Source: a virus. Taken from it: a stretch of 64,000 nucleotides of DNA. The position numbers and the translations under genes are program-made. Where the stretch lies: IMG/VR virus record IMGVR_UViG_3300005573_001011, positions 1-64,000 of that record. The stretch is one strand, 5' to 3'. The notes below the pieces were generated by a model, which did no database searches, had not been told where the DNA came from, and saw nothing but the letters and a program-made list of their open reading frames with translations. Positions within the stretch are counted from its first letter, which is position 1. Every line of letters begins with the position of its first letter. Below, in pieces: positions 1 through 64,000 of the stretch.

Positions 1-334
1 TTAAAAGTGATTGTCTTTGTCTTTTTAAAATGTTTTTCTGGTGGCAAAAAACTCTGTGTCAACAGAGTTTTGCCGCCTTATATTTATATCATATTTCATA
101 TCTTTATTTCCTATTTATATATATAGCTGTACTAAAAAATTCTTGAGTCGGTTTTCAATGATTTCAACTAGTTACAACAATGCAAATTCCTCCAAAAGTA
201 CAAAAAAAGTACAAAAAATCCAGTCTCTTTCTCTTCATGACTAAAATTACATGCACTCTATGATGCAATAAACATACAGTTTATGGTACAAGCATACGCT
301 TCAAGAGTGTTTTACATTCACTACGAAAATCGTT

Positions 335-505
335 AGATCTAGTCTGGACTCGTTTTTCCTGTTTTTTGCATAGAAAATTTACCAAAAGAGAGTACAGACT
401 AGATCTGAAAACTACCGAAAAGAGCACAGACTAAGTCTAAAACTACTGAATTTGCTTAGATCTGCTCTAAATTACCAGATTCAGTCTGAAAAAATGACCA
501 GATTC
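335..505. repeat. Degenerate ~30-bp direct repeats plus an inverted copy (iteron-like, candidate origin)
   Basis: 381-413 accaaaagagagtacagactagatctgaaaact is followed by 414-444 accgaaaagagcacagactaagtctaaaact, then weaker copies to ~505. 335-351 agatctagtctggactc is a 16/17 inverted copy of 390-406. Confidence 0.6.
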
Positions 506-1694
506 AAACTGAAAAAGTAGATTCTACTTGATCTTGAACCCATTCTTCATCGCAAACTTCTTCTTCATGCGCATACTCAGTTTGGTCTTCTTCCTGTATT
601 TTAGTTATGTCTTGTACTTCTCCGAGAAAATCTCGTTTCTTGAAAGAAAAGATTAAACCCTTCTTTGGGGTGTATATTTCTTTAGGATCCTCTATAAACT
701 TTTCGTCAGCCAACTCTTGTAGCACTTTCCTAACTATATATTTAACTTCAGGATCACCTGGTCTGAAAACAAAGCGGTTCGTTATGTCTCGTAAGTCTAC
801 CAAAACAGTACTACCTATTCGATTGTTTACTACTAGAGTTCTGCAGAATAACTGAGCTTCTGGTGAGAGAGTATAGAAACTATGGGGAAGAATATTAACA
901 AAACCAGATAGACAGTTTCTGTAGAAAAAGAACGATAACCACGAGTTTGAGTCTATAATATAGACTCTCGATCTGACCTTTCCATCTGCAGTCTTCCTTT
1001 CTTCGTCAATTTTTACTGAGTACAAGTTACAGAGGTTTGGTTTATTACTATTGCCAATTGTATCGTATTTTTTCTTATCTTCGTCGTAATACTGCACACA
1101 GAAGTTCATTGTAAGCAAGCATTCTGAAGTTTGTAAAAACAAGTCTCTCAGTTGATTTGAAGAGTACTTTCTCAAGAACGGAATATCTCGTCTTAAGTCG
1201 TCGTCATCTATAACTACAGAAGGTGGTTTCTGGATGCAGACGACTTCGTTATTTTCTGTAGTGAAGGGCTTTTCGAAGATCGTTTCAATTTTTTCACCAT
1301 TTTTCATTCTTTTTATTAAAGATTGTAGGGTATTTTTAGAAAGCTGACTAGCTGCTTCCTTGACTCTTTTGTCTTTTTGCGTTGGCAAAAACCTGCAGTA
1401 GTCAATTTTCCAAGCAAAACAAGTATAGTTAGTGTGCATAATAGCTGTAGCTATAATGTCCATGATTATCCAGTTTTCGTAGTCGAACTTAGCTTTCTCT
1501 AAGTGAAAACCAATACGTCCGAAGTTAGTTTGCAGTGGCAGTTGTGCTTTTCTGCGTCGTGTAGCTGGTGTTGGGAACATGAACATGCACAAACTTTTTT
1601 CCGATGCTAATCTAGTCACTTTCTCTAGTGAAAACGAAGTTGTTTTCCACTTTTTCGTAGTTGCACTATTTTGCATTCTTTTATCCTCCTTCAT
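504..1694 (-). CDS. Hypothetical protein, possible replication-initiator-like winged-helix protein
   Basis: 396-aa ORF. The C-terminal LSPEAQLFCRTL...DLRDIT...VRKVLQELADEKFI pattern resembles Rep/TrfA-type wHTH. Adjacent to the iteron-like repeats. Confidence 0.35.
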   Translation of the reverse strand: MKEDKRMQNSATTKKWKTTSFSLEKVTRLASEKSLCMFMFPTPATRRRKAQLPLQTNFGRIGFHLEKAKFDYENWIIMDIIATAIMHTNYTCFAWKIDYCRFLPTQKDKRVKEAASQLSKNTLQSLIKRMKNGEKIETIFEKPFTTENNEVVCIQKPPSVVIDDDDLRRDIPFLRKYSSNQLRDLFLQTSECLLTMNFCVQYYDEDKKKYDTIGNSNKPNLCNLYSVKIDEERKTADGKVRSRVYIIDSNSWLSFFFYRNCLSGFVNILPHSFYTLSPEAQLFCRTLVVNNRIGSTVLVDLRDITNRFVFRPGDPEVKYIVRKVLQELADEKFIEDPKEIYTPKKGLIFSFKKRDFLGEVQDITKIQEEDQTEYAHEEEVCDEEWVQDQVESTFSV

Positions 1695-1869
1695 TCGCTT
1701 TTTTTAATTTCGAAGTTTTCGTTGCGCCTATTTTTTTGTTCTCTATTATTCAGTCTTAGTCTATATATATTCCTTTTCCAAGGAAAGAAATAAGATTTTC
1801 TTTCAGAAAAATCTTTTCAGATCGTAATTCTAGAGTAATGAACAAATAAGAGAAGAAGGGAGAATTAAG

Positions 1870-3741
1870 ATGGAGAGTGAGAGAGTTTGGCTAAACCAAA
1901 ACGTCTTGTTTTTTAAAGACGTTTTTTATGGTTCGAACTGTTCTTTAGAAATAGGCTTATCTAGTAGCACTAGCGACTTCAAGACGTTTACACCTCCGTC
2001 ACTAGTTGTGTCAGTTATAGATGCTGGGTATAGAAGAACAGTAAACTTGAATTTCCAGTTTGTAGTAGAACTAGCAATATTTTTAGAAAAATTACTAAGT
2101 TCTGAGCCTCCCCAAAACTTTACTCTAAAAGTTGGAGACAGAGTGTTATCTCTGTCTAGTAGTAGAAGCGAAATATCGCCAAAAGTGTTCTCTATAACGG
2201 TAGGGCAATCTGAAGCAGACTTCAGTAAAGTATGCGTAACCCCACAAGTAATCTATTCTCTATCTAATTTGACGAAAGAGCTTAGTCTCAGATTTGTCGA
2301 CATTTCATTAATGTTCTCTTGTAGAACACTGTTGTCTGTTTTGAGTGATAAGTTAGACGAAGTTAGAGATTTACTAAAAGTTCGTCATGTAAGTGAACCA
2401 GAACAGCCACGACAAGTAGTTCTGCAGGAACGGGACCAAGAAAGAGCTAGTGAAATTATGTCACAGCTCGAGTCCTTTGTCAATCTTTCTTTAGACACTA
2501 TTAAAATCCCCGAGTTAGAGAATTCCGCTAAGCCAGCTGCACCAACCGCAGTTCAAGAGAGTTCCCAAAGTGATTTTATATTTCGTGCTCTAAACGGAAA
2601 TGTAAAAGTCTTAGAAGATTTCATTCTATCTTCCACGACTAACTTTTCCATTTTCCTCCTTCCTTCTCTGCTTAAGAAAGACGTCACAGAGATGCTTCCT
2701 GATATTTCAGAGTTAGATTTAAAGTCGGCTGCTTATATTAGCAAAGTCTTCTTCGCAAGTGCTTCATGGTCATACATTAACAAGAAGGTTAGCTTCCCGA
2801 AGTCTATACCAGTTCTAAAGTATAAAGTTCTACCGACAACAGTTATTCCAAATTCAGTGATTGATTTAGCTTACGATTTATTCGTTCTGTCTGGCTATCT
2901 CAGGATTACTAGCCAGAGGTTATCTGCAAAAGAGTCAGACTCAGTGAAGAACAAGACTCTTATTTATTTTGCTTATAGATGTATGACTGACCTCTTTTGC
3001 TTTAGCTTCTTAGAAAACTTGCACGTAGAAACGATAAGAAGCTGTGTGTTGCTTAAGTTTAGAGAGTACCAGCAGAACGGGTTCTTTAGACATCTAGAGA
3101 GCTACTTCGAGTCTTATAACGTTGCTAAAATTACTGAGAGCGATATAAATACTTTTGTAGACGAAATTAATGCTAGAGTTCTGAAGAAAGGCATCTTTGT
3201 TCGAGAACTACATGAAGAAAACTACAAAAAGAAGACTTTGATGCTTCCCTATGAGAATAGTTTGTCTGTAGAACAAATTCTAAATGAGGTCGTTCCGTTA
3301 GAAGTAGCTAGACTAGCTGGTGTGGATGTAACTAGTGGAGATATAAGCAAATTCGTTGATGTAGAAAAAATGTCTCAAGAAGTAAAAGAATTGCTGGGAA
3401 AGAAAAGAAGTGCAGAAAAGAGAGAGACGAACATTCTCAGGTTTTGCAAGTTCTTTAAAGACGACATTCCTGAAAAGTATAGAGACTCTTTTCTAGATTA
3501 TGTGTCGAGCTTGACTACATCGGACGAATTCTCGATGACTAAGTTTAGATTGGAAGAATTTCCAGATTCTATAGTAAAGGGAATTTACGTTTGGAATACT
3601 TCGCAAAAGACAGAGCCGTATCCGGTTTTCTTCGAGAAATTCGAAAAGTGCATAATGCTAAAATCTGAGATTTTGGCTCTGCCAGAGAAGAAGTCTTCTG
3701 AGTCTTGGATTTCTTCTCTTAATACAATCTTAGAGAAGTGA
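1870..3741 (+). CDS. Hypothetical phage protein (623 aa)
   Basis: Long ORF with RBS and upstream GAACAAA motif. No recognisable domain motif. Confidence 0.7.
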   Translation: MESERVWLNQNVLFFKDVFYGSNCSLEIGLSSSTSDFKTFTPPSLVVSVIDAGYRRTVNLNFQFVVELAIFLEKLLSSEPPQNFTLKVGDRVLSLSSSRSEISPKVFSITVGQSEADFSKVCVTPQVIYSLSNLTKELSLRFVDISLMFSCRTLLSVLSDKLDEVRDLLKVRHVSEPEQPRQVVLQERDQERASEIMSQLESFVNLSLDTIKIPELENSAKPAAPTAVQESSQSDFIFRALNGNVKVLEDFILSSTTNFSIFLLPSLLKKDVTEMLPDISELDLKSAAYISKVFFASASWSYINKKVSFPKSIPVLKYKVLPTTVIPNSVIDLAYDLFVLSGYLRITSQRLSAKESDSVKNKTLIYFAYRCMTDLFCFSFLENLHVETIRSCVLLKFREYQQNGFFRHLESYFESYNVAKITESDINTFVDEINARVLKKGIFVRELHEENYKKKTLMLPYENSLSVEQILNEVVPLEVARLAGVDVTSGDISKFVDVEKMSQEVKELLGKKRSAEKRETNILRFCKFFKDDIPEKYRDSFLDYVSSLTTSDEFSMTKFRLEEFPDSIVKGIYVWNTSQKTEPYPVFFEKFEKCIMLKSEILALPEKKSSESWISSLNTILEK

Positions 3742-3747
3742 AGTGAT

Positions 3748-4359
3748 ATGCTAACTTTAGGAAAAGCGTTCGATAGAAGTTACAGTTTGAGAGTTGCATT
3801 TTTAGACGGCTTCTACAACATTAGCATCTTCTTCAATAAAAAGTCTGCTTTCCTGCTGTTTGCTCTCGATGGTGATTTTCCTCCTAGTTGTAAAGTAGAG
3901 AAATCCGTTAAAGTTAACATGTTCAAGAATCTGGAAGCTTCTAGATTTTGTGCAACATTCTTAAAGCTGCATAACTATCGAAACCAGTCGCTCGATATAA
4001 TAAACCAGTTCGAATCTATTAGACCAGACTACGAATCTTACGTAGTAATGACTCTTAACGAAACAATAACTTTAGCTAAGTTTAAAGAAGAGACTAAAGA
4101 GTACTTTGACTCAGTTACATTGTATGGTTTTACGATGCCTGCTTACTCTAATGAGTTTATCTTCTTGATAGCAGAAAGACAAAATATTGTAAGAAAGCTA
4201 CGGAAAAAAGTGGTAAGATCCACTGGATTGCAGATAGCTACATCTTCGTCTATCCAACTACTTAACGATTTCTATCAAGACTCTATGAAGGGTAAGCAAG
4301 GTGCAACACCTCAAGCTTTTTGCGGAACTATAAACCTCACTGCAGAGTGCGAAGAATGA
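3748..4359 (+). CDS. Hypothetical protein
   Basis: 203-aa ORF directly downstream of the previous gene. Confidence 0.65.
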   Translation: MLTLGKAFDRSYSLRVAFLDGFYNISIFFNKKSAFLLFALDGDFPPSCKVEKSVKVNMFKNLEASRFCATFLKLHNYRNQSLDIINQFESIRPDYESYVVMTLNETITLAKFKEETKEYFDSVTLYGFTMPAYSNEFIFLIAERQNIVRKLRKKVVRSTGLQIATSSSIQLLNDFYQDSMKGKQGATPQAFCGTINLTAECEE

Positions 4360-4513
4360 CAAGTTTTGTCAGCTCTTCTTAGTGGTATTAGCGGATATAA
4401 GAAGAGTTATTCTAGAAAGAAAGGAGGTGAATGTGCGAATTAAACGACTGGGTTGAGAGTCGTTAAATAACTCAACTAAAAAGAAACTAAAAAAAGTGAA
4501 AGGAGAAAGGAAA

Positions 4514-5410
4514 GTGAAGAAAGCGGTGTTTACGATTTTGGCTATTGTGTTGATGTCTACCCCAGCCGTAGCGCTGGACTTTGGATACTCAATTAGTAGT
4601 TCCGAATATAGTCAATCAACGAGTAACGTTACTACAAACGCTAGTTCGTACCATGGTATTGGAGTTGTTGGTAGTGGATCTGCCGAAGGCTCAAATTGGG
4701 CTGGTGGTCAGGCTTCTACTATATACAACGGTATTACAATTACTCCACCCAGTGGTACTGTTTCAGTTAAGGGTGGGTCTACTGAGAACTTTGGGGAAGC
4801 GCTTGGGGGCTTCGAGTTTTCAATCCAGACAGGAAACAAGAATTTCTTGTTCTTTATTCCTCCTGTGGCTGGTGCCATTGCTGGATCCGAAGGAAGTGTG
4901 GAACAGTGGAGTAACAATGCATCTACAATAGTTGCAGCCCATGGGGCAGCTAGCAGTGGTGCATCTCAAAGTAGCTCTGCTGGATTTAATGGTAGTGGTG
5001 CTTCTTTATTGATTGGGAAGAATAAAGGTCCTGTAACAGGTTCGTTCACTGGTGACTCATTAGTTGAAGGTTATACTTACTCTTATTCGTATAAGGGTAG
5101 AACTGGTGACACAATATTTGTCGGTACAGCTTCTGGTGCTGGAAACTCAGCTGAAACTATCATTACTGGTACTGGTAGTGGCTATGCTAGTGGAAGCGGC
5201 CAGACTTCTGGTGGGTCAGCTATTAACTCAGTAGTTGGAAATAATCATGCTCCTCTTTATGGGTCGACTTCTGGTATGTATGCAGGCCAATTCTCTTACA
5301 ATGGAAATGGCTCAGGATCTGTGTCTGGCTACAGTATTTCCTTTAATACGTCGCTACCAAACGGAGGAGTTTTTGGTACTTCGACTGGAATTTCCGTAAA
5401 TGGTAAGTAG
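4514..5410 (+). CDS. Secreted Gly/Ser-rich protein
   Basis: GTG start after AAGGA. Classic signal peptide KKAVFTILAIVLMSTPAVA, followed by a low-complexity G/S/A-rich body. Confidence 0.7.
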   Translation: MKKAVFTILAIVLMSTPAVALDFGYSISSSEYSQSTSNVTTNASSYHGIGVVGSGSAEGSNWAGGQASTIYNGITITPPSGTVSVKGGSTENFGEALGGFEFSIQTGNKNFLFFIPPVAGAIAGSEGSVEQWSNNASTIVAAHGAASSGASQSSSAGFNGSGASLLIGKNKGPVTGSFTGDSLVEGYTYSYSYKGRTGDTIFVGTASGAGNSAETIITGTGSGYASGSGQTSGGSAINSVVGNNHAPLYGSTSGMYAGQFSYNGNGSGSVSGYSISFNTSLPNGGVFGTSTGISVNGK

Positions 5411-5471
5411 TTAAACTAAAAGTCCTGGGCATGACTATAAACTGCCCCAACTGAATAAAAAGGAGATAATT

Positions 5472-6332
5472 ATGAAGATGAAGATGATGTTAGTTATGGT
5501 ATACTTACTAGCTTTGCCTGTTATGGCATTCGCTGGTAGTTCGTCTACATCTAATGCTTCTGCTGGTGCTGAAGCAGTCACTGGTCCTTCTAGTGCGTCT
5601 ATAGACTTTACTATCAACAATCCTCCTCAGCCTCCTGGAATGAACCGACAGATTCCTCAATCAGTTCAACCCCAGTATGGTCCAGTCCTTCCGTACTTTG
5701 GTACGTACGGAAAAGGGTGGAACATATTAGACGATATTAGAGCTATCCTTCCTCCTAAAGGGATGGATCCTGTTATAACGATGCAAGAAGCTAAAAACAT
5801 GGTCGCGGGCTCAACTAAGGTAAAAGTTCGTTTACTTAAGAAACTTGACTATTCGTTCGAAACTTGTAGGGTTTATGCAAATGGTACAATCCCCGAGAAG
5901 TATATCGTTATTGGAGTGGTGTTTGCCCAAGCTAAGGGAGAAACTACCATTGATGCTCTTGGTGCTGCGTTACTAGCTGCCATGGAAGCTGGAGGAAATG
6001 CGGTTATTCCGCTAAAGAATACAGCTGATCCTAAAGTGAGCTCTTGGGGTGTAGGATTAGGGTTAGCGTATACTCGGGGCGGATTGAGTGGAAGCGAGAA
6101 AGAAAGCTTAGACTCAGGGTCAGGAGGAACTGGAATTGCTTATTCCTCTGTAACTCCAGAGCTGGTTCCCGGAGTTACGCTTCTAGTTATACAAGATGAA
6201 AAAGGAATAGCAGGAACGAAAAAAGCAGGTTTGGCGTCTCCTAAAGCTGAGCTTCCTTCTAGTCAGAAGGATTCATTTAAATGTATTTCTACTAGCACAC
6301 ATCAAGCACCTGCTGAATGTTTTAAGAACTAG
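5472..6332 (+). CDS. Secreted hypothetical protein
   Basis: AGGAG RBS, signal peptide ending AMA/FA, Pro-rich linker. The AALLAAMEAGGNAVI segment is reminiscent of YbjQ/dodecin-like folds. Confidence 0.7.
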   Translation: MKMKMMLVMVYLLALPVMAFAGSSSTSNASAGAEAVTGPSSASIDFTINNPPQPPGMNRQIPQSVQPQYGPVLPYFGTYGKGWNILDDIRAILPPKGMDPVITMQEAKNMVAGSTKVKVRLLKKLDYSFETCRVYANGTIPEKYIVIGVVFAQAKGETTIDALGAALLAAMEAGGNAVIPLKNTADPKVSSWGVGLGLAYTRGGLSGSEKESLDSGSGGTGIAYSSVTPELVPGVTLLVIQDEKGIAGTKKAGLASPKAELPSSQKDSFKCISTSTHQAPAECFKN

Positions 6333-6344
6333 TCTAGTACCATG

Positions 6345-6376
6345 GAGTGGAGGGACTTCTTGTCTCTCCACTCTTA
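6345..6376 (+). terminator. Hairpin, putative intrinsic terminator
   Basis: gagtggaggga-cttcttg-tctctccactc immediately after the 6332 stop. Confidence 0.5.
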
Positions 6377-6415
6377 AAATTATTTTTGGCACTTTTTTTT
6401 GGAGTAAGAACGACA

Positions 6416-7645
6416 ATGGCAGACGATATTCTTGACGACAATGATGTAATGATAACTGAGCGTTACCATTACGAATTCATCCATAATGTTTTTGGACACT
6501 TTTTTCACGACTTGCTAGAATACTTTAGTACATACTTATATCCGAGGTTCGAATGGAAAGTAGTTGGTACGTACGATAAAGCAGTGCAGTGGTTCTATGA
6601 GCAAGAGCAGTTAGGACATGCACCAGATATGCCTAACAGGCCAGCTCTCATTCTTAATCCAAGCGGTGAGATGTACTTCGATGAAGCTGGCCATTCGGCA
6701 ATGCAGCTTTGGAGATTCCCTAACTTAGCGCCAGGTTTTGTCACTCGGCTATATGATCCTATATACCAAGACGAAAATCTAATTGTTACTCCTGGCTTCA
6801 GTCGTTTTAAGGGTGAAGTTGAGTTTCTTGCTCTTGTACCGTCTTTCTACGAGTACGTTGACCTAAAAGTTTTTTTGTTGCTAATTTTCGGAGGAAGAGA
6901 TCGATACATCTATCCAAGATTCTTTAATTCTTTTATAATTCTTCCGCAAGAACTCATTGATTACGAATACACGCGTGAAGATGGTTCGAAGTATAAAATA
7001 GATTGGCAATCTCATGGAGCTACAGAATCTCTAATAAAAACTGTCGACAAGACTAAGCTCGTTTACCCATGCAGAATTAGGCCTCGTCTTCGCCTGACAG
7101 GTATGACTGACGCTTCTACTAGACTTGGTGGTTTAGAGAGGTTGCCAGATTGGAGATTAGCTTGGACTGTTGAGTATGAGATTGAAGTTCCGTCATTTCT
7201 TATACTCAAGAGTGACTACCTTCTTGAAGATATTCACTTTGAAGTAAGATATTCGTCATGCTTTTCTGAAAACGACTTGGTTACTCCACCACCCGAAGTT
7301 AGAGAAGTGTGGGATAGTTACTGGTCTGCTTTTGATTCGACTTCCGGGGAAGTTATTTTGCCAGAGCAAGCTAAAATAAAGGGTAGAGTTACTCTACAGA
7401 TGAAGAATAGGTATTTTCATCTTGTATCTTCTAGCGAAGCCGGCAGTACAGGAACGCTAGATCTTGCTCTACCAGAACAAATTCTTGACAAGAGTGCTCT
7501 ACTTCTTTATACTAAGACAGGAGAGCAGCCGTACGATTTCTGGAGTCTTAAAGACAACGGCTGGACTTTGTCAATCAATAGAGAGAGAGTTCCTCTTCAG
7601 GAAGGTGACATTTTAGAGCTATACGTTTATCAACCAACAACGTAA
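6416..7645 (+). CDS. Probable virion structural protein (tail-completion/terminator-like)
   Basis: Likely start is MADDILDD. The RPALIL...beta-rich...WTVEYEIEVP pattern resembles tail terminator folds. Inference only. Confidence 0.4.
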   Translation: MADDILDDNDVMITERYHYEFIHNVFGHFFHDLLEYFSTYLYPRFEWKVVGTYDKAVQWFYEQEQLGHAPDMPNRPALILNPSGEMYFDEAGHSAMQLWRFPNLAPGFVTRLYDPIYQDENLIVTPGFSRFKGEVEFLALVPSFYEYVDLKVFLLLIFGGRDRYIYPRFFNSFIILPQELIDYEYTREDGSKYKIDWQSHGATESLIKTVDKTKLVYPCRIRPRLRLTGMTDASTRLGGLERLPDWRLAWTVEYEIEVPSFLILKSDYLLEDIHFEVRYSSCFSENDLVTPPPEVREVWDSYWSAFDSTSGEVILPEQAKIKGRVTLQMKNRYFHLVSSSEAGSTGTLDLALPEQILDKSALLLYTKTGEQPYDFWSLKDNGWTLSINRERVPLQEGDILELYVYQPTT

Positions 7646-7654
7646 TCTCTTTTT

Positions 7655-8179
7655 GTGGGGGAAGGTTCTGTGTCCAAAAAAATACTACTTATGCCAGTCA
7701 TTGGTGCTGTAATACGAAGGAAAAGAGAAAACGGCGTGTGGGAAGTTCTTTTAGTTCGAAGACCGTCGTATGACAAGTGGCCCCTTGTATGGGAGTTTCC
7801 GAGGGGTAAATGTGAGTTCGACAAGACTTTAAAGCAGTGCCTTAAAAGAGAAGTTAAAGAAGAAGTTGGTTTGGATGTTGTAATTGAAAGATTTATAGAT
7901 ACGTATGAGTATGTAGCTGACGAAGGTAAGCGAAGGAGTAAACAGTACAATTTCCTGTGCTCTTTGCTTGACGAAAAACAACAAGTGGTTTTAGACCAGA
8001 AGGAGCATGACCAGTACAAGTGGGTCGCTTCAATGGGTGAAGTTGAGTTATTAGCTGTTCCCGAAATGAAAAAGACGCTATCGAAAGTGTTAAATGTCTC
8101 ATCCCAAACTTCTTCGTACCCAAAAACTTCGGCACAAAAAATTGCTGAATTTTTAGATAAAATGTGGAGAAAAACATGA
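7655..8179 (+). CDS. NUDIX hydrolase
   Basis: Nudix box WEFPRGKCEFDKTLKQCLKREVKEEVGL. Confidence 0.9.
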   Translation: MGEGSVSKKILLMPVIGAVIRRKRENGVWEVLLVRRPSYDKWPLVWEFPRGKCEFDKTLKQCLKREVKEEVGLDVVIERFIDTYEYVADEGKRRSKQYNFLCSLLDEKQQVVLDQKEHDQYKWVASMGEVELLAVPEMKKTLSKVLNVSSQTSSYPKTSAQKIAEFLDKMWRKT

Positions 8180-8685
8180 CGAAAGTGGAAGTGAAAACGC
8201 CAGGATTAGTTATCGACATACATGGAATGAAGCCTGTTAGGACGCCAGCTGTTTTTCTTGCTCCAGATAACATGATTCCTCTTGTCGAGGCATATCTAAG
8301 TAAGAACGGTAATGTAGACTATCGCATTGTTCGGGAAGACGGGGCTAAGACTACGGAAGAAAATCCTCCTAACACGAAAGTACTAAGAGGTGCACAAGTA
8401 GTAGATCCCATCCTTTCTAGGCTTGACGCAATTGACGAAGTTCTGCGCATTATCTTAAAGAATACTCCTTTTTTAGAGAATGTTGAGCCTGCGAAAAAGA
8501 GACCTGGCCGACCAAGTAAAAAGAACAAGGAAACAATAGTAGAAGATTTCATTCCATCTTTAGATACCACACTAGAGTCGAAGTTCTTCTCTTCTAGAAG
8601 TCAAAAGCTAAGTGACATAAGCCAACAAGTAGAAGAGTTAAAGAAGTTGCAGAAAACAAAGAAGGAGGAAAAGTCTCATGACTAA
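8176..8685 (+). CDS. Hypothetical protein with basic patch and C-terminal coiled coil
   Basis: KKRPGRPSKK patch. Overlaps the start of the actin-like gene. Confidence 0.6.
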   Translation: MTKVEVKTPGLVIDIHGMKPVRTPAVFLAPDNMIPLVEAYLSKNGNVDYRIVREDGAKTTEENPPNTKVLRGAQVVDPILSRLDAIDEVLRIILKNTPFLENVEPAKKRPGRPSKKNKETIVEDFIPSLDTTLESKFFSSRSQKLSDISQQVEELKKLQKTKKEEKSHD

Positions 8686-9697
8686 AGAAGACGTTTTGTG
8701 CTTGGGGCTTGACATAGGAACAATGAACCTTGTCTGTGCTCGTAGCGATACAAATGAAATAAAAATAATAAGGAATGTTTTTCTTCCAGTTGAAGAAGAA
8801 GCCGTTCTGTCGGAACTCACCTCTATAAACTACGTCAAGTCGCAAGACGGAATTTTCGTGATAGGTGACGACGCGTTTCGTCTTGGAAATATCTTTGGTA
8901 AAGAAGTTTCTAGACCCATGGAGAAGGGTTTGATTTCTCCAAAGGAAGTGAGTGCAATAGATGTGCTTGCATTGATGGTAAAGAATCTTATAGGTGAGAT
9001 AAAAGCGGAAACGTACTGTTCTTACAGTGTTCCAGCTGAGGCAATAGATGAGTCTCGGTCCATTACATATCACGAAAGAGTTTTCGGAAGAATTTTAAAC
9101 TCTTTTGGAATAAACTATACTTCTGTAAACGAAGCGATGGCTGTCATCTATTCTGAGTGTGCAGCCGAAAGCTTCTCTGGAGTTGGAATAAGCCTTGGGG
9201 CTGGAATGTGTAATGTGTGCATTAGCTACAAGGGTGTAGAAACGACAAAGTTTTCTACTGCTAGAAGCGGAGACTGGATCGACAAATCCGTAGCTGAGAA
9301 TCTAGGCGTCGTACAAAATCGTGTTACTGCTATAAAGGAAAGGAATTTAGACTTAGAAGCTGGATTTAAGTCGTGTCCGGATAAAAAAGTACAGAGAGTT
9401 CTAGAAGCTTTGGAGTACTATTACGATGCCTTATTAAACTATACTGTCAAAAGAATAATAGAAGAGTTCGAAAAACAAGTTAGCATTGAAATAGAGGAAG
9501 CTCTTCCGATAGTTATTTCTGGTGGAACTTCTATGCCAAAAGGGTTCTTGAACTTATTTAAGAGTGTTATCTCAAAGTACAAACTCCCGTTCGAAGTTTC
9601 GGAAGTAAGGTTGGCTAAGAATCCTTTAACTGCTGTAGCACAAGGACTGCTAGTTAAAACAATAGCAGATGTTAAATCGTTCGTGAAAAAGGGTTAG
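8678..9697 (+). CDS. Actin-family ATPase (MreB/ParM/MamK-like)
   Basis: Phosphate-1 GLDIGT, connect-1 VNEAMA, phosphate-2 SLGAG, adenosine ISGGTSMPKGF, connect-2 NPLTAVAQG. Confidence 0.85.
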   Translation: MTKEDVLCLGLDIGTMNLVCARSDTNEIKIIRNVFLPVEEEAVLSELTSINYVKSQDGIFVIGDDAFRLGNIFGKEVSRPMEKGLISPKEVSAIDVLALMVKNLIGEIKAETYCSYSVPAEAIDESRSITYHERVFGRILNSFGINYTSVNEAMAVIYSECAAESFSGVGISLGAGMCNVCISYKGVETTKFSTARSGDWIDKSVAENLGVVQNRVTAIKERNLDLEAGFKSCPDKKVQRVLEALEYYYDALLNYTVKRIIEEFEKQVSIEIEEALPIVISGGTSMPKGFLNLFKSVISKYKLPFEVSEVRLAKNPLTAVAQGLLVKTIADVKSFVKKG

Positions 9698-9712
9698 AAA
9701 AGAGGAGGAAAA

Positions 9713-10975
9713 GTGAATTCTCTTTTTAGTGCATCAAAAAGAAGTGTAAGACCTCCAACACTACTTGAGCTACACCAACTAGGATTAGACAAGTCGGTAC
9801 TCGAAGTTAGTAATACACTAGAAGAGCATAGAACGAGAACACCAGCCATGGTAGTTGCTACCTGTAAAAAGTCAGTTGACGTTTCTTTACAGGGAAATGT
9901 TGGGATTACGAGACTAGAGAAAAAGAAAGTTTACGTAATGTCTCTTGGTGTTTTCCTACAGTTATATTATGACCCTGAATACGGTATTCACGTTCTTAAG
10001 CCAGCTAAATTTAAGTTTAAGAAAGCGTATAGACCATATATTGGTCAGGACTTATCTGGAAAAACTCTTCTAGTCTGGAGAACTGGTGGTGTTGGGGATT
10101 TACTATTTATACAACCATCGTTGAGGTACTTAAAAGAAAAGTTTCCGACTTCAAGAATCTTGTTTGCGTGTAATACTGTTTATCATTCTATGGTTGAAAC
10201 TTGGCCATGCGTGGACAAGATTCTTGACTTACCCTTCCAGCATAAGTTCTTGGTCGAGTCTGACTATCATGCAATTTTCGAGGGAGTTATCGAAAGGTGT
10301 AAAGATTCCCAAAGAGTGAATTCGTACGTACTATTCTCAACTTGGTTAGGTCTTGATCTTCCAACTTCGATGCTTGTGCCTAAGCAAGAAGCAAAGCAGA
10401 GTGTAGTTTCCGAATGTAAGTCGATTTTAGGAAAGTTTGACTTAGAAGATAAGAGCTTTATAGCATGTCAGTTGCGAGCTTCGAGCCCGGTGAGAACACC
10501 AAGTTTGGAAGTATGGAAGAGACTTATAGACGAACTGACTGAAAGAGGACACAAAATTGTCATATTCGATGCTCCTCGTATGGATGAAGTTATTACTTCT
10601 TTCATTAGTTCTCTAAAGCACAAAGACAGAGTGGTAAATTTCTGTAGCTATTCTACTTCTTTAGATTATTCGATAGCTCTTATCTCGCTATCGAAGTTAG
10701 TTTTAGCTCCGGACTCAGCTGGGATGCATATTGCAGAAAGCTTAGGTGTTAAGAGTTTCGGAATATATGGGCCGTTTCCCGCTAGAGTTAGACTTTCTAC
10801 TTATAACAACGCTAGTTGGTTCGAGTGCAAAGCTCCTTGTTCACCGTGCTTCTTGCATGGGTCGAACCCTTGCCCGAAAGCTACGAGAGTGCATAGTCCT
10901 TGCTTTGAAAGTCTTGACGAGAAGTTCGTTTCTGACCGGATAGAGGAGCACTTAGGATGTACAAAGTCTTCTTGA
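9713..10975 (+). CDS. GT9-family (heptosyltransferase-like) glycosyltransferase
   Basis: RTGGVGDLL, PDSAGMHIAESLG, GIYGP and a Cys-rich C-terminus CSPC...C...C. Confidence 0.85.
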   Translation: MNSLFSASKRSVRPPTLLELHQLGLDKSVLEVSNTLEEHRTRTPAMVVATCKKSVDVSLQGNVGITRLEKKKVYVMSLGVFLQLYYDPEYGIHVLKPAKFKFKKAYRPYIGQDLSGKTLLVWRTGGVGDLLFIQPSLRYLKEKFPTSRILFACNTVYHSMVETWPCVDKILDLPFQHKFLVESDYHAIFEGVIERCKDSQRVNSYVLFSTWLGLDLPTSMLVPKQEAKQSVVSECKSILGKFDLEDKSFIACQLRASSPVRTPSLEVWKRLIDELTERGHKIVIFDAPRMDEVITSFISSLKHKDRVVNFCSYSTSLDYSIALISLSKLVLAPDSAGMHIAESLGVKSFGIYGPFPARVRLSTYNNASWFECKAPCSPCFLHGSNPCPKATRVHSPCFESLDEKFVSDRIEEHLGCTKSS

Positions 10976-11760
10976 CTGTCCGTAATAGACTTAGCATCAC
11001 TATTAAGTGTATAACTGCACTTGTAAGACACTCAGAGATGCCGTTCCAGCTTTATATTTACGACAATATATCTCATACTATGCTTCGGGAGAGGTTCTTG
11101 TACTACTCGTTACTATACGAAAAAAAGATTGCTACTCAGATTACTATTAATACTGAAGCAAGTACTTTTAACGCTTTTTCTAAAGCCGCATCATGTAATC
11201 AGTTTGGTTATTTGCATGAAGATGACCCTAAGAAAGACCAGTACTCGTTTTTGCTTTTCTTGGACAATGATATGATCGTAACGCCCAAGTTTGACAAAAT
11301 TTTAGAACAAGCGTGGCAAGAAGTTAGTAAAGATCCTTTACTGCAGAGTGTAAGAGTTATAACATACTTGGGAAACGGGACAAAAGCAGTTGAAGAAGTT
11401 CCCCATAAAATCGCTGGATACCGGGCTTTTCTTGGAAAGCTAAGCGGAAGTTCTCTCTGGTGTGTTAAGCCTGACTTTTTCAGGCAAGTTGGTTTTTTAG
11501 ACTTGCGACCTCTGACTGGAAGAAGCAAAGGTCACGATCAGTACTATTGGCCTTTACTCGACCGTTCTTCTAAAGGGAAGAATTACATCCTTGCGTTGCA
11601 AGCAAACTTAGCTATACACACTGGTAAATACGTTGGAAGTGTCTGTAACGCTCTTAGGACAGCTAAAGACATAAAGCGTATAGAATTTAGAGAAGCAGAA
11701 CGTGAAATCGACAAACTAAGTTTTGACGAATTCTACAGGAAAATAACTACGGGTAGTTGA
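10957..11760 (+). CDS. GT2-like glycosyltransferase
   Basis: VFLTVRNR start, YDN, FLDNDM (DxD) motif, VGF...HD. Confidence 0.7.
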   Translation: MYKVFLTVRNRLSITIKCITALVRHSEMPFQLYIYDNISHTMLRERFLYYSLLYEKKIATQITINTEASTFNAFSKAASCNQFGYLHEDDPKKDQYSFLLFLDNDMIVTPKFDKILEQAWQEVSKDPLLQSVRVITYLGNGTKAVEEVPHKIAGYRAFLGKLSGSSLWCVKPDFFRQVGFLDLRPLTGRSKGHDQYYWPLLDRSSKGKNYILALQANLAIHTGKYVGSVCNALRTAKDIKRIEFREAEREIDKLSFDEFYRKITTGS

Positions 11761-12692
11761 AAGTGGATGGCTACGCTTTGTTGGCTGGACCATTTATTGG
11801 AGAATTTGGTTGGGAACTCCTGAGATTTGCTCCCCATGTGTTGTGGAAAAAATTTCACTGCAAAAGTCATGAAGACTTAAACTTGATAGTTTTTACACGA
11901 CCTAGCTCATTCGACTTATATGGATCTCATGCTGCTATTCTCGTTCCTTTTAGACTAGAAGGAGACGGTACTAAGTTTTTCCCAAACTGCTTTCGTTTGG
12001 AAAACTTTCCTGAGGCAACTTTGAGACATTTAACTGAAAGTTTTAAAGAAAAGTACAAGCAACGTTTTCAAGTTATAGAACACATAGTTCCGGACATAAG
12101 TGGCAAGAACTTTGCTTCGAAAACTCAATTTCCATCTAACCAGATGTGCTACGACTTTCAGCCACGAAGAGAAAATGCGACAGCAATAAGTCAGTACAGA
12201 GATAAAAAGGTCGTAGTTCTAGCCCCAAGATTTTCTCTCTACAAAAGGAGGAACTGGTTAGGATGGCAACAGTTGTACGACCTTATTTACGATTCTCTTT
12301 CTAGAGATTTTTTCTTTGTCATTTGTGGGAAGCATCCAGAGTATGTTCCAGATGCAAAAGGTCGTTTTCTAGATATTAACGACTTAGTGACTTCCGATAG
12401 TGTTTCCCACGCTGGTATTACTATCGAATTCTTGAAGACCGCGCTTTTAACAGTTGGATCGCAATCGTCTGTGCCACTTCTTTCTCTCTTACTGAAGACA
12501 CCTTGCTTAATGTGGGGGCACCAACGATACTTACATACTGTTTCGTACAATGTCTTAAAGACGCCAGTAGTTTTTCTTGACGACGAAAACTATACATTAA
12601 GTCCTAAGATTATTTTCGATAAGATAGTAGAAGTTTTATATGAGAGGTTAAAGAATAATGCCAGATTACGTTCTTCAAGAAATGATAGATGA
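11757..12692 (+). CDS. GT-B fold glycosyltransferase-like protein
   Basis: GPFIGEFGWEL N-terminus, RRNW, VGSQSS...SLL C-terminal motif similar to GT9-like proteins. Confidence 0.6.
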   Translation: MKVDGYALLAGPFIGEFGWELLRFAPHVLWKKFHCKSHEDLNLIVFTRPSSFDLYGSHAAILVPFRLEGDGTKFFPNCFRLENFPEATLRHLTESFKEKYKQRFQVIEHIVPDISGKNFASKTQFPSNQMCYDFQPRRENATAISQYRDKKVVVLAPRFSLYKRRNWLGWQQLYDLIYDSLSRDFFFVICGKHPEYVPDAKGRFLDINDLVTSDSVSHAGITIEFLKTALLTVGSQSSVPLLSLLLKTPCLMWGHQRYLHTVSYNVLKTPVVFLDDENYTLSPKIIFDKIVEVLYERLKNNARLRSSRNDR

Positions 12693-13164
12693 ATCTGAGC
12701 TTCAAGCAGAGGAAATTAGCAAACAGATCGAACAACTAGATGACCAGATTGCTAGCTTGCAAGAAAAGATTAGTCACATTCGAACTTCAATGCTAGACGT
12801 AATAGCCGAAGACTTGAGAGTATACTTAGAAACTGTAAAGTTAGAGCAAGTTAGTGGTTACGAAGTAGTTTTTGGCCCCGAATACAACGTGACTAATGTT
12901 ACTGACTGGTATATAGACTCTACATCTGGTGAGATAATCTACGAGTACGATAGTACTGGGTGGGACTATGACCCTTATATAATAAAGTGGGTTGAGGACT
13001 GGAACTGGGGGTATGACTATCTTTACCATGAGCCATCTTCTAGTGGAACGTACGGTTTGCAGCCGAGGCTTAACCAATTACTTATAGCTAAGAATGTGCA
13101 GCTGGGTAATAAGCTGAAACTAGCCCAGTCAGAAGAACATATGCAAGATTATGCAACCAGGTGA
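12658..13164 (+). CDS. Hypothetical protein (coiled coil, acidic; possible virion protein)
   Basis: 168-aa ORF with N-terminal heptad pattern and DST motifs. Confidence 0.6.
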   Translation: MPDYVLQEMIDESELQAEEISKQIEQLDDQIASLQEKISHIRTSMLDVIAEDLRVYLETVKLEQVSGYEVVFGPEYNVTNVTDWYIDSTSGEIIYEYDSTGWDYDPYIIKWVEDWNWGYDYLYHEPSSSGTYGLQPRLNQLLIAKNVQLGNKLKLAQSEEHMQDYATR

Positions 13165-13657
13165 AGAACTATATCGTGAGTGGCTAAAAAAATGTACGAG
13201 CTACAAAGATGTAACTGACTGGTTAGCTCGCAACTTTATCTATAGCCAAGCAAGACTTTATTTATCCCAGCTTAGAGTTAAGCAAAAGTTGTTTCGTCTA
13301 ACTTCTTTCTATCCTTGGGAAACATTTATACTAAAAAGCGGGATTTGCTTTGACGCTTCTGTTTTTTGCAAGTACTCGCTTAACGAGATTGACAAAAGCT
13401 ACCAGGCAGAACTGATTTATATTCTTATCGAGAAAGACGTAATGTCTCACTACACTTGTGGTTTTTTCTTAGACTCTAAGCTATTTGTCGCGGACTATGG
13501 TACTACGTGCTTAACAACAAAAGGTACTAGTGGGCCGTTTTCTTCGCTAGACGAGTATGTAAACGATTTCTTTCTCAAAAGACACACAAGCTTCAATAAA
13601 GCCCAAGCATATCATTTTGGTTGGCCAGCTTGGAGAAAGTGTACGGAAATCTTTTGA
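13151..13657 (+). CDS. Transglutaminase-like Cys-His-Asp protein
   Basis: GICFDAS, SHYTC and VADYG give catalytic-triad spacing. Confidence 0.65.
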   Translation: MQPGEELYREWLKKCTSYKDVTDWLARNFIYSQARLYLSQLRVKQKLFRLTSFYPWETFILKSGICFDASVFCKYSLNEIDKSYQAELIYILIEKDVMSHYTCGFFLDSKLFVADYGTTCLTTKGTSGPFSSLDEYVNDFFLKRHTSFNKAQAYHFGWPAWRKCTEIF

Positions 13658-13676
13658 GAAGAAAAGGAGCATAGAT

Positions 13677-13985
13677 ATGCCAGCTGGAGCAGTTCTTTCT
13701 TCGTCAATAAGAGGTATTTGTTGTTGTCATTCTGACCCAGATTGCATAGAAGTCAATGGAACATTAATTAGTGGTTCTTCTGACGTGTCATTTGGTGGTT
13801 CCCCAGCAGCTAGAGTTGGCGATCTGGCGATCGGAGATTGTGGGCACTTTGGAATGGTTGGAAGCGGTTCAACTAGCGTTCTTTGCAACGGAATGCCCAC
13901 AGCGGTATCGGGTGTGTCTGTTATTTTGCCTTTGTGCATAACAGGTTTGGTCACTTCTGGCTGTGAATCCGTTTCAATATTGTAA
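13677..13985 (+). CDS. PAAR-repeat spike tip protein (T4 gp5.4-like)
   Basis: PAARVGD, CGH, GSTSVLCNGMPTA. Confidence 0.85.
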   Translation: MPAGAVLSSSIRGICCCHSDPDCIEVNGTLISGSSDVSFGGSPAARVGDLAIGDCGHFGMVGSGSTSVLCNGMPTAVSGVSVILPLCITGLVTSGCESVSIL

Positions 13986-14001
13986 GAGAAAGGAGAAAAA
14001 A

Positions 14002-14229
14002 ATGGAAGATAAGAAAATAAAATTAGATGTCGATGTTTCGTCCTTACCGACTGTTTCTTGTAAGCGGTGTAAGGGAATTTTCTTTAGAGATGCTCTAATA
14101 GTAAAAAGAGTTTCCCCACTTGTTTCACCAGATGGCAAAGAAGCTTTTATTCCAATTCCAGTTTTGCTATGTGTTTCTTGCGGTGAACCTCTTAACGCGG
14201 TTGGGGAAAAGAAAGACCTGACAAACTAG
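14002..14229 (+). CDS. Small Zn-ribbon protein
   Basis: CKRC...CVSC, with AAGGAG RBS. Confidence 0.75.
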   Translation: MEDKKIKLDVDVSSLPTVSCKRCKGIFFRDALIVKRVSPLVSPDGKEAFIPIPVLLCVSCGEPLNAVGEKKDLTN

Positions 14230-14240
14230 TGAGGTTCGTT

Positions 14241-15233
14241 ATGAGAATTCTCTTTAACTTGCTTGGCACAGGCCTGGGTAATAACGGAGGTTCTCTAACA
14301 ATTGTAAAGTCTGCAAATACTCTGGCTAAGTTAGGGCATGACGTCAAAGTTATAGATGGCGGACCTAATAAAATGACTTGGGTGAAACTCGAAGTTCCGC
14401 ATGTTATAGTAAGAGACATAGCAGAAATTCCGGATGCAGATGTCATTGTCGGAACTGGCATTAATAGCTTGCTTTCAACAGAGCTTTGCAAAGTAAAGAG
14501 AAAAGTAATGTGGATTCGTGGATGGGAGTTATGGAAAGTTTCGACTGAAGAAAATCTTGCTTTAATGTTGCAAAGTAGCAAAACTGTGAAAGTTGTCAAT
14601 AGTTTGTGCTTACGCAAAAAGCTAGCGTCGTTTGGCATAGAGAGTACAATTATTAGGCCTGGTTTTGACTTTGACGAGATCTTCCCACTGGATATAAGGA
14701 AAGATCACTACCCAACTGTCGTTATTGGTGGTCTGTACAATCAAGGTAGTAAAAGAAAGACAAAAAGAACTGAGTGGATATTCCAAACGTATGCGGCTCT
14801 AAGAAGTAGTAATCTTACAGTAGAACTTGCTATGTTTGGCTCGGAAGGCACGCCATCGTTTAGTTCTAGTTTCGTATTCTTACGAAACCCGACTACTGCC
14901 CAGAAAAACGTCTTGTATAATAGAGTTGACATATGGCTTGCTCCTTCTGAGCTTGAAGGATTGCATGTAGCTCCAGGCGAAGCAATGTTAACTGGATGCC
15001 CAGTTGTTTCTACTGCTGCGGAGATGTCTGGAACCCAAGATTATCTAGTAGACAGAGTAACTGGCTTAGTTTCTTTAAACGACTTAGATGACTTTATTTA
15101 CTGTGTAAAAGAATTAGCGCAAGATCCTGTAATGAGGCAAGAGCTTGGCCGCAATGCAATCGACAAAGTTCGGAGTCTTGGAAGTAGAGAAGAAAATATG
15201 AAAAAGTTTGCACAACTTCTGGAGGAACTGTGA
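14241..15233 (+). CDS. GT4-family glycosyltransferase
   Basis: NGGS N-terminus and PSELEGLHVAPGEAMLTGCPVV (EX7E). Confidence 0.85.
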   Translation: MRILFNLLGTGLGNNGGSLTIVKSANTLAKLGHDVKVIDGGPNKMTWVKLEVPHVIVRDIAEIPDADVIVGTGINSLLSTELCKVKRKVMWIRGWELWKVSTEENLALMLQSSKTVKVVNSLCLRKKLASFGIESTIIRPGFDFDEIFPLDIRKDHYPTVVIGGLYNQGSKRKTKRTEWIFQTYAALRSSNLTVELAMFGSEGTPSFSSSFVFLRNPTTAQKNVLYNRVDIWLAPSELEGLHVAPGEAMLTGCPVVSTAAEMSGTQDYLVDRVTGLVSLNDLDDFIYCVKELAQDPVMRQELGRNAIDKVRSLGSREENMKKFAQLLEEL

Positions 15234-15234
15234 G

Positions 15235-16071
15235 TTGAAGTTAGACGTTGAAGTTGCTTCTGTTGAAACAGTAATGCTCAAACTTAAGACATGTATTCAG
15301 AGGAAGCTGCCCTTTTCGCTTATAAGATTTGGTGATGGAGGTCTCAAGTTAATCTATTACTTTCTAGTTAAAGAAAAGCTTCTTTTAGAAGAGATTGGAG
15401 CAAAAGAAGGAATACCTCCAGACAAGTTTCCAGAAGTATTGCGAGAGTGGACAAGAGGAGCTAATGCTGCGGACTTTATAGATACGCCAGCAGTTTACTT
15501 CAATAAGAGTTTCTGGCCCAGAGTTAGAAAAAGTATTACACCTATAAAGCCAGAAACAGCCAAACTCCTGCTTTTATGGTATGAACTGTACTGCGCTATT
15601 GGCATTAGAAATGAAAGCTATTGTAATCCGGAAGTCAATTTTTTGTCGTGCTTAAGGGAGCTAGGCGATAATAGTTTGCCGTCAGTAATTTCTAAATTAA
15701 AAACGCTGTTGTGTATTACCACTTACGACAGAAATGCATTGTCTGCTAAATTTGGATTTTTAGAGTTAGATGCTATAACTGTACCACTACAGTACCAAAA
15801 TCACTATAAGATATTTAATGAGACTATGGAACAAATAAGAAAAAGAGCCAGTTGCGATCTATGTCTTGTAGCGGCTGGTGAGCTTGGAAGAATTTATACA
15901 AGCGAAATAAAGAGAGTTGGTGGAAGAGCTTTTGACATTGGTTCTCTAGTAGATTACTGGATGACTGGTGATATTCCAGTTCGTCTACAGCCGTTTATCC
16001 AAAGAGATACAGACTTGTTCGTAAAGTTCACTCCGCTCGGTAGAACGTACGCTAGTGTTTTGAGAGGATAA
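15235..16071 (+). CDS. GT-D fold (DUF1792-like) glycosyltransferase
   Basis: PFSLIRFGDG N-terminus and LVAAG...AFDIGS C-terminus. Confidence 0.75.
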   Translation: MKLDVEVASVETVMLKLKTCIQRKLPFSLIRFGDGGLKLIYYFLVKEKLLLEEIGAKEGIPPDKFPEVLREWTRGANAADFIDTPAVYFNKSFWPRVRKSITPIKPETAKLLLLWYELYCAIGIRNESYCNPEVNFLSCLRELGDNSLPSVISKLKTLLCITTYDRNALSAKFGFLELDAITVPLQYQNHYKIFNETMEQIRKRASCDLCLVAAGELGRIYTSEIKRVGGRAFDIGSLVDYWMTGDIPVRLQPFIQRDTDLFVKFTPLGRTYASVLRG

Positions 16072-16076
16072 CTTAT

Positions 16077-16772
16077 ATGTCTTTTCCAAGGCACCCACAA
16101 GAGATTGTTTTACGTAATGACTTTTATCCTAGAGGTCTTAAAGAGATCGACATCTATAACTACTACATGAAAGTAAAAGATAAAATACTACAACAGGTAG
16201 CTGGTAGAGACTTGTTTTTTGTAGTAGCAATCGACGAAAATAGAACGATAATTTTTAGACACGGCCAGATGACAAGGTTCTTAAGATTAAATAGCAGCAA
16301 CTACGAAAGAGTAATACATGGTAGAGTTGTTGGTATACATTCTACAATGCATAGACTAGAAGACATCGCTATCGTAGATGTCGATACTCTTGATTTTTCG
16401 CAAGCGAAACAAGCAGCTCTTGATACTTATAACTTCCTGAAAAAACTTCCTCGTATTTCGAACGTTACAATACGGTTCACTGGAAAAACTGGTTTTCATG
16501 TTTTTTGTGAGTTAGATAAGAAATACGATATAGATGCTACTCGAAACTGGCTAAATAGAGAACTGGAAGCAAGCGAGCTATCTGAAGCTTACAGTATAAA
16601 TGCAAAGAAAAGAATTCCTGGAGTAACAAATCTAGACTTAGCTCCGAACAAGTTTAGAGGTGGATTTATAACACTGTATTCTCTAAGTTCGTGGGGTTTA
16701 CGTTGTCTTCCTCTTATGCCTAAACAACTTCCACTATTTAGACGCGAAGACGCTAAGATAGAGGTCAGTTAA
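16077..16772 (+). CDS. AEP primase-polymerase (LigD-Pol/Prim-PolC-like)
   Basis: DIYNYY, motif I VDVD, motif II TGKTGFHV, motif III NLD, YSL. Confidence 0.75.
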   Translation: MSFPRHPQEIVLRNDFYPRGLKEIDIYNYYMKVKDKILQQVAGRDLFFVVAIDENRTIIFRHGQMTRFLRLNSSNYERVIHGRVVGIHSTMHRLEDIAIVDVDTLDFSQAKQAALDTYNFLKKLPRISNVTIRFTGKTGFHVFCELDKKYDIDATRNWLNRELEASELSEAYSINAKKRIPGVTNLDLAPNKFRGGFITLYSLSSWGLRCLPLMPKQLPLFRREDAKIEVS

Positions 16773-16773
16773 A

Positions 16774-17811
16774 ATGGAAAACTATGCGTTAGCATGGAAA
16801 AAACAGATGAACTTCAAACAATCTGCTTACGACGAATTTGTGGAAGCCTTCCAGAAAATTCCTCCATCGTTCTTCAGCCAAAAAGTTGACGGGATTCTTG
16901 GTGCTCTTGTTTGGAAAAGAGGAAGCTTGCCGTATTTCGTTACTGTCAATAATATAAAAGTTACTGACTTACCTGTCTTGTACGAGTACGACAAGATATT
17001 AAGAAGTATTCCAAACTTGGACTCCGCAGTTGTCGTAGGTGAGCTAGTAGCAATGAAAGCTGGAACTATTCTTCCGTTCCCACAAACAAGTAGTGTTGTG
17101 AGGACTGCTTATAGGGAGGAAAACAAGCCGTATATTTACCACTGGTTGTTTGATGTTTACTCCTTAAATGGCAAGAGAATTAAGAACTACGAAGAAGCGG
17201 TTAGCTTTATTAATAACTACTTTCGCAAGAGTTCGCTAAAGATTCGAATCCCGAAAATTGTTCGAGGAGACATACGAGTTTTCGAGAAACTCTTCGAGGA
17301 GACTGTATCTAAACAGGGCTTCGAGGGAGTTGTGGCGAGACTACCAAATAGAAACTATAAAGTAAAGAAGTCGTTTACTGCGGACTTGGCAGTAATTGGA
17401 TTTGGTAGTACGAAGATGCCAGCTTGGAGGAAAAAACAAATCTCGTACTTAATTACAGCTTTTATTGCTAAAGACAGGACTTATAGAGTGTCGTCTAAAG
17501 TCGGAAGTGGTTTTACTGAATCCGAGCGTTCAGAACTGTTCGAGTACTGTAATGCTAACAATGCTGGTGTTTTCTCCGAAGCAACTGGTGACTTCTTCGT
17601 TAAGCCTGGCTTAATTGTTGAAGTAAAGTTCGATAGGTTTAGAGTCAAGGTCACTAAAGCTTTCTCGTATAGCAAAGGAAAGTACAACTTCGTTGGGGAG
17701 AAGCCTTCTGTATCTTTAGACTTACCGAGGTTTATTAGAATTAGGACGGATAAGAGACCTACTCCCTACGACGTAAGACTTTCTCAAATCCCTGGTTGGG
17801 TAGGCGATTAG
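16774..17811 (+). CDS. lig: ATP-dependent DNA ligase
   Basis: Motif I SQKVDG, GEL, LFDV, EGVV, KVK, VGSGF, PRFIRIRTDK. Confidence 0.9.
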   Translation: MENYALAWKKQMNFKQSAYDEFVEAFQKIPPSFFSQKVDGILGALVWKRGSLPYFVTVNNIKVTDLPVLYEYDKILRSIPNLDSAVVVGELVAMKAGTILPFPQTSSVVRTAYREENKPYIYHWLFDVYSLNGKRIKNYEEAVSFINNYFRKSSLKIRIPKIVRGDIRVFEKLFEETVSKQGFEGVVARLPNRNYKVKKSFTADLAVIGFGSTKMPAWRKKQISYLITAFIAKDRTYRVSSKVGSGFTESERSELFEYCNANNAGVFSEATGDFFVKPGLIVEVKFDRFRVKVTKAFSYSKGKYNFVGEKPSVSLDLPRFIRIRTDKRPTPYDVRLSQIPGWVGD

Positions 17812-17819
17812 GAGGTCTC

Positions 17820-18854
17820 TTGAAACGGTTCTGGTTGTTTAGAACAAATTTACGAATCTATGAAAGCTACCATTCTTGTAAGACTCTAGAAAGTTTTAGA
17901 GAGAACTGTTGGGACTTCTACTTGCTAATGGCTTTATGGTTTCTAGAGAATAACTACTTCGATGAAGTCACTATCTGGCGACTATGCTCGAGTAGTCCAA
18001 GTGAAACTATCTTCGAAGTGAATGGAAAAAAATTTATACAAAAATTTGTCAGTTCTTTTGACTCATGCTTTTCTTTTCCTCCTCCTGATGTTTCCTTCTT
18101 TAGAGGGGGTTTCGAAGAGTATGACGATCTACTGAAAACGAATGCCTCCTTTTTTGGTCTAAAGCTCTACCACGGAGCTGGAAGAAGAGCTGTCCCAAAG
18201 AATGATCTTTATGACCTTGTTCTTGTTGAGTCTAAAAGCGATATAGTTAACAGTAAGTGCATTCCTTTTTATAAGACTGCAAGCCCAACTTTTTTTAAGC
18301 CCCTTTCCCAGACTAAAGAATACGATATATGCTTTCCCTGCAATTTCACTCAACTTAAGTATAAAGGACAAGACTTCTTTATTTATGCCTTATCTAAGTC
18401 GAAGTTTTTGAAATCGTTGCGTATAGTACATGTTGGAAATAAGCCAGAGCTTGGCGAGCAGTTGAGTAGAATGTATGGAATTCGAAATATAGAGTTTCTA
18501 GGCTACAAGCGGCGAGATGAGTTGAATCAAATTCTTTCGAAAAGTCGATTCGGGTTAGTCTGCTCTAATGAGCTAGATGGTTCGCCAAGAGTTATAACTG
18601 AGATTCTTTGTAGTGGAACACCTCTTATCCTTAGAGAAAAAACCAAGTGCTTAGACTACTACAAGGAGACTGGTGGTATCGTTACATTTCAAGACTCCAA
18701 ACTGGATGAAGTTTGTAAATTGGCTTTTTCTAGAGAAGAAACAGTAAGAAATTTGCTATTGTCTAACTTAGAGAAACTCTCGCTAGAGACTATCTGTAGA
18801 ATGAACATTGAAGCATGGCAAAAAAAAGTGAGAGAGGGTTGCTCTCACTTTTAA
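17820..18854 (+). CDS. GT-B (GT4-like) glycosyltransferase
   Basis: KGQ, DGSPRVITEILCSGTP. TTG start after GGAGG. Confidence 0.75.
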   Translation: MKRFWLFRTNLRIYESYHSCKTLESFRENCWDFYLLMALWFLENNYFDEVTIWRLCSSSPSETIFEVNGKKFIQKFVSSFDSCFSFPPPDVSFFRGGFEEYDDLLKTNASFFGLKLYHGAGRRAVPKNDLYDLVLVESKSDIVNSKCIPFYKTASPTFFKPLSQTKEYDICFPCNFTQLKYKGQDFFIYALSKSKFLKSLRIVHVGNKPELGEQLSRMYGIRNIEFLGYKRRDELNQILSKSRFGLVCSNELDGSPRVITEILCSGTPLILREKTKCLDYYKETGGIVTFQDSKLDEVCKLAFSREETVRNLLLSNLEKLSLETICRMNIEAWQKKVREGCSHF

Positions 18855-18857
18855 GTC

Positions 18858-19202
18858 TTACGTCAAGAAGAGTTTTTCTCTGACTTTTCTTATGTGTGTT
18901 GCGACTTTTAGCATGGCTTGTCGCTCAGCTTCTGGTAGACCCAACAAGTAAAGGAAAGAAGTGTTAGCGAGCAATCTGGAAATACATCTCTCTAAGTCTT
19001 TTTTTGCTGACTCAAAATCGATAGCATCTTCTTTCGACTCTATCCTGTTTTGTTCCAGCTCAGCACAAAGAGCGTTAGCTTCGTCCAGGTCTGGAAGAGC
19101 TTCTTGAACTTCGGCACAACTTACGTTTCTGTACTTAGTACTATACAAGAGAACTCCAATAAGAAGCTCAATTGGTGTATCTTGAAATACTTCTATAAGC
19201 AT
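18858..19202 (-). CDS. Hypothetical protein
   Basis: AAGGAG RBS and upstream TATATATATTT motif. Confidence 0.65.
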   Translation of the reverse strand: MLIEVFQDTPIELLIGVLLYSTKYRNVSCAEVQEALPDLDEANALCAELEQNRIESKEDAIDFESAKKDLERCISRLLANTSFLYLLGLPEAERQAMLKVATHIRKVREKLFLT

Positions 19203-19361
19203 TTTCTAGTATCTCCTTTCTTTGAAAAAAGAGTTTTTCCTTTTCTGTTTTCTCAAAAAGAAATATATATGTCGTACTATTTTTAAAAATAAAGTTTTAC
19301 TTTTCGTCTTGTTGTGCTTAAGAAAAAAAAGAGAAGCGTTGCCGCCTCTCTTCTCTTGCTT

Positions 19362-19502
19362 TTAGTTGCTCTTTTTCAGTTCTTCTTCTCTCTGAAGAGC
19401 AATCTCTCTGTTCTTTTTCTTACGATAGAGAAATCTAGCAACTAATCCGATAACTACAGCTATTCCTGCACCTGTTGCATACATTATTCTTTTTTTGTCC
19501 AT
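19362..19502 (-). CDS. Small single-TM protein (46 aa), not in ORF track
   Basis: Hand-translated MDKKRIMYATGAGIAVVIGLVARFLYRKKKNREIALQREEELKKSN. AAGGAGG RBS, upstream motif, downstream hairpin. Confidence 0.7.
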   Translation of the reverse strand: MDKKRIMYATGAGIAVVIGLVARFLYRKKKNREIALQREEELKKSN

Positions 19503-19537
19503 ATTTGACCTCCTTTTTTTATTTAGATTTCAAGAAG

Positions 19538-19569
19538 AAATATATATAGCTTCAGCAGTATATATATTA
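19538..19569. promoter_or_regulatory. Divergent pair of TATATATAT promoter-like motifs
   Basis: The minus copy (19538-19550) precedes the 19502 start. The plus copy (19559-19569) precedes queC. Confidence 0.55.
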
Positions 19570-19598
19570 TTATTTAGTAAAGTAGAAAGGAGAGATAG

Positions 19599-20177
19599 AT
19601 GTCTGGAAACGTAATTTTTAAAGAAAAAGCTAAAGTACTGATTCTTTTTTCTGGTGGGGCAGATAGTACTCTGCTTGTAGAGTTAGCGAAAAGAATGACA
19701 AAAGAGGTTTTTTGCTTACTGATAGATTATAACCAATTACACAAACAAGAGTTAGAGTTTGCAAAAGAGTACTGTGTGAAAAACGACATCCCTTTTAAAG
19801 TAGCAAAAGTAGAACTCACAGCGGATAGTGGCTTGACTGGGACTGGCGAAAAAGGAAGATATCAGGGAGTTTCTCAATGGTATGTGCCAGCTAGAAATAC
19901 TATTTTCTTATCTTTAGCTGCGAGTGAAGCAGAGTCTCGTGGTATTGAAGAAATTTGGTATGGAGCAGATTGGTCAGATAGAGAAAATAATTTCCCGGAT
20001 TGCACTCAAGAGTACATTTATCGCATAAATGACTTACTTAAGTTTGCGGTGTCTTCACCAGTTAAAGTTTATGCTCCGACTCTAGGCTTAACTAAAGATA
20101 TGGTGAAGAATCTGCTAGAAAGTTTCGGAATAACTAAAGATCAGTACTTTTCTGGTTATGGAGATTTAGAAAGATGA
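19599..20177 (+). CDS. queC: QueC-like 7-cyano-7-deazaguanine synthase (lacks C-terminal Zn motif)
   Basis: FSGGADS PP-loop, DYNQ, YVPARN, FPDC. Confidence 0.85.
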   Translation: MSGNVIFKEKAKVLILFSGGADSTLLVELAKRMTKEVFCLLIDYNQLHKQELEFAKEYCVKNDIPFKVAKVELTADSGLTGTGEKGRYQGVSQWYVPARNTIFLSLAASEAESRGIEEIWYGADWSDRENNFPDCTQEYIYRINDLLKFAVSSPVKVYAPTLGLTKDMVKNLLESFGITKDQYFSGYGDLER

Positions 20178-20614
20178 AAATATACATGGCTGGAGCTCTC
20201 TTTACTGCTGCAGAAAGACTCTGGAATGAGAGAATTGCAAAGCGGTTAAGAGAGCTCGGCTACCAAGTTTTTCTTCCTCAGGAAGTACAAGAGACATCTG
20301 CTTTCGTCATTTTTTCTAAAGATGTTGCTGGATTAGATGATGCAGATGTAGTCGTGGCTTGGGTTGAGGGCCCGGACCCAGATAGCGGAACTTCATGGGA
20401 AATAGGTTATTCTTATGCAAACGGAAAGCTTATTATAGTTTACACAACTGACTCAAGGTTTTCTCAAGAAGATGAAAGGTATGACATAAATCCCATGATT
20501 GCAAAGTCCGCACACTTTTTCTTGCGATTTGATAGTTCGTCTTCACCAGAATTTATAGCTGACTGCTTAAATGACGTTATTACAATGGCTGCATCAGGAG
20601 GAAAAGATGCTTAG
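20174..20614 (+). CDS. Nucleoside 2-deoxyribosyltransferase family protein
   Basis: IYMAG, DSGTSWEIGY, N(P)MI. Confidence 0.85.
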   Translation: MKIYMAGALFTAAERLWNERIAKRLRELGYQVFLPQEVQETSAFVIFSKDVAGLDDADVVVAWVEGPDPDSGTSWEIGYSYANGKLIIVYTTDSRFSQEDERYDINPMIAKSAHFFLRFDSSSSPEFIADCLNDVITMAASGGKDA

Positions 20615-20819
20615 AGCTCTTTGGGTCAGGTTATTCATTCGTAGGTTTACTAATTTCGAGTTGTGTCGTAAGTGTAAAGGAAGTGGAAAAGTAACGACTT
20701 TCTACGTTTGGAAAGGCAACGAACTACAGAGGAGCAAAACTTTTGCCGACAAAGTGAATTGCCCAACATGTAATGGGAAAGGGTTTACCGACTGGGTTTC
20801 AAATATTCTTCGTCAGTAA
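20607..20819 (+). CDS. DnaJ-type Zn-finger small protein
   Basis: CRKCKGSG and CPTCNGKG. Confidence 0.7.
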   Translation: MLRALWVRLFIRRFTNFELCRKCKGSGKVTTFYVWKGNELQRSKTFADKVNCPTCNGKGFTDWVSNILRQ

Positions 20820-20839
20820 AAAAATAAGAAAGGAGAACA

Positions 20840-21247
20840 ATGATGAAGCTTAGTTCTAAAAAAGTAGCTACTAAATTGTTAGACAAACACTATAGTCCAA
20901 TGATTGTCAGGAAGTACCAAGTTAAGGAAGGTTGGCCGCTATTTGTTGGTATAATATGTGACGAATCTCTTTCCGACCTTGACGAAGTTGTGCATGCTTC
21001 TTTAGAAAAGTGTAGAGAAAACGGAATGATGCAAAACGATATTCAGTCACTAAGAGATGTTACTGGTTTCGTTTCCCAAAACATAATAGATTACTACGAT
21101 AAAAAGAAGACAGGGTGCGTAGAAGGGGTAGCTGTGCTATGGTATTGCGATAAAATGTGGATTTCTTCTTTATTCGGAGACTTTATGACACACCTTAGTT
21201 GTAAGTTAGAACTCTACCAAATAATAAATACAATGCCACATGTATAA
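20840..21247 (+). CDS. Hypothetical protein
   Basis: AAGGAG RBS, 135 aa. Confidence 0.65.
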   Translation: MMKLSSKKVATKLLDKHYSPMIVRKYQVKEGWPLFVGIICDESLSDLDEVVHASLEKCRENGMMQNDIQSLRDVTGFVSQNIIDYYDKKKTGCVEGVAVLWYCDKMWISSLFGDFMTHLSCKLELYQIINTMPHV

Positions 21248-21260
21248 GAGGAGGTTAGCG

Positions 21261-21461
21261 ATGGCAATTGTAAAAGTGAAATTTCTAGATGAGGAAAATA
21301 GAGTTTCTGGTGTGAAATTTGATGCCGACGATGACAATATCGGTATAACTGTTAAAAGAATACTAGTCGAAGGGCTTTTCTTGAAGCTAGAACACACGTC
21401 GATTGGTGTTCCTAGCCATAGAATCTTGTTTGTCTCTTGCGAACAGAAGGAGAAAAAATGA
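21261..21461 (+). CDS. Small hypothetical protein
   Basis: GGAGG RBS and ATGA overlap with thyX. Confidence 0.65.
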   Translation: MAIVKVKFLDEENRVSGVKFDADDDNIGITVKRILVEGLFLKLEHTSIGVPSHRILFVSCEQKEKK

Positions 21462-22165
21462 AAGTTATTAAGCAATACTGGAAGTATGAAAGTGAGCATT
21501 CGTACAGTAGTGCGTTAGCTTTAATCGAAGCGGCTGCTAGGACTTGCTATAAAAGTAATTCTGCTAGTGACTCTCTCGAAGAAAAAGAGAACTTTATTAG
21601 GAGACTAATAGTTTCTGGACATCACTCTGTTTTAGAGCACTACAGTATCTCTCTTCGGATTATTACAGACCGAGGAGTTACTCATGAATTGGTAAGACAC
21701 AGGATCTGCTCATATTCTCAAGAAAGTACTCGGTACTGTAACTATTCGAATGACAGATTTGGTAACGAAATAACTGTCATCCTTCCAGTTTGGTTCTACG
21801 ATATAGATACTGACAAAATCAGATTCTTAAGAAGCTCATCTTCAAATGAAATTTCACTTCTTGAAGTTCAGTATCTCGAGTGGTTTACTGCATGTCAAGT
21901 CGCTGAAGATTCCTACTTCCGCTTACTTAACTTGGGGCAGCAACCACAGCAAGCTAGATCGGTCTTACCTAACAGTTTGAAAACTGAAATAGTAACGACA
22001 GCTAACTTAAGAGAATGGAGACACATTCTAAAACTTCGAACTGACAAACGGGCGCACCCCCAAATGAGAAGCCTAATGCTAGACATTCTGACGAACTTTA
22101 AGAAAGATTTTCCAGTTTTCTTCGAAGATATAGAAGGAGGTAATATTGAAGAAGTACAAGTGTAA
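21458..22165 (+). CDS. thyX: Flavin-dependent thymidylate synthase
   Basis: GHHSVLEH, ELVRHR-x7-S (SQESTRY), ARSVLP, NLREW, LR...AHPQMR. Confidence 0.95.
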   Translation: MKVIKQYWKYESEHSYSSALALIEAAARTCYKSNSASDSLEEKENFIRRLIVSGHHSVLEHYSISLRIITDRGVTHELVRHRICSYSQESTRYCNYSNDRFGNEITVILPVWFYDIDTDKIRFLRSSSSNEISLLEVQYLEWFTACQVAEDSYFRLLNLGQQPQQARSVLPNSLKTEIVTTANLREWRHILKLRTDKRAHPQMRSLMLDILTNFKKDFPVFFEDIEGGNIEEVQV

Positions 22166-22523
22166 CGTCAATGGTACTAGTTTTTTCGTGCTTGAAAACC
22201 ACCCTTTTCCGCGAAAAGTTGGTTACGAAGCGGTGGTTTTGTACCCATATATTTTTCTTAGTGGTTCAGTAGATGAAGCTTTTAAGAACTCAGTGCTTAG
22301 CCATGAGTTAGTGCATATTATGCAGCAAAAAGACACACCTTTACTACTATTTCTTCTTAAGTATATTGCTAGTTCCTTAAAGAACTTGCTTAAGTACAGG
22401 AACGTGATACAAGCATATTTGCATAACCGATTTGAAGTCGAAGCTTACGCAAAAGCTAAAGAATTTACGAAGTTTGCAGAAGAAGTAGTAGAACAATGTA
22501 AGAAACAATCTTCGCCAGGGTGA
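22146..22523 (+). CDS. HEXXH metallopeptidase-like protein
   Basis: SHELVH...FEVEAY. Confidence 0.7.
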   Translation: MKKYKCNVNGTSFFVLENHPFPRKVGYEAVVLYPYIFLSGSVDEAFKNSVLSHELVHIMQQKDTPLLLFLLKYIASSLKNLLKYRNVIQAYLHNRFEVEAYAKAKEFTKFAEEVVEQCKKQSSPG

Positions 22524-22558
22524 ACAAAATAGCATAGAAGTTTCGAAGGAGAGAGCGA

Positions 22559-23062
22559 ATGCATTCGAAAAGAAAGAGAAGACCATGTGTAGTAGCCCCA
22601 CACTATGATGACGAAGTAATTGGTTGTTTCGAAGTTCTACTAGCTAGTGAAGACTCAGTTGTCGTTTATACTAACGAACACCCACCAGTCCACTGTAGAG
22701 CTAGGATTGTCGAACCTAGCTCTCCACCTTTGTGGCCAAAGATTTCGGAGTTCACTTTTTCACCGACTCTTCCTAAAGCCTTTATAAGAGAAAGTGAGCT
22801 ATTTACTTTCTACTTTCCAGACCCAGTTTATGAAGTACATCCTGAGCACAGATTCCAAGGGGCGTTCGGTGAAAAACTACTTAGACAAGGGTTCGATGTA
22901 GTCTTTTACACTACTAATATGCTAGCTCCCTACATCCACAGAGTAAAAGATTCGACCCTGAAACTGCGAGTTCTAAATAACTACTATCCGAATAAGTCGT
23001 CATTGTGGGAGTACGATTACAAGTACTTCTTGTTCGAAGGAAGAATTAAATGGCTTATGTGA
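22559..23062 (+). CDS. PIG-L/LmbE-family deacetylase-like protein
   Basis: APHYDDEVIG and HPEH motifs. Confidence 0.75.
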   Translation: MHSKRKRRPCVVAPHYDDEVIGCFEVLLASEDSVVVYTNEHPPVHCRARIVEPSSPPLWPKISEFTFSPTLPKAFIRESELFTFYFPDPVYEVHPEHRFQGAFGEKLLRQGFDVVFYTTNMLAPYIHRVKDSTLKLRVLNNYYPNKSSLWEYDYKYFLFEGRIKWLM

Positions 23063-23075
23063 AAGGGAGGTGCAA

Positions 23076-23495
23076 ATGAAGAAGATAGTTCTATTCGGCT
23101 CAACTAACTATATGGGGCAGATGCTAGAGATGAGAGACGTTCTGACTAGAATGGGGCACTTAGTAAGATTACCAGCTTTCGACAGATTCCCGAACATGTC
23201 TGCTTACGATGTTTGTGACTACAATCGGTCTTTGGTTGACTGGTGTGACGTCGCATTCTTCTGGTGGGACCAGAGGTCGCCAGGAGCAATCTTCGATTTC
23301 GGTATGGTATTTATGTCGAGAAAACCTATTAAAATTATCTATCTCGAGAAAAAAGTGTTTAAAGACGTTTTCCTCGAATACGAAGAAAAGTCAATGAAAG
23401 AAGTAGCCAACGATATCGATTTCGAAGAAGTCATGAAACTTTACTCGAAAGCCCTTGAATCTCGGAAAGGACTTTTTGTAGATAAGAAAGTGTAG
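23076..23495 (+). CDS. Nucleoside deoxyribosyltransferase/nucleotide hydrolase-like protein
   Basis: SPGAIFDFGM motif with flavodoxin-like pattern. Confidence 0.5.
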   Translation: MKKIVLFGSTNYMGQMLEMRDVLTRMGHLVRLPAFDRFPNMSAYDVCDYNRSLVDWCDVAFFWWDQRSPGAIFDFGMVFMSRKPIKIIYLEKKVFKDVFLEYEEKSMKEVANDIDFEEVMKLYSKALESRKGLFVDKKV

Positions 23496-23503
23496 GTTCT
23501 ACA

Positions 23504-24445
23504 ATGTCTAGACTAATCTTCGTACCACAGCTTCCGACTCCCATGCGCTACCAAGAGTGGTGGTTTGAATTCTTCCCGTTGTACTTTAGAGAGTATTACA
23601 ACGAAGTAGTAGTTTTGCGGGGGCTAGAAAAGACAAAGGACTGGGAAAAGCAAGTAAATAGACCATCTCCTTTGTTCGCACCCGTATACTCTTCTATTGT
23701 GCACGAGCTCTTGCAAATAAAAGAATATTTGTCTCTGGAATTGAAAAAGAATGACACTCTGTTTCTTTCTGACCTTTCTTTTCCAGGGTTCTTCTCTTGT
23801 GTCTTGCACCATAAGAGACCTAAGAAAACATTTGCTTTTTGTCATGCAACTAGCAAAAATCGCTACGATTACTTCCAACCAGTTAGAAGAAGTAAGTGGC
23901 GTATGGAGACTGGGTCTGCAAAGCTTTTTGACAAAGTGTTTGTATCTACTAATTACCATAAGGAAAAGCTAGGTTGGCCAAATATTGAAGTTGTTGGTTT
24001 GCCGAGACCACCCTTTAGAACTTATCGAGAACCTAAACTATTCAATATAGTTTCCGTAGCTAGGCCGTCTGTACAGAAAGTGAACAAGAAGCTCGAAAAG
24101 CATATAGAAGCTCAGTTCGGAAAGATTATTAGACCTAATGTGACGACTTGGTCTCAGTACTATAAGTTTCTGTCGTCAGCGAAAATTCTTCTGGTTACCA
24201 GTAAAGAAGATACTTTCAATTACTCGGTAATGGAAGCTATTCTAAATAAGACAATACCAGTAGTTCCGAATGACTTTTGCTTTCCAGAGCTTTTAAACAG
24301 AAACTATAGGTACGATAACGAAGAAGAGTTAGTAGAAATTTTGGAACGATACTTAAAACACCCAGATAGAGTTCCGAAGCTCTTAAACAGGAAGCTAGTG
24401 AAGAACTTTTTTAAAGAAGTTACTAACATAATGAAAGGAGAATAA
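23504..24445 (+). CDS. GT-B glycosyltransferase (possibly DNA-base modifying)
   Basis: EDTFNYSVMEA...PEL. Lies in the nucleotide/DNA-modification neighbourhood. Confidence 0.75.
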   Translation: MSRLIFVPQLPTPMRYQEWWFEFFPLYFREYYNEVVVLRGLEKTKDWEKQVNRPSPLFAPVYSSIVHELLQIKEYLSLELKKNDTLFLSDLSFPGFFSCVLHHKRPKKTFAFCHATSKNRYDYFQPVRRSKWRMETGSAKLFDKVFVSTNYHKEKLGWPNIEVVGLPRPPFRTYREPKLFNIVSVARPSVQKVNKKLEKHIEAQFGKIIRPNVTTWSQYYKFLSSAKILLVTSKEDTFNYSVMEAILNKTIPVVPNDFCFPELLNRNYRYDNEEELVEILERYLKHPDRVPKLLNRKLVKNFFKEVTNIMKGE

Positions 24446-24449
24446 CGAG

Positions 24450-24878
24450 ATGCAGAAGTTAAACATTGCGAAAGCATTGGAAGATATTGCAATTTTCAGA
24501 AAGTACTTACCAGAGTGCATCACTATGCCAGAGAAGTCTCCGTTTACAACACTGTACGGCAAGGTTCTTTTGCTATTAAAGTCTGGTGAAAAGCTTTCAG
24601 CTAGCGATATTTCGTCAGTGCTTGACACACCACCACAAAGAGTTAGACGTCAGTTGCAAGACATTACTCGCAGATCTGCTTTGGGAGCGTTTGTGAAAAC
24701 TGAAAAAGTTGGAAAAAAGACGTACTACTACTTTAATGAGGAAGTCCCATTTGGAGTTGCTTACGTCTTGGGTTACAAGACTTTCACTGGAAGAAAGAGA
24801 GTTAAAGAAGCGAGAAAGAGAAACGAAGAAGTAAGGGAAGAAAAAATAAATAAAAGTAGAGAAATTCTGTCAGAATAG
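24450..24878 (+). CDS. Winged-helix DNA-binding protein
   Basis: LSASDISSVLDTPPQRVRRQLQDI helix-turn-helix plus wing GKKTYY. Confidence 0.65.
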   Translation: MQKLNIAKALEDIAIFRKYLPECITMPEKSPFTTLYGKVLLLLKSGEKLSASDISSVLDTPPQRVRRQLQDITRRSALGAFVKTEKVGKKTYYYFNEEVPFGVAYVLGYKTFTGRKRVKEARKRNEEVREEKINKSREILSE

Positions 24879-24888
24879 AGAGTGAAAT

Positions 24889-25377
24889 ATGTTTAAAGAG
24901 TTCTTCGACTGGCTATTTGACTCAAACTTAAGCACTCCAGTACCGAAAGTATGTCTAGCGTACAATAGTCCTATAACGCACACGTTCGTTATTTCTCTCT
25001 TTCTCAAGCATGGAGCTTTAAACTGCTTCTTAAACAAATACTTTAACAATATTGGTGTTAGGTATTTGGAAAAAGAAGACCTCTTTAAGTTTATTAAGAA
25101 GTGCGTTATAGATTGTAAGGTTAAGAGGTCGTCAATACCTTTCTTCTCTAAGCAAAGGAACACGAAGTTGTTTGAAGCTTTGAGAAGGAAGATGCCAGTC
25201 TTGAAGAACTCTGACATTTCTCTTTTGTGCTCCTTTATAGAGGAATCACCACAGAAGCAGTCAGTATACGCTTCTCTTGGTTTAGAAAGTCCTGAGAAGC
25301 AAGAGACGAAAAAAAGAGAGAGCCGGGTAAGAGTGAAAGATTTTATAGAAAAGAACTTCACTTTTACCCGGCAGTGA
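24889..25377 (+). CDS. Hypothetical protein
   Basis: 162-aa ORF in the operon. Confidence 0.65.
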   Translation: MFKEFFDWLFDSNLSTPVPKVCLAYNSPITHTFVISLFLKHGALNCFLNKYFNNIGVRYLEKEDLFKFIKKCVIDCKVKRSSIPFFSKQRNTKLFEALRRKMPVLKNSDISLLCSFIEESPQKQSVYASLGLESPEKQETKKRESRVRVKDFIEKNFTFTRQ

Positions 25378-25379
25378 GT

Positions 25380-25781
25380 TTAGAATACTACAGCTCTTCT
25401 AACTCCAGGGAAGAGCCGTTTGTACAGATTTTGAGCCATCTCTGGTGTTAGAACTGGGTTATTGACTGGAGCTTTCAATTGTTTACCAGTCCCAGCGCAA
25501 ACCGGGCAGATGAAAATTTTTTCTACTTTCCTGTCGACTACCTTGGGAAAGAATCCAGTCCCTTTACAGTGGTGGCAGTTAAAGTGGACTGGAACTTTTA
25601 TAATCGCTTTCGGATACTTTTTTAGAAGTGAGATAGCGTATGCTAGAAGAATGTTTTTGCACATAATTGACGTGTTTGTTGTTGGCCGGTTTTCATAAGC
25701 TTGAAAAATATCGGCCACTAAAGTTTTGCTAGATAGGCTAATACCAAAAAACTTCGCGGCTTCTTCTGTTAGGTTTTGCAT
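25380..25781 (-). CDS. DnaJ-type Zn-finger protein
   Basis: CHHCKGTG and CPVCAGTG. AGGAGG RBS and upstream TATATATA motif. Confidence 0.75.
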   Translation of the reverse strand: MQNLTEEAAKFFGISLSSKTLVADIFQAYENRPTTNTSIMCKNILLAYAISLLKKYPKAIIKVPVHFNCHHCKGTGFFPKVVDRKVEKIFICPVCAGTGKQLKAPVNNPVLTPEMAQNLYKRLFPGVRRAVVF

Positions 25782-25857
25782 ATTTTTTCCTCCTTCTTTT
25801 TTTTTGCTTCAAGAAGGAATATATATAGTTAAGTCAAGAGTAACTTAGAACAAAAAC

Positions 25858-28800
25858 TTGGTGATGAAAATGATAAGTATAAAGAAATCGTTTGCCGACT
25901 GCATGTCTTGCCCGCTACTAGATGCGCCCTCATGCATCCTCGAAACGAATGCTGAGTACGTAGACGAAGTAGAAGTTATATTTGTAGCAGAAAACCCTGG
26001 TAAAGAAGAAGTAGAAAAAGAAGTTCCATTAGTTGGTAGAGCTGGACAACTTTTCAGGAAGTACATGAAGAAGTACAAGATCGACAAACTAAAGTACTTG
26101 CTGACGAATGTAGTGTTATGCCAGACTATAAAGAAAGATGGAACAACTGGAAATCCAGACGACTCAGTAATTAACTTGTGCAAAGAAAACTGCTTTAAGA
26201 TTATTGAAGCGTGTAATCCCAAGCTATTAGTCCTGATGGGTGCAACACCAATGAAAGCTTTCTCAATTACTACAGACTACAGAGGGACTGTTACAACATT
26301 AAGAGGACAATTCTATAAGTGGAAGAATATAGACACATTCCTAACTGTACATCCGTCGTTCGTAAATAGGTCTCCATCGTTTGAGCCAACCTTCGACTCA
26401 GATATGAAGAAAGTAGCAGAATTCTTGGGTATTGAGAAAGTTGAGCAAGAAGTAAAGGTAGTAGAAACTAAGAAAGGAGTCTTCTTTTATAAGATTCCAG
26501 AAAAATTCTACAGTGAAGACTTTCGACTTGTTGACGTCCAGTTTTTAAAGAACAGTAAACAGATTCTCTACATTTTCAGAGACAAAGATAACAAGAAGCA
26601 TTACCATAAAGAAAGCGACAAGTACGTTTGCTACCAAGCTTCTGGAAGCTCGTATCCAAAGAAGCTCGCTGACTACAAGGACTTAAATCAAGTTTCGATT
26701 CCGTATTCTGCTAAGTATAAGCTCAAAAATGACGTAACTTTCGAAGGGGACCTAAAGCTTACTACAAAACATGTTCAAGACTATTATCTTCAGTCTAAAG
26801 GAGACCCTTCTGACACTAATCTTAATATACTGTTTCTAGATATTGAGGTCTTCTCAAAAGAAAAGGACTTTCCAGACGTTTCTTTAGCAAAAGATCCGAT
26901 TGTTATAATATGTACTTCATTCGCTGGAAGAAAGAAAGTTTACTGCTTAGATCCAAAAGTAGTTTCTCCAGAGACTGAAGCAGTACAACCTTCTGAAACT
27001 ATCTTCGTCTTTAAGACTGAAAGAGAAATGTTGCAAGAGTTTATAAGAGACGTCCGCGAGCTAGATCCAGACATCATATCTGGGTGGAATGTTGTTCGAT
27101 TTGACCTTGGTTACATTAACAATAGATGTAAAGCTCTTGGTATTCCTCTCTCTAGAATATCTAAGTTCGGGGATGTAGATATAGACGAATCTCAGAACTA
27201 TGCTGACATTGGTGGTATAAATGTAGTGGATCAGCTTGAACTTTATAGAGACTTGACTCAAGGGTTGAGAGAAAATTACAGATTAGCTACTATCGCCCAG
27301 TTAGAGCTTGGAGAAACTAAGTTAGAAGTTGGCTCTTTTTCTGAGACTTACAAACATTCTCCGCTAGTGGCTATCCACTATTGCATTAGAGACGTAGAAC
27401 TGCTAGAAAAACTCGAAGAAAAACTAAAACACATCTCATTGTTAAATGAGCTAAGGAGAGTTTGTAAGTGTAGTCTTAGAGCGGCAACTGGAACTCTTTC
27501 TTTAGTTGACTCTCTAATAGTTTCTTTCTTAAAGCAAAAAGGTATTGCTTCTAAGAATGCAGACATTCATGAAAGTGAGGGAGCTTTTGAGGGAGCTTAT
27601 GTAAAAGAGCCGGAAGTTGGTATCCATGAGTTTATAGTAGACTTCGACTTCACGTCCTTGTATCCTAGCTTAATAATGACTTACAACATTGGAATTAATA
27701 CATTAGTCTTAAAATTTGCTGAGTACAAAGATGGATATACTTTTTTATACGAGCCTGAGAAGCTTCCAGAAACTGTTAGAGTAGTACTAGATCCAGTTTA
27801 CAATACGTCGATTTCGGAAATGTCTAGAGACGACTTTTATAAGTTAGTTAAGGAAAAGAACTTGATAGCTACAGTTAGCGGTTGCTTTTTTAAGCCTCAT
27901 CAAGAAGAGCTTTCTATTTACTCAGAGATTTTGGAGATGCTTCTGTCTTCGAGAAAGATTTATAAGGAAAAGATGTTCGAAGCTAAGCAGAAGCAAGAAA
28001 AGAACTTGGAAGAGATGTATAATATTAGGCAAAACGTTTATAAGATTCTTGCAAATGCGATGTACGGAGCTCTCGGAAATCACGTATTCAGGTTCTTTAA
28101 CGTAGACTGCGCGAGAACAATTACTTTAAGCGGTCAAGAGGCTATGAAAACTGCTTTAGTAGCTAGCAATAACTTTATAGAAGCTTTGAAGACGGGTGCT
28201 CAGCCCTCTTCTAAAGTAGCAATTAGTTGTCGAGAAATGTACGGTGATTTAGAATGTAAGACTCCAAATGTAGTGGCTGGAGACACTGACTCTTTATTTG
28301 TAACTTACGAAACTCTACTGAAGAAAGGGTCTGTAGAAGAAAAGCTAGAGCAAGTTAACCACATAAACACTCTTTTATTGCAGTTCTTAAATAATGAAGT
28401 AGTTCCATCTTTGGTGACAAGACACAATGTGGAGCCTGAGTTTAATCGACTAGAACTAAAGAACGAACTAGTTATTAAGAGAGGCATCTACCTAGCTAAG
28501 AAAAGGTACTCTAACTACGTAGTTTCTCAGGAAGGAAGAAAAGTAGATGAAGTACGATCAATGGGTCTAGAAACTAGAAGAAGTGATTATCCGAGTTACT
28601 CAAAAGAATGCATAAAACAACTTTTGGACTTAATACTCAAACCAGAAGAGCTCTCGATTAAGAGAGTGCTTGACTTCGTTAAGGATAAAGAGAATGACTT
28701 TATCGAAAAAATTAAGAACGGTAGTAAAGATATTGCTAGACCAGTTACATGGACAAAAAAGGTAAGTGACTACAAGACAGTTCCACAGGGAGTTAAGGCT

Positions 28801-29100
28801 ATGCAAACTTGGAACTCTTTAATGTATCACGCCTTCGGCCCGGGATCAAGAGGATACTTATTTAAACTCGATGGAATAGATGTGGAAAGAGCACCGAAAG
28901 AAGTTGTAGAAAAGTATGACAAAGAGTTTTTGGCAAAAGGAAAGAAAATAGAAGAAATAGCAATTCCAGACGAAGAACCACGATTGCCAAATTTCTTCGT
29001 TCCTGATATAAAAGCTATGCTAAAGTTTTCTTGGCGCGATAGATATTCTTTACTGCTTCAACCATTTGTAGAAGTAGAAGAAACAATACTTAGTATCTAG
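25858..29100 (+). CDS. polB: Family-4 uracil-DNA glycosylase fused to family-B DNA polymerase
   Basis: N-terminus has CxxCPL, AENPG, VGRAG, TNVVLC, HPS. Exonuclease DIE / GWNVVRFD / YCIRD. Polymerase DFTSLYPS, KILANAMYG, GDTDS, KKRY. True start is probably 25864 or 25870. Confidence 0.95.
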   Translation: MVMKMISIKKSFADCMSCPLLDAPSCILETNAEYVDEVEVIFVAENPGKEEVEKEVPLVGRAGQLFRKYMKKYKIDKLKYLLTNVVLCQTIKKDGTTGNPDDSVINLCKENCFKIIEACNPKLLVLMGATPMKAFSITTDYRGTVTTLRGQFYKWKNIDTFLTVHPSFVNRSPSFEPTFDSDMKKVAEFLGIEKVEQEVKVVETKKGVFFYKIPEKFYSEDFRLVDVQFLKNSKQILYIFRDKDNKKHYHKESDKYVCYQASGSSYPKKLADYKDLNQVSIPYSAKYKLKNDVTFEGDLKLTTKHVQDYYLQSKGDPSDTNLNILFLDIEVFSKEKDFPDVSLAKDPIVIICTSFAGRKKVYCLDPKVVSPETEAVQPSETIFVFKTEREMLQEFIRDVRELDPDIISGWNVVRFDLGYINNRCKALGIPLSRISKFGDVDIDESQNYADIGGINVVDQLELYRDLTQGLRENYRLATIAQLELGETKLEVGSFSETYKHSPLVAIHYCIRDVELLEKLEEKLKHISLLNELRRVCKCSLRAATGTLSLVDSLIVSFLKQKGIASKNADIHESEGAFEGAYVKEPEVGIHEFIVDFDFTSLYPSLIMTYNIGINTLVLKFAEYKDGYTFLYEPEKLPETVRVVLDPVYNTSISEMSRDDFYKLVKEKNLIATVSGCFFKPHQEELSIYSEILEMLLSSRKIYKEKMFEAKQKQEKNLEEMYNIRQNVYKILANAMYGALGNHVFRFFNVDCARTITLSGQEAMKTALVASNNFIEALKTGAQPSSKVAISCREMYGDLECKTPNVVAGDTDSLFVTYETLLKKGSVEEKLEQVNHINTLLLQFLNNEVVPSLVTRHNVEPEFNRLELKNELVIKRGIYLAKKRYSNYVVSQEGRKVDEVRSMGLETRRSDYPSYSKECIKQLLDLILKPEELSIKRVLDFVKDKENDFIEKIKNGSKDIARPVTWTKKVSDYKTVPQGVKAMQTWNSLMYHAFGPGSRGYLFKLDGIDVERAPKEVVEKYDKEFLAKGKKIEEIAIPDEEPRLPNFFVPDIKAMLKFSWRDRYSLLLQPFVEVEETILSI

Positions 29101-29125
29101 AACAAAAAAAAAGAAGGGAGGAAGT

Positions 29126-29794
29126 ATGAAAGTAAACTTAATTGAGAACTTTTTGTCTTGGCAAGGAGAAGGTCCATCCGCTGGTAAGCTAATGCTCATT
29201 CTTAGATTCAAGACTTGTAGTCGTAAGGTTCCATGCTACTTTTGTGACACTCAAGTAAAGATGAAAGCACTTCAAGAAGCTGAGTATACTCTTAACCAGA
29301 TCCAAGCAACCGTAAGTAGAACGAAATGTGGTATTATGGTTACCGGCGGAGAACCAACGTTTGAAGAGAACTATAGACAAACTTATACTTTGCTTACTAG
29401 ACTAAAGTATCCTCTCGCAAATGTGGAAACGAACGGATACAATCTTGTAAAGTTAGCGGGTGAAGTGAGCAGAAGAAACGTACAGTTTGTGTGGTCTCCC
29501 AAGATTTTTTCTGACGAAGAGCTAATTTGGTCTCTTGCGTTAGTTGAGAAGATTGTAGAAGACAACAGAATATTTATAAAGCTTGTTGCTCCAACTTTGA
29601 AAAAGTACGAAATCTCTTTTCTTGATTCAGTACTAAACAAAAAAGAAATAGATATAAGAGATAGGATCTACTTAATGCCTGAGGGCAAAACGAGAGAAGA
29701 GATAATTAAGAACGCCCCGCATGTACTCGAGTTGTGTCAGTCTTATAGTGTAAACTTTTCTTCACGAAACCACCTTATTTTCGGGTTTGTCTAA
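29126..29794 (+). CDS. queE: QueE-like radical SAM (7-carboxy-7-deazaguanine synthase)
   Basis: ENFLSWQGEG, C-x5-C-x2-C-DT, TGGEP, ETNG, SPK. Confidence 0.85.
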   Translation: MKVNLIENFLSWQGEGPSAGKLMLILRFKTCSRKVPCYFCDTQVKMKALQEAEYTLNQIQATVSRTKCGIMVTGGEPTFEENYRQTYTLLTRLKYPLANVETNGYNLVKLAGEVSRRNVQFVWSPKIFSDEELIWSLALVEKIVEDNRIFIKLVAPTLKKYEISFLDSVLNKKEIDIRDRIYLMPEGKTREEIIKNAPHVLELCQSYSVNFSSRNHLIFGFV

Positions 29795-29806
29795 TAGAAA
29801 GGAGAG

Positions 29807-30115
29807 ATGGAGTTGGCTTTAAGAGAACAATACATAGACCCAAGTCAGGAATCCAAAGGCGTTTGTGCAGTTTTAAAAGAGGAAGAATCTTTCGAAGTTC
29901 TGCTAAAGCGCTTTAAGAAGAAAGTACAGAAAAGTGGTATAGAAAGAGAGTTTCTCTTACGGTCAGCGTACGAAAAACCAAGTGAAAGAAAGAAGAGGAA
30001 GCGAGCAGAGAACCAAGCTCGACTAAGAAGAGAGCAGATGAAACTCGAAAAATACTTAAAGAAGAAGTACGGCCCTGGGTATGACCCAGCAGCCGACAAG
30101 AAACCACGTAGGTAA
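29807..30115 (+). CDS. rpsU: Phage-encoded ribosomal protein bS21
   Basis: ESFEVLLKRFKKKVQKSGI...YEKPSERKKRK. Confidence 0.9.
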   Translation: MELALREQYIDPSQESKGVCAVLKEEESFEVLLKRFKKKVQKSGIEREFLLRSAYEKPSERKKRKRAENQARLRREQMKLEKYLKKKYGPGYDPAADKKPRR

Positions 30116-30127
30116 GGAGGAGAAAAG

Positions 30128-30445
30128 ATGAAAGTAGTAGCTATAAATGACCACGTGATTGTTAAAGAGATTCCAAAGCAAGAGAGAATAACGAAAGGCG
30201 GTATACTCTTACCTTCGACTGCTGTAAAAGAAGAACCTAACAAATTTGGTAGAGTAATATCAGTTGGAGAAAAAGTAAAGGGAATATCACCTGGAGATAT
30301 TGTAGTCTTTGCTAGATTTGGCGGTCAAACATTTGTTGTAGAAGACGAAACTTATATCGTGTTAAAAGAACCAGAAGTTTATTGTATACTCTATGAGCGA
30401 GATGCGAGTGAAGGTATTAAGCAAGAGGTGAACTATGGCATGTGA
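30128..30445 (+). CDS. groES: Co-chaperonin GroES
   Basis: TKGGILLP, GRVISVG, GDIVVFARFGG. Confidence 0.92.
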   Translation: MKVVAINDHVIVKEIPKQERITKGGILLPSTAVKEEPNKFGRVISVGEKVKGISPGDIVVFARFGGQTFVVEDETYIVLKEPEVYCILYERDASEGIKQEVNYGM

Positions 30446-31802
30446 ATATGTATGTGCTGGTTTCGAAACTTTATCTTCTATTATAGACAAATTTACTTTA
30501 GAGAACGACAACTTTACTAAGCAGCAGGTTTCCGAGTTCTTTTCGAAAACTTGTAATAAGTTTTTGCACTCTTTCGGTGGAGGTGTATCGGGAAGAAAAA
30601 GTTTTAAGAACTATGCAAAGTCAGAAGCTGAGTTATTGCAGAAATGCAGAAGCACAGGGTTATTTGACCAGTCAATGTTTTATGTAGACAGCGGTGGCTA
30701 CCAAGTAAGTGTTGGGCAAGTTAGTGCAAACCAAGTAGACGACCTCATAGAATGCTACCATAACTTCTTACTAGAGTATTCCAATGTTTTTGACAGAGCT
30801 TTTACTCTCGACATTCCGCCAGGACCCAGATGCACGGCTTTTAGTTCGTTTGACGAAGTTTACGAACTGAACCTCAAGTCTTATCTGAAAGCTGCGAGCT
30901 TACCAGACGACGTTCGGTCTAAACTTATTTACGTCCATCACTTTAGAACTCCGAAACTATGGGAAGTGTACTCGCGAATTCTAGAAGAGAACGACTTGTT
31001 TCCTAAGTTCAGCCATTTCGGAACTGGAGGAATTGTAGCAACGAAGAGTTCTGGAATTGGTTTACCTTGCATCATTTACGTCATCCCACTAATAGTAATA
31101 CTGAAGCACGCTCTATCCTGTGGAATGAAAGAATTAGACTTTCATGTTCTTGGCGGCTCTACATACAGGGACATCATTACGTACGAGATCCTGAAAATAC
31201 ACATAGAAAAACGACTTGGAATAAAAGTAAACATTACGTACGACTCGTCTGGAGTTTTTAAGGGATTTCTGATAGCAAGAAACGTCCACCACTTAACTGA
31301 AGACGGTACTATAATAACTCTTTGCTTAAAAAGTAGTATGTTAGAGTTTATGGTAAAGGAAACCAAGAAGACAGTACTGCAAACTTTTCTTGACTTGTTA
31401 GAGCAGATGGCGGCAGAGTATAACTTCAAACCACTAAATAGAGACACTATTTACGATGAGAAAGGTGCACTCTTTAAAGATGTAGCAGTTTACTCTATGC
31501 TTTATGTTTTGAGATTCTTTTCTCTGGTAGAGAATTATGCTAAGAAGATATCTCCAGCCCTGTATGACTTGTACGAAAAGGATCCCAAGTGGAGTTTTGG
31601 TCCAGCTCTCGACGAAGTGATGATTAAGGTAAACTACGGAAAGAGAACGAAAAAACAAGAGTGGAAAACAAGTGTGCTTACAAGGTCTCTCGAACTGTTA
31701 GAAGACTTGCAAACTAACAACGTACGAAAGGTAGTAGAACAGTACTTATCGTCAGATGAGTTTACTAATTTGCTTAAAGAAGACGAGTACTACACTTTGT
31801 AA
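30435..31802 (+). CDS. TGT-fold DNA transglycosylase (DpdA-like)
   Basis: VDSGGYQ, TLDIP, YVHH, HVLG, YDSS. Same region as queE and queC. Confidence 0.75.
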   Translation: MACEYVCAGFETLSSIIDKFTLENDNFTKQQVSEFFSKTCNKFLHSFGGGVSGRKSFKNYAKSEAELLQKCRSTGLFDQSMFYVDSGGYQVSVGQVSANQVDDLIECYHNFLLEYSNVFDRAFTLDIPPGPRCTAFSSFDEVYELNLKSYLKAASLPDDVRSKLIYVHHFRTPKLWEVYSRILEENDLFPKFSHFGTGGIVATKSSGIGLPCIIYVIPLIVILKHALSCGMKELDFHVLGGSTYRDIITYEILKIHIEKRLGIKVNITYDSSGVFKGFLIARNVHHLTEDGTIITLCLKSSMLEFMVKETKKTVLQTFLDLLEQMAAEYNFKPLNRDTIYDEKGALFKDVAVYSMLYVLRFFSLVENYAKKISPALYDLYEKDPKWSFGPALDEVMIKVNYGKRTKKQEWKTSVLTRSLELLEDLQTNNVRKVVEQYLSSDEFTNLLKEDEYYTL

Positions 31803-31813
31803 AAGGAGAAGAA

Positions 31814-33295
31814 ATGATTACTGAGTCGTTCCTGAATTCCTGTTTCTCTGTTGCTTTAAATAAGACAACGAAAATCCGCAGGAACAAGAATCTTTATAGA
31901 GACATAATAGAAATTCTCGATTTTTACGAAAAAGAACAAGGTGCAGACATACCGATTTTCCTAAAAGGAAAATTCGACTGCTTGCGGTCGGTATGTGAGA
32001 TGCTTGAGCAAGGAAAAAATCCAGAGAATGTAATAGATAGTATTGTTGTCAGTGGCAAGAATAAGCAATTGCTGGACTTCCTCTACACAAAGCATACAGA
32101 GGAACTTGGCGACTCAGCATTACTAGACAACATAAATCAGGTTAGGTTAAGAAGGAAGTTAATATTTTTGCTGTCAAACTTCGACAAGTTAAACGATCTC
32201 GTAACGAGCATAAAAGATAGCTCGTTCGACTCATTAGATGAAGTTATCCAAGACTACGAAGAAGTAGTTAGATCTCTGTACTCAAACTTGATGGAGCAAA
32301 GTCGTATCGTTTCTATAGAAGCTTCGTCATCTTTAGACTTAGGAAAAGACGACTACTCAGATGTTGTGGCTCTTATAAAGAAGAAGTACGAAACTGTTAA
32401 CGTAACACCGACTGGTTTTAGTGTTCTTGATGGCGAAGTATTTAACGGTGGTTTCGAACCATCTAGACTCTATGTCTTCGCTGGAGGTACTGGATCTGGC
32501 AAGTCGACTTTGCTAAATAACTTTATTATTAATTCCGCAACTTCAGACAAAGTTTTTCTAAAAAGTCCGAAAAGAGTTTATGTCTACGTCACGCTGGAAA
32601 ATACAATAGAAGAAGCTCTGCTAAGAACTTACCAGTGCTTGTTTGACAAAACTCTTGTGGAAGTGCTACAAAGCCTTAGCAGCAAAGACCCAAGACAGGG
32701 TGCTGCCGAGATTAGGGATAATATTGTAAATCACTTGAACAAGACTAATAGTACTATAGTTATGAAGTACTTCCCGCCGATGACAGTCAGTGTAGTTGAT
32801 CTAATGATGGCTCTCGACGATGTAGTAATCGACTACGGAAAAGACTCGATTGCTGGTCTTTTTGTCGACTACTTAGACTTATTACGAACGAACGTCAAGT
32901 TTGACATGTACAGGCTAGAACTGGGTTATATAACTCTGGCTTTAAAAGCGTTGGCTGTTAGCTACAATATTCCAGTTATAACTGCCACACAACTTAATAG
33001 AGACGTTTATAGAGTAAACGATGCTAGGTCCTTATTCTTAGACCACGTGTCTGAGTCGATAAAGAAGGTAGAACACGCGGATTGCGTTTGTCTCTTAAAT
33101 AAAGATCCATCTGACGACAAACTTATCCATATGAAAGTTGGTAAAAACAGAAGCGGCAGGTCGAACGTAGCTTTAGAGTTTAGAGTAGACTTTTCTAGAT
33201 TTAAGTTTCTAAATGGATACAAGTTAGAGAGGAGAGCTGATAAAGATGAAGTTGTGGCTACATTTACAGGTTTTAGAGAGATTTCGTCTTTCTAG
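31814..33295 (+). CDS. dnaB: DnaB/gp41-like replicative helicase
   Basis: Walker A GGTGSGKS, TLE, VDYLD, ATQLNR, KNRSG. Confidence 0.92.
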   Translation: MITESFLNSCFSVALNKTTKIRRNKNLYRDIIEILDFYEKEQGADIPIFLKGKFDCLRSVCEMLEQGKNPENVIDSIVVSGKNKQLLDFLYTKHTEELGDSALLDNINQVRLRRKLIFLLSNFDKLNDLVTSIKDSSFDSLDEVIQDYEEVVRSLYSNLMEQSRIVSIEASSSLDLGKDDYSDVVALIKKKYETVNVTPTGFSVLDGEVFNGGFEPSRLYVFAGGTGSGKSTLLNNFIINSATSDKVFLKSPKRVYVYVTLENTIEEALLRTYQCLFDKTLVEVLQSLSSKDPRQGAAEIRDNIVNHLNKTNSTIVMKYFPPMTVSVVDLMMALDDVVIDYGKDSIAGLFVDYLDLLRTNVKFDMYRLELGYITLALKALAVSYNIPVITATQLNRDVYRVNDARSLFLDHVSESIKKVEHADCVCLLNKDPSDDKLIHMKVGKNRSGRSNVALEFRVDFSRFKFLNGYKLERRADKDEVVATFTGFREISSF

Positions 33296-33398
33296 ATCAG
33301 ATCTGTTTTTTGCCTTCGAGAGTAGTTTAGCAAAGAACAAATAATAAACTCGAAAGAGCAGATCTCGCTTTTTTTCGTAAAAGTAGGAGGATAAAAAC

Positions 33399-34424
33399 AT
33401 GAAAAAAGTGTCTTATATTGACTTGCTAAAAGAAGCTATTGCGGAATATGATGCGAAGAGTTTAGATTATCGTGGTCCAATGATCGACTCTATCCTCACT
33501 TTCGATGGTAGTACCGAACTGAAAACTAACGAACCCTCAGACATAGCTTCTGTTCTCGAGAGATATTACTTTAGAGAAGAAAGTGAAGAAGGAGTTCCTG
33601 TTCCTGAAGAAGAGAAGAACGAAATCAAGACGGGAGAAGAGCCTGAAGATGTGGAAGCTACTAAGAAAGACATCGAAAAAGAGTTGACAGAAGACGAGCT
33701 TCCTGGAGCAGAAAAGCAGATAAGCGGTGGAACTGGAGCACAGGCTGGTGTTGAAGTGGGGGAAGACGAAGAGGAGGCAAAACCAGCTGATGTAGCTGGC
33801 GCTGTGGCAGAAGAAGCTGTCCTCGAGCGTCTTATAGCTGAAATGGAAGAAGAAGAAGAGAAAGAGAAAGAAAAGGAAGAAGAGAAAGAAAAGGAAGAGG
33901 AAGAAGAAGAAGGAGAAGAGAAAGAAGAAAAGAAAAAGAAAACTTCTGAGTCTAAACTTGGCCCACTGAAAACTCCGCGCGACGAAGAGTTAGAAGAAGC
34001 TTTCGAAATCTTCAAAGAACAGATTGAAGTTGAAGAGCCTGAAAAAGAAGAAGAGGAAGAAGAAGAGTTAGACGTAGATAAAGAAGTTGAGGCACCTGAA
34101 GAGGAAGAAGAGCCTGAGGAAGAAGAAGTAGAAGAGGATGAGGAACCTGAGGAAGAAGTAGAAGAGGATGAGGAACCTGAAGAGGAAGAAGAGCCTGAGG
34201 AAGAAGAGGAAGAAGAGAAGGAAGAAGAAGAAGTAGAAGAGGATGAGGAACCTGAGGAAGAAGTAGAAGAGGATGAGGAACCTGAAGAGGAAGAAGAGCC
34301 TGAGGAAGAAGAGGAAGAAGAGAAGGAAGAAGAAGTAGAAGAGGATGAGGAACCTGAAGAAGAGGAAGAAGAAGAGGAAGAAGAAGAGGAAGAAGAGCCT
34401 GAGGAAGAGGAAGAGGAAGAATAA
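33399..34424 (+). CDS. Highly acidic Glu-rich protein (possible scaffold/core protein)
   Basis: AGGAGG RBS, poly-Glu C-terminal half, located upstream of the head module. Confidence 0.75.
   Translation: MKKVSYIDLLKEAIAEYDAKSLDYRGPMIDSILTFDGSTELKTNEPSDIASVLERYYFREESEEGVPVPEEEKNEIKTGEEPEDVEATKKDIEKELTEDELPGAEKQISGGTGAQAGVEVGEDEEEAKPADVAGAVAEEAVLERLIAEMEEEEEKEKEKEEEKEKEEEEEEGEEKEEKKKKTSESKLGPLKTPRDEELEEAFEIFKEQIEVEEPEKEEEEEEELDVDKEVEAPEEEEEPEEEEVEEDEEPEEEVEEDEEPEEEEEPEEEEEEEKEEEEVEEDEEPEEEVEEDEEPEEEEEPEEEEEEEKEEEVEEDEEPEEEEEEEEEEEEEEPEEEEEEE
34090..34421 (+). repeat. Tandem repeats, including a 105-bp duplicated unit, encoding poly-Glu
   Basis: aagtagaagaggatgaggaacctga recurs at 34126, 34156, 34231, 34261 and 34333. 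Confidence 0.8.
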
Positions 34425-34461
34425 CCTCTCAAGGTAGCTTCTTAGCAAAAAAAAGAGTTTC

Positions 34462-34500
34462 AAGTGGATTTCTGGTTTCTCAGGAATCCACTTTTTTTTT
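34462..34500 (+). terminator. Intrinsic terminator
   Basis: aagtggatttctg-gtttct-caggaatccactt followed by a poly-T run. Confidence 0.8.
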
Positions 34501-34510
34501 CGAATCTTGT

Positions 34511-35089
34511 ATGAGCAACGATTTTGAGACGAAGTTCAAGATTAGAGTTACAAATGGCGGAACTATCTTCTTCAAGAACAAGCTTGTTCGTACTCCCTTC
34601 GAAGCAACAGTTTCTACTTCTGACTTAAACTCTCTTAAAGCTTTAGCGAGAGTAGAAATACAACACACGGAAGTTTACCAAGCGAAAGTGCTGAAAGACG
34701 AAGATAGAGAGCCTAGTTTAATTATAGTACAGCCGAAAAAAGTTTTACATCGACCGCGAAAACGAGTGGATGTCAGATCTGGCAACGTTTTCAGAAAAGA
34801 ATCTTTCCATCTCACAGCAAAACAGAACAAAGAAGCACTAGCTGCTTTAAGAGCTCCCTTGAGGATAGTCGAGGAAAGCCAACCACTTGAAAACATTAGA
34901 GTTGAAGAACAGTTAAAGAACGTAGAAAGCAAGTACGAGGGTAATACACAAGAAAGAAGTCTAAAAGAACAAGCAAAGAATATAGAGAGTAAGCATAATT
35001 TACAAGAGAAAACTTTAGAAGTGAAAATAGAAGAGTTAGAAGAAATGTACAATCGTCTTGAAGAATTCTCTGGGAAGGAGATCTTATAG
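34511..35089 (+). CDS. Hypothetical protein
   Basis: 192-aa ORF with a coiled-coil C-terminus. Confidence 0.6.
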   Translation: MSNDFETKFKIRVTNGGTIFFKNKLVRTPFEATVSTSDLNSLKALARVEIQHTEVYQAKVLKDEDREPSLIIVQPKKVLHRPRKRVDVRSGNVFRKESFHLTAKQNKEALAALRAPLRIVEESQPLENIRVEEQLKNVESKYEGNTQERSLKEQAKNIESKHNLQEKTLEVKIEELEEMYNRLEEFSGKEIL

Positions 35090-35325
35090 TGAGAAAGATA
35101 ACGATTGCACAAGAAAACGGTTTAATCGAGATAGCAGACGAAGATAATACATCGTTAGAAGAGTGCATAAAAGAGTTGTCTAAGATCTTTTCTGCCCAGA
35201 ATGTGGTTCTATTAGAGTCAAGCGAAACCAGTGTGCTCCTAAGACCGTCAAAGGTTCTATGGATTAGCATCAAGAATGTAAAACCGAAACAAGAAGAAGA
35301 CATTGTTACAGATGAGGAAATTTAG
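35089..35325 (+). CDS. Small hypothetical protein
   Basis: AAGGAG RBS and GTG start coupled to the upstream stop. Confidence 0.6.
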   Translation: MRKITIAQENGLIEIADEDNTSLEECIKELSKIFSAQNVVLLESSETSVLLRPSKVLWISIKNVKPKQEEDIVTDEEI

Positions 35326-35327
35326 AA

Positions 35328-35786
35328 ATGCTTGAAGTATATATAGTAACTAGTTTTTCTGTTCTCGCTGCGTTAGCAGCTTTTCTAGTGAAGAGTGCTA
35401 TTTCTCAAAAAAGGCAACTAGAGATGGTTAAGAACTTTGATTCTTATGCTACTTTGCTAGAATACTACATGTCAAAAGCGTACGAGATTATCTATAAGGA
35501 AAGAATTCTCGTCTACTCACTCGAAGGAATGAAGATAGATGAGCAGACTTTCTCAGTGTGTTGTACGGATTTCGCTAACTTAGTGTTAAAGCTTATTGGT
35601 CCAAAGTTAACTAATGAACTTTCTTCGTTTTACGGAGATAGAAGTACTCTTTTCTTTAATATTTTGCAGTACTTTCAGTCTCGAATAGAAGATGATGCAG
35701 TTAGAGAGAAGATTAAAGAGCAGATTATGTCTTCCGAATTAGAAGTTGATTCACAATCTCAGCAGAGTGGAGCAGCAAAACAATGA
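35328..35786 (+). CDS. Membrane-anchored hypothetical protein
   Basis: N-terminal TM segment VYIVTSFSVLAALAAFLV. Confidence 0.65.
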   Translation: MLEVYIVTSFSVLAALAAFLVKSAISQKRQLEMVKNFDSYATLLEYYMSKAYEIIYKERILVYSLEGMKIDEQTFSVCCTDFANLVLKLIGPKLTNELSSFYGDRSTLFFNILQYFQSRIEDDAVREKIKEQIMSSELEVDSQSQQSGAAKQ

Positions 35787-36682
35787 GTGACCTTCTTTCG
35801 GATTACCTTTCTTACTTAAATGAGCAGGGTGTAGCTGGGCGGTTAGCTCGAGCTACTGCTACTTATGCTCGAGGAGCAGCCAGAAGAACAGCTGCATATT
35901 TCTCGCCTCGAACTGTGGGTAAAGAACTAGCGCCCAAAGCTGTGGCTACTACTGCTAAAGCCGCAGCAAAAGCAAGTATCAGTTGGTATCTGGCTCTCGT
36001 TCCAGGTGCATGGACAGCGTGGAGACTTGCTCAAGCGATGTTTAGTCAAGCTGCTAGAAAGTGCGGTGTTTTCTCAGCGGGACCAGGGAGAAAGCTGTGC
36101 ATTTTGAGAGAGAAAATTCGTGCTTTAGAACAGCAAATAAGATTGCTAAAAGCGGCTAGAACTCAGTGTTCTTCTAAAGCAGCTAATCCAGAGGTGTGTA
36201 GAAGTCAGCTTGATGCTAAAATACAAGAACTTGAGTCTAAATTACTAAGTTTGCAGATGCAAAAACAGTCTACTGAAGCTTTACCAGAGTCGACAACAGT
36301 TGTTGACGAAGGTATTGCAGCACTAGGTCTCTTTGTACTTTTCGGACTAGTTGTAGACAAAATTCTATTTCTTGCATGGAGAACTTTACGAGCAGCGTTC
36401 GACAAAGACTTGAGAAGATGCGGTATTTACAAAGACACAGACGAACATAAGTTATGCGTTTACACAGCGAGACTAAAGTTCTTAAGGAGTAAAGCTTCTT
36501 TCTTTATGAGATTAATGAGAGAATGTCCAAAGCAGAAAGATCCAGATAAATGCAGGGAGAAATTAAGGAAGAAGATACAAGAGTTGCAACCACAAATCCA
36601 GCGTCAACTTGATAATATCTCTGTCGTAAAGAGACAGATACAAGATAAAAAAGCAGCAGAAGCTATAACGGGAGGAGCTTAA
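35783..36682 (+). CDS. Putative internal head protein with two TM+4Cys helical repeats
   Basis: N-terminal YLNEQ. Two copies of hydrophobic segment followed by RKC/RRC..C..C-x5/6-P-xx-C. Confidence 0.6.
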   Translation: MSDLLSDYLSYLNEQGVAGRLARATATYARGAARRTAAYFSPRTVGKELAPKAVATTAKAAAKASISWYLALVPGAWTAWRLAQAMFSQAARKCGVFSAGPGRKLCILREKIRALEQQIRLLKAARTQCSSKAANPEVCRSQLDAKIQELESKLLSLQMQKQSTEALPESTTVVDEGIAALGLFVLFGLVVDKILFLAWRTLRAAFDKDLRRCGIYKDTDEHKLCVYTARLKFLRSKASFFMRLMRECPKQKDPDKCREKLRKKIQELQPQIQRQLDNISVVKRQIQDKKAAEAITGGA

Positions 36683-36685
36683 AAA

Positions 36686-37276
36686 ATGAGATATGAGAGG
36701 CTTATTGAATTGTATCTAAAAGACCTCAAGCAAACCTATTTAAGAGAGCAAGGCGAACTGCAGAAGTTGCTATTCTTAAGGAACATGAGAAAAGTTATTA
36801 CATATATTCTTGCTTCAAGTGAAGACAGAGCAGTACTCTTAGAGAAGCATCCAGAGTTAAGCAAAATAATTAAAAGTTCATTGTTTAAGAGAATACGTGA
36901 CGAAGTAAGAGCTAAGGCTCTTACTACAGAACATGGTGTTAGAGACATTATCTTGAAACATTTGCAGAAAACGAAACAGTTTGCCATTGCGAAAAAGGGG
37001 TCACTAATTGTTGCTAGCGGAGCGATAGCAGCTGCGATTGCTATTTACAAAAAGTATTTCTCAGCCGTAGCTAGAGCATGTAGAGGAAAAACAGGGGCAG
37101 AGAAGGTAGAATGTCTAAAACAGTTTAGAATTAACGCTCTAAGAGCTAAACTATCTTATCTGAATGCATCACTTTCAAAGTGCTCTCAATCTGACGACCC
37201 AATGACGTGCAGAAAGAAAATTCAAGACTATATGGAAGGAGTGCAGAAGCAGATCAGAAAGTTAGAATCTAAGTGA
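36686..37276 (+). CDS. Paralog of the preceding protein (one TM+4Cys unit)
   Basis: YLREQ; AIAAAIAI...RACRG...EC...KCSQSDDPMTC. Confidence 0.6.
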   Translation: MRYERLIELYLKDLKQTYLREQGELQKLLFLRNMRKVITYILASSEDRAVLLEKHPELSKIIKSSLFKRIRDEVRAKALTTEHGVRDIILKHLQKTKQFAIAKKGSLIVASGAIAAAIAIYKKYFSAVARACRGKTGAEKVECLKQFRINALRAKLSYLNASLSKCSQSDDPMTCRKKIQDYMEGVQKQIRKLESK

Positions 37277-37291
37277 GAGGGAGACTATTAA

Positions 37292-39187
37292 ATGCCACTG
37301 AAAGACATATTCTCTAAGCTTAAAACGTCGATTGTTGGAACGAAGACGAAAGACATAGACACGAAACTTGATAAAGCAATTAAAGATATTTCTGCGTACA
37401 GATCGCAAGCTAGTAGGAACGGATACATTGAGTTAGTAAGGTCTCTAATCGCTAAGACGAGTCAAGTTGATTTGCAACCTAGCTTCTTTGCTACAAGTAG
37501 TTCTCCAGCTGCTCTAGGGCAAGGCGGTAGATTAATGAGATATAAGAGTTATGAAGCTATCGTTGGTAACATAAATTATTGTCACAGAGCTCTAAATGTA
37601 CTTGCAGACAACATTCTTTCCCCAGACGATATTACTAAAACTTCTTTAGAAGTTAAGAGTAAGAAAGTTACACAAGACGACGTTCAAGCTGAAGCTAAAG
37701 TAAGTAGAGTACGAGACGTCATACGAGCTCTTAAACTAGAGGAACGCCTTGATATTATTGTAAAAAATACTTTAAAGTTTGGGGACTTTTTCTGTGAGAT
37801 AGCAGACACTAAGACAGCTCTTACTAGTAAGTCTTTACTAATGGAACACTATCGAGGCTACAGAGAATCTTTCGAAACTGGAACTAGAGAAAAGCTTAAT
37901 GTAGAAGTGAGCTTAAACAGTAAGGAAAAGCAACAAGTTAAGATTATATTAGACTACTCTTCGGATACAGATACAGAGGAAAAGAAAGTAGATATGAAAG
38001 ATCTCCATCTACTGTTCTACGAACCAAGGAGAGTCGTGAAATTACAAAGCGACATGTTTCCTTTATGCTTTGGATATCTCGTTTTTCCAGAAGCTGTAAT
38101 ATCTCCGCATTTAGCTATACAGAACCAAGTCGTAAACTCTATTTGCCAGTCTATTTTGAAGAGTCTAGAGAAAAAGATACCTCAAATTGAAGATGACATC
38201 TTTAACGACAAAGAACTTAGAGATATTATTTCTGCAGTAATAGCTGAGTCAGACTTTTCAAGAGCACTTTCGATCAGATTCGTTCCACCGCATAAAATGG
38301 TCCACTTTATGGTTCCATCTACTAAGTATTATCCATACGGGGAGTCAATTTTCGATGCAACCCAGTTTACTTCGAAAGTTCTTATAGCTCTTGAAACTGC
38401 ACTAACAATCCATAGGATAAACAGGTCTACAGAAAAGAGAAAGATTACGGTAGAAGTTGGTCTGCCAAGAGACGCAAAAACTGCTATCGAAAAACTGAAA
38501 GAAGAATTCAGAAAGAGAAAAGTTAGTATAGATTCTTTTGGAACTGTTGATACTATTCCTTCTACTATAACTACGTTCGAAGACGTTTACATACCGCAAA
38601 AAGACGGCAAACCATATGTAGACATTGCTACTTTTAACGAAGGTATGGTTGACGTAAGAAGCAAAGTCGATGAGCTGCGATTTATGCGTGACTCTATAGT
38701 GGCTTCTTTAGGTGTTCCTCCTGCGTTTCTTGGGTTGGAAGAGAACCTATCGAATAAGGCCGCTCTGGCTGAAGAAAATATTCTATTTGCCAGAACTATC
38801 GTCAATCACCAGAAGTACTTGGGCGCTCAGATTACTGAGTTACTTCGTAAGACTTTTGATTTAATCGATCCTGATAATTCTTCTACTATCTTCGAAGAAG
38901 TAGATGTCGCGTTTTCTATTCCACGTTCTTTGCAGTTTGAAAGAGAGAGTAAATATATGTCCGATTTGTCTAATCTGGTGCAGACACTCTCCACACTTGG
39001 TATTCCGACGGACTGGGCCAAGAAAAAGTACTTACCTAATATTGACTGGGCAGAGGTAAAGAAAGCTGAGATAGACTCGAAAATTGATCAGACATTGGGA
39101 ACTGAGCCACCTGAAGGAATGGGTGGTGGCGGAGGGATGGGCGGTCTAGGTGGTGCTTTACCTCCAACTGGTCCTGGACTAGTGTAA
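37292..39187 (+). CDS. Portal protein (T4 gp20-like)
   Basis: FGDFF, YGESIF, HRINRSTEKR, EDVYIP, LGVPPAFLG, FARTI. Confidence 0.85.
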   Translation: MPLKDIFSKLKTSIVGTKTKDIDTKLDKAIKDISAYRSQASRNGYIELVRSLIAKTSQVDLQPSFFATSSSPAALGQGGRLMRYKSYEAIVGNINYCHRALNVLADNILSPDDITKTSLEVKSKKVTQDDVQAEAKVSRVRDVIRALKLEERLDIIVKNTLKFGDFFCEIADTKTALTSKSLLMEHYRGYRESFETGTREKLNVEVSLNSKEKQQVKIILDYSSDTDTEEKKVDMKDLHLLFYEPRRVVKLQSDMFPLCFGYLVFPEAVISPHLAIQNQVVNSICQSILKSLEKKIPQIEDDIFNDKELRDIISAVIAESDFSRALSIRFVPPHKMVHFMVPSTKYYPYGESIFDATQFTSKVLIALETALTIHRINRSTEKRKITVEVGLPRDAKTAIEKLKEEFRKRKVSIDSFGTVDTIPSTITTFEDVYIPQKDGKPYVDIATFNEGMVDVRSKVDELRFMRDSIVASLGVPPAFLGLEENLSNKAALAEENILFARTIVNHQKYLGAQITELLRKTFDLIDPDNSSTIFEEVDVAFSIPRSLQFERESKYMSDLSNLVQTLSTLGIPTDWAKKKYLPNIDWAEVKKAEIDSKIDQTLGTEPPEGMGGGGGMGGLGGALPPTGPGLV

Positions 39188-39828
39188 TGGTGCTCCTAAA
39201 TAAAGAATACGTCTCTAAAAAAATAAAAGAGCTTGGGTACTGGTATCAAACTATCGATATAAACGGAATAAAAACCACTACTCTAACATCTAGTGACGAA
39301 AATGTTTGGGGTCGAATTAGAACTTTTTTACCGAGCTCTTTGGAAGGAAAGCGAATACTAGATCTAGGATGTAATGCGGGACTGTATTCTATTAAATGTG
39401 CAGAGCTTGGAGCTGAGGTTATTGGCATAGAGGCATCGCCAAGGCACTATAGACAGGCTCTATTTGTCAAAGAATGTTTTGAGTCGTTATGGAACAAGCC
39501 GTTGAAAATAACGTATATTAATTCTGACATTTGTAAAGTCGATTTTTCGAAACTTGGAAAGTTCGATTACGTTTTAGCAATAGCTGTTTTATACCACATT
39601 GGTGTTTACAAAGGTTCTCCGCCAACGGAACGTTCTTATCAAGAACAGATAAGAGTTATTACAGAATTGTCTAAAATTACTAGTTATTTTATTTGTAGGT
39701 TTAAGTCTGCAAAACCGAAGTTTACGAAAGAATATTTCGACCCAATTTTTTCAAGAGTTGGCTTCTTCCAGAAGTCTTTTATAAATGAAGGGAAGAGGCA
39801 GTTAGTTCTTTATGGAAGAGGTAATTAA
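39187..39828 (+). CDS. Class I SAM-dependent methyltransferase
   Basis: WYQTI, ILDLGCNAG, FDYV...VLYH. Confidence 0.85.
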   Translation: MVLLNKEYVSKKIKELGYWYQTIDINGIKTTTLTSSDENVWGRIRTFLPSSLEGKRILDLGCNAGLYSIKCAELGAEVIGIEASPRHYRQALFVKECFESLWNKPLKITYINSDICKVDFSKLGKFDYVLAIAVLYHIGVYKGSPPTERSYQEQIRVITELSKITSYFICRFKSAKPKFTKEYFDPIFSRVGFFQKSFINEGKRQLVLYGRGN

Positions 39829-40417
39829 AAAGATCTTAGGAAAGAATGTTCTGAGTTTTAGAAAACTCCCTAGTAAGTCTAAGTTACTTTATTGCGTATC
39901 TCTTCCAGATAAAACTTTTAGGTTAGATTTACTGAACCCAAATCATTCTGAGTGGTATTTGAAGATAACTAACATCCAAAATTTTGCGAATGAGAATGGA
40001 ATTGAAGTTCCAAAAGTTCTTGAAACTGGGTTCGAAGGAAATTATTTTTATCGAGTTAGCGAGTGGATTTCAGGAGACATTGTATTTAATGTCCAGGAAT
40101 CTGACGAAGTAATCCTAAAATGTGGCGACGTTTTAGGAAGAATGAATAAAGTAAAAAATAGAGACAACTTGTTTGTAACGAACTCTGACTTTACAGGAAG
40201 AAACTTAGTTTGGACAAAAGATAAGAAAGTTTTTGCAGTTGACACGGACGCTATGAAGCTTGTTCCTGAGAAGAGTCTTGACATTACTGTTGTCAAATCT
40301 TTACTTACTTGGAAAATTAGTAAGAGACAGATTTTCCTATTTTTGTCTTCTTACTCTAAACATAGAGATGCTTCAAATATCTTAAAGATCGTAGAAGAAC
40401 GCAAGTGGAGATGGTAG
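39812..40417 (+). CDS. APH/choline-kinase-like phosphotransferase
   Basis: VPKV, SEWISG, NSDFTGRN (HxD-x4-N variant), AVD. Confidence 0.7.
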   Translation: MEEVIKKILGKNVLSFRKLPSKSKLLYCVSLPDKTFRLDLLNPNHSEWYLKITNIQNFANENGIEVPKVLETGFEGNYFYRVSEWISGDIVFNVQESDEVILKCGDVLGRMNKVKNRDNLFVTNSDFTGRNLVWTKDKKVFAVDTDAMKLVPEKSLDITVVKSLLTWKISKRQIFLFLSSYSKHRDASNILKIVEERKWRW

Positions 40418-40550
40418 TGGTATGAGAATCTTAAAAAAAAGAGCCGAGAGGCGTTTTAGAACAAATACTTAGGATAGACAAGACTGTACCATCGTCTAAG
40501 TTGCGGTAATCTCAAGTTTTTCTTTACTAAATGAGGTAGCAAACTAAAAA

Positions 40551-41270
40551 ATGTTTATGGAAAAGAGCTTGTCACAAAAGTTAAGTGAGTACTACGGGCA
40601 TAGCAAGCTTGTAGGAAGGATCGGCGAACCCTGGGAAGACGTTCCCTTCACTTATACTGGCGACACTGATTTCGTTACTCATTTTCCTATAATTCTGCCA
40701 AGTGGCCCGGATTTCGGTGGGACTTTATCTACTACTGATGTTGTTAGTACGAAAGTAGATAAAATAGACGAAGAAGTAGCAGAACAGGAAGAAGCAGGAG
40801 AAGAGGGTGAGACAGGTGATGTTTCGGGTGGGGCAGAGCCAGACGTATCTATGCTTAAAACTTACGGTCCTGGCAGCAACCTTCCAATTCCGGCACTTGA
40901 AGAACCAATGTCGGCTAAAATTGTCGGGAGAATCTTTGAGTTAAAAAAGATCTACTCAAGACTGCTTGCTATAGAGTCACAACTAACTGGAACTACTGAA
41001 AAGTTGCTTATGAGGCTAAAAGAATACATATCTAGAGCAATCGAGCTATTTGAGACTCTAGTTTCTAATATAAACTACTTCAAAGACCAAGTCGATGATA
41101 TTATTGTTGTTTTCTACGAGTTTTTAGATGCTGTTTATGCAGTTCTTAGAAAATACTACAAGAAGAAGATGAAGAAAGAAAAAATAGCTGCTACAAAGAA
41201 GATAGAAGATATACCGATCACTCGGGGAGGCGAGATACAGAGAGGTTTTGTTAAGGTAAAGGAGGCCTAA
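40551..41270 (+). CDS. Hypothetical head-module protein
   Basis: Acidic linker plus helical C-terminus, between portal and protease. Confidence 0.65.
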   Translation: MFMEKSLSQKLSEYYGHSKLVGRIGEPWEDVPFTYTGDTDFVTHFPIILPSGPDFGGTLSTTDVVSTKVDKIDEEVAEQEEAGEEGETGDVSGGAEPDVSMLKTYGPGSNLPIPALEEPMSAKIVGRIFELKKIYSRLLAIESQLTGTTEKLLMRLKEYISRAIELFETLVSNINYFKDQVDDIIVVFYEFLDAVYAVLRKYYKKKMKKEKIAATKKIEDIPITRGGEIQRGFVKVKEA

Positions 41271-41276
41271 AAACAG

Positions 41277-41942
41277 ATGCCTAAGTTCGTAATTGAGGGT
41301 GCTATTCTACAGGAAGCAGAAGTTGTAAAGAAAAAATACGACAAAGCTATATTTAGAATGGTCTTGCAAACTGCGGACGAAGTAAACCAAAATAAAAGAA
41401 TGTATCCCAAAGCCGTCCTCCAAGAAGCTATGCAAAAATGCGAAGAAAGGATTTCTCGAAGAGCAATGATTGGTGAACTTGACCATCCAGTTCCTAGTGG
41501 GAATGAAGATTTCGATAGTATTAGACAGACTACTGTCCTTCTAAAAGAAGCTTCTCACTTACTAAGAGCTTACGAGTGGAGAAACAATTTGCTAGTTGGG
41601 GAACTCGAAACTACTAATACACCAAATGGCAAGATTCTTCTTGGTTTATTGACGGACAGGTCCGGAATTGGTCTTTCTATGAGGGGTATGGCAGAGCTGC
41701 AGAGAAAGAACGATATAAGCATTGTGACTTCACCATTACTAATAATTACGTACGACGCAGTATCTTTGCCATCTCATAAGTCTGCTGTTGTCGACTTTAA
41801 CGAGTGCAAGTTTGAAGCTAGCATGATAACAGAAAGCGAGTGCGGAACTATATGTACGCCAGATGGTGTCTGCTATCTAGCTTCTTATTTTGACATGCTT
41901 GTAGAACGCAAGATGGTCCAGTTTTTTGACAGATGGGTGTAA
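41277..41942 (+). CDS. Prohead core protease (T4 gp21-like)
   Basis: NQNKRMY, GELDHP, SH, TPNG, GLSMRG, YDAVSLPS. Confidence 0.92.
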   Translation: MPKFVIEGAILQEAEVVKKKYDKAIFRMVLQTADEVNQNKRMYPKAVLQEAMQKCEERISRRAMIGELDHPVPSGNEDFDSIRQTTVLLKEASHLLRAYEWRNNLLVGELETTNTPNGKILLGLLTDRSGIGLSMRGMAELQRKNDISIVTSPLLIITYDAVSLPSHKSAVVDFNECKFEASMITESECGTICTPDGVCYLASYFDMLVERKMVQFFDRWV

Positions 41943-41982
41943 GAGCAAGTCTGAGTTAGCAGATGCAGTCAGACAATAATAC

Positions 41983-42020
41983 AGATCCAGTCTATTTTTC
42001 CTTAGACTGGATCTTTTTTT
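41983..42020 (+). terminator. Intrinsic terminator
   Basis: Perfect 12-bp stem agatccagtcta/tagactggatct followed by a T-run. Confidence 0.85.
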
Positions 42021-42034
42021 GGTGAGGGTGAAGT

Positions 42035-42331
42035 ATGAAAGTAACAGAACTAGACGGCTCAATTAAGCTAGAACATATTCAAAAGAATGAAGATCTACTA
42101 CGAAGAATAGTTCCAAGACTTAAGCGGCTTAGTAGCAAGCTTTCTTTTTCTGCTTCGAGTCGTAAGCAAGAAGAGCGGTTAAGACAGCTTGAGCAAAAGC
42201 TAGTTAAGCAAAAAGAGTTACTCTCAGAAGCTCTTCGCTTGAAAAACGAGTTCGATAATCGTATCCAGTTTTTCGAAAACGAAAACAGAAGCGTTAAAGA
42301 GAAGCTGCTAGAAGAGATAGGTGAAGTATGA
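42035..42331 (+). CDS. Coiled-coil hypothetical protein
   Basis: 98 aa with ATGA coupling to the next gene. Confidence 0.6.
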   Translation: MKVTELDGSIKLEHIQKNEDLLRRIVPRLKRLSSKLSFSASSRKQEERLRQLEQKLVKQKELLSEALRLKNEFDNRIQFFENENRSVKEKLLEEIGEV

Positions 42332-42723
42332 AAATAGCGGAAACTTGTATACTAGACATCTCTGAAGATGTAGCTAAAGAAAAAGTAGCTCTTGCTAATG
42401 ACGTTATAAAGTTAGTTGGACCAATCTTAAGAGAAGATTTTTTACTTAGAAGCAAGAGAATACGAGAAGTTAAGAAAGAAATTGTCTCAGTCAAGAAACA
42501 ATTGCAAGAAACTAAAAATGCGTTAGAGACTATCGCAAAAGAGTACAAGAGAAGGAAGAAAGTTAGAGAAGTATTGCAGTGGATAGAAAAACTTCCGTTA
42601 AAGTCAGTAAGTAAGTCTTTAAGAAACGAACTTGTAGTTCTCTTAAAAGTAGTAGAGACTATGAGTGAAGATAAGTTAGATCGTTACTTAGCTAGGACAA
42701 GAAGCTTTGCAACAAAAAACTAA
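42328..42723 (+). CDS. Coiled-coil hypothetical protein
   Basis: 131 aa, directly upstream of the capsid gene. Confidence 0.6.
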   Translation: MKIAETCILDISEDVAKEKVALANDVIKLVGPILREDFLLRSKRIREVKKEIVSVKKQLQETKNALETIAKEYKRRKKVREVLQWIEKLPLKSVSKSLRNELVVLLKVVETMSEDKLDRYLARTRSFATKN

Positions 42724-42749
42724 AAAAAGAAAGGAGGGGAGAAAAAAGT

Positions 42750-44198
42750 ATGAAGGAAATTCTTATTGAGGCTTACAAGGCTACGAAGAAAGTTTCTGGT
42801 GTTGATCCTTCGAAACCCGGCAATTTAAAGCTCATCCTCACTGACGATGCTGCTTGGAATGCTTACGTCGCCAGTTTAGCGGAGAGCTTGCCGCAGAAGA
42901 GGGACAAAGAAATCTTCACGCAGCTGGCTGAGAATACTCGAGTAGCCTTAATGGAAAACTCGATGTTCCAGATCAATCCATACGAAACCTTGACTCTGCC
43001 TATTTTGAGAGTCTTCTATCCGAAGCTCGTTGCTAAAGAGGCGATCACGGTTTCTCCTATGGATAAACCCGAATGCGTGAAAGCTTTCATTAAGGCTTCG
43101 TTTATGCCAGCGAACAGTTCTACCGAATATGCCGCACCAGTTACTTCTACTGACATTTCTGGTGGGCCAGCTTTTGGAACTCCAGTAGCTGCTACTATTC
43201 CAGTTCCGTCTGATTCTTACGACATTCTGACAACTGCTGGTCTTACGTCCACAAGCACTCACTTAGAAAGAGACTTCGAAATTACTGCTGTTTCCGCTGA
43301 CGGGACAGCTTTCACCGAAGTTTCTATCGTTCCAGCAGTAGAAGGACACTTCTCATCTTCGGTTACTATTGGTGCGAACACGGACGTGATCTCTGGTCGT
43401 GTAGACTACTTGAATGGCACAGTGTCAATTTCTAGTGCGACTGGGGTAGTGACTGTTGTGAGATTTAGAGTGACTTGTTCTCTCGAAGAAAATAGGATCA
43501 ACCCAAGGGTGAAATTAACTGTAGACAAAGTTCGTCTGTATGCCAAAGATCGCCAGATCTCCGCTCATTGGAGCATCAATATGGAGCAAGATATGCGAGC
43601 TCTATTTGATGTTTCTATGCAGGCTGAGATCGTAAACCTGCTTGGGCAGCAGATTGCTTTGGACATTGACAGGGAATTAGTAAACGCTTTAATTACTGCG
43701 AACCAGAGATTAAACGCTGCTTCTCACACTGGTTCGTTCTCGAGAACTCCGCCTGGGACTTACGTCTGGGGAACCAAGTACTGGCATGAAAACATCATTC
43801 CGGTACTGAACACTCTGTCTGCTCAGATCTACACTGACACCAATATTGAGGCTGGTAATACCATCCTCTGCAATCCAATTGATGCTGCTATTCTGGAAGA
43901 CATCAATGGATTTGCTTATACTGGGACGTCAAGTGTGGATGGCGACTTGGGGTACAGAACTGCTACAGTGGCTGGTGGGAAATGGAGAGTGTTGACCTCT
44001 GCCGTTGTTCCTCAGAATACAATGGTAGTGGTGTATAAGCCAGTAGAAGAAATTAAGGCTATATTCTTCTATGCTCCGTATGTACCAGCCGTGTTGCACC
44101 CATATCCTTTAACTTACATTCCCACGCTGACGATTTTGTCCCGTTATGCTACTGCTTTGGTCCGGAATAACGGGATTGCTGTTCTGAACATAACATAA
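42750..44198 (+). CDS. Major capsid protein (T4 gp23-like)
   Basis: LPILRVFYPKL, V.PM..P, RQISAHWSINMEQD, QIALDIDRE, YAPYVP, SRYA. Strong RBS. Confidence 0.93.
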   Translation: MKEILIEAYKATKKVSGVDPSKPGNLKLILTDDAAWNAYVASLAESLPQKRDKEIFTQLAENTRVALMENSMFQINPYETLTLPILRVFYPKLVAKEAITVSPMDKPECVKAFIKASFMPANSSTEYAAPVTSTDISGGPAFGTPVAATIPVPSDSYDILTTAGLTSTSTHLERDFEITAVSADGTAFTEVSIVPAVEGHFSSSVTIGANTDVISGRVDYLNGTVSISSATGVVTVVRFRVTCSLEENRINPRVKLTVDKVRLYAKDRQISAHWSINMEQDMRALFDVSMQAEIVNLLGQQIALDIDRELVNALITANQRLNAASHTGSFSRTPPGTYVWGTKYWHENIIPVLNTLSAQIYTDTNIEAGNTILCNPIDAAILEDINGFAYTGTSSVDGDLGYRTATVAGGKWRVLTSAVVPQNTMVVVYKPVEEIKAIFFYAPYVPAVLHPYPLTYIPTLTILSRYATALVRNNGIAVLNIT

Positions 44199-44219
44199 TC
44201 GTCGGAAGTGGCAAAAAAT

Positions 44220-44256
44220 AAAGACCCAGGGACTTAAATCCTTGGGTCTTTTTTTT
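44220..44256. terminator. Bidirectional intrinsic terminator
   Basis: aaagacccaggga-cttaaa-tccttgggtcttt with flanking A and T tracts, between convergent genes. Confidence 0.85.
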
Positions 44257-44269
44257 CGGCTCGTTTAAG

Positions 44270-46192
44270 CTATTCTTGTTTATCTACTTGCAAATCTTTA
44301 TTCTTAAGCACAAACTTTAGATTGCCACAATCCCAAATTATTTGGTAGCCTTCGTTTACTCGCAAAACACGTTCTGGGATATCTGCTGGTTCACCAGGCT
44401 TCTTTCTGAGATTGAAACGATGGACTCTTTGGTATCCCTTTACATACCAGTAGTTAAGTCTCGGTTTACCGTCTGTCTCAAAACCGAGATCTGTATACAA
44501 GTTTCCAGTAAACCATCTTAGGTCTGCGTAGCTATAGATTTCTCTCCAACTGTAGTTTTCTTTAAAGTAAGTTAGAAGTTTGCTCGCTACTCCTGGAGTT
44601 CTGTAGTTGTAGTCAGAACAGAACCGAGAGAGTTCCCAAATTCCTTCTTGTGCTGTAGTTCCCTTTGCTACGCTTCCTTTACTAAAAGTCATTACCGCTA
44701 CGAGTCTGTCTTTGTAGAGAGCACCGAGTCTGACGAGAGAAATGTCGCTTCCCTGTAAATGAAATTTTTCGAGGAATTCGTTCTTCGTTTTTGTGTCTAT
44801 CGGCCTTATCGTACACTCTCTTCCACTGGCTCTTTCGAGTGTTTCTTGTTTATTTAGTATCTGTCTTATTCTACTACAGACGATATCTCGTTTAAACATC
44901 CACTCGTCTTCGAAAAGAGTTATAAGTCGTATACCTTTTTCTTCGCATCTCTTTAACTTGTTATAGTGGTATACTTTTGGCTTTTTCTCTTCACTATGGA
45001 AGTACAGACCACAGTATTCGATTGCTACTGAAACACTTGGAATGAAGATGTCAATCTCAAAAGGTGGTATAGTACTCCTGTCTCTTGTAATTACTTGGAA
45101 GCCAAGGCTCTCTACGTAGTTAGCTACTTCTTTTTCTCCGGAAGTGTATCCCTGGTTTCTCGGGTAGCACGTTGGGCACAAGTACCCTTGTTGGATAGAG
45201 TTCCACGTCTGAGCAAATGCTGTGCCACACTTCTTACACTTAAAGTTGTGTCTAGTGTGTGCATTTACGTACTTTTCGTCAGCAAGTTCTAAGTTTAAGT
45301 ATTCGAGTTGCTTGTAGATGCTGGGCAAAAAATAATTTTGAGCTCTTTCTCTTAGCTTGTTTCTGTATTCTTCTTTATTCCACTTACTATTTGGGTCTTT
45401 CCATAGCTGCTTCATTTTTTCTTTGAACTCTTTGCTTTTTGTCTTCTGTCTGGGATGGCAAACTTCGCACTTGTATCCAAGATGTATAGCACGCCAACTT
45501 TTCACGAATGTAGTGCCACACTTCTTGCACTTGAACTGGTGTTTTGCAGATGCACCCAGAAACTCTTTATCTATAAGTTCTAGCTCTAAACTTTCTAGCT
45601 TCTGCATTAACTTTGGAATAAACTTCTTTATGTAAGAGTTTCTGTACTTTTTAGCGAACTCTTTCCTGTCTAAGTTTTCTAGCCTCTTTTCTCTAGACTT
45701 CTTAGCCACTTCTTCATTCATCATGGCAACAGGCACACCAAATCTCTTTAGAACTGTTTCTTTCCTTTTTTCTGCAATTATCCGTCTTTCTTCTTCTGTT
45801 TTCTGCAACCACCTTTGCCGTCTCTTTTCTACAACACTTGGATCGTGGCTTGGATTTAACTGTCCCTTTTCTGCTCGTTCTTTAGCTCTAGCTTGGTTAA
45901 GACTTAGCAAGCCCTTGCTCTTACACTCGTAGCAAGCGTTTCCAGAGTTAGAACAATTAATATTTACTTCAATATCTGCATTGCAATACATGCATTTTAC
46001 AATTTTAGTCGTGTTTTCTTTAGCTTTTTTGTCAGACTTTAGTTGTTCAATAACGAAGTCTGGTTTAGTCTTCCATCCTGGGAATTCGTCCTTCAGGTCG
46101 TCGATTGTTTTGTCATGCTTAGACAAGTGTTTGTGGTGTATAGTTTTAAGTCTCTCACCACAGTACGGACACGTTACGAAATCTTCTGGCAT
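44270..46192 (-). CDS. Homing-endonuclease-like protein: multiple Zn ribbons + PD-(D/E)xK/Vsr-like nuclease + GNAT-like C-terminus
   Basis: Repeated CxxC, EIDIFIP..AIEYCGLYFH, IRLITLFEDEW, WELSRFC, SYADLRW, IWDCG. Confidence 0.75.
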   Translation of the reverse strand: MPEDFVTCPYCGERLKTIHHKHLSKHDKTIDDLKDEFPGWKTKPDFVIEQLKSDKKAKENTTKIVKCMYCNADIEVNINCSNSGNACYECKSKGLLSLNQARAKERAEKGQLNPSHDPSVVEKRRQRWLQKTEEERRIIAEKRKETVLKRFGVPVAMMNEEVAKKSREKRLENLDRKEFAKKYRNSYIKKFIPKLMQKLESLELELIDKEFLGASAKHQFKCKKCGTTFVKSWRAIHLGYKCEVCHPRQKTKSKEFKEKMKQLWKDPNSKWNKEEYRNKLRERAQNYFLPSIYKQLEYLNLELADEKYVNAHTRHNFKCKKCGTAFAQTWNSIQQGYLCPTCYPRNQGYTSGEKEVANYVESLGFQVITRDRSTIPPFEIDIFIPSVSVAIEYCGLYFHSEEKKPKVYHYNKLKRCEEKGIRLITLFEDEWMFKRDIVCSRIRQILNKQETLERASGRECTIRPIDTKTKNEFLEKFHLQGSDISLVRLGALYKDRLVAVMTFSKGSVAKGTTAQEGIWELSRFCSDYNYRTPGVASKLLTYFKENYSWREIYSYADLRWFTGNLYTDLGFETDGKPRLNYWYVKGYQRVHRFNLRKKPGEPADIPERVLRVNEGYQIIWDCGNLKFVLKNKDLQVDKQE

Positions 46193-46299
46193 TCATTTTT
46201 CCTCAATTTTTTGTTCCTGTTTTTTGCCGTTATGCTTATGGCAGTTCTTCCAAATTGGTTTTGTGCTTGTTTTAACCTCACATAATAAAAAAAGAAAAA

Positions 46300-46327
46300 G
46301 AAAAACCCCGGGTTCGGGGTTTTTTTT
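46300..46327. terminator. Bidirectional hairpin terminator
   Basis: aaaaaccccg-ggtt-cggggttttt. Confidence 0.8.
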
Positions 46328-46364
46328 AACTGTTCCAATCCGTCAATTTCACTAGTGGAAGAAC

Positions 46365-46547
46365 TTATTCCTTTTTCTCCTTTTCCTCCTTTTCTTTATT
46401 TCCAATATAGTCCCAGTCGCTAAAGCAACTAGGGCAGGTGATTGTTCCACGATCTTTCCACGGGATCTTTTCTGTATACTTATACAAGATCCCGTCCACA
46501 AAGGCGTGCTCTTGACTACCGCAGCACCAGAACTCAAACTTTCTCAT
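46365..46547 (-). CDS. Small Cys-containing hypothetical protein
   Basis: AGGAGG RBS; WCCG...CPSC. Confidence 0.6.
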   Translation of the reverse strand: MRKFEFWCCGSQEHAFVDGILYKYTEKIPWKDRGTITCPSCFSDWDYIGNKEKEEKEKKE

Positions 46548-46878
46548 TTTTTCTTACCTCCTTTCTTATGAGCCTGGTCACAGCAACGATTCTCCCTTGA
46601 TCGTCCCGGATGCACGTCTTTCCTGTGTCCGGGGCAACCAGGTCCTCCCTTTCGCTCGCCTGGAATACAAGCGAGCTCACCAGGAAGAAAGTCCCAGGTT
46701 CAGGATCAGGTAATCCCTGCACTTCGCCCAATCTCTGGGTAACGCAAGGGATTCCGTCAATCCCTTCCGCTGGAACCTCAATCGTTGCTACACGCGGGAT
46801 GATCCCGCTTGGAGGAAAAACTAATTCCTTTTCTCCTATCTTAATAATAATAGAATGTGGTGTACAATTTATCATCAT
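46534..46878 (-). CDS. Conserved phage 'N(L/C)TPH' family protein
   Basis: INCTPH...PPSG..RV...GLP....GT..LVS......R.DL..P...RDDQGRI. Strong RBS. Confidence 0.75.
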   Translation of the reverse strand: MMINCTPHSIIIKIGEKELVFPPSGIIPRVATIEVPAEGIDGIPCVTQRLGEVQGLPDPEPGTFFLVSSLVFQASEREDLVAPDTGKTCIRDDQGRIVAVTRLIRKEVRKNEKV

Positions 46879-46947
46879 TTTCTGCCTCCTTTTCTTTTAT
46901 TTTTCTAAATAGAAATATAGCAAAACTCACTTTTTGTAAGAAGCTAA
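46876..46947 (-). repeat. Promoter/RBS module, near-identical to 57417-57490
   Basis: cattttctgcctcctttt...atttttctaaatagaaatatagcaaaactcactttttgtaagaagctaa is shared, with a 4-bp TATA deletion here. Confidence 0.85.
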
Positions 46948-47018
46948 CCATGATTTGTCAGTGGCACAAGGTTGCGCCCATTATTTTTGACCACCTTATA
47001 ACAGTATTTCGTTGTCAT
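46944..47018 (-). pseudogene. Probably truncated 24-aa ORF ending inside the repeated promoter module
   Basis: MTTKYCYKVVKNNGRNLVPLTNHG*, with the same AAGGAGGCAGAAAATG start. The stop lies in the module edge. Confidence 0.4.
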
Positions 47019-47058
47019 TTTCTGCCTCCTTTTTGCTTCTGATGTCTTTATTTGCTCC

Positions 47059-47397
47059 TCAATTTCTCTCTTGATTCTGTAATAATTCTATAAATTTACT
47101 TGCTGTTATGTTTATTTCTTTATAAGTGCTCCTACTTTCTTGTCTTAGTCTAATTCTTTCGACTGCACGGGGATTGCCCCCGACAACCGTGATTCCGAAC
47201 TTTCTATACTTCGGATTGGCAAAATCAAAGAACCACACATTGTTTTCGAATATATTGTTTGTAACTTCCTCCCCAGCGAATATCTCTGCAGCTTCTCTTG
47301 GAGAACCTGCTTCGATTTCACTGAAGCAAAGGGGATATGTATACTGACCAACTTGACTGTGCTAACAACACATATTTAACTCTACAATATATTTCAT
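47059..47397 (-). pseudogene. 112-codon ORF interrupted by an in-frame TAG at codon 12
   Basis: MKYIVELNMCC*HSQVGQYTYPLCFSEIEAGSPREAAEIF...QERN. AAGGAGG RBS. TAG at 47362-47364. Confidence 0.6.
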
Positions 47398-47494
47398 TTT
47401 TTGCCTCCTTATTTACATGCAACTTTTTGTGCCAACAGTTGTGCTTGTTTTAACCCTACACGCACCCCCAGGATTATCTTCGAAGCATCCAACA

Positions 47495-47740
47495 TTAGCT
47501 TGCTGACAATTCTTCATCAGCTGCTTTCGGTGTTTCTGCTGGGGTCACTGCGTTTGCTATATCTGTTGGATTTACGGCATTCCGGATATATTCTTGTTCG
47601 ACACCACTTGGATCCTTGTGGTATCGGACTAGTTCGTATGCAACTGTTCGGATATCCGTAAACACAACTTCTTGGCATCCGACAGTTACCAAGAACCCAT
47701 TTAGTACCGGCTTTATTGTTATTCTTTTTATTCTGTTCAT
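47495..47740 (-). CDS. Small hypothetical protein
   Basis: AAGGAG RBS; NGFLVTVGCQEVVF. Confidence 0.7.
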   Translation of the reverse strand: MNRIKRITIKPVLNGFLVTVGCQEVVFTDIRTVAYELVRYHKDPSGVEQEYIRNAVNPTDIANAVTPAETPKAADEELSAS

Positions 47741-47829
47741 TTAATTATTATCTCCTTTCTTGGTTTTTGGCATTTATTTTTCTCTTAGACATCCTTTCCA
47801 GACTTTAAAGGGAGGGGCAAACTTCTTCG

Positions 47830-48021
47830 TTATCTCTGCCCTCCTTCCAATTGGTTAGTCAGCTTGTTCCGTGATTTACAATACTGCTTTATCCTCATTT
47901 CTACTTTTTTTCGACATCTATCACACATTCCGTACGTTATTGCGGGTCCGTCATGGTTTTCCCATACGCTCGCTTCGACGACTTTATTGCAGTGAACGCA
48001 TCTTTTTACTTTAGTCTCCAT
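47830..48021 (-). CDS. Small Zn-binding protein
   Basis: CVHC...GMCDRC, with AGGAGG RBS. Confidence 0.7.
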   Translation of the reverse strand: METKVKRCVHCNKVVEASVWENHDGPAITYGMCDRCRKKVEMRIKQYCKSRNKLTNQLEGGQR

Positions 48022-48023
48022 TT

Positions 48024-48323
48024 TTAACTCCTCCTTTCGCTGTAAGTAAATTCTTGATTTTTTAGAGGCTGAACCTCATAGTAGACTATCTCTAAGGTGC
48101 TTCTTCCGCACTTTGGGCAAACTCGTGATGTAGGTGCCTCATGAAGCGATTTTTCGAAAGTACATGTGCGGCACAATACTACGAAGACTTGTTTCTGCTT
48201 TTTCTCCTGTTCCTCTAACTCGCGTATTGCATCGCTTAGAGTTTCTTTCGCAAGTTTGACGTTGCCTTTTTCCAGCAGGAATAGTAGCAGCCGGAACAAT
48301 GAAAGCATAGGTGTCTTAGGCAT
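48024..48323 (-). CDS. Small Zn-ribbon protein
   Basis: Start MPKTP after AAGGAG; CRTC...CPKCG. Confidence 0.65.
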   Translation of the reverse strand: MPKTPMLSLFRLLLFLLEKGNVKLAKETLSDAIRELEEQEKKQKQVFVVLCRTCTFEKSLHEAPTSRVCPKCGRSTLEIVYYEVQPLKNQEFTYSERRS

Positions 48324-48324
48324 C

Positions 48325-48576
48325 TTAGTCTCCTTCGTGGTGTTTGAGAGTGGCTGCCGAAGTTGGGTCGAGCTCAGCAAGCTGCTTTTTGAGTTTACGG
48401 ATACGAACTTCTTTCGACCCTTTGGAAATGATGTAGTATAATACACCAATGAAGCCGACAAGAAGCCCTACCGCAAGGGCAATCCACTCGTTTTTACCCT
48501 TGCTCTTAGCGATCCCAAAACAAATGAGACCGCATGCAACCCACGTTACCAAAAGTCCTACTGTCCCGTTGTCCAT
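48325..48576 (-). CDS. Small two-TM membrane protein
   Basis: Two hydrophobic segments around IAKSKGKN, with AGGAGG RBS. Confidence 0.75.
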   Translation of the reverse strand: MDNGTVGLLVTWVACGLICFGIAKSKGKNEWIALAVGLLVGFIGVLYYIISKGSKEVRIRKLKKQLAELDPTSAATLKHHEGD

Positions 48577-48658
48577 TGTTTCCTCCTTTTTTAGTTTTTT
48601 TTGCCTTGCATATTTAAAACTAAAAGTTTACTTTTTCGTTTTTTTTACACTCGTTAAG

Positions 48659-48874
48659 TTAGTCAGTTTCACTGTCTTCGTATTCTTCACATTCTGACTC
48701 TTCGCATGAGAAATAGTTTTCTTCAAGAAGATTGTCATCGTCTCGTTCTACTTCTAGAGTAGTAAGCGGAAAGACATCCCAGTTCTCTTCTTCAACCGTA
48801 GTGCGAAGCTCACGTAAAACTCGTTGCTGGGCTTCGGGCTTCAGGTCGTCGAAGAATATTTCAACACTTCTCAT
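48659..48874 (-). CDS. Small acidic hypothetical protein
   Basis: GGAGGTG RBS; IFFDDLKPEAQ...NWDVFPL. Confidence 0.7.
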   Translation of the reverse strand: MRSVEIFFDDLKPEAQQRVLRELRTTVEEENWDVFPLTTLEVERDDDNLLEENYFSCEESECEEYEDSETD

Positions 48875-49037
48875 TTCAATTCACCTCCTATAATAAAGAT
48901 AGAACTGCCCCTTGCTCGACGAGAAACAAGGAGGCAGAAAAACTCGTCTCTCTTTTTTGCAAGGGGCAGCAACTACACCAAGAATCTTTGATGAGAACAA
49001 ATACATAGAGTACTGTCGAAGAAAGGAGAAACTAACA

Positions 49038-49721
49038 ATGAATTATTACGACGAAACTACAGGCTTTGCGATATGTCAAGTTTGCGGAAAACCGTTTAAC
49101 AAGATAACTCCACTGCACCTTAAATCGCACAATATGACGATCGCTGAGTATAAAGAGAAGTTTCCGGAAGCCCCGATCACTGGTAAAAGTTACGGAGCTA
49201 TCCTCAAAGCTAAGCGTTCTTTGCTATTCACTACCAAAGCCAACGAAACCAACGAAACCAACGAAGTCAAAAAAGAGTGGCAAGAAGAAGTGTACGACGC
49301 ACCAGAACACGTTCCGACTCGCTTTCCCCAAATTGAAGAATTAGAAAAGCAAGTGAAAGAACTGGAGGTTCGTAGGAAACTAGTAGAAAGGCGTCCTACG
49401 AATCCTTTTGAGACATACTTTGCCGGTGATGCAAAAAAGAAGCTTTTCGAGCAGTTGCTAGCTAAGTTCCCAGACTTACGGAATAACTTCTTTGTCGAGA
49501 AAGTTACTCCTCTTGGTCATCTCGTCTACAGGTATGTTACTGACATGGCGGACCCAGTTCGAAAAATTGTTTTCGACTTTCCCAATACATTCTGGCACAA
49601 CTCAGATCCAACTGCTATTGGGCGTAATACAGTACTAGAAAAAGATGGGTGGACGGTGATAGAAGTTCGTTCACCCAATCCTTCCCTTGCGGAAGTACTA
49701 AGACTTCTGCGTTTGCGTTAG
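49038..49721 (+). CDS. Zn-finger + degenerate Vsr/DUF559-like nuclease-fold protein
   Basis: CQVC...HLKSH..T..EYKEKFP N-terminus (same as the N-terminus of 44270-46192); D.ADP..KIVFDF...FWH. Confidence 0.6.
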   Translation: MNYYDETTGFAICQVCGKPFNKITPLHLKSHNMTIAEYKEKFPEAPITGKSYGAILKAKRSLLFTTKANETNETNEVKKEWQEEVYDAPEHVPTRFPQIEELEKQVKELEVRRKLVERRPTNPFETYFAGDAKKKLFEQLLAKFPDLRNNFFVEKVTPLGHLVYRYVTDMADPVRKIVFDFPNTFWHNSDPTAIGRNTVLEKDGWTVIEVRSPNPSLAEVLRLLRLR

Positions 49722-49829
49722 GATCTCGTATTCTACAAGTTCGAGCTGCCCATTGCACTTCGGGCACTTTTCTCGGTATGGATAGCTACTACGCAACTTA
49801 TGTCCACACTTGCAAACGTATACAAACAT
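49698..49829 (-). CDS. Small Zn-ribbon protein (43 aa), not in ORF track
   Basis: MFVYVCKCGHKLRSSYPYREKCPKCNGQLELVEYEILTQTQKS. AAGGAGG RBS and upstream TATATATA motif. Confidence 0.7.
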   Translation of the reverse strand: MFVYVCKCGHKLRSSYPYREKCPKCNGQLELVEYEILTQTQKS

Positions 49830-49985
49830 TTTTTTACCTCCTTTTTTCTTTTTTTACTTTAGTTGTAAAGAAATATATATAGAACTGTTCTGTTCTATAT
49901 GGCTCTTAACACGAAACTTAAGAGAACAAAAATAAAAGGCTTTTCCTGGCACGAATGGAAAAAATCGTAAGGAGATCGATTAAAA

Positions 49986-51203
49986 ATGGCAAACATTTAT
50001 CCTACCCAGACTAGAACTGTAGACCCTTACTCAGAGTATAATTCGAACATTGTAAATCGTTTAACTCGAATTGCTTCACTCGCTTATGACTCTCTACACG
50101 AAATAAGGGCACTCGATGTAGAAAAAGCTTCAGATACATCTGTAACTGTCAAGACTGGCACTTGCTATAAAGATGACGTCCTTATCCAAATCACTGATGA
50201 TTTTTCTGTAGACATGACTGACGAAGATTTCTACGTCTCTGGGCCGGCATGGAGTGAAGAAGGCTACTATCTAATAGTGTTAGATTACGTTTATGCAAAA
50301 GCAATGCCTCCTCCCAAAGCTTCTATAAAAATACTAAAACCAACTCAACACGCTCTCTTGACGGAACAGTACCTTTTCTTGAAGTGTGTAGAAGTAGAAT
50401 TTGTTGGTCCCTCTTTTAGGATAGTAGACGTCCATGACTACGTCCCGTCGAACGAGACTATTAGAAGAAACTATATACGCGTTTACGCTGGAGGTGAAGT
50501 TACTCTACCCAGTTTCGTGCTTGCTAGAGACGAAGGAAGATTTGTCTACGCAAAAAACAAGAAAGACTTGTACTTTGGGACTGACTCTGGTTGGGAATTT
50601 CTAGGTACAGTTAGAGATGCTATTGACACAACTTCATGCCAACTAGGTGATTTAGCTTATATAGCTTCTGACGGGAAAGCATATCCGGCGATTGCTACAA
50701 GTGCTACTACTTTAGCAAATTGTGCAGTTACATCAGTTGGACTAAAAAGTGATGGAACTGGCAGAGTGAGAATTCTCGGAAGACTAAGTAATGTAAGGGT
50801 AGAGACAGGAATCTCACTTTCTGTTGGTGACGATGTCTTCTTGTCTTCTAGTGAAGAAGGACGTATTACAAATGTAGCTCCTGCTCTTTTCCCTCAGTTT
50901 GTGGGTACTGTTATCGAAGTTTCTGGAAGTGACATAACAATATGGTTTACTCCTGACTTCGGTTTTTCTAGACCAAAATCAGTAAGAGCAACTCTGTTGA
51001 ATTGGTCTTCTTCTGGAGGATACTACTACTCAGATGTAGACGTCTCTGCAATAGGCAATAGTAATTCAGTGTGTTGTAAGTGCTTCGATAGCTCTACAAA
51101 AACTGAAATAATTCCTTACAAAGTAGAAATTGTAGATAAAAATACTTTGAGAGTGTGGATGCCAATAAATACGAAAACTCTAAATGTTCTTGTATCTGGT
51201 TAA
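49986..51203 (+). CDS. Virion structural protein (fibre/baseplate-associated)
   Basis: Beta-rich multidomain protein with a cement-like segment LSVGDDVFLS...G. First gene of the fibre module. Confidence 0.55.
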   Translation: MANIYPTQTRTVDPYSEYNSNIVNRLTRIASLAYDSLHEIRALDVEKASDTSVTVKTGTCYKDDVLIQITDDFSVDMTDEDFYVSGPAWSEEGYYLIVLDYVYAKAMPPPKASIKILKPTQHALLTEQYLFLKCVEVEFVGPSFRIVDVHDYVPSNETIRRNYIRVYAGGEVTLPSFVLARDEGRFVYAKNKKDLYFGTDSGWEFLGTVRDAIDTTSCQLGDLAYIASDGKAYPAIATSATTLANCAVTSVGLKSDGTGRVRILGRLSNVRVETGISLSVGDDVFLSSSEEGRITNVAPALFPQFVGTVIEVSGSDITIWFTPDFGFSRPKSVRATLLNWSSSGGYYYSDVDVSAIGNSNSVCCKCFDSSTKTEIIPYKVEIVDKNTLRVWMPINTKTLNVLVSG

Positions 51204-51221
51204 TTTTAGTGGGGATCTTAC

Positions 51222-53441
51222 ATGTCAATACAAACAACCACTTTGCGGGGGGAATCAGGGTACTCTGGTCTTTCTGGTTATTCTGGTACTGTTGGGCCTT
51301 ACGGTCTTAGTGGTTACTCTGGTATTTCCGGATTCTCTGGAATAAGTGGATTTTCAGGAACTTCAGGCTTAAGCGGGTATTCCGGTGTATCTGGTTATTC
51401 TGGTGTGGAAGGTGCTTACAGTGCTAGTGGGTACAGCGGAATCTCTGGTTACTCAGGAGCGACAGGTTCACAAGGAATCCAAGGACTTTCTGGGTACTCC
51501 GGTATTTCCGGTGCTTCCGGATACTCTGGCATTTCTGGTTATAGTGGCACTTACGGTCCGCCGGGTTCGTCTGGATATTCAGGAAGAAGCGGATATTCGG
51601 GAATCTCTGGATACTCAGGAATGGAAGGTGCTTATAGCGCATCTGGTTATTCCGGTATAAGTGGTTATTCTGGTCTAGAAGGACTTAGTGGATACTCAGG
51701 TATTTCCGGTTACTCTGGTCTTAGTGGTTATAGCGGAATAGAAGGATTATCTGGATACTCAGGAATGGAAGGTGCTTATAGCGCATCTGGTTATTCTGGA
51801 ATTTCTGGTTATTCTGGTCTAGAAGGCATTAGTGGGTACTCAGGATTAGAAGGACTTAGTGGCTATTCAGGAATTTCTGGATACTCAGGTCTAGAAGGAC
51901 TTAGCGGATATTCAGGATTAGAAGGTGCTTATAGCGCATCTGGTTATTCTGGAATTTCTGGTTATTCTGGTCTAGAAGGCATTAGTGGATACTCAGGTCT
52001 AGAAGGACTTAGTGGTTACTCTGGAATAAGTGGATATTCAGGAATTTCTGGTTACAGTGGTATAAGTGGCTACTCTGGCATTGAAGGAGCTCAAGGGTTA
52101 TCTGGCTATTCCGGTATAAGTGGTTATTCTGGTCTAGAAGGACTTAGTGGTTACTCCGGAATAAGCGGATATTCAGGAATTTCTGGTTACAGTGGTATAA
52201 GTGGTTATTCAGGAATTTCTGGATACTCAGGTCTAGAAGGACTTAGTGGTTACTCCGGAATAAGCGGATATTCAGGGACTAGTGGTTATTCTGGAATAAG
52301 CGGATACAGTGGTGCTCGTGGTCCTGATGGGCTTTCTGGGTACTCTGGAAGGAGCGGTTACTCAGGAATTTCTGGTTATTCTGGAATGGTTGGTTTCGAT
52401 GGTCTATCAGGATACTCTGGTGTTTCTGGATACTCTGGAATTGAAGGGTATAGTGGTTATTCAGGAATTTCTGGTTATAGTGGGGAAAGTGGAATAAGCG
52501 GTTACTCTGGAAAAACTGGTGCTTATAGTGCTTCTGGATACTCTGGTATTTCCGGTTACTCTGGTTTAGAAGGATTAAGTGGTTATAGTGGATATTCTGG
52601 TGCCCAAGGATATTCTGGTTATTCTGGTATGGAAGGTGCTTATAGTGCTAGTGGATATTCTGGAATAAGTGGATATTCAGGAATTTCAGGTCTATCTGGC
52701 TATTCTGGAATAAGTGGATACAGTGGTATCTCTGGATACTCTGGTATAAGTGGATACTCTGGAATACAGGGATATGTGGGGCAAGATGGAGCTTCTGGAT
52801 ACTCTGGTATTTCCGGTTACTCTGGTTTAGAAGGAGTCGAAGGTTTAAGTGGTTATAGCGGTATAAGTGGATACTCAGGCTTAGAAGGAGCTCAAGGATT
52901 ATCTGGTTACTCTGGAATTTCTGGTTACTCAGGGATAGAAGGTGCTTATAGTGCTAGTGGTTACTCTGGAATAAGTGGATATTCAGGAATTTCTGGTTAC
53001 AGTGGTATAAGTGGTTATTCAGGAATTTCTGGATACTCAGGTCTAGAAGGACTTAGCGGATACTCTGGGATTTCTGGTTATTCTGGTATAAGCGGCTATT
53101 CTGGATACCAGTCAAACGCACTAGACGGAACTGACTATTCTGCAGGAAATTCTGGGAGTAGTAAGACCATCGACTGGTCAAATGGTGCTACTCAATATAT
53201 GACTTTGACTGCTAACTGTACTATTACGTTGTCGAATGGTTCTAACGGTAAAGTGTACAGGCTATTTATATTGAACGACGAAACTGGTGGGTACACAGTT
53301 ACTTGGTCAACTACTATAAACTGGAGAGGAGGAACTACGCCAACTCAAACTACAACAGCTAGTCATGGAGACTGGTATACATTTGTATACTCCAATGGCA
53401 AATGGTTCGGCGACCAAGCTGCGGACTTTACTAATTCGTAA
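51222..53441 (+). CDS. Collagen-like Gly-X-Ser fibre protein with C-terminal beta domain
   Basis: About 620 aa with Gly at every third residue (GYS-GIS-GYS-GLE...). C-terminal TIDWSNG...TLTANCT...WRGG domain. Confidence 0.85.
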   Translation: MSIQTTTLRGESGYSGLSGYSGTVGPYGLSGYSGISGFSGISGFSGTSGLSGYSGVSGYSGVEGAYSASGYSGISGYSGATGSQGIQGLSGYSGISGASGYSGISGYSGTYGPPGSSGYSGRSGYSGISGYSGMEGAYSASGYSGISGYSGLEGLSGYSGISGYSGLSGYSGIEGLSGYSGMEGAYSASGYSGISGYSGLEGISGYSGLEGLSGYSGISGYSGLEGLSGYSGLEGAYSASGYSGISGYSGLEGISGYSGLEGLSGYSGISGYSGISGYSGISGYSGIEGAQGLSGYSGISGYSGLEGLSGYSGISGYSGISGYSGISGYSGISGYSGLEGLSGYSGISGYSGTSGYSGISGYSGARGPDGLSGYSGRSGYSGISGYSGMVGFDGLSGYSGVSGYSGIEGYSGYSGISGYSGESGISGYSGKTGAYSASGYSGISGYSGLEGLSGYSGYSGAQGYSGYSGMEGAYSASGYSGISGYSGISGLSGYSGISGYSGISGYSGISGYSGIQGYVGQDGASGYSGISGYSGLEGVEGLSGYSGISGYSGLEGAQGLSGYSGISGYSGIEGAYSASGYSGISGYSGISGYSGISGYSGISGYSGLEGLSGYSGISGYSGISGYSGYQSNALDGTDYSAGNSGSSKTIDWSNGATQYMTLTANCTITLSNGSNGKVYRLFILNDETGGYTVTWSTTINWRGGTTPTQTTTASHGDWYTFVYSNGKWFGDQAADFTNS

Positions 53442-53456
53442 AGGACTTCTTACGAT

Positions 53457-54671
53457 ATGGCGGTAGACACATATACCAAAGTTTTGTTGCATTTCGATGG
53501 TGAGGATGGTTCGCATAGTTTTACAGATGAATCTGGAAAGACTTGGAGCACTTATGGCTCTGGGTCTATTCCAGAACTTGATACTGACTACAAGAAATTT
53601 GGTTCTGCTTCAGGAAGGTTTTTTGGTGGGACTAATGGTATTATTTACACACCATGGCATACTGATTTTGAAAATATTGGACCATTTACCATCGATTTTT
53701 GGATAAGATTTAATTCACTTTCAGGGACTCAGAAAATATTTAATGTAGTGCAAAGTAGTACTTCTTTCTTCCAGTTCTATTGGGAGTCAAACACATTTAA
53801 GGTCTGGATTTACGATCATAGTGTCCAATTCTCGACTTCGACTTTGTCACTGTCTACAGGCCAGTGGTATCATGTGGCTTTAACTAGACTTAGTGGCACT
53901 TGGAGAATTTTTGTGGACGGTGAAATGAAAGCTGATTATACTGGCTATTCTGGAACACTGGCGAACTGGAACAGTAATGTCTGTATAGGCGGGCAGTACT
54001 ACAGTGGGCCTACCGAGTGCGTCAATGGCTGGATTGATGAGTTTCGATTTTCGAGGCTTTGTAGGTGGGTTGTGGGTGGATTTCCTTTACCAGATAGAGA
54101 TTACAGTAAGATATTTTACCCTTACGCTTACGCAAATAGAGATGGAGATTTTTTTACTGACTGTACTTACTTCAACAATTCTAATGAATATTTTGATATA
54201 GGTGATTCTTACAATTGTTTTATTGTATTTGATAATGTTGCTATACCAAAGAATGCCACATTAACGGAAGCATATATCGAACTGTGTGCGTGGTCTTATA
54301 GTGCAGATGACACCGTTAAAGTAAAAATACACTTTGCTGATGAAGACGATCCCAGCATACCAACAAGTTGTAGTGATATTAATAGTAGGTCTAGAACCAC
54401 AGGAGTAGAATGGAATAATGTTCCTCACACTGAAGAAAATGGGTGGATTACCACACCAGACATAAAAACAGCGTTGCAACCTGTTGTCAATAGAAGTGGT
54501 TGGTCTAGTGGAAACAAAGTAATGGCTATTATTCTAGACAATGGTGGTGATCCTGGAGCTTACAGAGATATTTGGGAAGCATATTCACTAAGATTTCCTG
54601 AGTTAAGAGTTGATTGGACAGAAGGAGGACCCTCACCCCAGCAAGGTTCGCTATTCACTTTCCAGTGGTAG
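53457..54671 (+). CDS. LamG/concanavalin-like lectin domain protein plus second beta domain
   Basis: LLHFDG, FTIDFW, WYHVALTR, IFVDG, GWIDEFRFS. Confidence 0.85.
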   Translation: MAVDTYTKVLLHFDGEDGSHSFTDESGKTWSTYGSGSIPELDTDYKKFGSASGRFFGGTNGIIYTPWHTDFENIGPFTIDFWIRFNSLSGTQKIFNVVQSSTSFFQFYWESNTFKVWIYDHSVQFSTSTLSLSTGQWYHVALTRLSGTWRIFVDGEMKADYTGYSGTLANWNSNVCIGGQYYSGPTECVNGWIDEFRFSRLCRWVVGGFPLPDRDYSKIFYPYAYANRDGDFFTDCTYFNNSNEYFDIGDSYNCFIVFDNVAIPKNATLTEAYIELCAWSYSADDTVKVKIHFADEDDPSIPTSCSDINSRSRTTGVEWNNVPHTEENGWITTPDIKTALQPVVNRSGWSSGNKVMAIILDNGGDPGAYRDIWEAYSLRFPELRVDWTEGGPSPQQGSLFTFQW

Positions 54672-54726
54672 TTATAATTTAACTCGTTAATTTTTTTAGA
54701 GAAAAGCCTGTAAGAGAGGTTTACTT

Positions 54727-55107
54727 ATGGAGATTTATGGTGCAGAAGTAAAAGCCACTTTAAAGATGGCTAAAGAAGCGGTTTTCGAACAAGAGTACGA
54801 CAACGGAAACAGTGGTGCAAACAAGACGATTGACTGGAGACATGGAAACAAGCAAAAACTTACTCTCACGGCAAACTGTACGTTAACTTTTACTAATCCG
54901 AGTGGTTGCACTGGTGGTCTTAGTCTCAGAATAGTCCAAGGAGGTGCTGGTAGCTATACTATTGCTTGGCCTAGTAATACTAGATGGCCGGGAGGTCAAG
55001 CCCCAACTTTGACTTCTGGTGTCGGAAGTGTAGATATTGTTGGGTTTTACTTCGATGGTAGTTACTATTATGGTATAGCAAGCACGAACTTCCTACCAGC
55101 AACATGA
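54727..55107 (+). CDS. Stand-alone copy of the fibre C-terminal domain
   Basis: NSGANKTIDWRHGNKQKLTLTANCTLTFTN aligns with NSGSSKTIDWSNGATQYMTLTANCTITLSN of 51222-53441. Confidence 0.75.
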   Translation: MEIYGAEVKATLKMAKEAVFEQEYDNGNSGANKTIDWRHGNKQKLTLTANCTLTFTNPSGCTGGLSLRIVQGGAGSYTIAWPSNTRWPGGQAPTLTSGVGSVDIVGFYFDGSYYYGIASTNFLPAT

Positions 55108-55120
55108 GGTGAGAATAGTT

Positions 55121-55702
55121 ATGGAAACTCAGTATAATCCTGAGTATCTTGAAAGTGTAAGAAAGTGGAAAACACCACAAGACGTACTTAAATATATCGA
55201 AACGTTTTCGTATGCTTCTGAGTTTTTGCCAGATACGAAAAGGAATCTACAACTCTATAAGATCTACCATCCTAAAATGCTTGATTTAGACACTCTATAT
55301 AAAACAAGACGTGGAACATGTACTAACGTTTATTACTTCTTTGTAAAGACAGTAAATACGATTGACCCTTCCTATGCTGCTTTTGCTATAACTATGACGT
55401 GGAGGGGTCCTTGGTCTGGTGTAAATAAGATTTGCTTCTGGTTTGAAGATTTTAAAGTCAAGAGTTTTCGTTGGACACCACAAGACGGTGGCAAACTCGT
55501 TTTAGATGAACCCTTCTCTTCTTTGGAGAGTGCTAGAGATTTCTACATAAGTATGGCAAAAGAGAGCTTAAAACCAAAAGAGATACCTATAAAATACGGT
55601 ATTTCGATTTTAGACATAAGAGTACTACGAGACCTAAAAATACAGCATGCATTAGAAGTTTTTGGTATAGACGATGGATATAGTATATACAGAAAGTTCT
55701 AA
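55121..55702 (+). CDS. Transglutaminase-like protein, paralog of 13151-13657
   Basis: RRGTCTN (catalytic Cys) and NTIDPSYAA versus NEIDKSYQA. The catalytic His is not obvious. Confidence 0.5.
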   Translation: METQYNPEYLESVRKWKTPQDVLKYIETFSYASEFLPDTKRNLQLYKIYHPKMLDLDTLYKTRRGTCTNVYYFFVKTVNTIDPSYAAFAITMTWRGPWSGVNKICFWFEDFKVKSFRWTPQDGGKLVLDEPFSSLESARDFYISMAKESLKPKEIPIKYGISILDIRVLRDLKIQHALEVFGIDDGYSIYRKF

Positions 55703-56543
55703 GTTTTATGTGGTTACCAATGAAGAAAGAGAAGAGGTAAAAAACTACCTGAAGAACAGTGGCAAGACCGTAGGCAGAGTTGGAATTAGCGGTACTGTTC
55801 ATGAAGGACATAAGTTTATTATAGAGACAGTTAAAAAATTGTACGATGTCGTTATTGTAGACTATGCTTCTTGGGTTCGTTTAGTTTCTTCTCGCTTGTT
55901 TTCCAGTTTCGCACTTCCAAGTGCAGTCACTCCTCCTGATAAGGTAGTGGAGAGCCTTAAAAGGAATAACGTTAGCTTTGACTACTTTTTTTGTACTAAT
56001 ATAACTGAAAAAATTTCGAGAGAAACTAGTTTCTTTAGAAGTTACGAAAGTGAGTTTCGTAACGTGTTAAAAAAGCTTGGATTTACGAGAACTAGCTTAG
56101 TAACACTATTGTGGCAAATTATAGTTGAAGAAGTAACCGGAGACACTGAAGAAGTTGGTCAGTCGTTTCTAGGTCCAAAAAATATTTTGATTGACCTTGT
56201 TTCGAAAGCTGTCGTTGGCCAGAATGCTAAGTATTTTCCAAACTATATTTGGAAATCCTATAGAGATCCGTCTACTTTCACTCTTGAGTCAAGAACATCT
56301 TCATCTATCTTGCTCGGGAAAGTTGCTAGAGAAGCCTATTCCGAACTACTTCGTGGTAAGACTGATGCTAAATATTTTGCTAACCTTGGGTCTGAGTTTT
56401 ATAGACAGGAACCAGGGTTTACTATAATAGACTACAAACGTCTGGAAAAAGTAGACCACGTAACAGATAATTGCGTTCTTGTTTTTTCTGAAGAAAACAA
56501 GTTCGACTACATTTTTATTAAAGACGGAATGATAATTTCCTGA
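55674..56543 (+). CDS. Divergent PanC-like (HIGH-superfamily) adenylate-forming enzyme
   Basis: GTVHEGH...YDVVIV (PanC GxLHEGH...DVVVV), FLGPKN (FGEKD), YRDPSTFTLESRT (REPDGLAxSSRN). Confidence 0.6.
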   Translation: MDIVYTESSKFYVVTNEEREEVKNYLKNSGKTVGRVGISGTVHEGHKFIIETVKKLYDVVIVDYASWVRLVSSRLFSSFALPSAVTPPDKVVESLKRNNVSFDYFFCTNITEKISRETSFFRSYESEFRNVLKKLGFTRTSLVTLLWQIIVEEVTGDTEEVGQSFLGPKNILIDLVSKAVVGQNAKYFPNYIWKSYRDPSTFTLESRTSSSILLGKVAREAYSELLRGKTDAKYFANLGSEFYRQEPGFTIIDYKRLEKVDHVTDNCVLVFSEENKFDYIFIKDGMIIS

Positions 56544-56559
56544 GTTATGGAGAAACTTC

Positions 56560-57102
56560 ATGCAAAAAACTGGGTGTACTTGCGACTCTACATGCTATAA
56601 TTTTTCCTGCTCTTGTAACACTACTTGCTATGGTTATCAAGCATGTCAGTACGGATGCGATAGTGGTTCGTACGGAGTGTCCTGTCCTTGTAATACTTCT
56701 TGCTATTCTTTTTCGTGTAGCTGTGATGCTAGGTGCCATAATTATGGTTGCACTTGCAATACGCTTTGCCATGGTTACCAAACATGTATGTACGGGTGCG
56801 ATAGTTCTTGCTATAATTATGGCAAAGCATGCGAATGTGATACGACGTGTTATGGATATGTCCCATGTTCGTGCGACAATACGCGTTACGGGTATACATG
56901 CACATGCGATGGCTGGTGCGACTCGTATACTCCTTGCTCATGCTACGGCCCAGGATATACTGTATGCACTTGCTATACGACATGTTATGGCTATTCCCCG
57001 TGCTCGTGCAATAATACGTGTTACGGATTTGTATGTACGTGCAATGCAACTTGTTACCAAGAAAGATTTGGTGCAGATGCTTTATCGTTCGAACTGTTCT
57101 AG
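56560..57102 (+). CDS. Cys/Tyr-rich repeat protein (CxCxxxCY)
   Basis: About 14 repeats and about 39 Cys in 180 aa. GGAG RBS. Confidence 0.75.
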   Translation: MQKTGCTCDSTCYNFSCSCNTTCYGYQACQYGCDSGSYGVSCPCNTSCYSFSCSCDARCHNYGCTCNTLCHGYQTCMYGCDSSCYNYGKACECDTTCYGYVPCSCDNTRYGYTCTCDGWCDSYTPCSCYGPGYTVCTCYTTCYGYSPCSCNNTCYGFVCTCNATCYQERFGADALSFELF

Positions 57103-57226
57103 CGGAAGGCAGATCTTAAAATGGGTCGAAGTACTTGCCAGTAATGCAGAAGTTCTAACGGAAGATCTTTGAAAATTTTAGTAGACGAATACACGTTGGA
57201 ATCTTAGTGATAAGGATTTATGGGCA

Positions 57227-57466
57227 AAAAAAAAGAGAAGCTTCTTTTAGCTTCTCTCTCTTGTCTCTACTCACGACGAACCCACAACACATTGTTAGAG
57301 TCGATCGTGAACTTCCTATCGCTAGTCTCGATGATAACCTGCCCAGGTAGACTGAGCATTCTTACGACGTTCTTAAATCTTCTCGTAACTCCCGTCACAT
57401 ACTCAATTATTACGTTCATTTTCTGCCTCCTTTATTTTATTTTTCTAAATAGAAATATATATAGCA
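57227..57466 (-). repeat. Left arm of ~240-bp inverted repeat (promoter-gene-terminator cassette)
   Basis: The reverse complement matches 62720-62960, with long identical runs. Confidence 0.9.
57267..57419 (-). CDS. Small 50-aa protein, copy 1
   Basis: MNVIIEYVTGVTRRFKNVVRMLSLPGQVIIETSDRKFTIDSNNVLWVRRE, with AAGGAGG RBS. Confidence 0.8.
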   Translation of the reverse strand: MNVIIEYVTGVTRRFKNVVRMLSLPGQVIIETSDRKFTIDSNNVLWVRRE

Positions 57467-57537
57467 AACTCATTTTTTATAAGAAGCTAAAATATTGCAA
57501 GTGAACAAATTGAAAAGAAGACGAAAAGGAGTGAAGT

Positions 57538-60500
57538 ATGAGAATCACTTGGACGGCGTTTTTGCACCCTTTTACTGCTATGGGTGTAATTGCTGTAAAC
57601 GTGGTTAGAGAACTTTCTAAGCTTGGTATAGACGTAGGAATAAATGTTTTAAACCCTTCTGAGTACTCTCCAACAGATTATCCAACCGAGATCCAAAAAG
57701 CGGTAGAAAAAGGCTATAGAGAAGATTCTATTAACATCTTCTTTTCTTACCCAGACATCTATGGCAACGTTAGATGCAGAGTTAACGTTGGATTTACGGG
57801 TGCAGACTCTACAGAATGGTATCAAACAGGAGCTGACAAGCCTCCAGCACAGATCTGTAACGAACTAATGGATTACATGTTAACTCCATCTGAGTACAGT
57901 AAACGAATAATGCAAAACTGTGGTGTAGCTGTTCCAATAATAGTTTTCCCACATGGTGTAGATACTGATATATTTAAACCAGCAAATAAAACTTCGTCTG
58001 GGTTTAGATTTCTTTACATTGGTGAGTTATCTAGAAGAAAAGGAACGTTCGACTTAATTTCATGTTTCGATAAATTTAGCTTCGTTTATCCAGAAGCTAC
58101 TCTTGTGCTTAGGGCTAATACTCATATGAAGTATTACGATGGCCAAGAGATAGAACGACAATGCCAGCAAAATAAGCAGATTACAGTAGTATACGAGAAC
58201 AGAGGCCAAGAAGACATTGCTAAATATATGCAGAATTCTGATGTTCTTGTCCATCCAACTAGAGCAGATTGGTTTGGAATGCCTCCACTTGAAGCTTTAG
58301 CTTGCGGTATTCCAGTTATTGCTACAGCTTCTAACGGATACTACGAATTCCTAAAAGACTTTATAGTTCCAGTTAATTTTAGTTTACGAGAAGTTGGAAA
58401 CGAGCACCCTTACTTAAAAGGTAAGTGGAATGTTATAGATAGAGAAGATTTACTTGCGAAAATGGTTTTTGCGTACAATAATATAGAAAAGTTGACACAA
58501 AAGAGCAGGGAAGTATCTGAACGAATTAGAGAAGAATTTAGTTGGAAGAAAGTAGTAGAGAAGTACTTAGTACCATTTTTAGAAGAAGTTCACGAAAAGC
58601 ATTTTAAGCGAGAATTAGTAAAAGTAGCGAAACAAGACAACTACAGAATTACAGTTGGGATCCCGACTAAAGACCGTCTTCTAGAACTCTCACTTCTCCT
58701 CATGTCTCTGCTAAACCAAACTTATAAAGATTTCGAAGTAATTATTGTTAACGACTGGTTCGGAAACATCTATGGCAATACTACTCTAAATTCGATTATT
58801 AGAATGCTCAACGAAAATGGCAATACTGTTACGATTATCGAAGGTGAGAGAAGGGGCCCCCATATCGCTGGACAGAAGATTTTAGATAATGCTAAAACTG
58901 AGCTAATCTTAAGACTTGACGACGATGTAGTTCTGCAGCCAAACTTTATAGAAGAGCTAGTTAACGCATACAAGGAACTAACAAGTAAAGGAAAGAATGT
59001 TGCTGCTATTGGACCGATTTATCTTAATCCACATGAAGAGCTCCGCAAACAAGTCTTGCCTCAAAACATGACAAAGGAAGAGATGGAAAACTACGGAAAA
59101 GTCGTATGGGATGGAAGAAACTTATTTTTAACTGGGTGGATACAGATTAACATGCATCCTCGCAACGAACTAGTTAAAGTAGAGCACTTAAACTCTGGCT
59201 TCATGTATAGAAAGAGTGTTGGCAAACAGATCGGAGGGTTGAGAAAAGACTTGTCAATAGTCGGTCATAGGGAAGAAAGTGATTTCTCTTGGAGAATGCA
59301 TAAAGCTGGCTACGAACTGTTCGTTTGCCCAACTGCTATCGCTTATCATTTTCATCCGATGATCGGTGGAATAAGAGAGACAATGGGCAAAGCAATTGAG
59401 AAAGAGAACTGGGATAGAGACGAAACCCTCTTCTTGCAAACTATAGCAGGTGAACTTGGGGCTAAAGATCAGGTTGCGGTTGTGGTTCTCACTCATGGAT
59501 CTGACCACATGAATTTGCGGATGCTCCTTGGAGATATACTTAAATTTACTAGTCACTCTCACGAACTTATTGTTGTCAACAATGACTCAACGCCAGAATC
59601 TCATAGTGACATAGTACGTATAGAACAAGACGTAAAGTCTAGAATTACGAACTCGAAATTCTTTAATTTGCAGAAAGAAGTGTCGGTAAGCGAAGCTAGA
59701 AATTTCGGTGCAAAACAAAGAAGTGAGAAAAGCAAGTACATTTGCTTTATAGATGACGATGCCAGAATTCTTGGAAGATTTAGCCAAGAAGAAGATTGGC
59801 TAGACTTTTTGTGCAGAAAATTCAACGAACAACCCGATATAGCAGCAGTAGCACCAATTTACACGTGGTTCGACGACTTGAAATGCGACTGCGTTTCGGT
59901 GGCTTGCATGCTTACTTCAGTAAAAGTCTGGGAAGTTGTAGGAGGATTCGATCCAGTCTTCGGGAACTTGAAAAAGGGGACATGGGGATATGAAGACGTA
60001 GACTGGAGTTATAGGGCACAGATACTTGGTTACAAACTAAAGTCAGTAGAGACGAACGCTTTTCCTTTTTACCATGGTGACACCACATTTAAACCTAAGT
60101 CTGAGTTAATCCAAGCTGGACTAATTAAAGCTCGAGAACTGTTGCTAGCTAAATGGTCAAAACATGATACTGAGAAATTCTGCAGGACAACTTATCCTCT
60201 TACTCGAGAGCAGTTAGAACTTAGAGGAACGAAACTGAACTTAGGGTGCTACTTTATGCATTTGGATAACTTTATAAATGTAGACGTAAATCCAGACTGC
60301 GGTGCGGATCTTGTCCTCGATATAAGAGACTTAAAGAAGAACTTCCAGCCAAATTCAGTGTCTCTTGTTTTAGCATCTCACGTTATAGAGCACTTCACTA
60401 AAGAAGAGGCTAAACAAATTCTACGCGACATTTACGACATCTTGCTACCTGGAGGTTTCTTAATTGTAGAAGTTCCAAACTGTAAAAACTTAGATGAACG

Positions 60501-60705
60501 ATTAGCTAAAGGAGAGATTGACAAGTGGACGTATGACATTTTCAAGGACGGATGCCCAAAGGGAGTAGCCCAGAAACATAAGGCTATGTACGAAGAAGAC
60601 AGTTTGCGTGAACTTTTACAGAGTTGTGGTTTTACGAACTTAGTTAGAAATCCAATCGTTAGTAATAAAGAATCTGACTGTTTAAGAATAGATGCAAGAA
60701 AATAA
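57538..60705 (+). CDS. Multidomain glycosyltransferase: GT4 + GT2 + GT2 + SAM methyltransferase-like
   Basis: RKG...DWFGMPPLEALACG; GIPTKDR...RLDDD...EESD; FIDDD...YEDVD; LNLGC...NVD...SHVIEH. Confidence 0.9.
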   Translation: MRITWTAFLHPFTAMGVIAVNVVRELSKLGIDVGINVLNPSEYSPTDYPTEIQKAVEKGYREDSINIFFSYPDIYGNVRCRVNVGFTGADSTEWYQTGADKPPAQICNELMDYMLTPSEYSKRIMQNCGVAVPIIVFPHGVDTDIFKPANKTSSGFRFLYIGELSRRKGTFDLISCFDKFSFVYPEATLVLRANTHMKYYDGQEIERQCQQNKQITVVYENRGQEDIAKYMQNSDVLVHPTRADWFGMPPLEALACGIPVIATASNGYYEFLKDFIVPVNFSLREVGNEHPYLKGKWNVIDREDLLAKMVFAYNNIEKLTQKSREVSERIREEFSWKKVVEKYLVPFLEEVHEKHFKRELVKVAKQDNYRITVGIPTKDRLLELSLLLMSLLNQTYKDFEVIIVNDWFGNIYGNTTLNSIIRMLNENGNTVTIIEGERRGPHIAGQKILDNAKTELILRLDDDVVLQPNFIEELVNAYKELTSKGKNVAAIGPIYLNPHEELRKQVLPQNMTKEEMENYGKVVWDGRNLFLTGWIQINMHPRNELVKVEHLNSGFMYRKSVGKQIGGLRKDLSIVGHREESDFSWRMHKAGYELFVCPTAIAYHFHPMIGGIRETMGKAIEKENWDRDETLFLQTIAGELGAKDQVAVVVLTHGSDHMNLRMLLGDILKFTSHSHELIVVNNDSTPESHSDIVRIEQDVKSRITNSKFFNLQKEVSVSEARNFGAKQRSEKSKYICFIDDDARILGRFSQEEDWLDFLCRKFNEQPDIAAVAPIYTWFDDLKCDCVSVACMLTSVKVWEVVGGFDPVFGNLKKGTWGYEDVDWSYRAQILGYKLKSVETNAFPFYHGDTTFKPKSELIQAGLIKARELLLAKWSKHDTEKFCRTTYPLTREQLELRGTKLNLGCYFMHLDNFINVDVNPDCGADLVLDIRDLKKNFQPNSVSLVLASHVIEHFTKEEAKQILRDIYDILLPGGFLIVEVPNCKNLDERLAKGEIDKWTYDIFKDGCPKGVAQKHKAMYEEDSLRELLQSCGFTNLVRNPIVSNKESDCLRIDARK

Positions 60706-60850
60706 GGAATAATTTTAGTTGGTGAAGAGGCCTTAGTGATTAACAGACAAGATTTATGGACTATGAGAACTTATGCAGGAGACTGTTAAACCAAAGAAAG
60801 CGCAGTGGTGCGATTAGAAGAAGACCTGGGTCAAGGGAGGCATTAGACAA

Positions 60851-61633
60851 ATGAAAATTCCAGGAGTTTTGGTGGTTATTCCATTTAAGGGTAGAATCGA
60901 CTTGTTGCAGGAAACGATAAAGAGTCTTACAGATATCTACGTTTCTGGGATGTGGTGGTCTCTAATACTTTGGGATGACGGAAGTACGGATGAAGAACTC
61001 AATACTTTGTGGAACTTAGCAAAGAGATTCTTAATAGTGAAACATGAAAACGTTGGCTACACGAACTCAGTGTATAATATAGTAGAACTAGCCAAAAGAG
61101 ATGCGTCTTTCGACTTCTTATTACTCTGTAATAGCGATGTCAAGCTTCACTTAAATACAATGTATTCATTATTAAATCGAGCTTTAAAGAACCCTAATGT
61201 AGCGGTAGTTGGCTGTAAAGTTCTTCACTATGGCAAAGACATTATCCAGCACACCGGAACAAGACTAGTAGATGGAGCAGTTACTGATCCTTACGTTGGT
61301 TTGCACAAGGACGACCCAAGCACTAAGTTTGTCGAAAGAAGGTTGTGGGTAAACGGATGTTGTGCTCTATACAGTCTAGATATTCTTAGAAAAGAAAACT
61401 TAAATTTCAGCCTAGAATTTGCTCCGGCTTACTTTGAAGAAGCAGACTTAATGACACAGCTAAACCTAATGGGTTACTCGGTTCTTTACGAACCAAAAGC
61501 CATTGTAGAACATTTCGTTGGTGGAACAATGCATTTGCAAAAAGACAAGTTCGAGCCAGTGTTTTGGCAAAATTGGGAGAAGTACCAGAAAAAGTGGAAA
61601 AAATACTTTAATAGTAAGCAACTTCAATTTTAG
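60851..61633 (+). CDS. GT2-family glycosyltransferase
   Basis: VVIP, DDGS, NVGY, NSD, YFEEAD. Confidence 0.9.
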   Translation: MKIPGVLVVIPFKGRIDLLQETIKSLTDIYVSGMWWSLILWDDGSTDEELNTLWNLAKRFLIVKHENVGYTNSVYNIVELAKRDASFDFLLLCNSDVKLHLNTMYSLLNRALKNPNVAVVGCKVLHYGKDIIQHTGTRLVDGAVTDPYVGLHKDDPSTKFVERRLWVNGCCALYSLDILRKENLNFSLEFAPAYFEEADLMTQLNLMGYSVLYEPKAIVEHFVGGTMHLQKDKFEPVFWQNWEKYQKKWKKYFNSKQLQF

Positions 61634-61642
61634 GAGACAAGA

Positions 61643-62707
61643 ATGCTGAGAGTAGCTTTCTATTCGAATAGAGTAAGATTCGACGGAGATTTCTTAGAAA
61701 AACGTGGTTTGGGAGGGTCTGAGAGTGCTCTTATAAACTTGACTACAGTATGGAAGCAAACGTTTCCAGAAGATTGTATCGTGGTATACAATTCACTTGA
61801 AAGAGAGACAAAAGAATTTAGTGGAGTTACTTACAAGAGTGTGCTAGACTTTAAGAGCGAGTGCAAAACATTCGATATAGATGTCTTCATAACTCTCAGA
61901 GACACTGAACCACTTTTCGAACCTTTTATTGACACAAAGTTGCTACTTTTTTGGAGTCAGGACGATAGTAACGAAGCTGGAATTAAGACGATAGCAACAA
62001 ACAAGTATTTGCAGGAGCGTTTGGACACGATCTTAGTAGTTAGTAACCATTCGTATAACGACATTAAACGTATTATTCCTACAACTCCCTTAGTTTTACT
62101 GAGAAATGGGTATAGGGAAGACTGGGCTGACGATAGCAACATGCGCAGAGATCCAATAGCTGCTTATAATTCCACACCGTTTCGTGGCTTAAGCATTTTA
62201 GCGGAAGTATGGTCAGAAATTTATTGGAAGTGCATGCAGTTAGGAGTTAACCCAGAACTCAGGGTTTTTACTGGCATGTCGCTTTATCAGCTTCCAGATA
62301 GGCCTCAAGAAGAGCAGATCTATAACACTCTTAAGCAATTGCCGAAAGTCACGTTTTGTGGTGCAATACCTCAGCGAAATCTTTACGAAGAACTGAAAAA
62401 AGTTAAAGTATTGCTTTACCCAAATACTTTTCTAGAAACAAGCTGTATGGCAGTGTTAGAAGCTTTAGCAAATGGAGTATGGGTTGTAACAAGTAATTTT
62501 GGTGCTTTGCCAGAGCAAGTCGTAGATAAACGAAATGGTTTCTTAATTAGTGGTGACCCTAACTCAAGTGAGTATAAAAAAGAGTTCGTAGAAAAAGCAG
62601 TATACAGTCTTGTGCATAAACTCGAACCAGATAGTGTTGGATTAATCTTTAGCTGGCAAGAACAAGTCTGTTTTCTTCGAGACTACATATGCAAAATGCT
62701 TTCTTAG
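61643..62707 (+). CDS. GT4-family glycosyltransferase
   Basis: GLGGSE, PFRGL, ETSCMAVLEA, GALPE. Confidence 0.9.
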   Translation: MLRVAFYSNRVRFDGDFLEKRGLGGSESALINLTTVWKQTFPEDCIVVYNSLERETKEFSGVTYKSVLDFKSECKTFDIDVFITLRDTEPLFEPFIDTKLLLFWSQDDSNEAGIKTIATNKYLQERLDTILVVSNHSYNDIKRIIPTTPLVLLRNGYREDWADDSNMRRDPIAAYNSTPFRGLSILAEVWSEIYWKCMQLGVNPELRVFTGMSLYQLPDRPQEEQIYNTLKQLPKVTFCGAIPQRNLYEELKKVKVLLYPNTFLETSCMAVLEALANGVWVVTSNFGALPEQVVDKRNGFLISGDPNSSEYKKEFVEKAVYSLVHKLEPDSVGLIFSWQEQVCFLRDYICKMLS

Positions 62708-62719
62708 AAAAAACTTGCA

Positions 62720-62960
62720 AGCTATATATATTTATTATTGAAAAAATAAAGAAAGGAGGCAGTAAAAATGAACGTGGTAATTGAATACATAACTGGTGTT
62801 AGTAGGAGATTTAGTAATGTCGTAAGAATGCTCAGTCTACCTGGGCAGGTTATCATCGAGACGAGTGATGGTAGAAAATTCACGATCGACTCTAACAATG
62901 TGTTGTGGGTTCGTCGTGGGTAGAGACAAGAGAGAGAAGCTAAAGAAGCTTCTCTTTTTT
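62720..62960 (+). repeat. Right arm of ~240-bp inverted repeat
   Basis: Contains CTATATATATTT, AAGGAGG, the gene and the hairpin agagaagct-aaaga-agcttctct-ttttt. Confidence 0.9.
62768..62923 (+). CDS. Small 51-aa protein, copy 2
   Basis: MNVVIEYITGVSRRFSNVVRMLSLPGQVIIETSDGRKFTIDSNNVLWVRRG. Confidence 0.8.
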   Translation: MNVVIEYITGVSRRFSNVVRMLSLPGQVIIETSDGRKFTIDSNNVLWVRRG

Positions 62961-62997
62961 TATCTTTTTTAAGAAAGAACGGGAGGAGACAGTATAA

Positions 62998-64000
62998 ATG
63001 AGTGAAACGAAAGAGCAATTTGGCGAAAAAATTGACGTTTCTATTACTATTGACGAAGTAATGGGTAGAGCTAGGCCGTCAGAAGACAAGGCTTTCGTAA
63101 TTATTCAAGATGGCGGTGTTGGTGACGCTATCTGTGCTACACCAATGATTGAGTCTGCTAGAAAAACTTACCCAAACAAGAAGATTATTGTTGGTTCTTC
63201 ACATCACGAAATCTTAATTGGCAACCCGAATATTGACGTACTGTATAATTTAGCGTTTCCAGGAGACTTGTTTGAGAAGTGGGTCAAACCACTTAGGCAC
63301 TTTGGGTCAGTCATAAAGAGAGATATCTATAACGAATGTGCTCACAAGTTATTTCCAGGACGATTAAGTAAAGTATGGTGCTGGTTGTATAACGTTCCCT
63401 ATCCCGGGGATAACATTAGAGTTTATCTGTCAGACCAAGAAGATGCAGAAGCTAAGTATTTCTTAAAGTCATTTCCTAAACCCGTTATTATTATTCATCC
63501 ATTTGGAGCTAGACTAACGTTTAATCCTGAAGTTCAGATAACTGAAAATAAAGATTGGTTTGTAGACCGCTGGACTGAGTTAGTTAAAGTACTGAGCAAA
63601 GACTTCGACATAATACAAGTTGGGGGTCAAAAAGAGCAGCAAATACCAGGTGTTTCTTGCTATCTTTTGGGGTCGACTTCTTTAAGACAGACAGCTGCTC
63701 TACTGAAAAACTGCTTAACTTTCGTTTCTATAGATAGCTTTGTGGGTCACTGTGGTCCAGCTGTTGGTAAGAGGGGAGTTGTACTATTTGGAAGAAGCAA
63801 TCCTTGGATCGCTGGTCATGAAGTAAACGAAAACGTATTTGTACCCAACTCGTGTGAGTTTAATGACCTCTTTTGTGGTCGTCCGCAAGGCTACTTTGGG
63901 GACTCAGAATTATATAAAGGGTCACTGAGACCATGGGCGTGCCCGCACCGTAGTTGTATGAGAGCAATTACGACAAATCTCGTTCTCAAACACTTATATA
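62998..64000 (+). CDS. GT9-family glycosyltransferase (runs off window end)
   Basis: Hand-translated start MSETKEQ...GGVGDAICATP; later NKDW, IQVGG, SIDSFVGH, VVLFG. Confidence 0.85.
   Translation, partial: MSETKEQFGEKIDVSITIDEVMGRARPSEDKAFVIIQDGGVGDAICATPMIESARKTYPNKKIIVGSSHHEILIGNPNIDVLYNLAFPGDLFEKWVKPLRHFGSVIKRDIYNECAHKLFPGRLSKVWCWLYNVPYPGDNIRVYLSDQEDAEAKYFLKSFPKPVIIIHPFGARLTFNPEVQITENKDWFVDRWTELVKVLSKDFDIIQVGGQKEQQIPGVSCYLLGSTSLRQTAALLKNCLTFVSIDSFVGHCGPAVGKRGVVLFGRSNPWIAGHEVNENVFVPNSCEFNDLFCGRPQGYFGDSELYKGSLRPWACPHRSCMRAITTNLVLKHLY

What the first reader, a model, noticed from the sequence alone, without database searches (positions are those of the whole stretch)
55109..57102. Transglutaminase-like + PanC-like ligase + CxCxxxCY-repeat protein at the end of the fibre module
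Seen: three tightly packed genes follow the collagen, LamG and tip-domain genes. The middle one keeps the HxGH, GxK and R..(S)SR motif layout of pantothenate synthetase but is very divergent, with no other pantothenate genes in the window. The last one is ~14 repeats of CxCxxxCY(G/N)Y with a short tail. Known: PanC adenylates a carboxylate and forms an amide bond, and transglutaminase folds cleave or cross-link peptides. Inference: this may be an undescribed phage post-translational modification system (RiPP-like maturation or amide cross-linking of a Cys-rich virion or metal-binding protein) rather than metabolism.
Basis: partly seen in the sequence, partly recalled or inferred. Interest (0 to 1): 0.8.

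Follow-up and report, generated by a model that had tools for sequence, protein, structure and literature searches.

The report
Phage fibre-module PanC-derived ligase set
At the end of a tail-fibre operon of a large uncultivated phage lie a degenerate transglutaminase-like protein, an enzyme descended from pantothenate synthetase that has lost its vitamin-substrate residues, and a cysteine-repeat fibre protein; they look like fibre-tailoring parts rather than metabolism, but they are not a fixed three-gene system.

Summary

- **ORF2** has the pantothenate synthetase (PanC) fold (AF2 pLDDT 90.7; every Foldseek row listed is PanC). It keeps the ATP motifs but lacks the pantoate-binding Asn/Gln. 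It belongs to a rare, metagenome-only family (28 proteins at E<=0.001).
- **ORF1** is homologous to two DUF553 transglutaminase-like paralogues in the same phage. It keeps the Cys but has lost the His and Asp.
- **ORF3** has 39 Cys in 180 aa and 14 units. The same repeat is embedded in 498-736-aa fibre-module proteins of other phages.

The trio is not conserved. A second DUF553 + PanC-like pair lies before a 3049-aa collagen-like fibre gene. None of 5 other records carrying the Cys pattern has either family. The repeat's recurrent neighbours are PapB-like radical SAM/SPASM enzymes.

Indirect links remain: one PanC-like relative overlaps such a maturase gene, and HxGH proteins sit in the radical SAM cassettes.

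Verdict: fibre tailoring, not metabolism; the target is unknown. The scan's earlier notes had already flagged the second pair and the radical SAM enzyme.

The parts
51222..53441 (+). Collagen-like (G-Y-S repeat) fibre protein, 739 aa, with a C-terminal tip domain
   Evidence: Pfam Collagen E 1.2e-89; PHROG tail fibre families, best E 1.4e-110
53457..54671 (+). LamG/concanavalin-like fibre-module protein, 404 aa
   Evidence: Pfam Laminin_G_3 E 3.9e-20; PHROG phrog_3545 (unknown function) E 3.4e-28 and baseplate-wedge/virion families from E 1.7e-20
54727..55107 (+). Small tail-fibre tip-domain protein, 126 aa
   Evidence: PHROG tail fibre protein phrog_9017 E 4.6e-12
55121..55702 (+). ORF1: degenerate DUF553/transglutaminase-like protein, 193 aa (alternative GTG start at 55109). 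Cys67 is kept; the catalytic His and Asp are replaced by Asn102 and Arg117.
   Evidence: No Pfam hit. hhalign to the two in-genome DUF553 paralogues: probability 85%, E 6.3e-6, 135 columns. Alignment A5. ESM Atlas neighbours are transglutaminase-like/DUF553 (score 0.95, TM about 0.6). My own AF2 model was unusable (pLDDT 44).
55674..56543 (+). ORF2: PanC-fold HIGH-motif enzyme, 289 aa. ATP/adenylate residues are kept (H43, H46, K169, S206-R207); the pantoate-binding Asn/Gln positions are lost.
   Evidence: AF2 pLDDT 90.7. All Foldseek PDB rows listed (to rank 49) are pantothenate synthetases, best E 2.3e-10. Family profile against PanC 2ejc: E 1.6e-13. Conservation. Alignment with a Salmonella PanC.
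56560..57102 (+). ORF3: leaderless Cys/Tyr repeat protein, 180 aa. It has 14 units of about 11-12 aa (CxC[N/D]xTCY(G)Y) and a 14-aa non-repeat tail.
   Evidence: Composition and shuffle test. Protein homologues at E 6e-12 to 9e-5. The same repeat is embedded in 498-736-aa fibre-module proteins of other phages.
57234..57257 (+). Hairpin (9-bp stem) after ORF3; a possible operon end
   Evidence: Terminator-like site. Such sites are not enriched over shuffles: 6 found, 4.8 expected.
13151..13657 (+). Third DUF553 transglutaminase-like paralogue (168 aa), with intact Cys/His/Asp positions. It overlaps the start of the PAAR spike-tip gene at 13617-13985.
   Evidence: Pfam DUF553, 29.9 bits against a cut-off of 20.5; PAAR_motif E 4.8e-10

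Best explanation
**What it is.** The three genes close a late tail-fibre operon of a large uncultivated phage. I read them as fibre-tailoring parts, not metabolism, and not as one fixed system.

**ORF2.**
- Shown: it is a descendant of pantothenate synthetase that keeps the two-domain fold and the residues that bind ATP and form an acyl-adenylate.
- Shown: the residues that hold pantoate are gone.
- Inferred: it still adenylates a carboxylate and joins it to an amine, but on a different substrate.

**The ORF1 + ORF2 pair.**
- Shown: ORF2's family is rare and found only in metagenome and virus contigs. It occurs twice in this phage, each time directly after a DUF553 transglutaminase-like gene and beside a fibre gene.
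- Inferred from shared contig lengths: related phages carry several paralogues.
- Inferred: the pair modifies a fibre-module component, either a protein carboxylate or amine or the fibre's glycan.
- Inferred: the transglutaminase-like partner serves as acyl-transfer or substrate-holding subunit. In copy 1 (ORF1) it has lost His and Asp, so it is more probably a non-catalytic adaptor.

**ORF3.**
- Shown: it is a free-standing copy of a phage fibre repeat of about 11-12 residues per unit. In two other phages the repeat lies between an N-terminal and a C-terminal domain.
- Inferred: it forms a narrow rod.
- Shown by gene neighbourhood only: its recurrent enzymatic partners are PapB-like radical SAM/SPASM maturases.
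- Inferred: these cross-link its cysteines. Whether ORF2 also acts on ORF3 is open.
For: **ORF2: fold and motifs.**
- AF2 pLDDT 90.7. All Foldseek rows listed, to rank 49, are PanC. The family profile matches PanC 2ejc at E 1.6e-13.
- HxGH, GPK and SR are conserved.
- PanC's VNPxQF aligns to ORF2 L70/S73, and KDxQQ aligns to K169-N170-I171-L172-I173. The roles of His44, His47, Asn69, Gln72, Lys160 and Gln164 come from the abstract of PMC5772511 as shown in the search listing.

**Second pair.** G000 66342-66881 passes Pfam DUF553 (21.5 > 20.5 bits). G000 66893-67777 passes Pantoate_ligase (40.5 > 20.7 bits, E 2.4e-10). The pair lies 14 nt before a 3049-aa G-Y-S fibre gene.

**Paralogue arrays.** P0038, P0012, P0018, P0019 and the ORF1-like P0009 all list a contig of 12,542 bp. 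P0011 and P0041 both list 4,879 bp. That each set shares one contig is inferred from the length alone.

**L016.** The PanC-like P0028 overlaps the end of a radical SAM/SPASM gene. It is followed by a KAS III gene, a second radical SAM gene and tip-domain genes.

**ORF3 relatives.**
- The repeat is embedded in a 736-aa protein (L002) and a 498-aa protein (L012), and is free-standing in L003 and L004.
- A radical SAM enzyme of this phage (G000 78963-80417; best NCBIfam match PapB, E 1.6e-61) is 33% identical to the one 32 nt from the Cys-repeat gene in L004.
- It has relatives in 3 of 5 Cys-pattern records.
Against: - No substrate, product or interaction is shown; the mechanism rests on fold, motifs and gene neighbourhood.
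- I could fetch context for only one PanC-like relative outside this genome (L016).
- ORF1 has lost two of the three triad residues, so an acyl-transfer role for it is doubtful.
- Other phages with very similar collagen-like fibres (L003/G002, complete) have neither the PanC-like family nor DUF553. The pair is therefore not needed for such fibres.
- The region is rich in glycosyltransferases, so the target could be a sugar rather than a protein.
- Promoter- and terminator-like sites are not enriched over shuffles, so the operon boundaries are inferred from spacing only.
Confidence: 0.5

Rival explanations
1. One reading: the three genes form a dedicated modification system. The PanC-like ligase, helped by the transglutaminase-like protein, adenylates a carboxylate of the Cys-repeat protein (its C-terminus or an Asp side chain). 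It then forms an amide or isopeptide bond, alongside radical SAM cross-linking.
For: - The genes are tightly packed in one operon.
- In L016 a PanC-like gene overlaps the end of a radical SAM/SPASM gene. That gene's relatives (E about 1e-9 to 1e-12) adjoin Cys-repeat genes in L002, L003 and L012.
- In G001 and G005 a ~270-aa protein with an S-G-L-H-x-G-H motif lies between the two radical SAM genes, just upstream of the Cys-repeat fibre gene. It aligns weakly with the PanC-like family: hhalign probability 45%, E 2.2e-4 over 40 columns. A relaxed alignment is colinear and puts GPE opposite GPK.
Against: - 0 of 5 other records with the Cys pattern have a PanC-like family member at E <= 0.01. 0 of the 4 of them searched have DUF553. 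Two of these records are complete.
- L016's 51-kb record has no CxCxxxC[YH] pattern.
- The second pair in this phage sits next to a collagen-like fibre gene instead.
- ORF1 lacks His and Asp.
- The C-terminal tail of ORF3 is not conserved among its relatives.
- The HxGH protein's kinship to PanC is unproven.
Confidence: 0.25
2. Glycan tailoring: the PanC-like enzyme ligates an acid and an amine on a sugar that the phage's many glycosyltransferases attach to the Ser-rich fibres. An example would be N-acylation of an amino sugar or amidation of a uronic acid.
For: - Glycosyltransferase genes lie close by. A 1055-aa GT4-GT2-methyltransferase fusion, a GT2 and a GT1-type gene follow ORF3 directly, and GT9, GT1-type and GT-D genes lie at 9.7-16 kb.
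- PanC's natural substrate is a hydroxy acid, not a protein (established knowledge of the family).
- L004 also has a 416-aa ORF between its fibre gene and the tip-like gene before its Cys-repeat gene. I read it by eye as a GT2-methyltransferase fusion and did not scan it.
Against: - Both copies are paired with a transglutaminase-like (protein-directed) fold rather than with sugar-nucleotide enzymes.
- In L016 the neighbours are radical SAM/SPASM enzymes whose NCBIfam matches include peptide maturases, plus KAS III.
- No sugar-activating gene was identified next to either copy, though I did not search for them systematically.
Confidence: 0.15
3. ORF2 is a bona fide, merely fast-evolving, pantothenate synthetase: an auxiliary metabolic gene that boosts host CoA synthesis.
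For: - Full-length PanC fold and ATP motifs.
- Copy 2 passes the Pfam Pantoate_ligase threshold.
Against: - The Asn and Gln that hold pantoate are replaced in ORF2. Both Gln are replaced in copy 2.
- TIGR00018 panC scores 17.1 bits against a cut-off of 212.75.
- There are two divergent copies, each after a transglutaminase-like gene and beside fibre genes.
- Other contigs appear to carry several paralogues.
- No panB or panD was found in the 119 kb held.
Confidence: 0.03
4. ORF3 is a metallothionein-like metal-binding protein, or a metal-stapled repeat, not an enzymatically cross-linked rod.
For: 21.7% Cys, with CxC and CxxxC spacing.
Against: - 12.8% Tyr and a strict 11-12-residue period. That classical metallothioneins lack aromatic residues is recalled, not tested.
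- In L002 and L012 the repeat lies between an N-terminal and a C-terminal domain.
- It is linked with radical SAM/SPASM maturases in 4 of 4 other phages that have multi-repeat proteins.
- Metal binding and cross-linking are not mutually exclusive.
Confidence: 0.08

Closest known systems
Pantothenate synthetase PanC (pantoate--beta-alanine ligase; Pfam PF02569, TIGR00018)
   Same: - Two-domain fold over the full length.
- HxGH motif, the Lys of GxK(D), and the Ser-Arg of the SSR(N) loop.
- Similar length, about 280-290 aa.
   Different: - The pantoate-binding Asn and both Gln are replaced.
- A conserved N266-C267 motif in the C-terminal domain (C in 27/28 members) characterises the new family. 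It is absent from the one PanC that I aligned.
- ORF2 scores below the curated thresholds.
- The family occurs as multiple paralogues next to fibre, transglutaminase-like and radical SAM genes, with no panB/panD.
Lasso-peptide B/C logic: a transglutaminase-like protease (McjB) plus an ATP-dependent adenylating lactam synthetase
   Same: A transglutaminase-superfamily protein is paired with an enzyme that activates a carboxylate with ATP to make an amide. McjB as a member of Pfam Transglut_core3 comes from passages of PMC10318531. The rest of the lasso mechanism is recalled.
   Different: - The ligase here has the PanC/HIGH fold, not the asparagine-synthetase fold.
- ORF1 lacks His and Asp.
- There is no leader-bearing precursor.
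- The pair also occurs without any small Cys-rich gene nearby.
PapB/PapA (freyrasin) and other radical SAM/SPASM Cys-peptide maturation systems (SCIFF/CteB, CXXX-repeat, QhpD)
   Same: - A Cys-rich repeat substrate candidate.
- This phage's 484-aa enzyme scores best against the NCBIfam PapB family (E 1.6e-61) and against PDB 5wgg (E 1.7e-24).
- Such enzymes sit 32 nt to about 4.5 kb from Cys-repeat genes in four other phages.
   Different: - The enzyme scores below the PapB equivalog cut-off (208 bits against 340).
- The putative substrate is a leaderless structural repeat of 180-736 aa, not a short secreted peptide.
- In this phage the enzyme lies about 22 kb from ORF3.
- No cross-link chemistry is shown.
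DUF553 / transglutaminase-like superfamily (Pfam PF04473)
   Same: ORF1 aligns colinearly with two DUF553-positive paralogues, and the G-x-C nucleophile motif is conserved.
   Different: - ORF1 gets no Pfam hit.
- His is replaced by Asn102 and Asp by Arg117, in ORF1 and in its only non-self homologue P0009.

Membership tests
Pantothenate synthetase (PanC) | Two-domain PanC fold (Rossmann-type HIGH domain plus C-terminal lid) | tested here: met
   AF2 pLDDT 90.7. All Foldseek PDB rows listed to rank 49 are PanC, with TM 0.45-0.65.
Pantothenate synthetase (PanC) | ATP/adenylate residues: HxGH, the Lys of GxKD, the SSR loop | tested here: met
   H43 25/28, H46 26/28, K169 25/28, S206 18/28, R207 24/28. 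These align to the PanC motifs. Asp of KD is Asn170 in ORF2.
Pantothenate synthetase (PanC) | Pantoate-binding Asn69, Gln72 and Gln164 (M. tuberculosis numbering; abstract of PMC5772511) | tested here: not met
   In the alignment with a Salmonella PanC these positions are L70, S73 and I173 in ORF2. In copy 2 the Asn is kept and both Gln are replaced.
Pantothenate synthetase (PanC) | Curated family score thresholds | tested here: not met
   ORF2: Pfam 19.2 < 20.7 bits; TIGR00018 17.1 < 212.75. Copy 2 passes Pfam (40.5 bits).
Pantothenate synthetase (PanC) | Pathway context (panB, panD) | tested here: not met
   No PF02548 or PF02261 match in the 119-kb record, which is only 38% complete by CheckV.
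Transglutaminase-like / DUF553 | Profile match above threshold | tested here: not met
   ORF1 gets no Pfam hit at E <= 1. The paralogues at G000 66342-66881 and window 13151-13657 pass. ORF1 is linked to them by hhalign, probability 85%.
Transglutaminase-like / DUF553 | Cys-His-Asp catalytic triad | tested here: not met
   Cys67 is kept. His is Asn102 and Asp is Arg117 in ORF1 and P0009. There is no invariant His in A4.
Transglutaminase-like / DUF553 | Papain/transglutaminase fold | tested here: inconclusive
   My own AF2 model was unusable (pLDDT 44). The ESM Atlas's own model (pTM 0.79) has transglutaminase-like/DUF553 clusters as its nearest neighbours at TM about 0.6.
RiPP precursor of the ranthipeptide/SCIFF type | Leader peptide ahead of a Cys-rich core | tested here: not met
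   The repeats start at residue 6 of ORF3, and at residues 4-7 in the L003 and L004 homologues.
RiPP precursor of the ranthipeptide/SCIFF type | Adjacent radical SAM/SPASM maturase | tested here: inconclusive
   Not adjacent here: the nearest lies about 22 kb away, at G000 78963-80417. Adjacent in L004 (32 nt) and one gene away in L003. Within about 4-4.5 kb in G001 and G005.
RiPP precursor of the ranthipeptide/SCIFF type | Thioether cross-links on Cys | not testable with these tools
   Needs mass spectrometry or NMR of the protein.
Metallothionein | Cys-rich with CxC/CxxC motifs and few or no aromatic residues (criterion recalled) | tested here: not met
   21.7% Cys, but also 12.8% Tyr plus Phe, His and Trp.

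The most novel reading that the evidence does not exclude
Large phages carry a modular enzyme kit for covalently finishing their fibres. It would consist of PanC-derived adenylating ligases (in several paralogues), transglutaminase-like partners and two kinds of radical SAM/SPASM maturases. In this reading the PanC-derived enzymes are the first members of the PanC fold to act on proteins. They would form amide or isopeptide bonds on the Cys-repeat rods or collagen-like fibres, while the radical SAM enzymes staple the cysteines.
Probability: 0.25. Interest if true: 0.85.

Novelty: new variant of a known kind. Interest (0 to 1): 0.6.

Why it matters
**PanC repurposed.** To my knowledge (recalled) PanC is a single-function enzyme family. 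I found no paper describing a repurposed PanC paralogue. The searches were:
- 'PanC-like', 'pantothenate synthetase-like', 'PanC homolog', 'PanC paralog';
- 'pantothenate synthetase' with 'jumbo phage', 0 papers;
- 'pantothenate synthetase', 'transglutaminase-like', 'amidoligase'.

A phage-borne PanC offshoot that has swapped its substrate pocket, multiplied into paralogues and settled among fibre genes would be a new enzyme activity worth assaying.

**Fibre chemistry.** Together with the radical SAM/SPASM-linked Cys repeat, it suggests that some large phages chemically finish their fibres after translation. That bears on fibre stability, on host recognition, and on the design of robust protein rods.

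**Limit.** The evidence is fold, motifs and gene neighbourhood only. The target and the chemistry are open.

Tried and rejected
**Comparative context that led nowhere.**
I could not fetch the contigs of 26 of the 28 PanC-like proteins (all but P0028; P0001 is this phage's own near-copy) or of P0009.
- The search for related loci found no relatives in viral contigs for ORF2, alignment A2, P0009, ORF3, copy 2 or P0020. Only P0028 gave a locus.
- Both metagenome scans (A3; P0009) found nothing. So did one genome-contig scan (P0011).
- The second genome-contig scan, with the Cys-repeat DNA pattern, gave 7 single hits. None is a multi-repeat protein.
- GenBank phages: no DNA match. No tblastn match for ORF2, ORF3, P0035 or P0029. 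Copy 2 matched a bacterial panC (H1) and two unannotated Listeria phage records (H2, H3; 26% identity) that I did not examine.

**Other dead ends.**
- The ESM Atlas gave nothing usable for ORF3.
- The AF2 model of ORF1 was unusable, so I ran no fold search on it.
- Promoter and terminator scans were no better than shuffles.
- PHROG, NCBIfam and Pfam gave nothing for ORF1, for ORF3, or for protein X of L002/L003. The other Cys-repeat proteins had no hit or only weak ones.

**Rejected readings.**
- Metabolic PanC: the substrate residues are lost.
- ORF3 in another reading frame: long ORFs in other frames at 56545-57172 arise from the repeat, and protein homologues support the Cys frame.
- Similarity of L003's 248-aa protein to ORF1 or ORF2: none.

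**Literature.** Supplementary files of papers were not consulted. Of PMC10318531 I saw passages only. Of PMC5772511 I saw only the abstract start in the search listing. All other papers were seen as listings only. Iyer et al. 2009 on amidoligases appears only as an entry in the reference list of PMC10318531; its content is recalled.


Full report
**Where the window lies.** The window is the first 64 kb of a 119-kb IMG/VR virus record. CheckV estimates it at 38% complete, so the phage is probably large.

- The ORF listing gives ORFs at 55109..55702, 55674..56543 and 56560..57102 on the + strand. For ORF1 the ATG at 55121 fits the near-identical database protein P0008.
- ORF1 and ORF2 overlap by 29 nt. 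ORF3 follows ORF2 after 16 nt, with GGAG ahead of its ATG.
- Upstream are a collagen-like G-Y-S fibre protein (Pfam Collagen, E 1.2e-89), a LamG protein (E 3.9e-20) and a 126-aa tip domain (PHROG tail fibre, E 4.6e-12).
- A 9-bp-stem hairpin follows ORF3 at 57234-57257. Terminator- and promoter-like sites in the region are no more frequent than in shuffles.

**ORF2 is a true PanC homologue.**
- Alone it barely touches Pfam Pantoate_ligase (19.2 bits against 20.7, residues 19-62) and TIGR00018 (17.1 against 212.75).
- An exhaustive HMMER search of 1.84 billion representatives found 28 proteins at E <= 0.001, nearly all 269-298 aa.
- I aligned ORF2 with 27 of these 28 proteins (P0034, a 115-aa fragment, was left out), giving 28 rows. 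The profile matches PanC structures over almost the full length (2ejc, E 1.6e-13, positions 1-250). 24 of the 28 rows hit Pantoate_ligase at E <= 0.1.
- AlphaFold2 with that alignment gives pLDDT 90.7 and pTM 0.89. Every Foldseek PDB row listed, to rank 49, is a pantothenate synthetase (best E 2.3e-10, TM 0.45-0.65).

**But it is not a pantothenate synthetase in the functional sense.**
- Conserved in the family are H43 (25/28), G45 and H46 (26/28), D58, D103, G167, K169 (25/28), R207 (24/28), D253 and a family-specific N266-C267 (C in 27/28).
- I aligned the family with copy 2 and a Salmonella PanC taken from an annotated record. PanC's VNPxQF stretch falls on ORF2 R69-L70-V71-S72-S73-R74. KDxQQ falls on K169-N170-I171-L172-I173. 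RxxDGLAxSSRN falls on R197...S206-R207.
- The abstract of PMC5772511, seen in the listing, names His44, His47, Asn69, Gln72, Lys160 and Gln164 as the conserved residues for substrate binding and pantoyl-adenylate formation. ORF2 keeps the two His and the Lys. It has Leu, Ser and Ile at the Asn and Gln positions.
- No panB or panD was found in the 119 kb held.

**ORF1 is a degenerate transglutaminase-like protein.**
- It has no Pfam, PHROG or NCBIfam hit. It has only one non-self homologue, P0009 (56% identity).
- My AF2 model was unusable (pLDDT 44).
- The ESM Atlas holds the sequence. Its nearest clusters, by features (0.95) and by its own model (TM about 0.6), are transglutaminase-like/DUF553. 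That is a lead only.
- The same phage has two proteins that pass the Pfam DUF553 threshold: G000 66342-66881 (21.5 bits) and window 13151-13657 (29.9 bits).
- A profile of ORF1 and its two database relatives (P0008, near-identical; P0009) aligns with those two proteins at hhalign probability 85%, E 6.3e-6, over 135 columns.
- The G-x-C motif is invariant. Where the paralogues have His and Asp, ORF1 and P0009 have Asn102 and Arg117. No His is invariant between ORF1 and P0009.

**ORF3 is a protein-level repeat.**
- It has 39 Cys and 23 Tyr in 180 residues, in 14 units of 10-14 residues.
- C.C...C[YH] occurs 9 times, against 0.23 expected. There is no DNA tandem repeat.
- It has five database homologues (E 6e-12 to 9e-5). 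P0003 and P0005-P0007 carry an extra N-terminal domain; P0004 is repeat-only.
- A degenerate DNA pattern for CxC[N/D]xTCYGY found 8 viral loci. Four hold multi-repeat proteins:
  - L002: 736 aa, 22 motifs, lying between an N-terminal and a C-terminal domain.
  - L006/L012: 498 aa.
  - L003: 204 aa, free-standing.
  - L004: 185 aa, free-standing.
- Of the other four loci, three hold a single motif in a short ORF and one holds none that I could place.
- The same pattern in 185,579 prokaryote genomes gave 7 single hits and no repeat protein.

**What travels with the Cys repeat.**
- L003 repeats the window's gene order: G-Y-S collagen fibre, a 193-aa protein, a tip domain, then the Cys-repeat gene. 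It is followed by a 248-aa protein X and a radical SAM/SPASM enzyme, which I call type B (NCBIfam PapB E 5.5e-13 and SPASM E 1.4e-12).
- In L004 the Cys-repeat gene is followed, after 32 nt, by a radical SAM enzyme that I call type A.
- The window's own phage has a 484-aa type A enzyme at G000 78963-80417.
  - It is 33% identical to the L004 enzyme (E 5e-44).
  - Its best NCBIfam match is the PapB ranthipeptide maturase family (E 1.6e-61, below the equivalog cut-off). Its best PDB match is 5wgg (E 1.7e-24).
  - Its C-terminal part carries CICNNMCY and CQCYNTNY.
- Type A relatives occur in 3 of 5 records with the pattern (G001, G003, G005). Type B occurs in G001, G002 and G005.
- In G001 and G005 the order is type A, a ~270-aa protein with an S-G-L-H-x-G-H motif, (a 211-aa gene in G005), X, type B, two C1q-like fibre genes, then the Cys-repeat fibre gene.
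- So all 4 other phages with multi-repeat proteins have at least one such maturase. The distance ranges from 32 nt (L004) to about 4.5 kb (type A in G005).

**What travels with the PanC-like family.**
- A profile search of the whole own genome found a second member at G000 66893-67777. It scores E 3e-23 against the family profile, passes Pfam Pantoate_ligase at 40.5 bits, and matches PanC 3mue at E 1.6e-8.
- That copy lies directly after the DUF553 gene at 66342-66881 and 14 nt before a 3049-aa G-Y-S fibre gene. I found this, and the radical SAM enzyme, before opening the scan's earlier notes, which say the same.
- Cluster look-ups show that P0038, P0012, P0018, P0019 (all PanC-like) and P0009 (ORF1-like) each list a contig of 12,542 bp. 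P0011 and P0041 both list 4,879 bp. That these are the same contigs is inferred from the lengths only.
- L016 is the only other locus I could fetch. There the PanC-like P0028 overlaps the end of a type B-like radical SAM/SPASM gene (E about 1e-9 to 1e-12 to L003's). It is followed by two 142-aa genes, a KAS III gene (NCBIfam PRK09258, 298 bits against 285), a second radical SAM gene and tip-domain genes.
- L016's 51-kb record has no CxCxxxC[YH] pattern and no DUF553.
- Conversely, 0 of 5 Cys-pattern records have a PanC-like family member at E <= 0.01. 0 of the 4 searched have DUF553. Two of these records are complete.
- The HxGH proteins of G001 and G005 resemble the family only weakly: hhalign probability 45%, E 2.2e-4, 40 columns. 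A relaxed alignment is colinear with GPE opposite GPK. PanC chains appear among non-significant PDB hits. I could not fold these proteins.

**Reading.**
- The trio is not a conserved unit. The recurring unit for ORF1/ORF2 is the pair DUF553-like plus PanC-like beside a fibre gene. The recurring partners of the Cys repeat are radical SAM/SPASM maturases.
- The two sets meet in L016 and, perhaps, in the HxGH proteins.
- I therefore favour (0.5) a fibre-tailoring role for a PanC-derived adenylating ligase of unknown target, with ORF1 as a probably non-catalytic partner.
Glycan tailoring is at about 0.15, and true pantothenate synthesis at about 0.03.

**Novelty.**
- No GenBank phage holds a member of the PanC-like family. 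One search gave a bacterial panC and two unannotated Listeria phage records at 26% identity, which I did not examine.
- Literature searches for repurposed PanC paralogues, for pantothenate synthetase in jumbo phages, and for PanC with transglutaminase-like or amidoligase partners gave nothing relevant.
- The ten papers listed for ranthipeptide with phage tail-fibre terms hold no occurrence of 'ranthipeptide'.
- The scan's own earlier follow-up on the neighbouring stretch had already described the radical SAM enzyme and its Cys-motif tail.

Noticed in passing
window 57246-57485 and 62701-62944: Inverted repeats of about 240 bp (arms 73 nt at 96%, 105 nt at 85% and 50 nt at 76% complementary) flank the three-gene glycosyltransferase block. 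Each carries a 50/51-aa ORF that points outward.
   Followed up: partly
window 13151-13657 and 13617-13985: A third DUF553 transglutaminase-like paralogue, with Cys/His/Asp positions intact, overlaps the start of a PAAR spike-tip gene. It lies among glycosyltransferase genes.
   Followed up: partly
G000 78963-80417 (L010 1462-2916): A PapB-like radical SAM/SPASM enzyme whose C-terminal part carries CICNNMCY and CQCYNTNY, like the ORF3 repeat. It is preceded by a trypsin-like protease gene. The type A relatives in G001 and G005 end with a similar SCDCYNANYTG motif.
   Followed up: partly
L002 5051-8833; L012 11838-16197 (minus strand); L003 1154-2901 (minus strand): A conserved cassette lies directly upstream of fibre genes that include a Cys-repeat fibre gene. 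Its order is radical SAM type A, an HxGH-motif protein of about 270 aa, protein X (233-248 aa, no family hit) and radical SAM type B. L003 has only X and type B.
   Followed up: partly
L016 9073-14084: A fibre-module enzyme cluster: radical SAM/SPASM, PanC-like, two 142-aa genes, KAS III (3-oxoacyl-ACP synthase III, above the NCBIfam cut-off) and a second radical SAM gene. Tip-domain genes follow.
   Followed up: partly
proteins P0009, P0012, P0018, P0019, P0038: One ORF1-like and four PanC-like proteins all list a JGI contig of 12,542 bp. This suggests an array of paralogues on one contig that I could not fetch.
   Followed up: no
G000 67792-76941 (L013 3792-12941): A 3049-aa fibre protein made of several G-Y-S collagen-like blocks separated by globular domains, with a long GIGTT-repeat region. 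It lies directly after the second PanC-like gene.
   Followed up: no
window 56545-57172, other frames: Long ORFs of 78-180 aa in other frames and on the minus strand overlap ORF3. They appear to be by-products of the repeat; protein homologues support only the Cys frame.
   Followed up: partly
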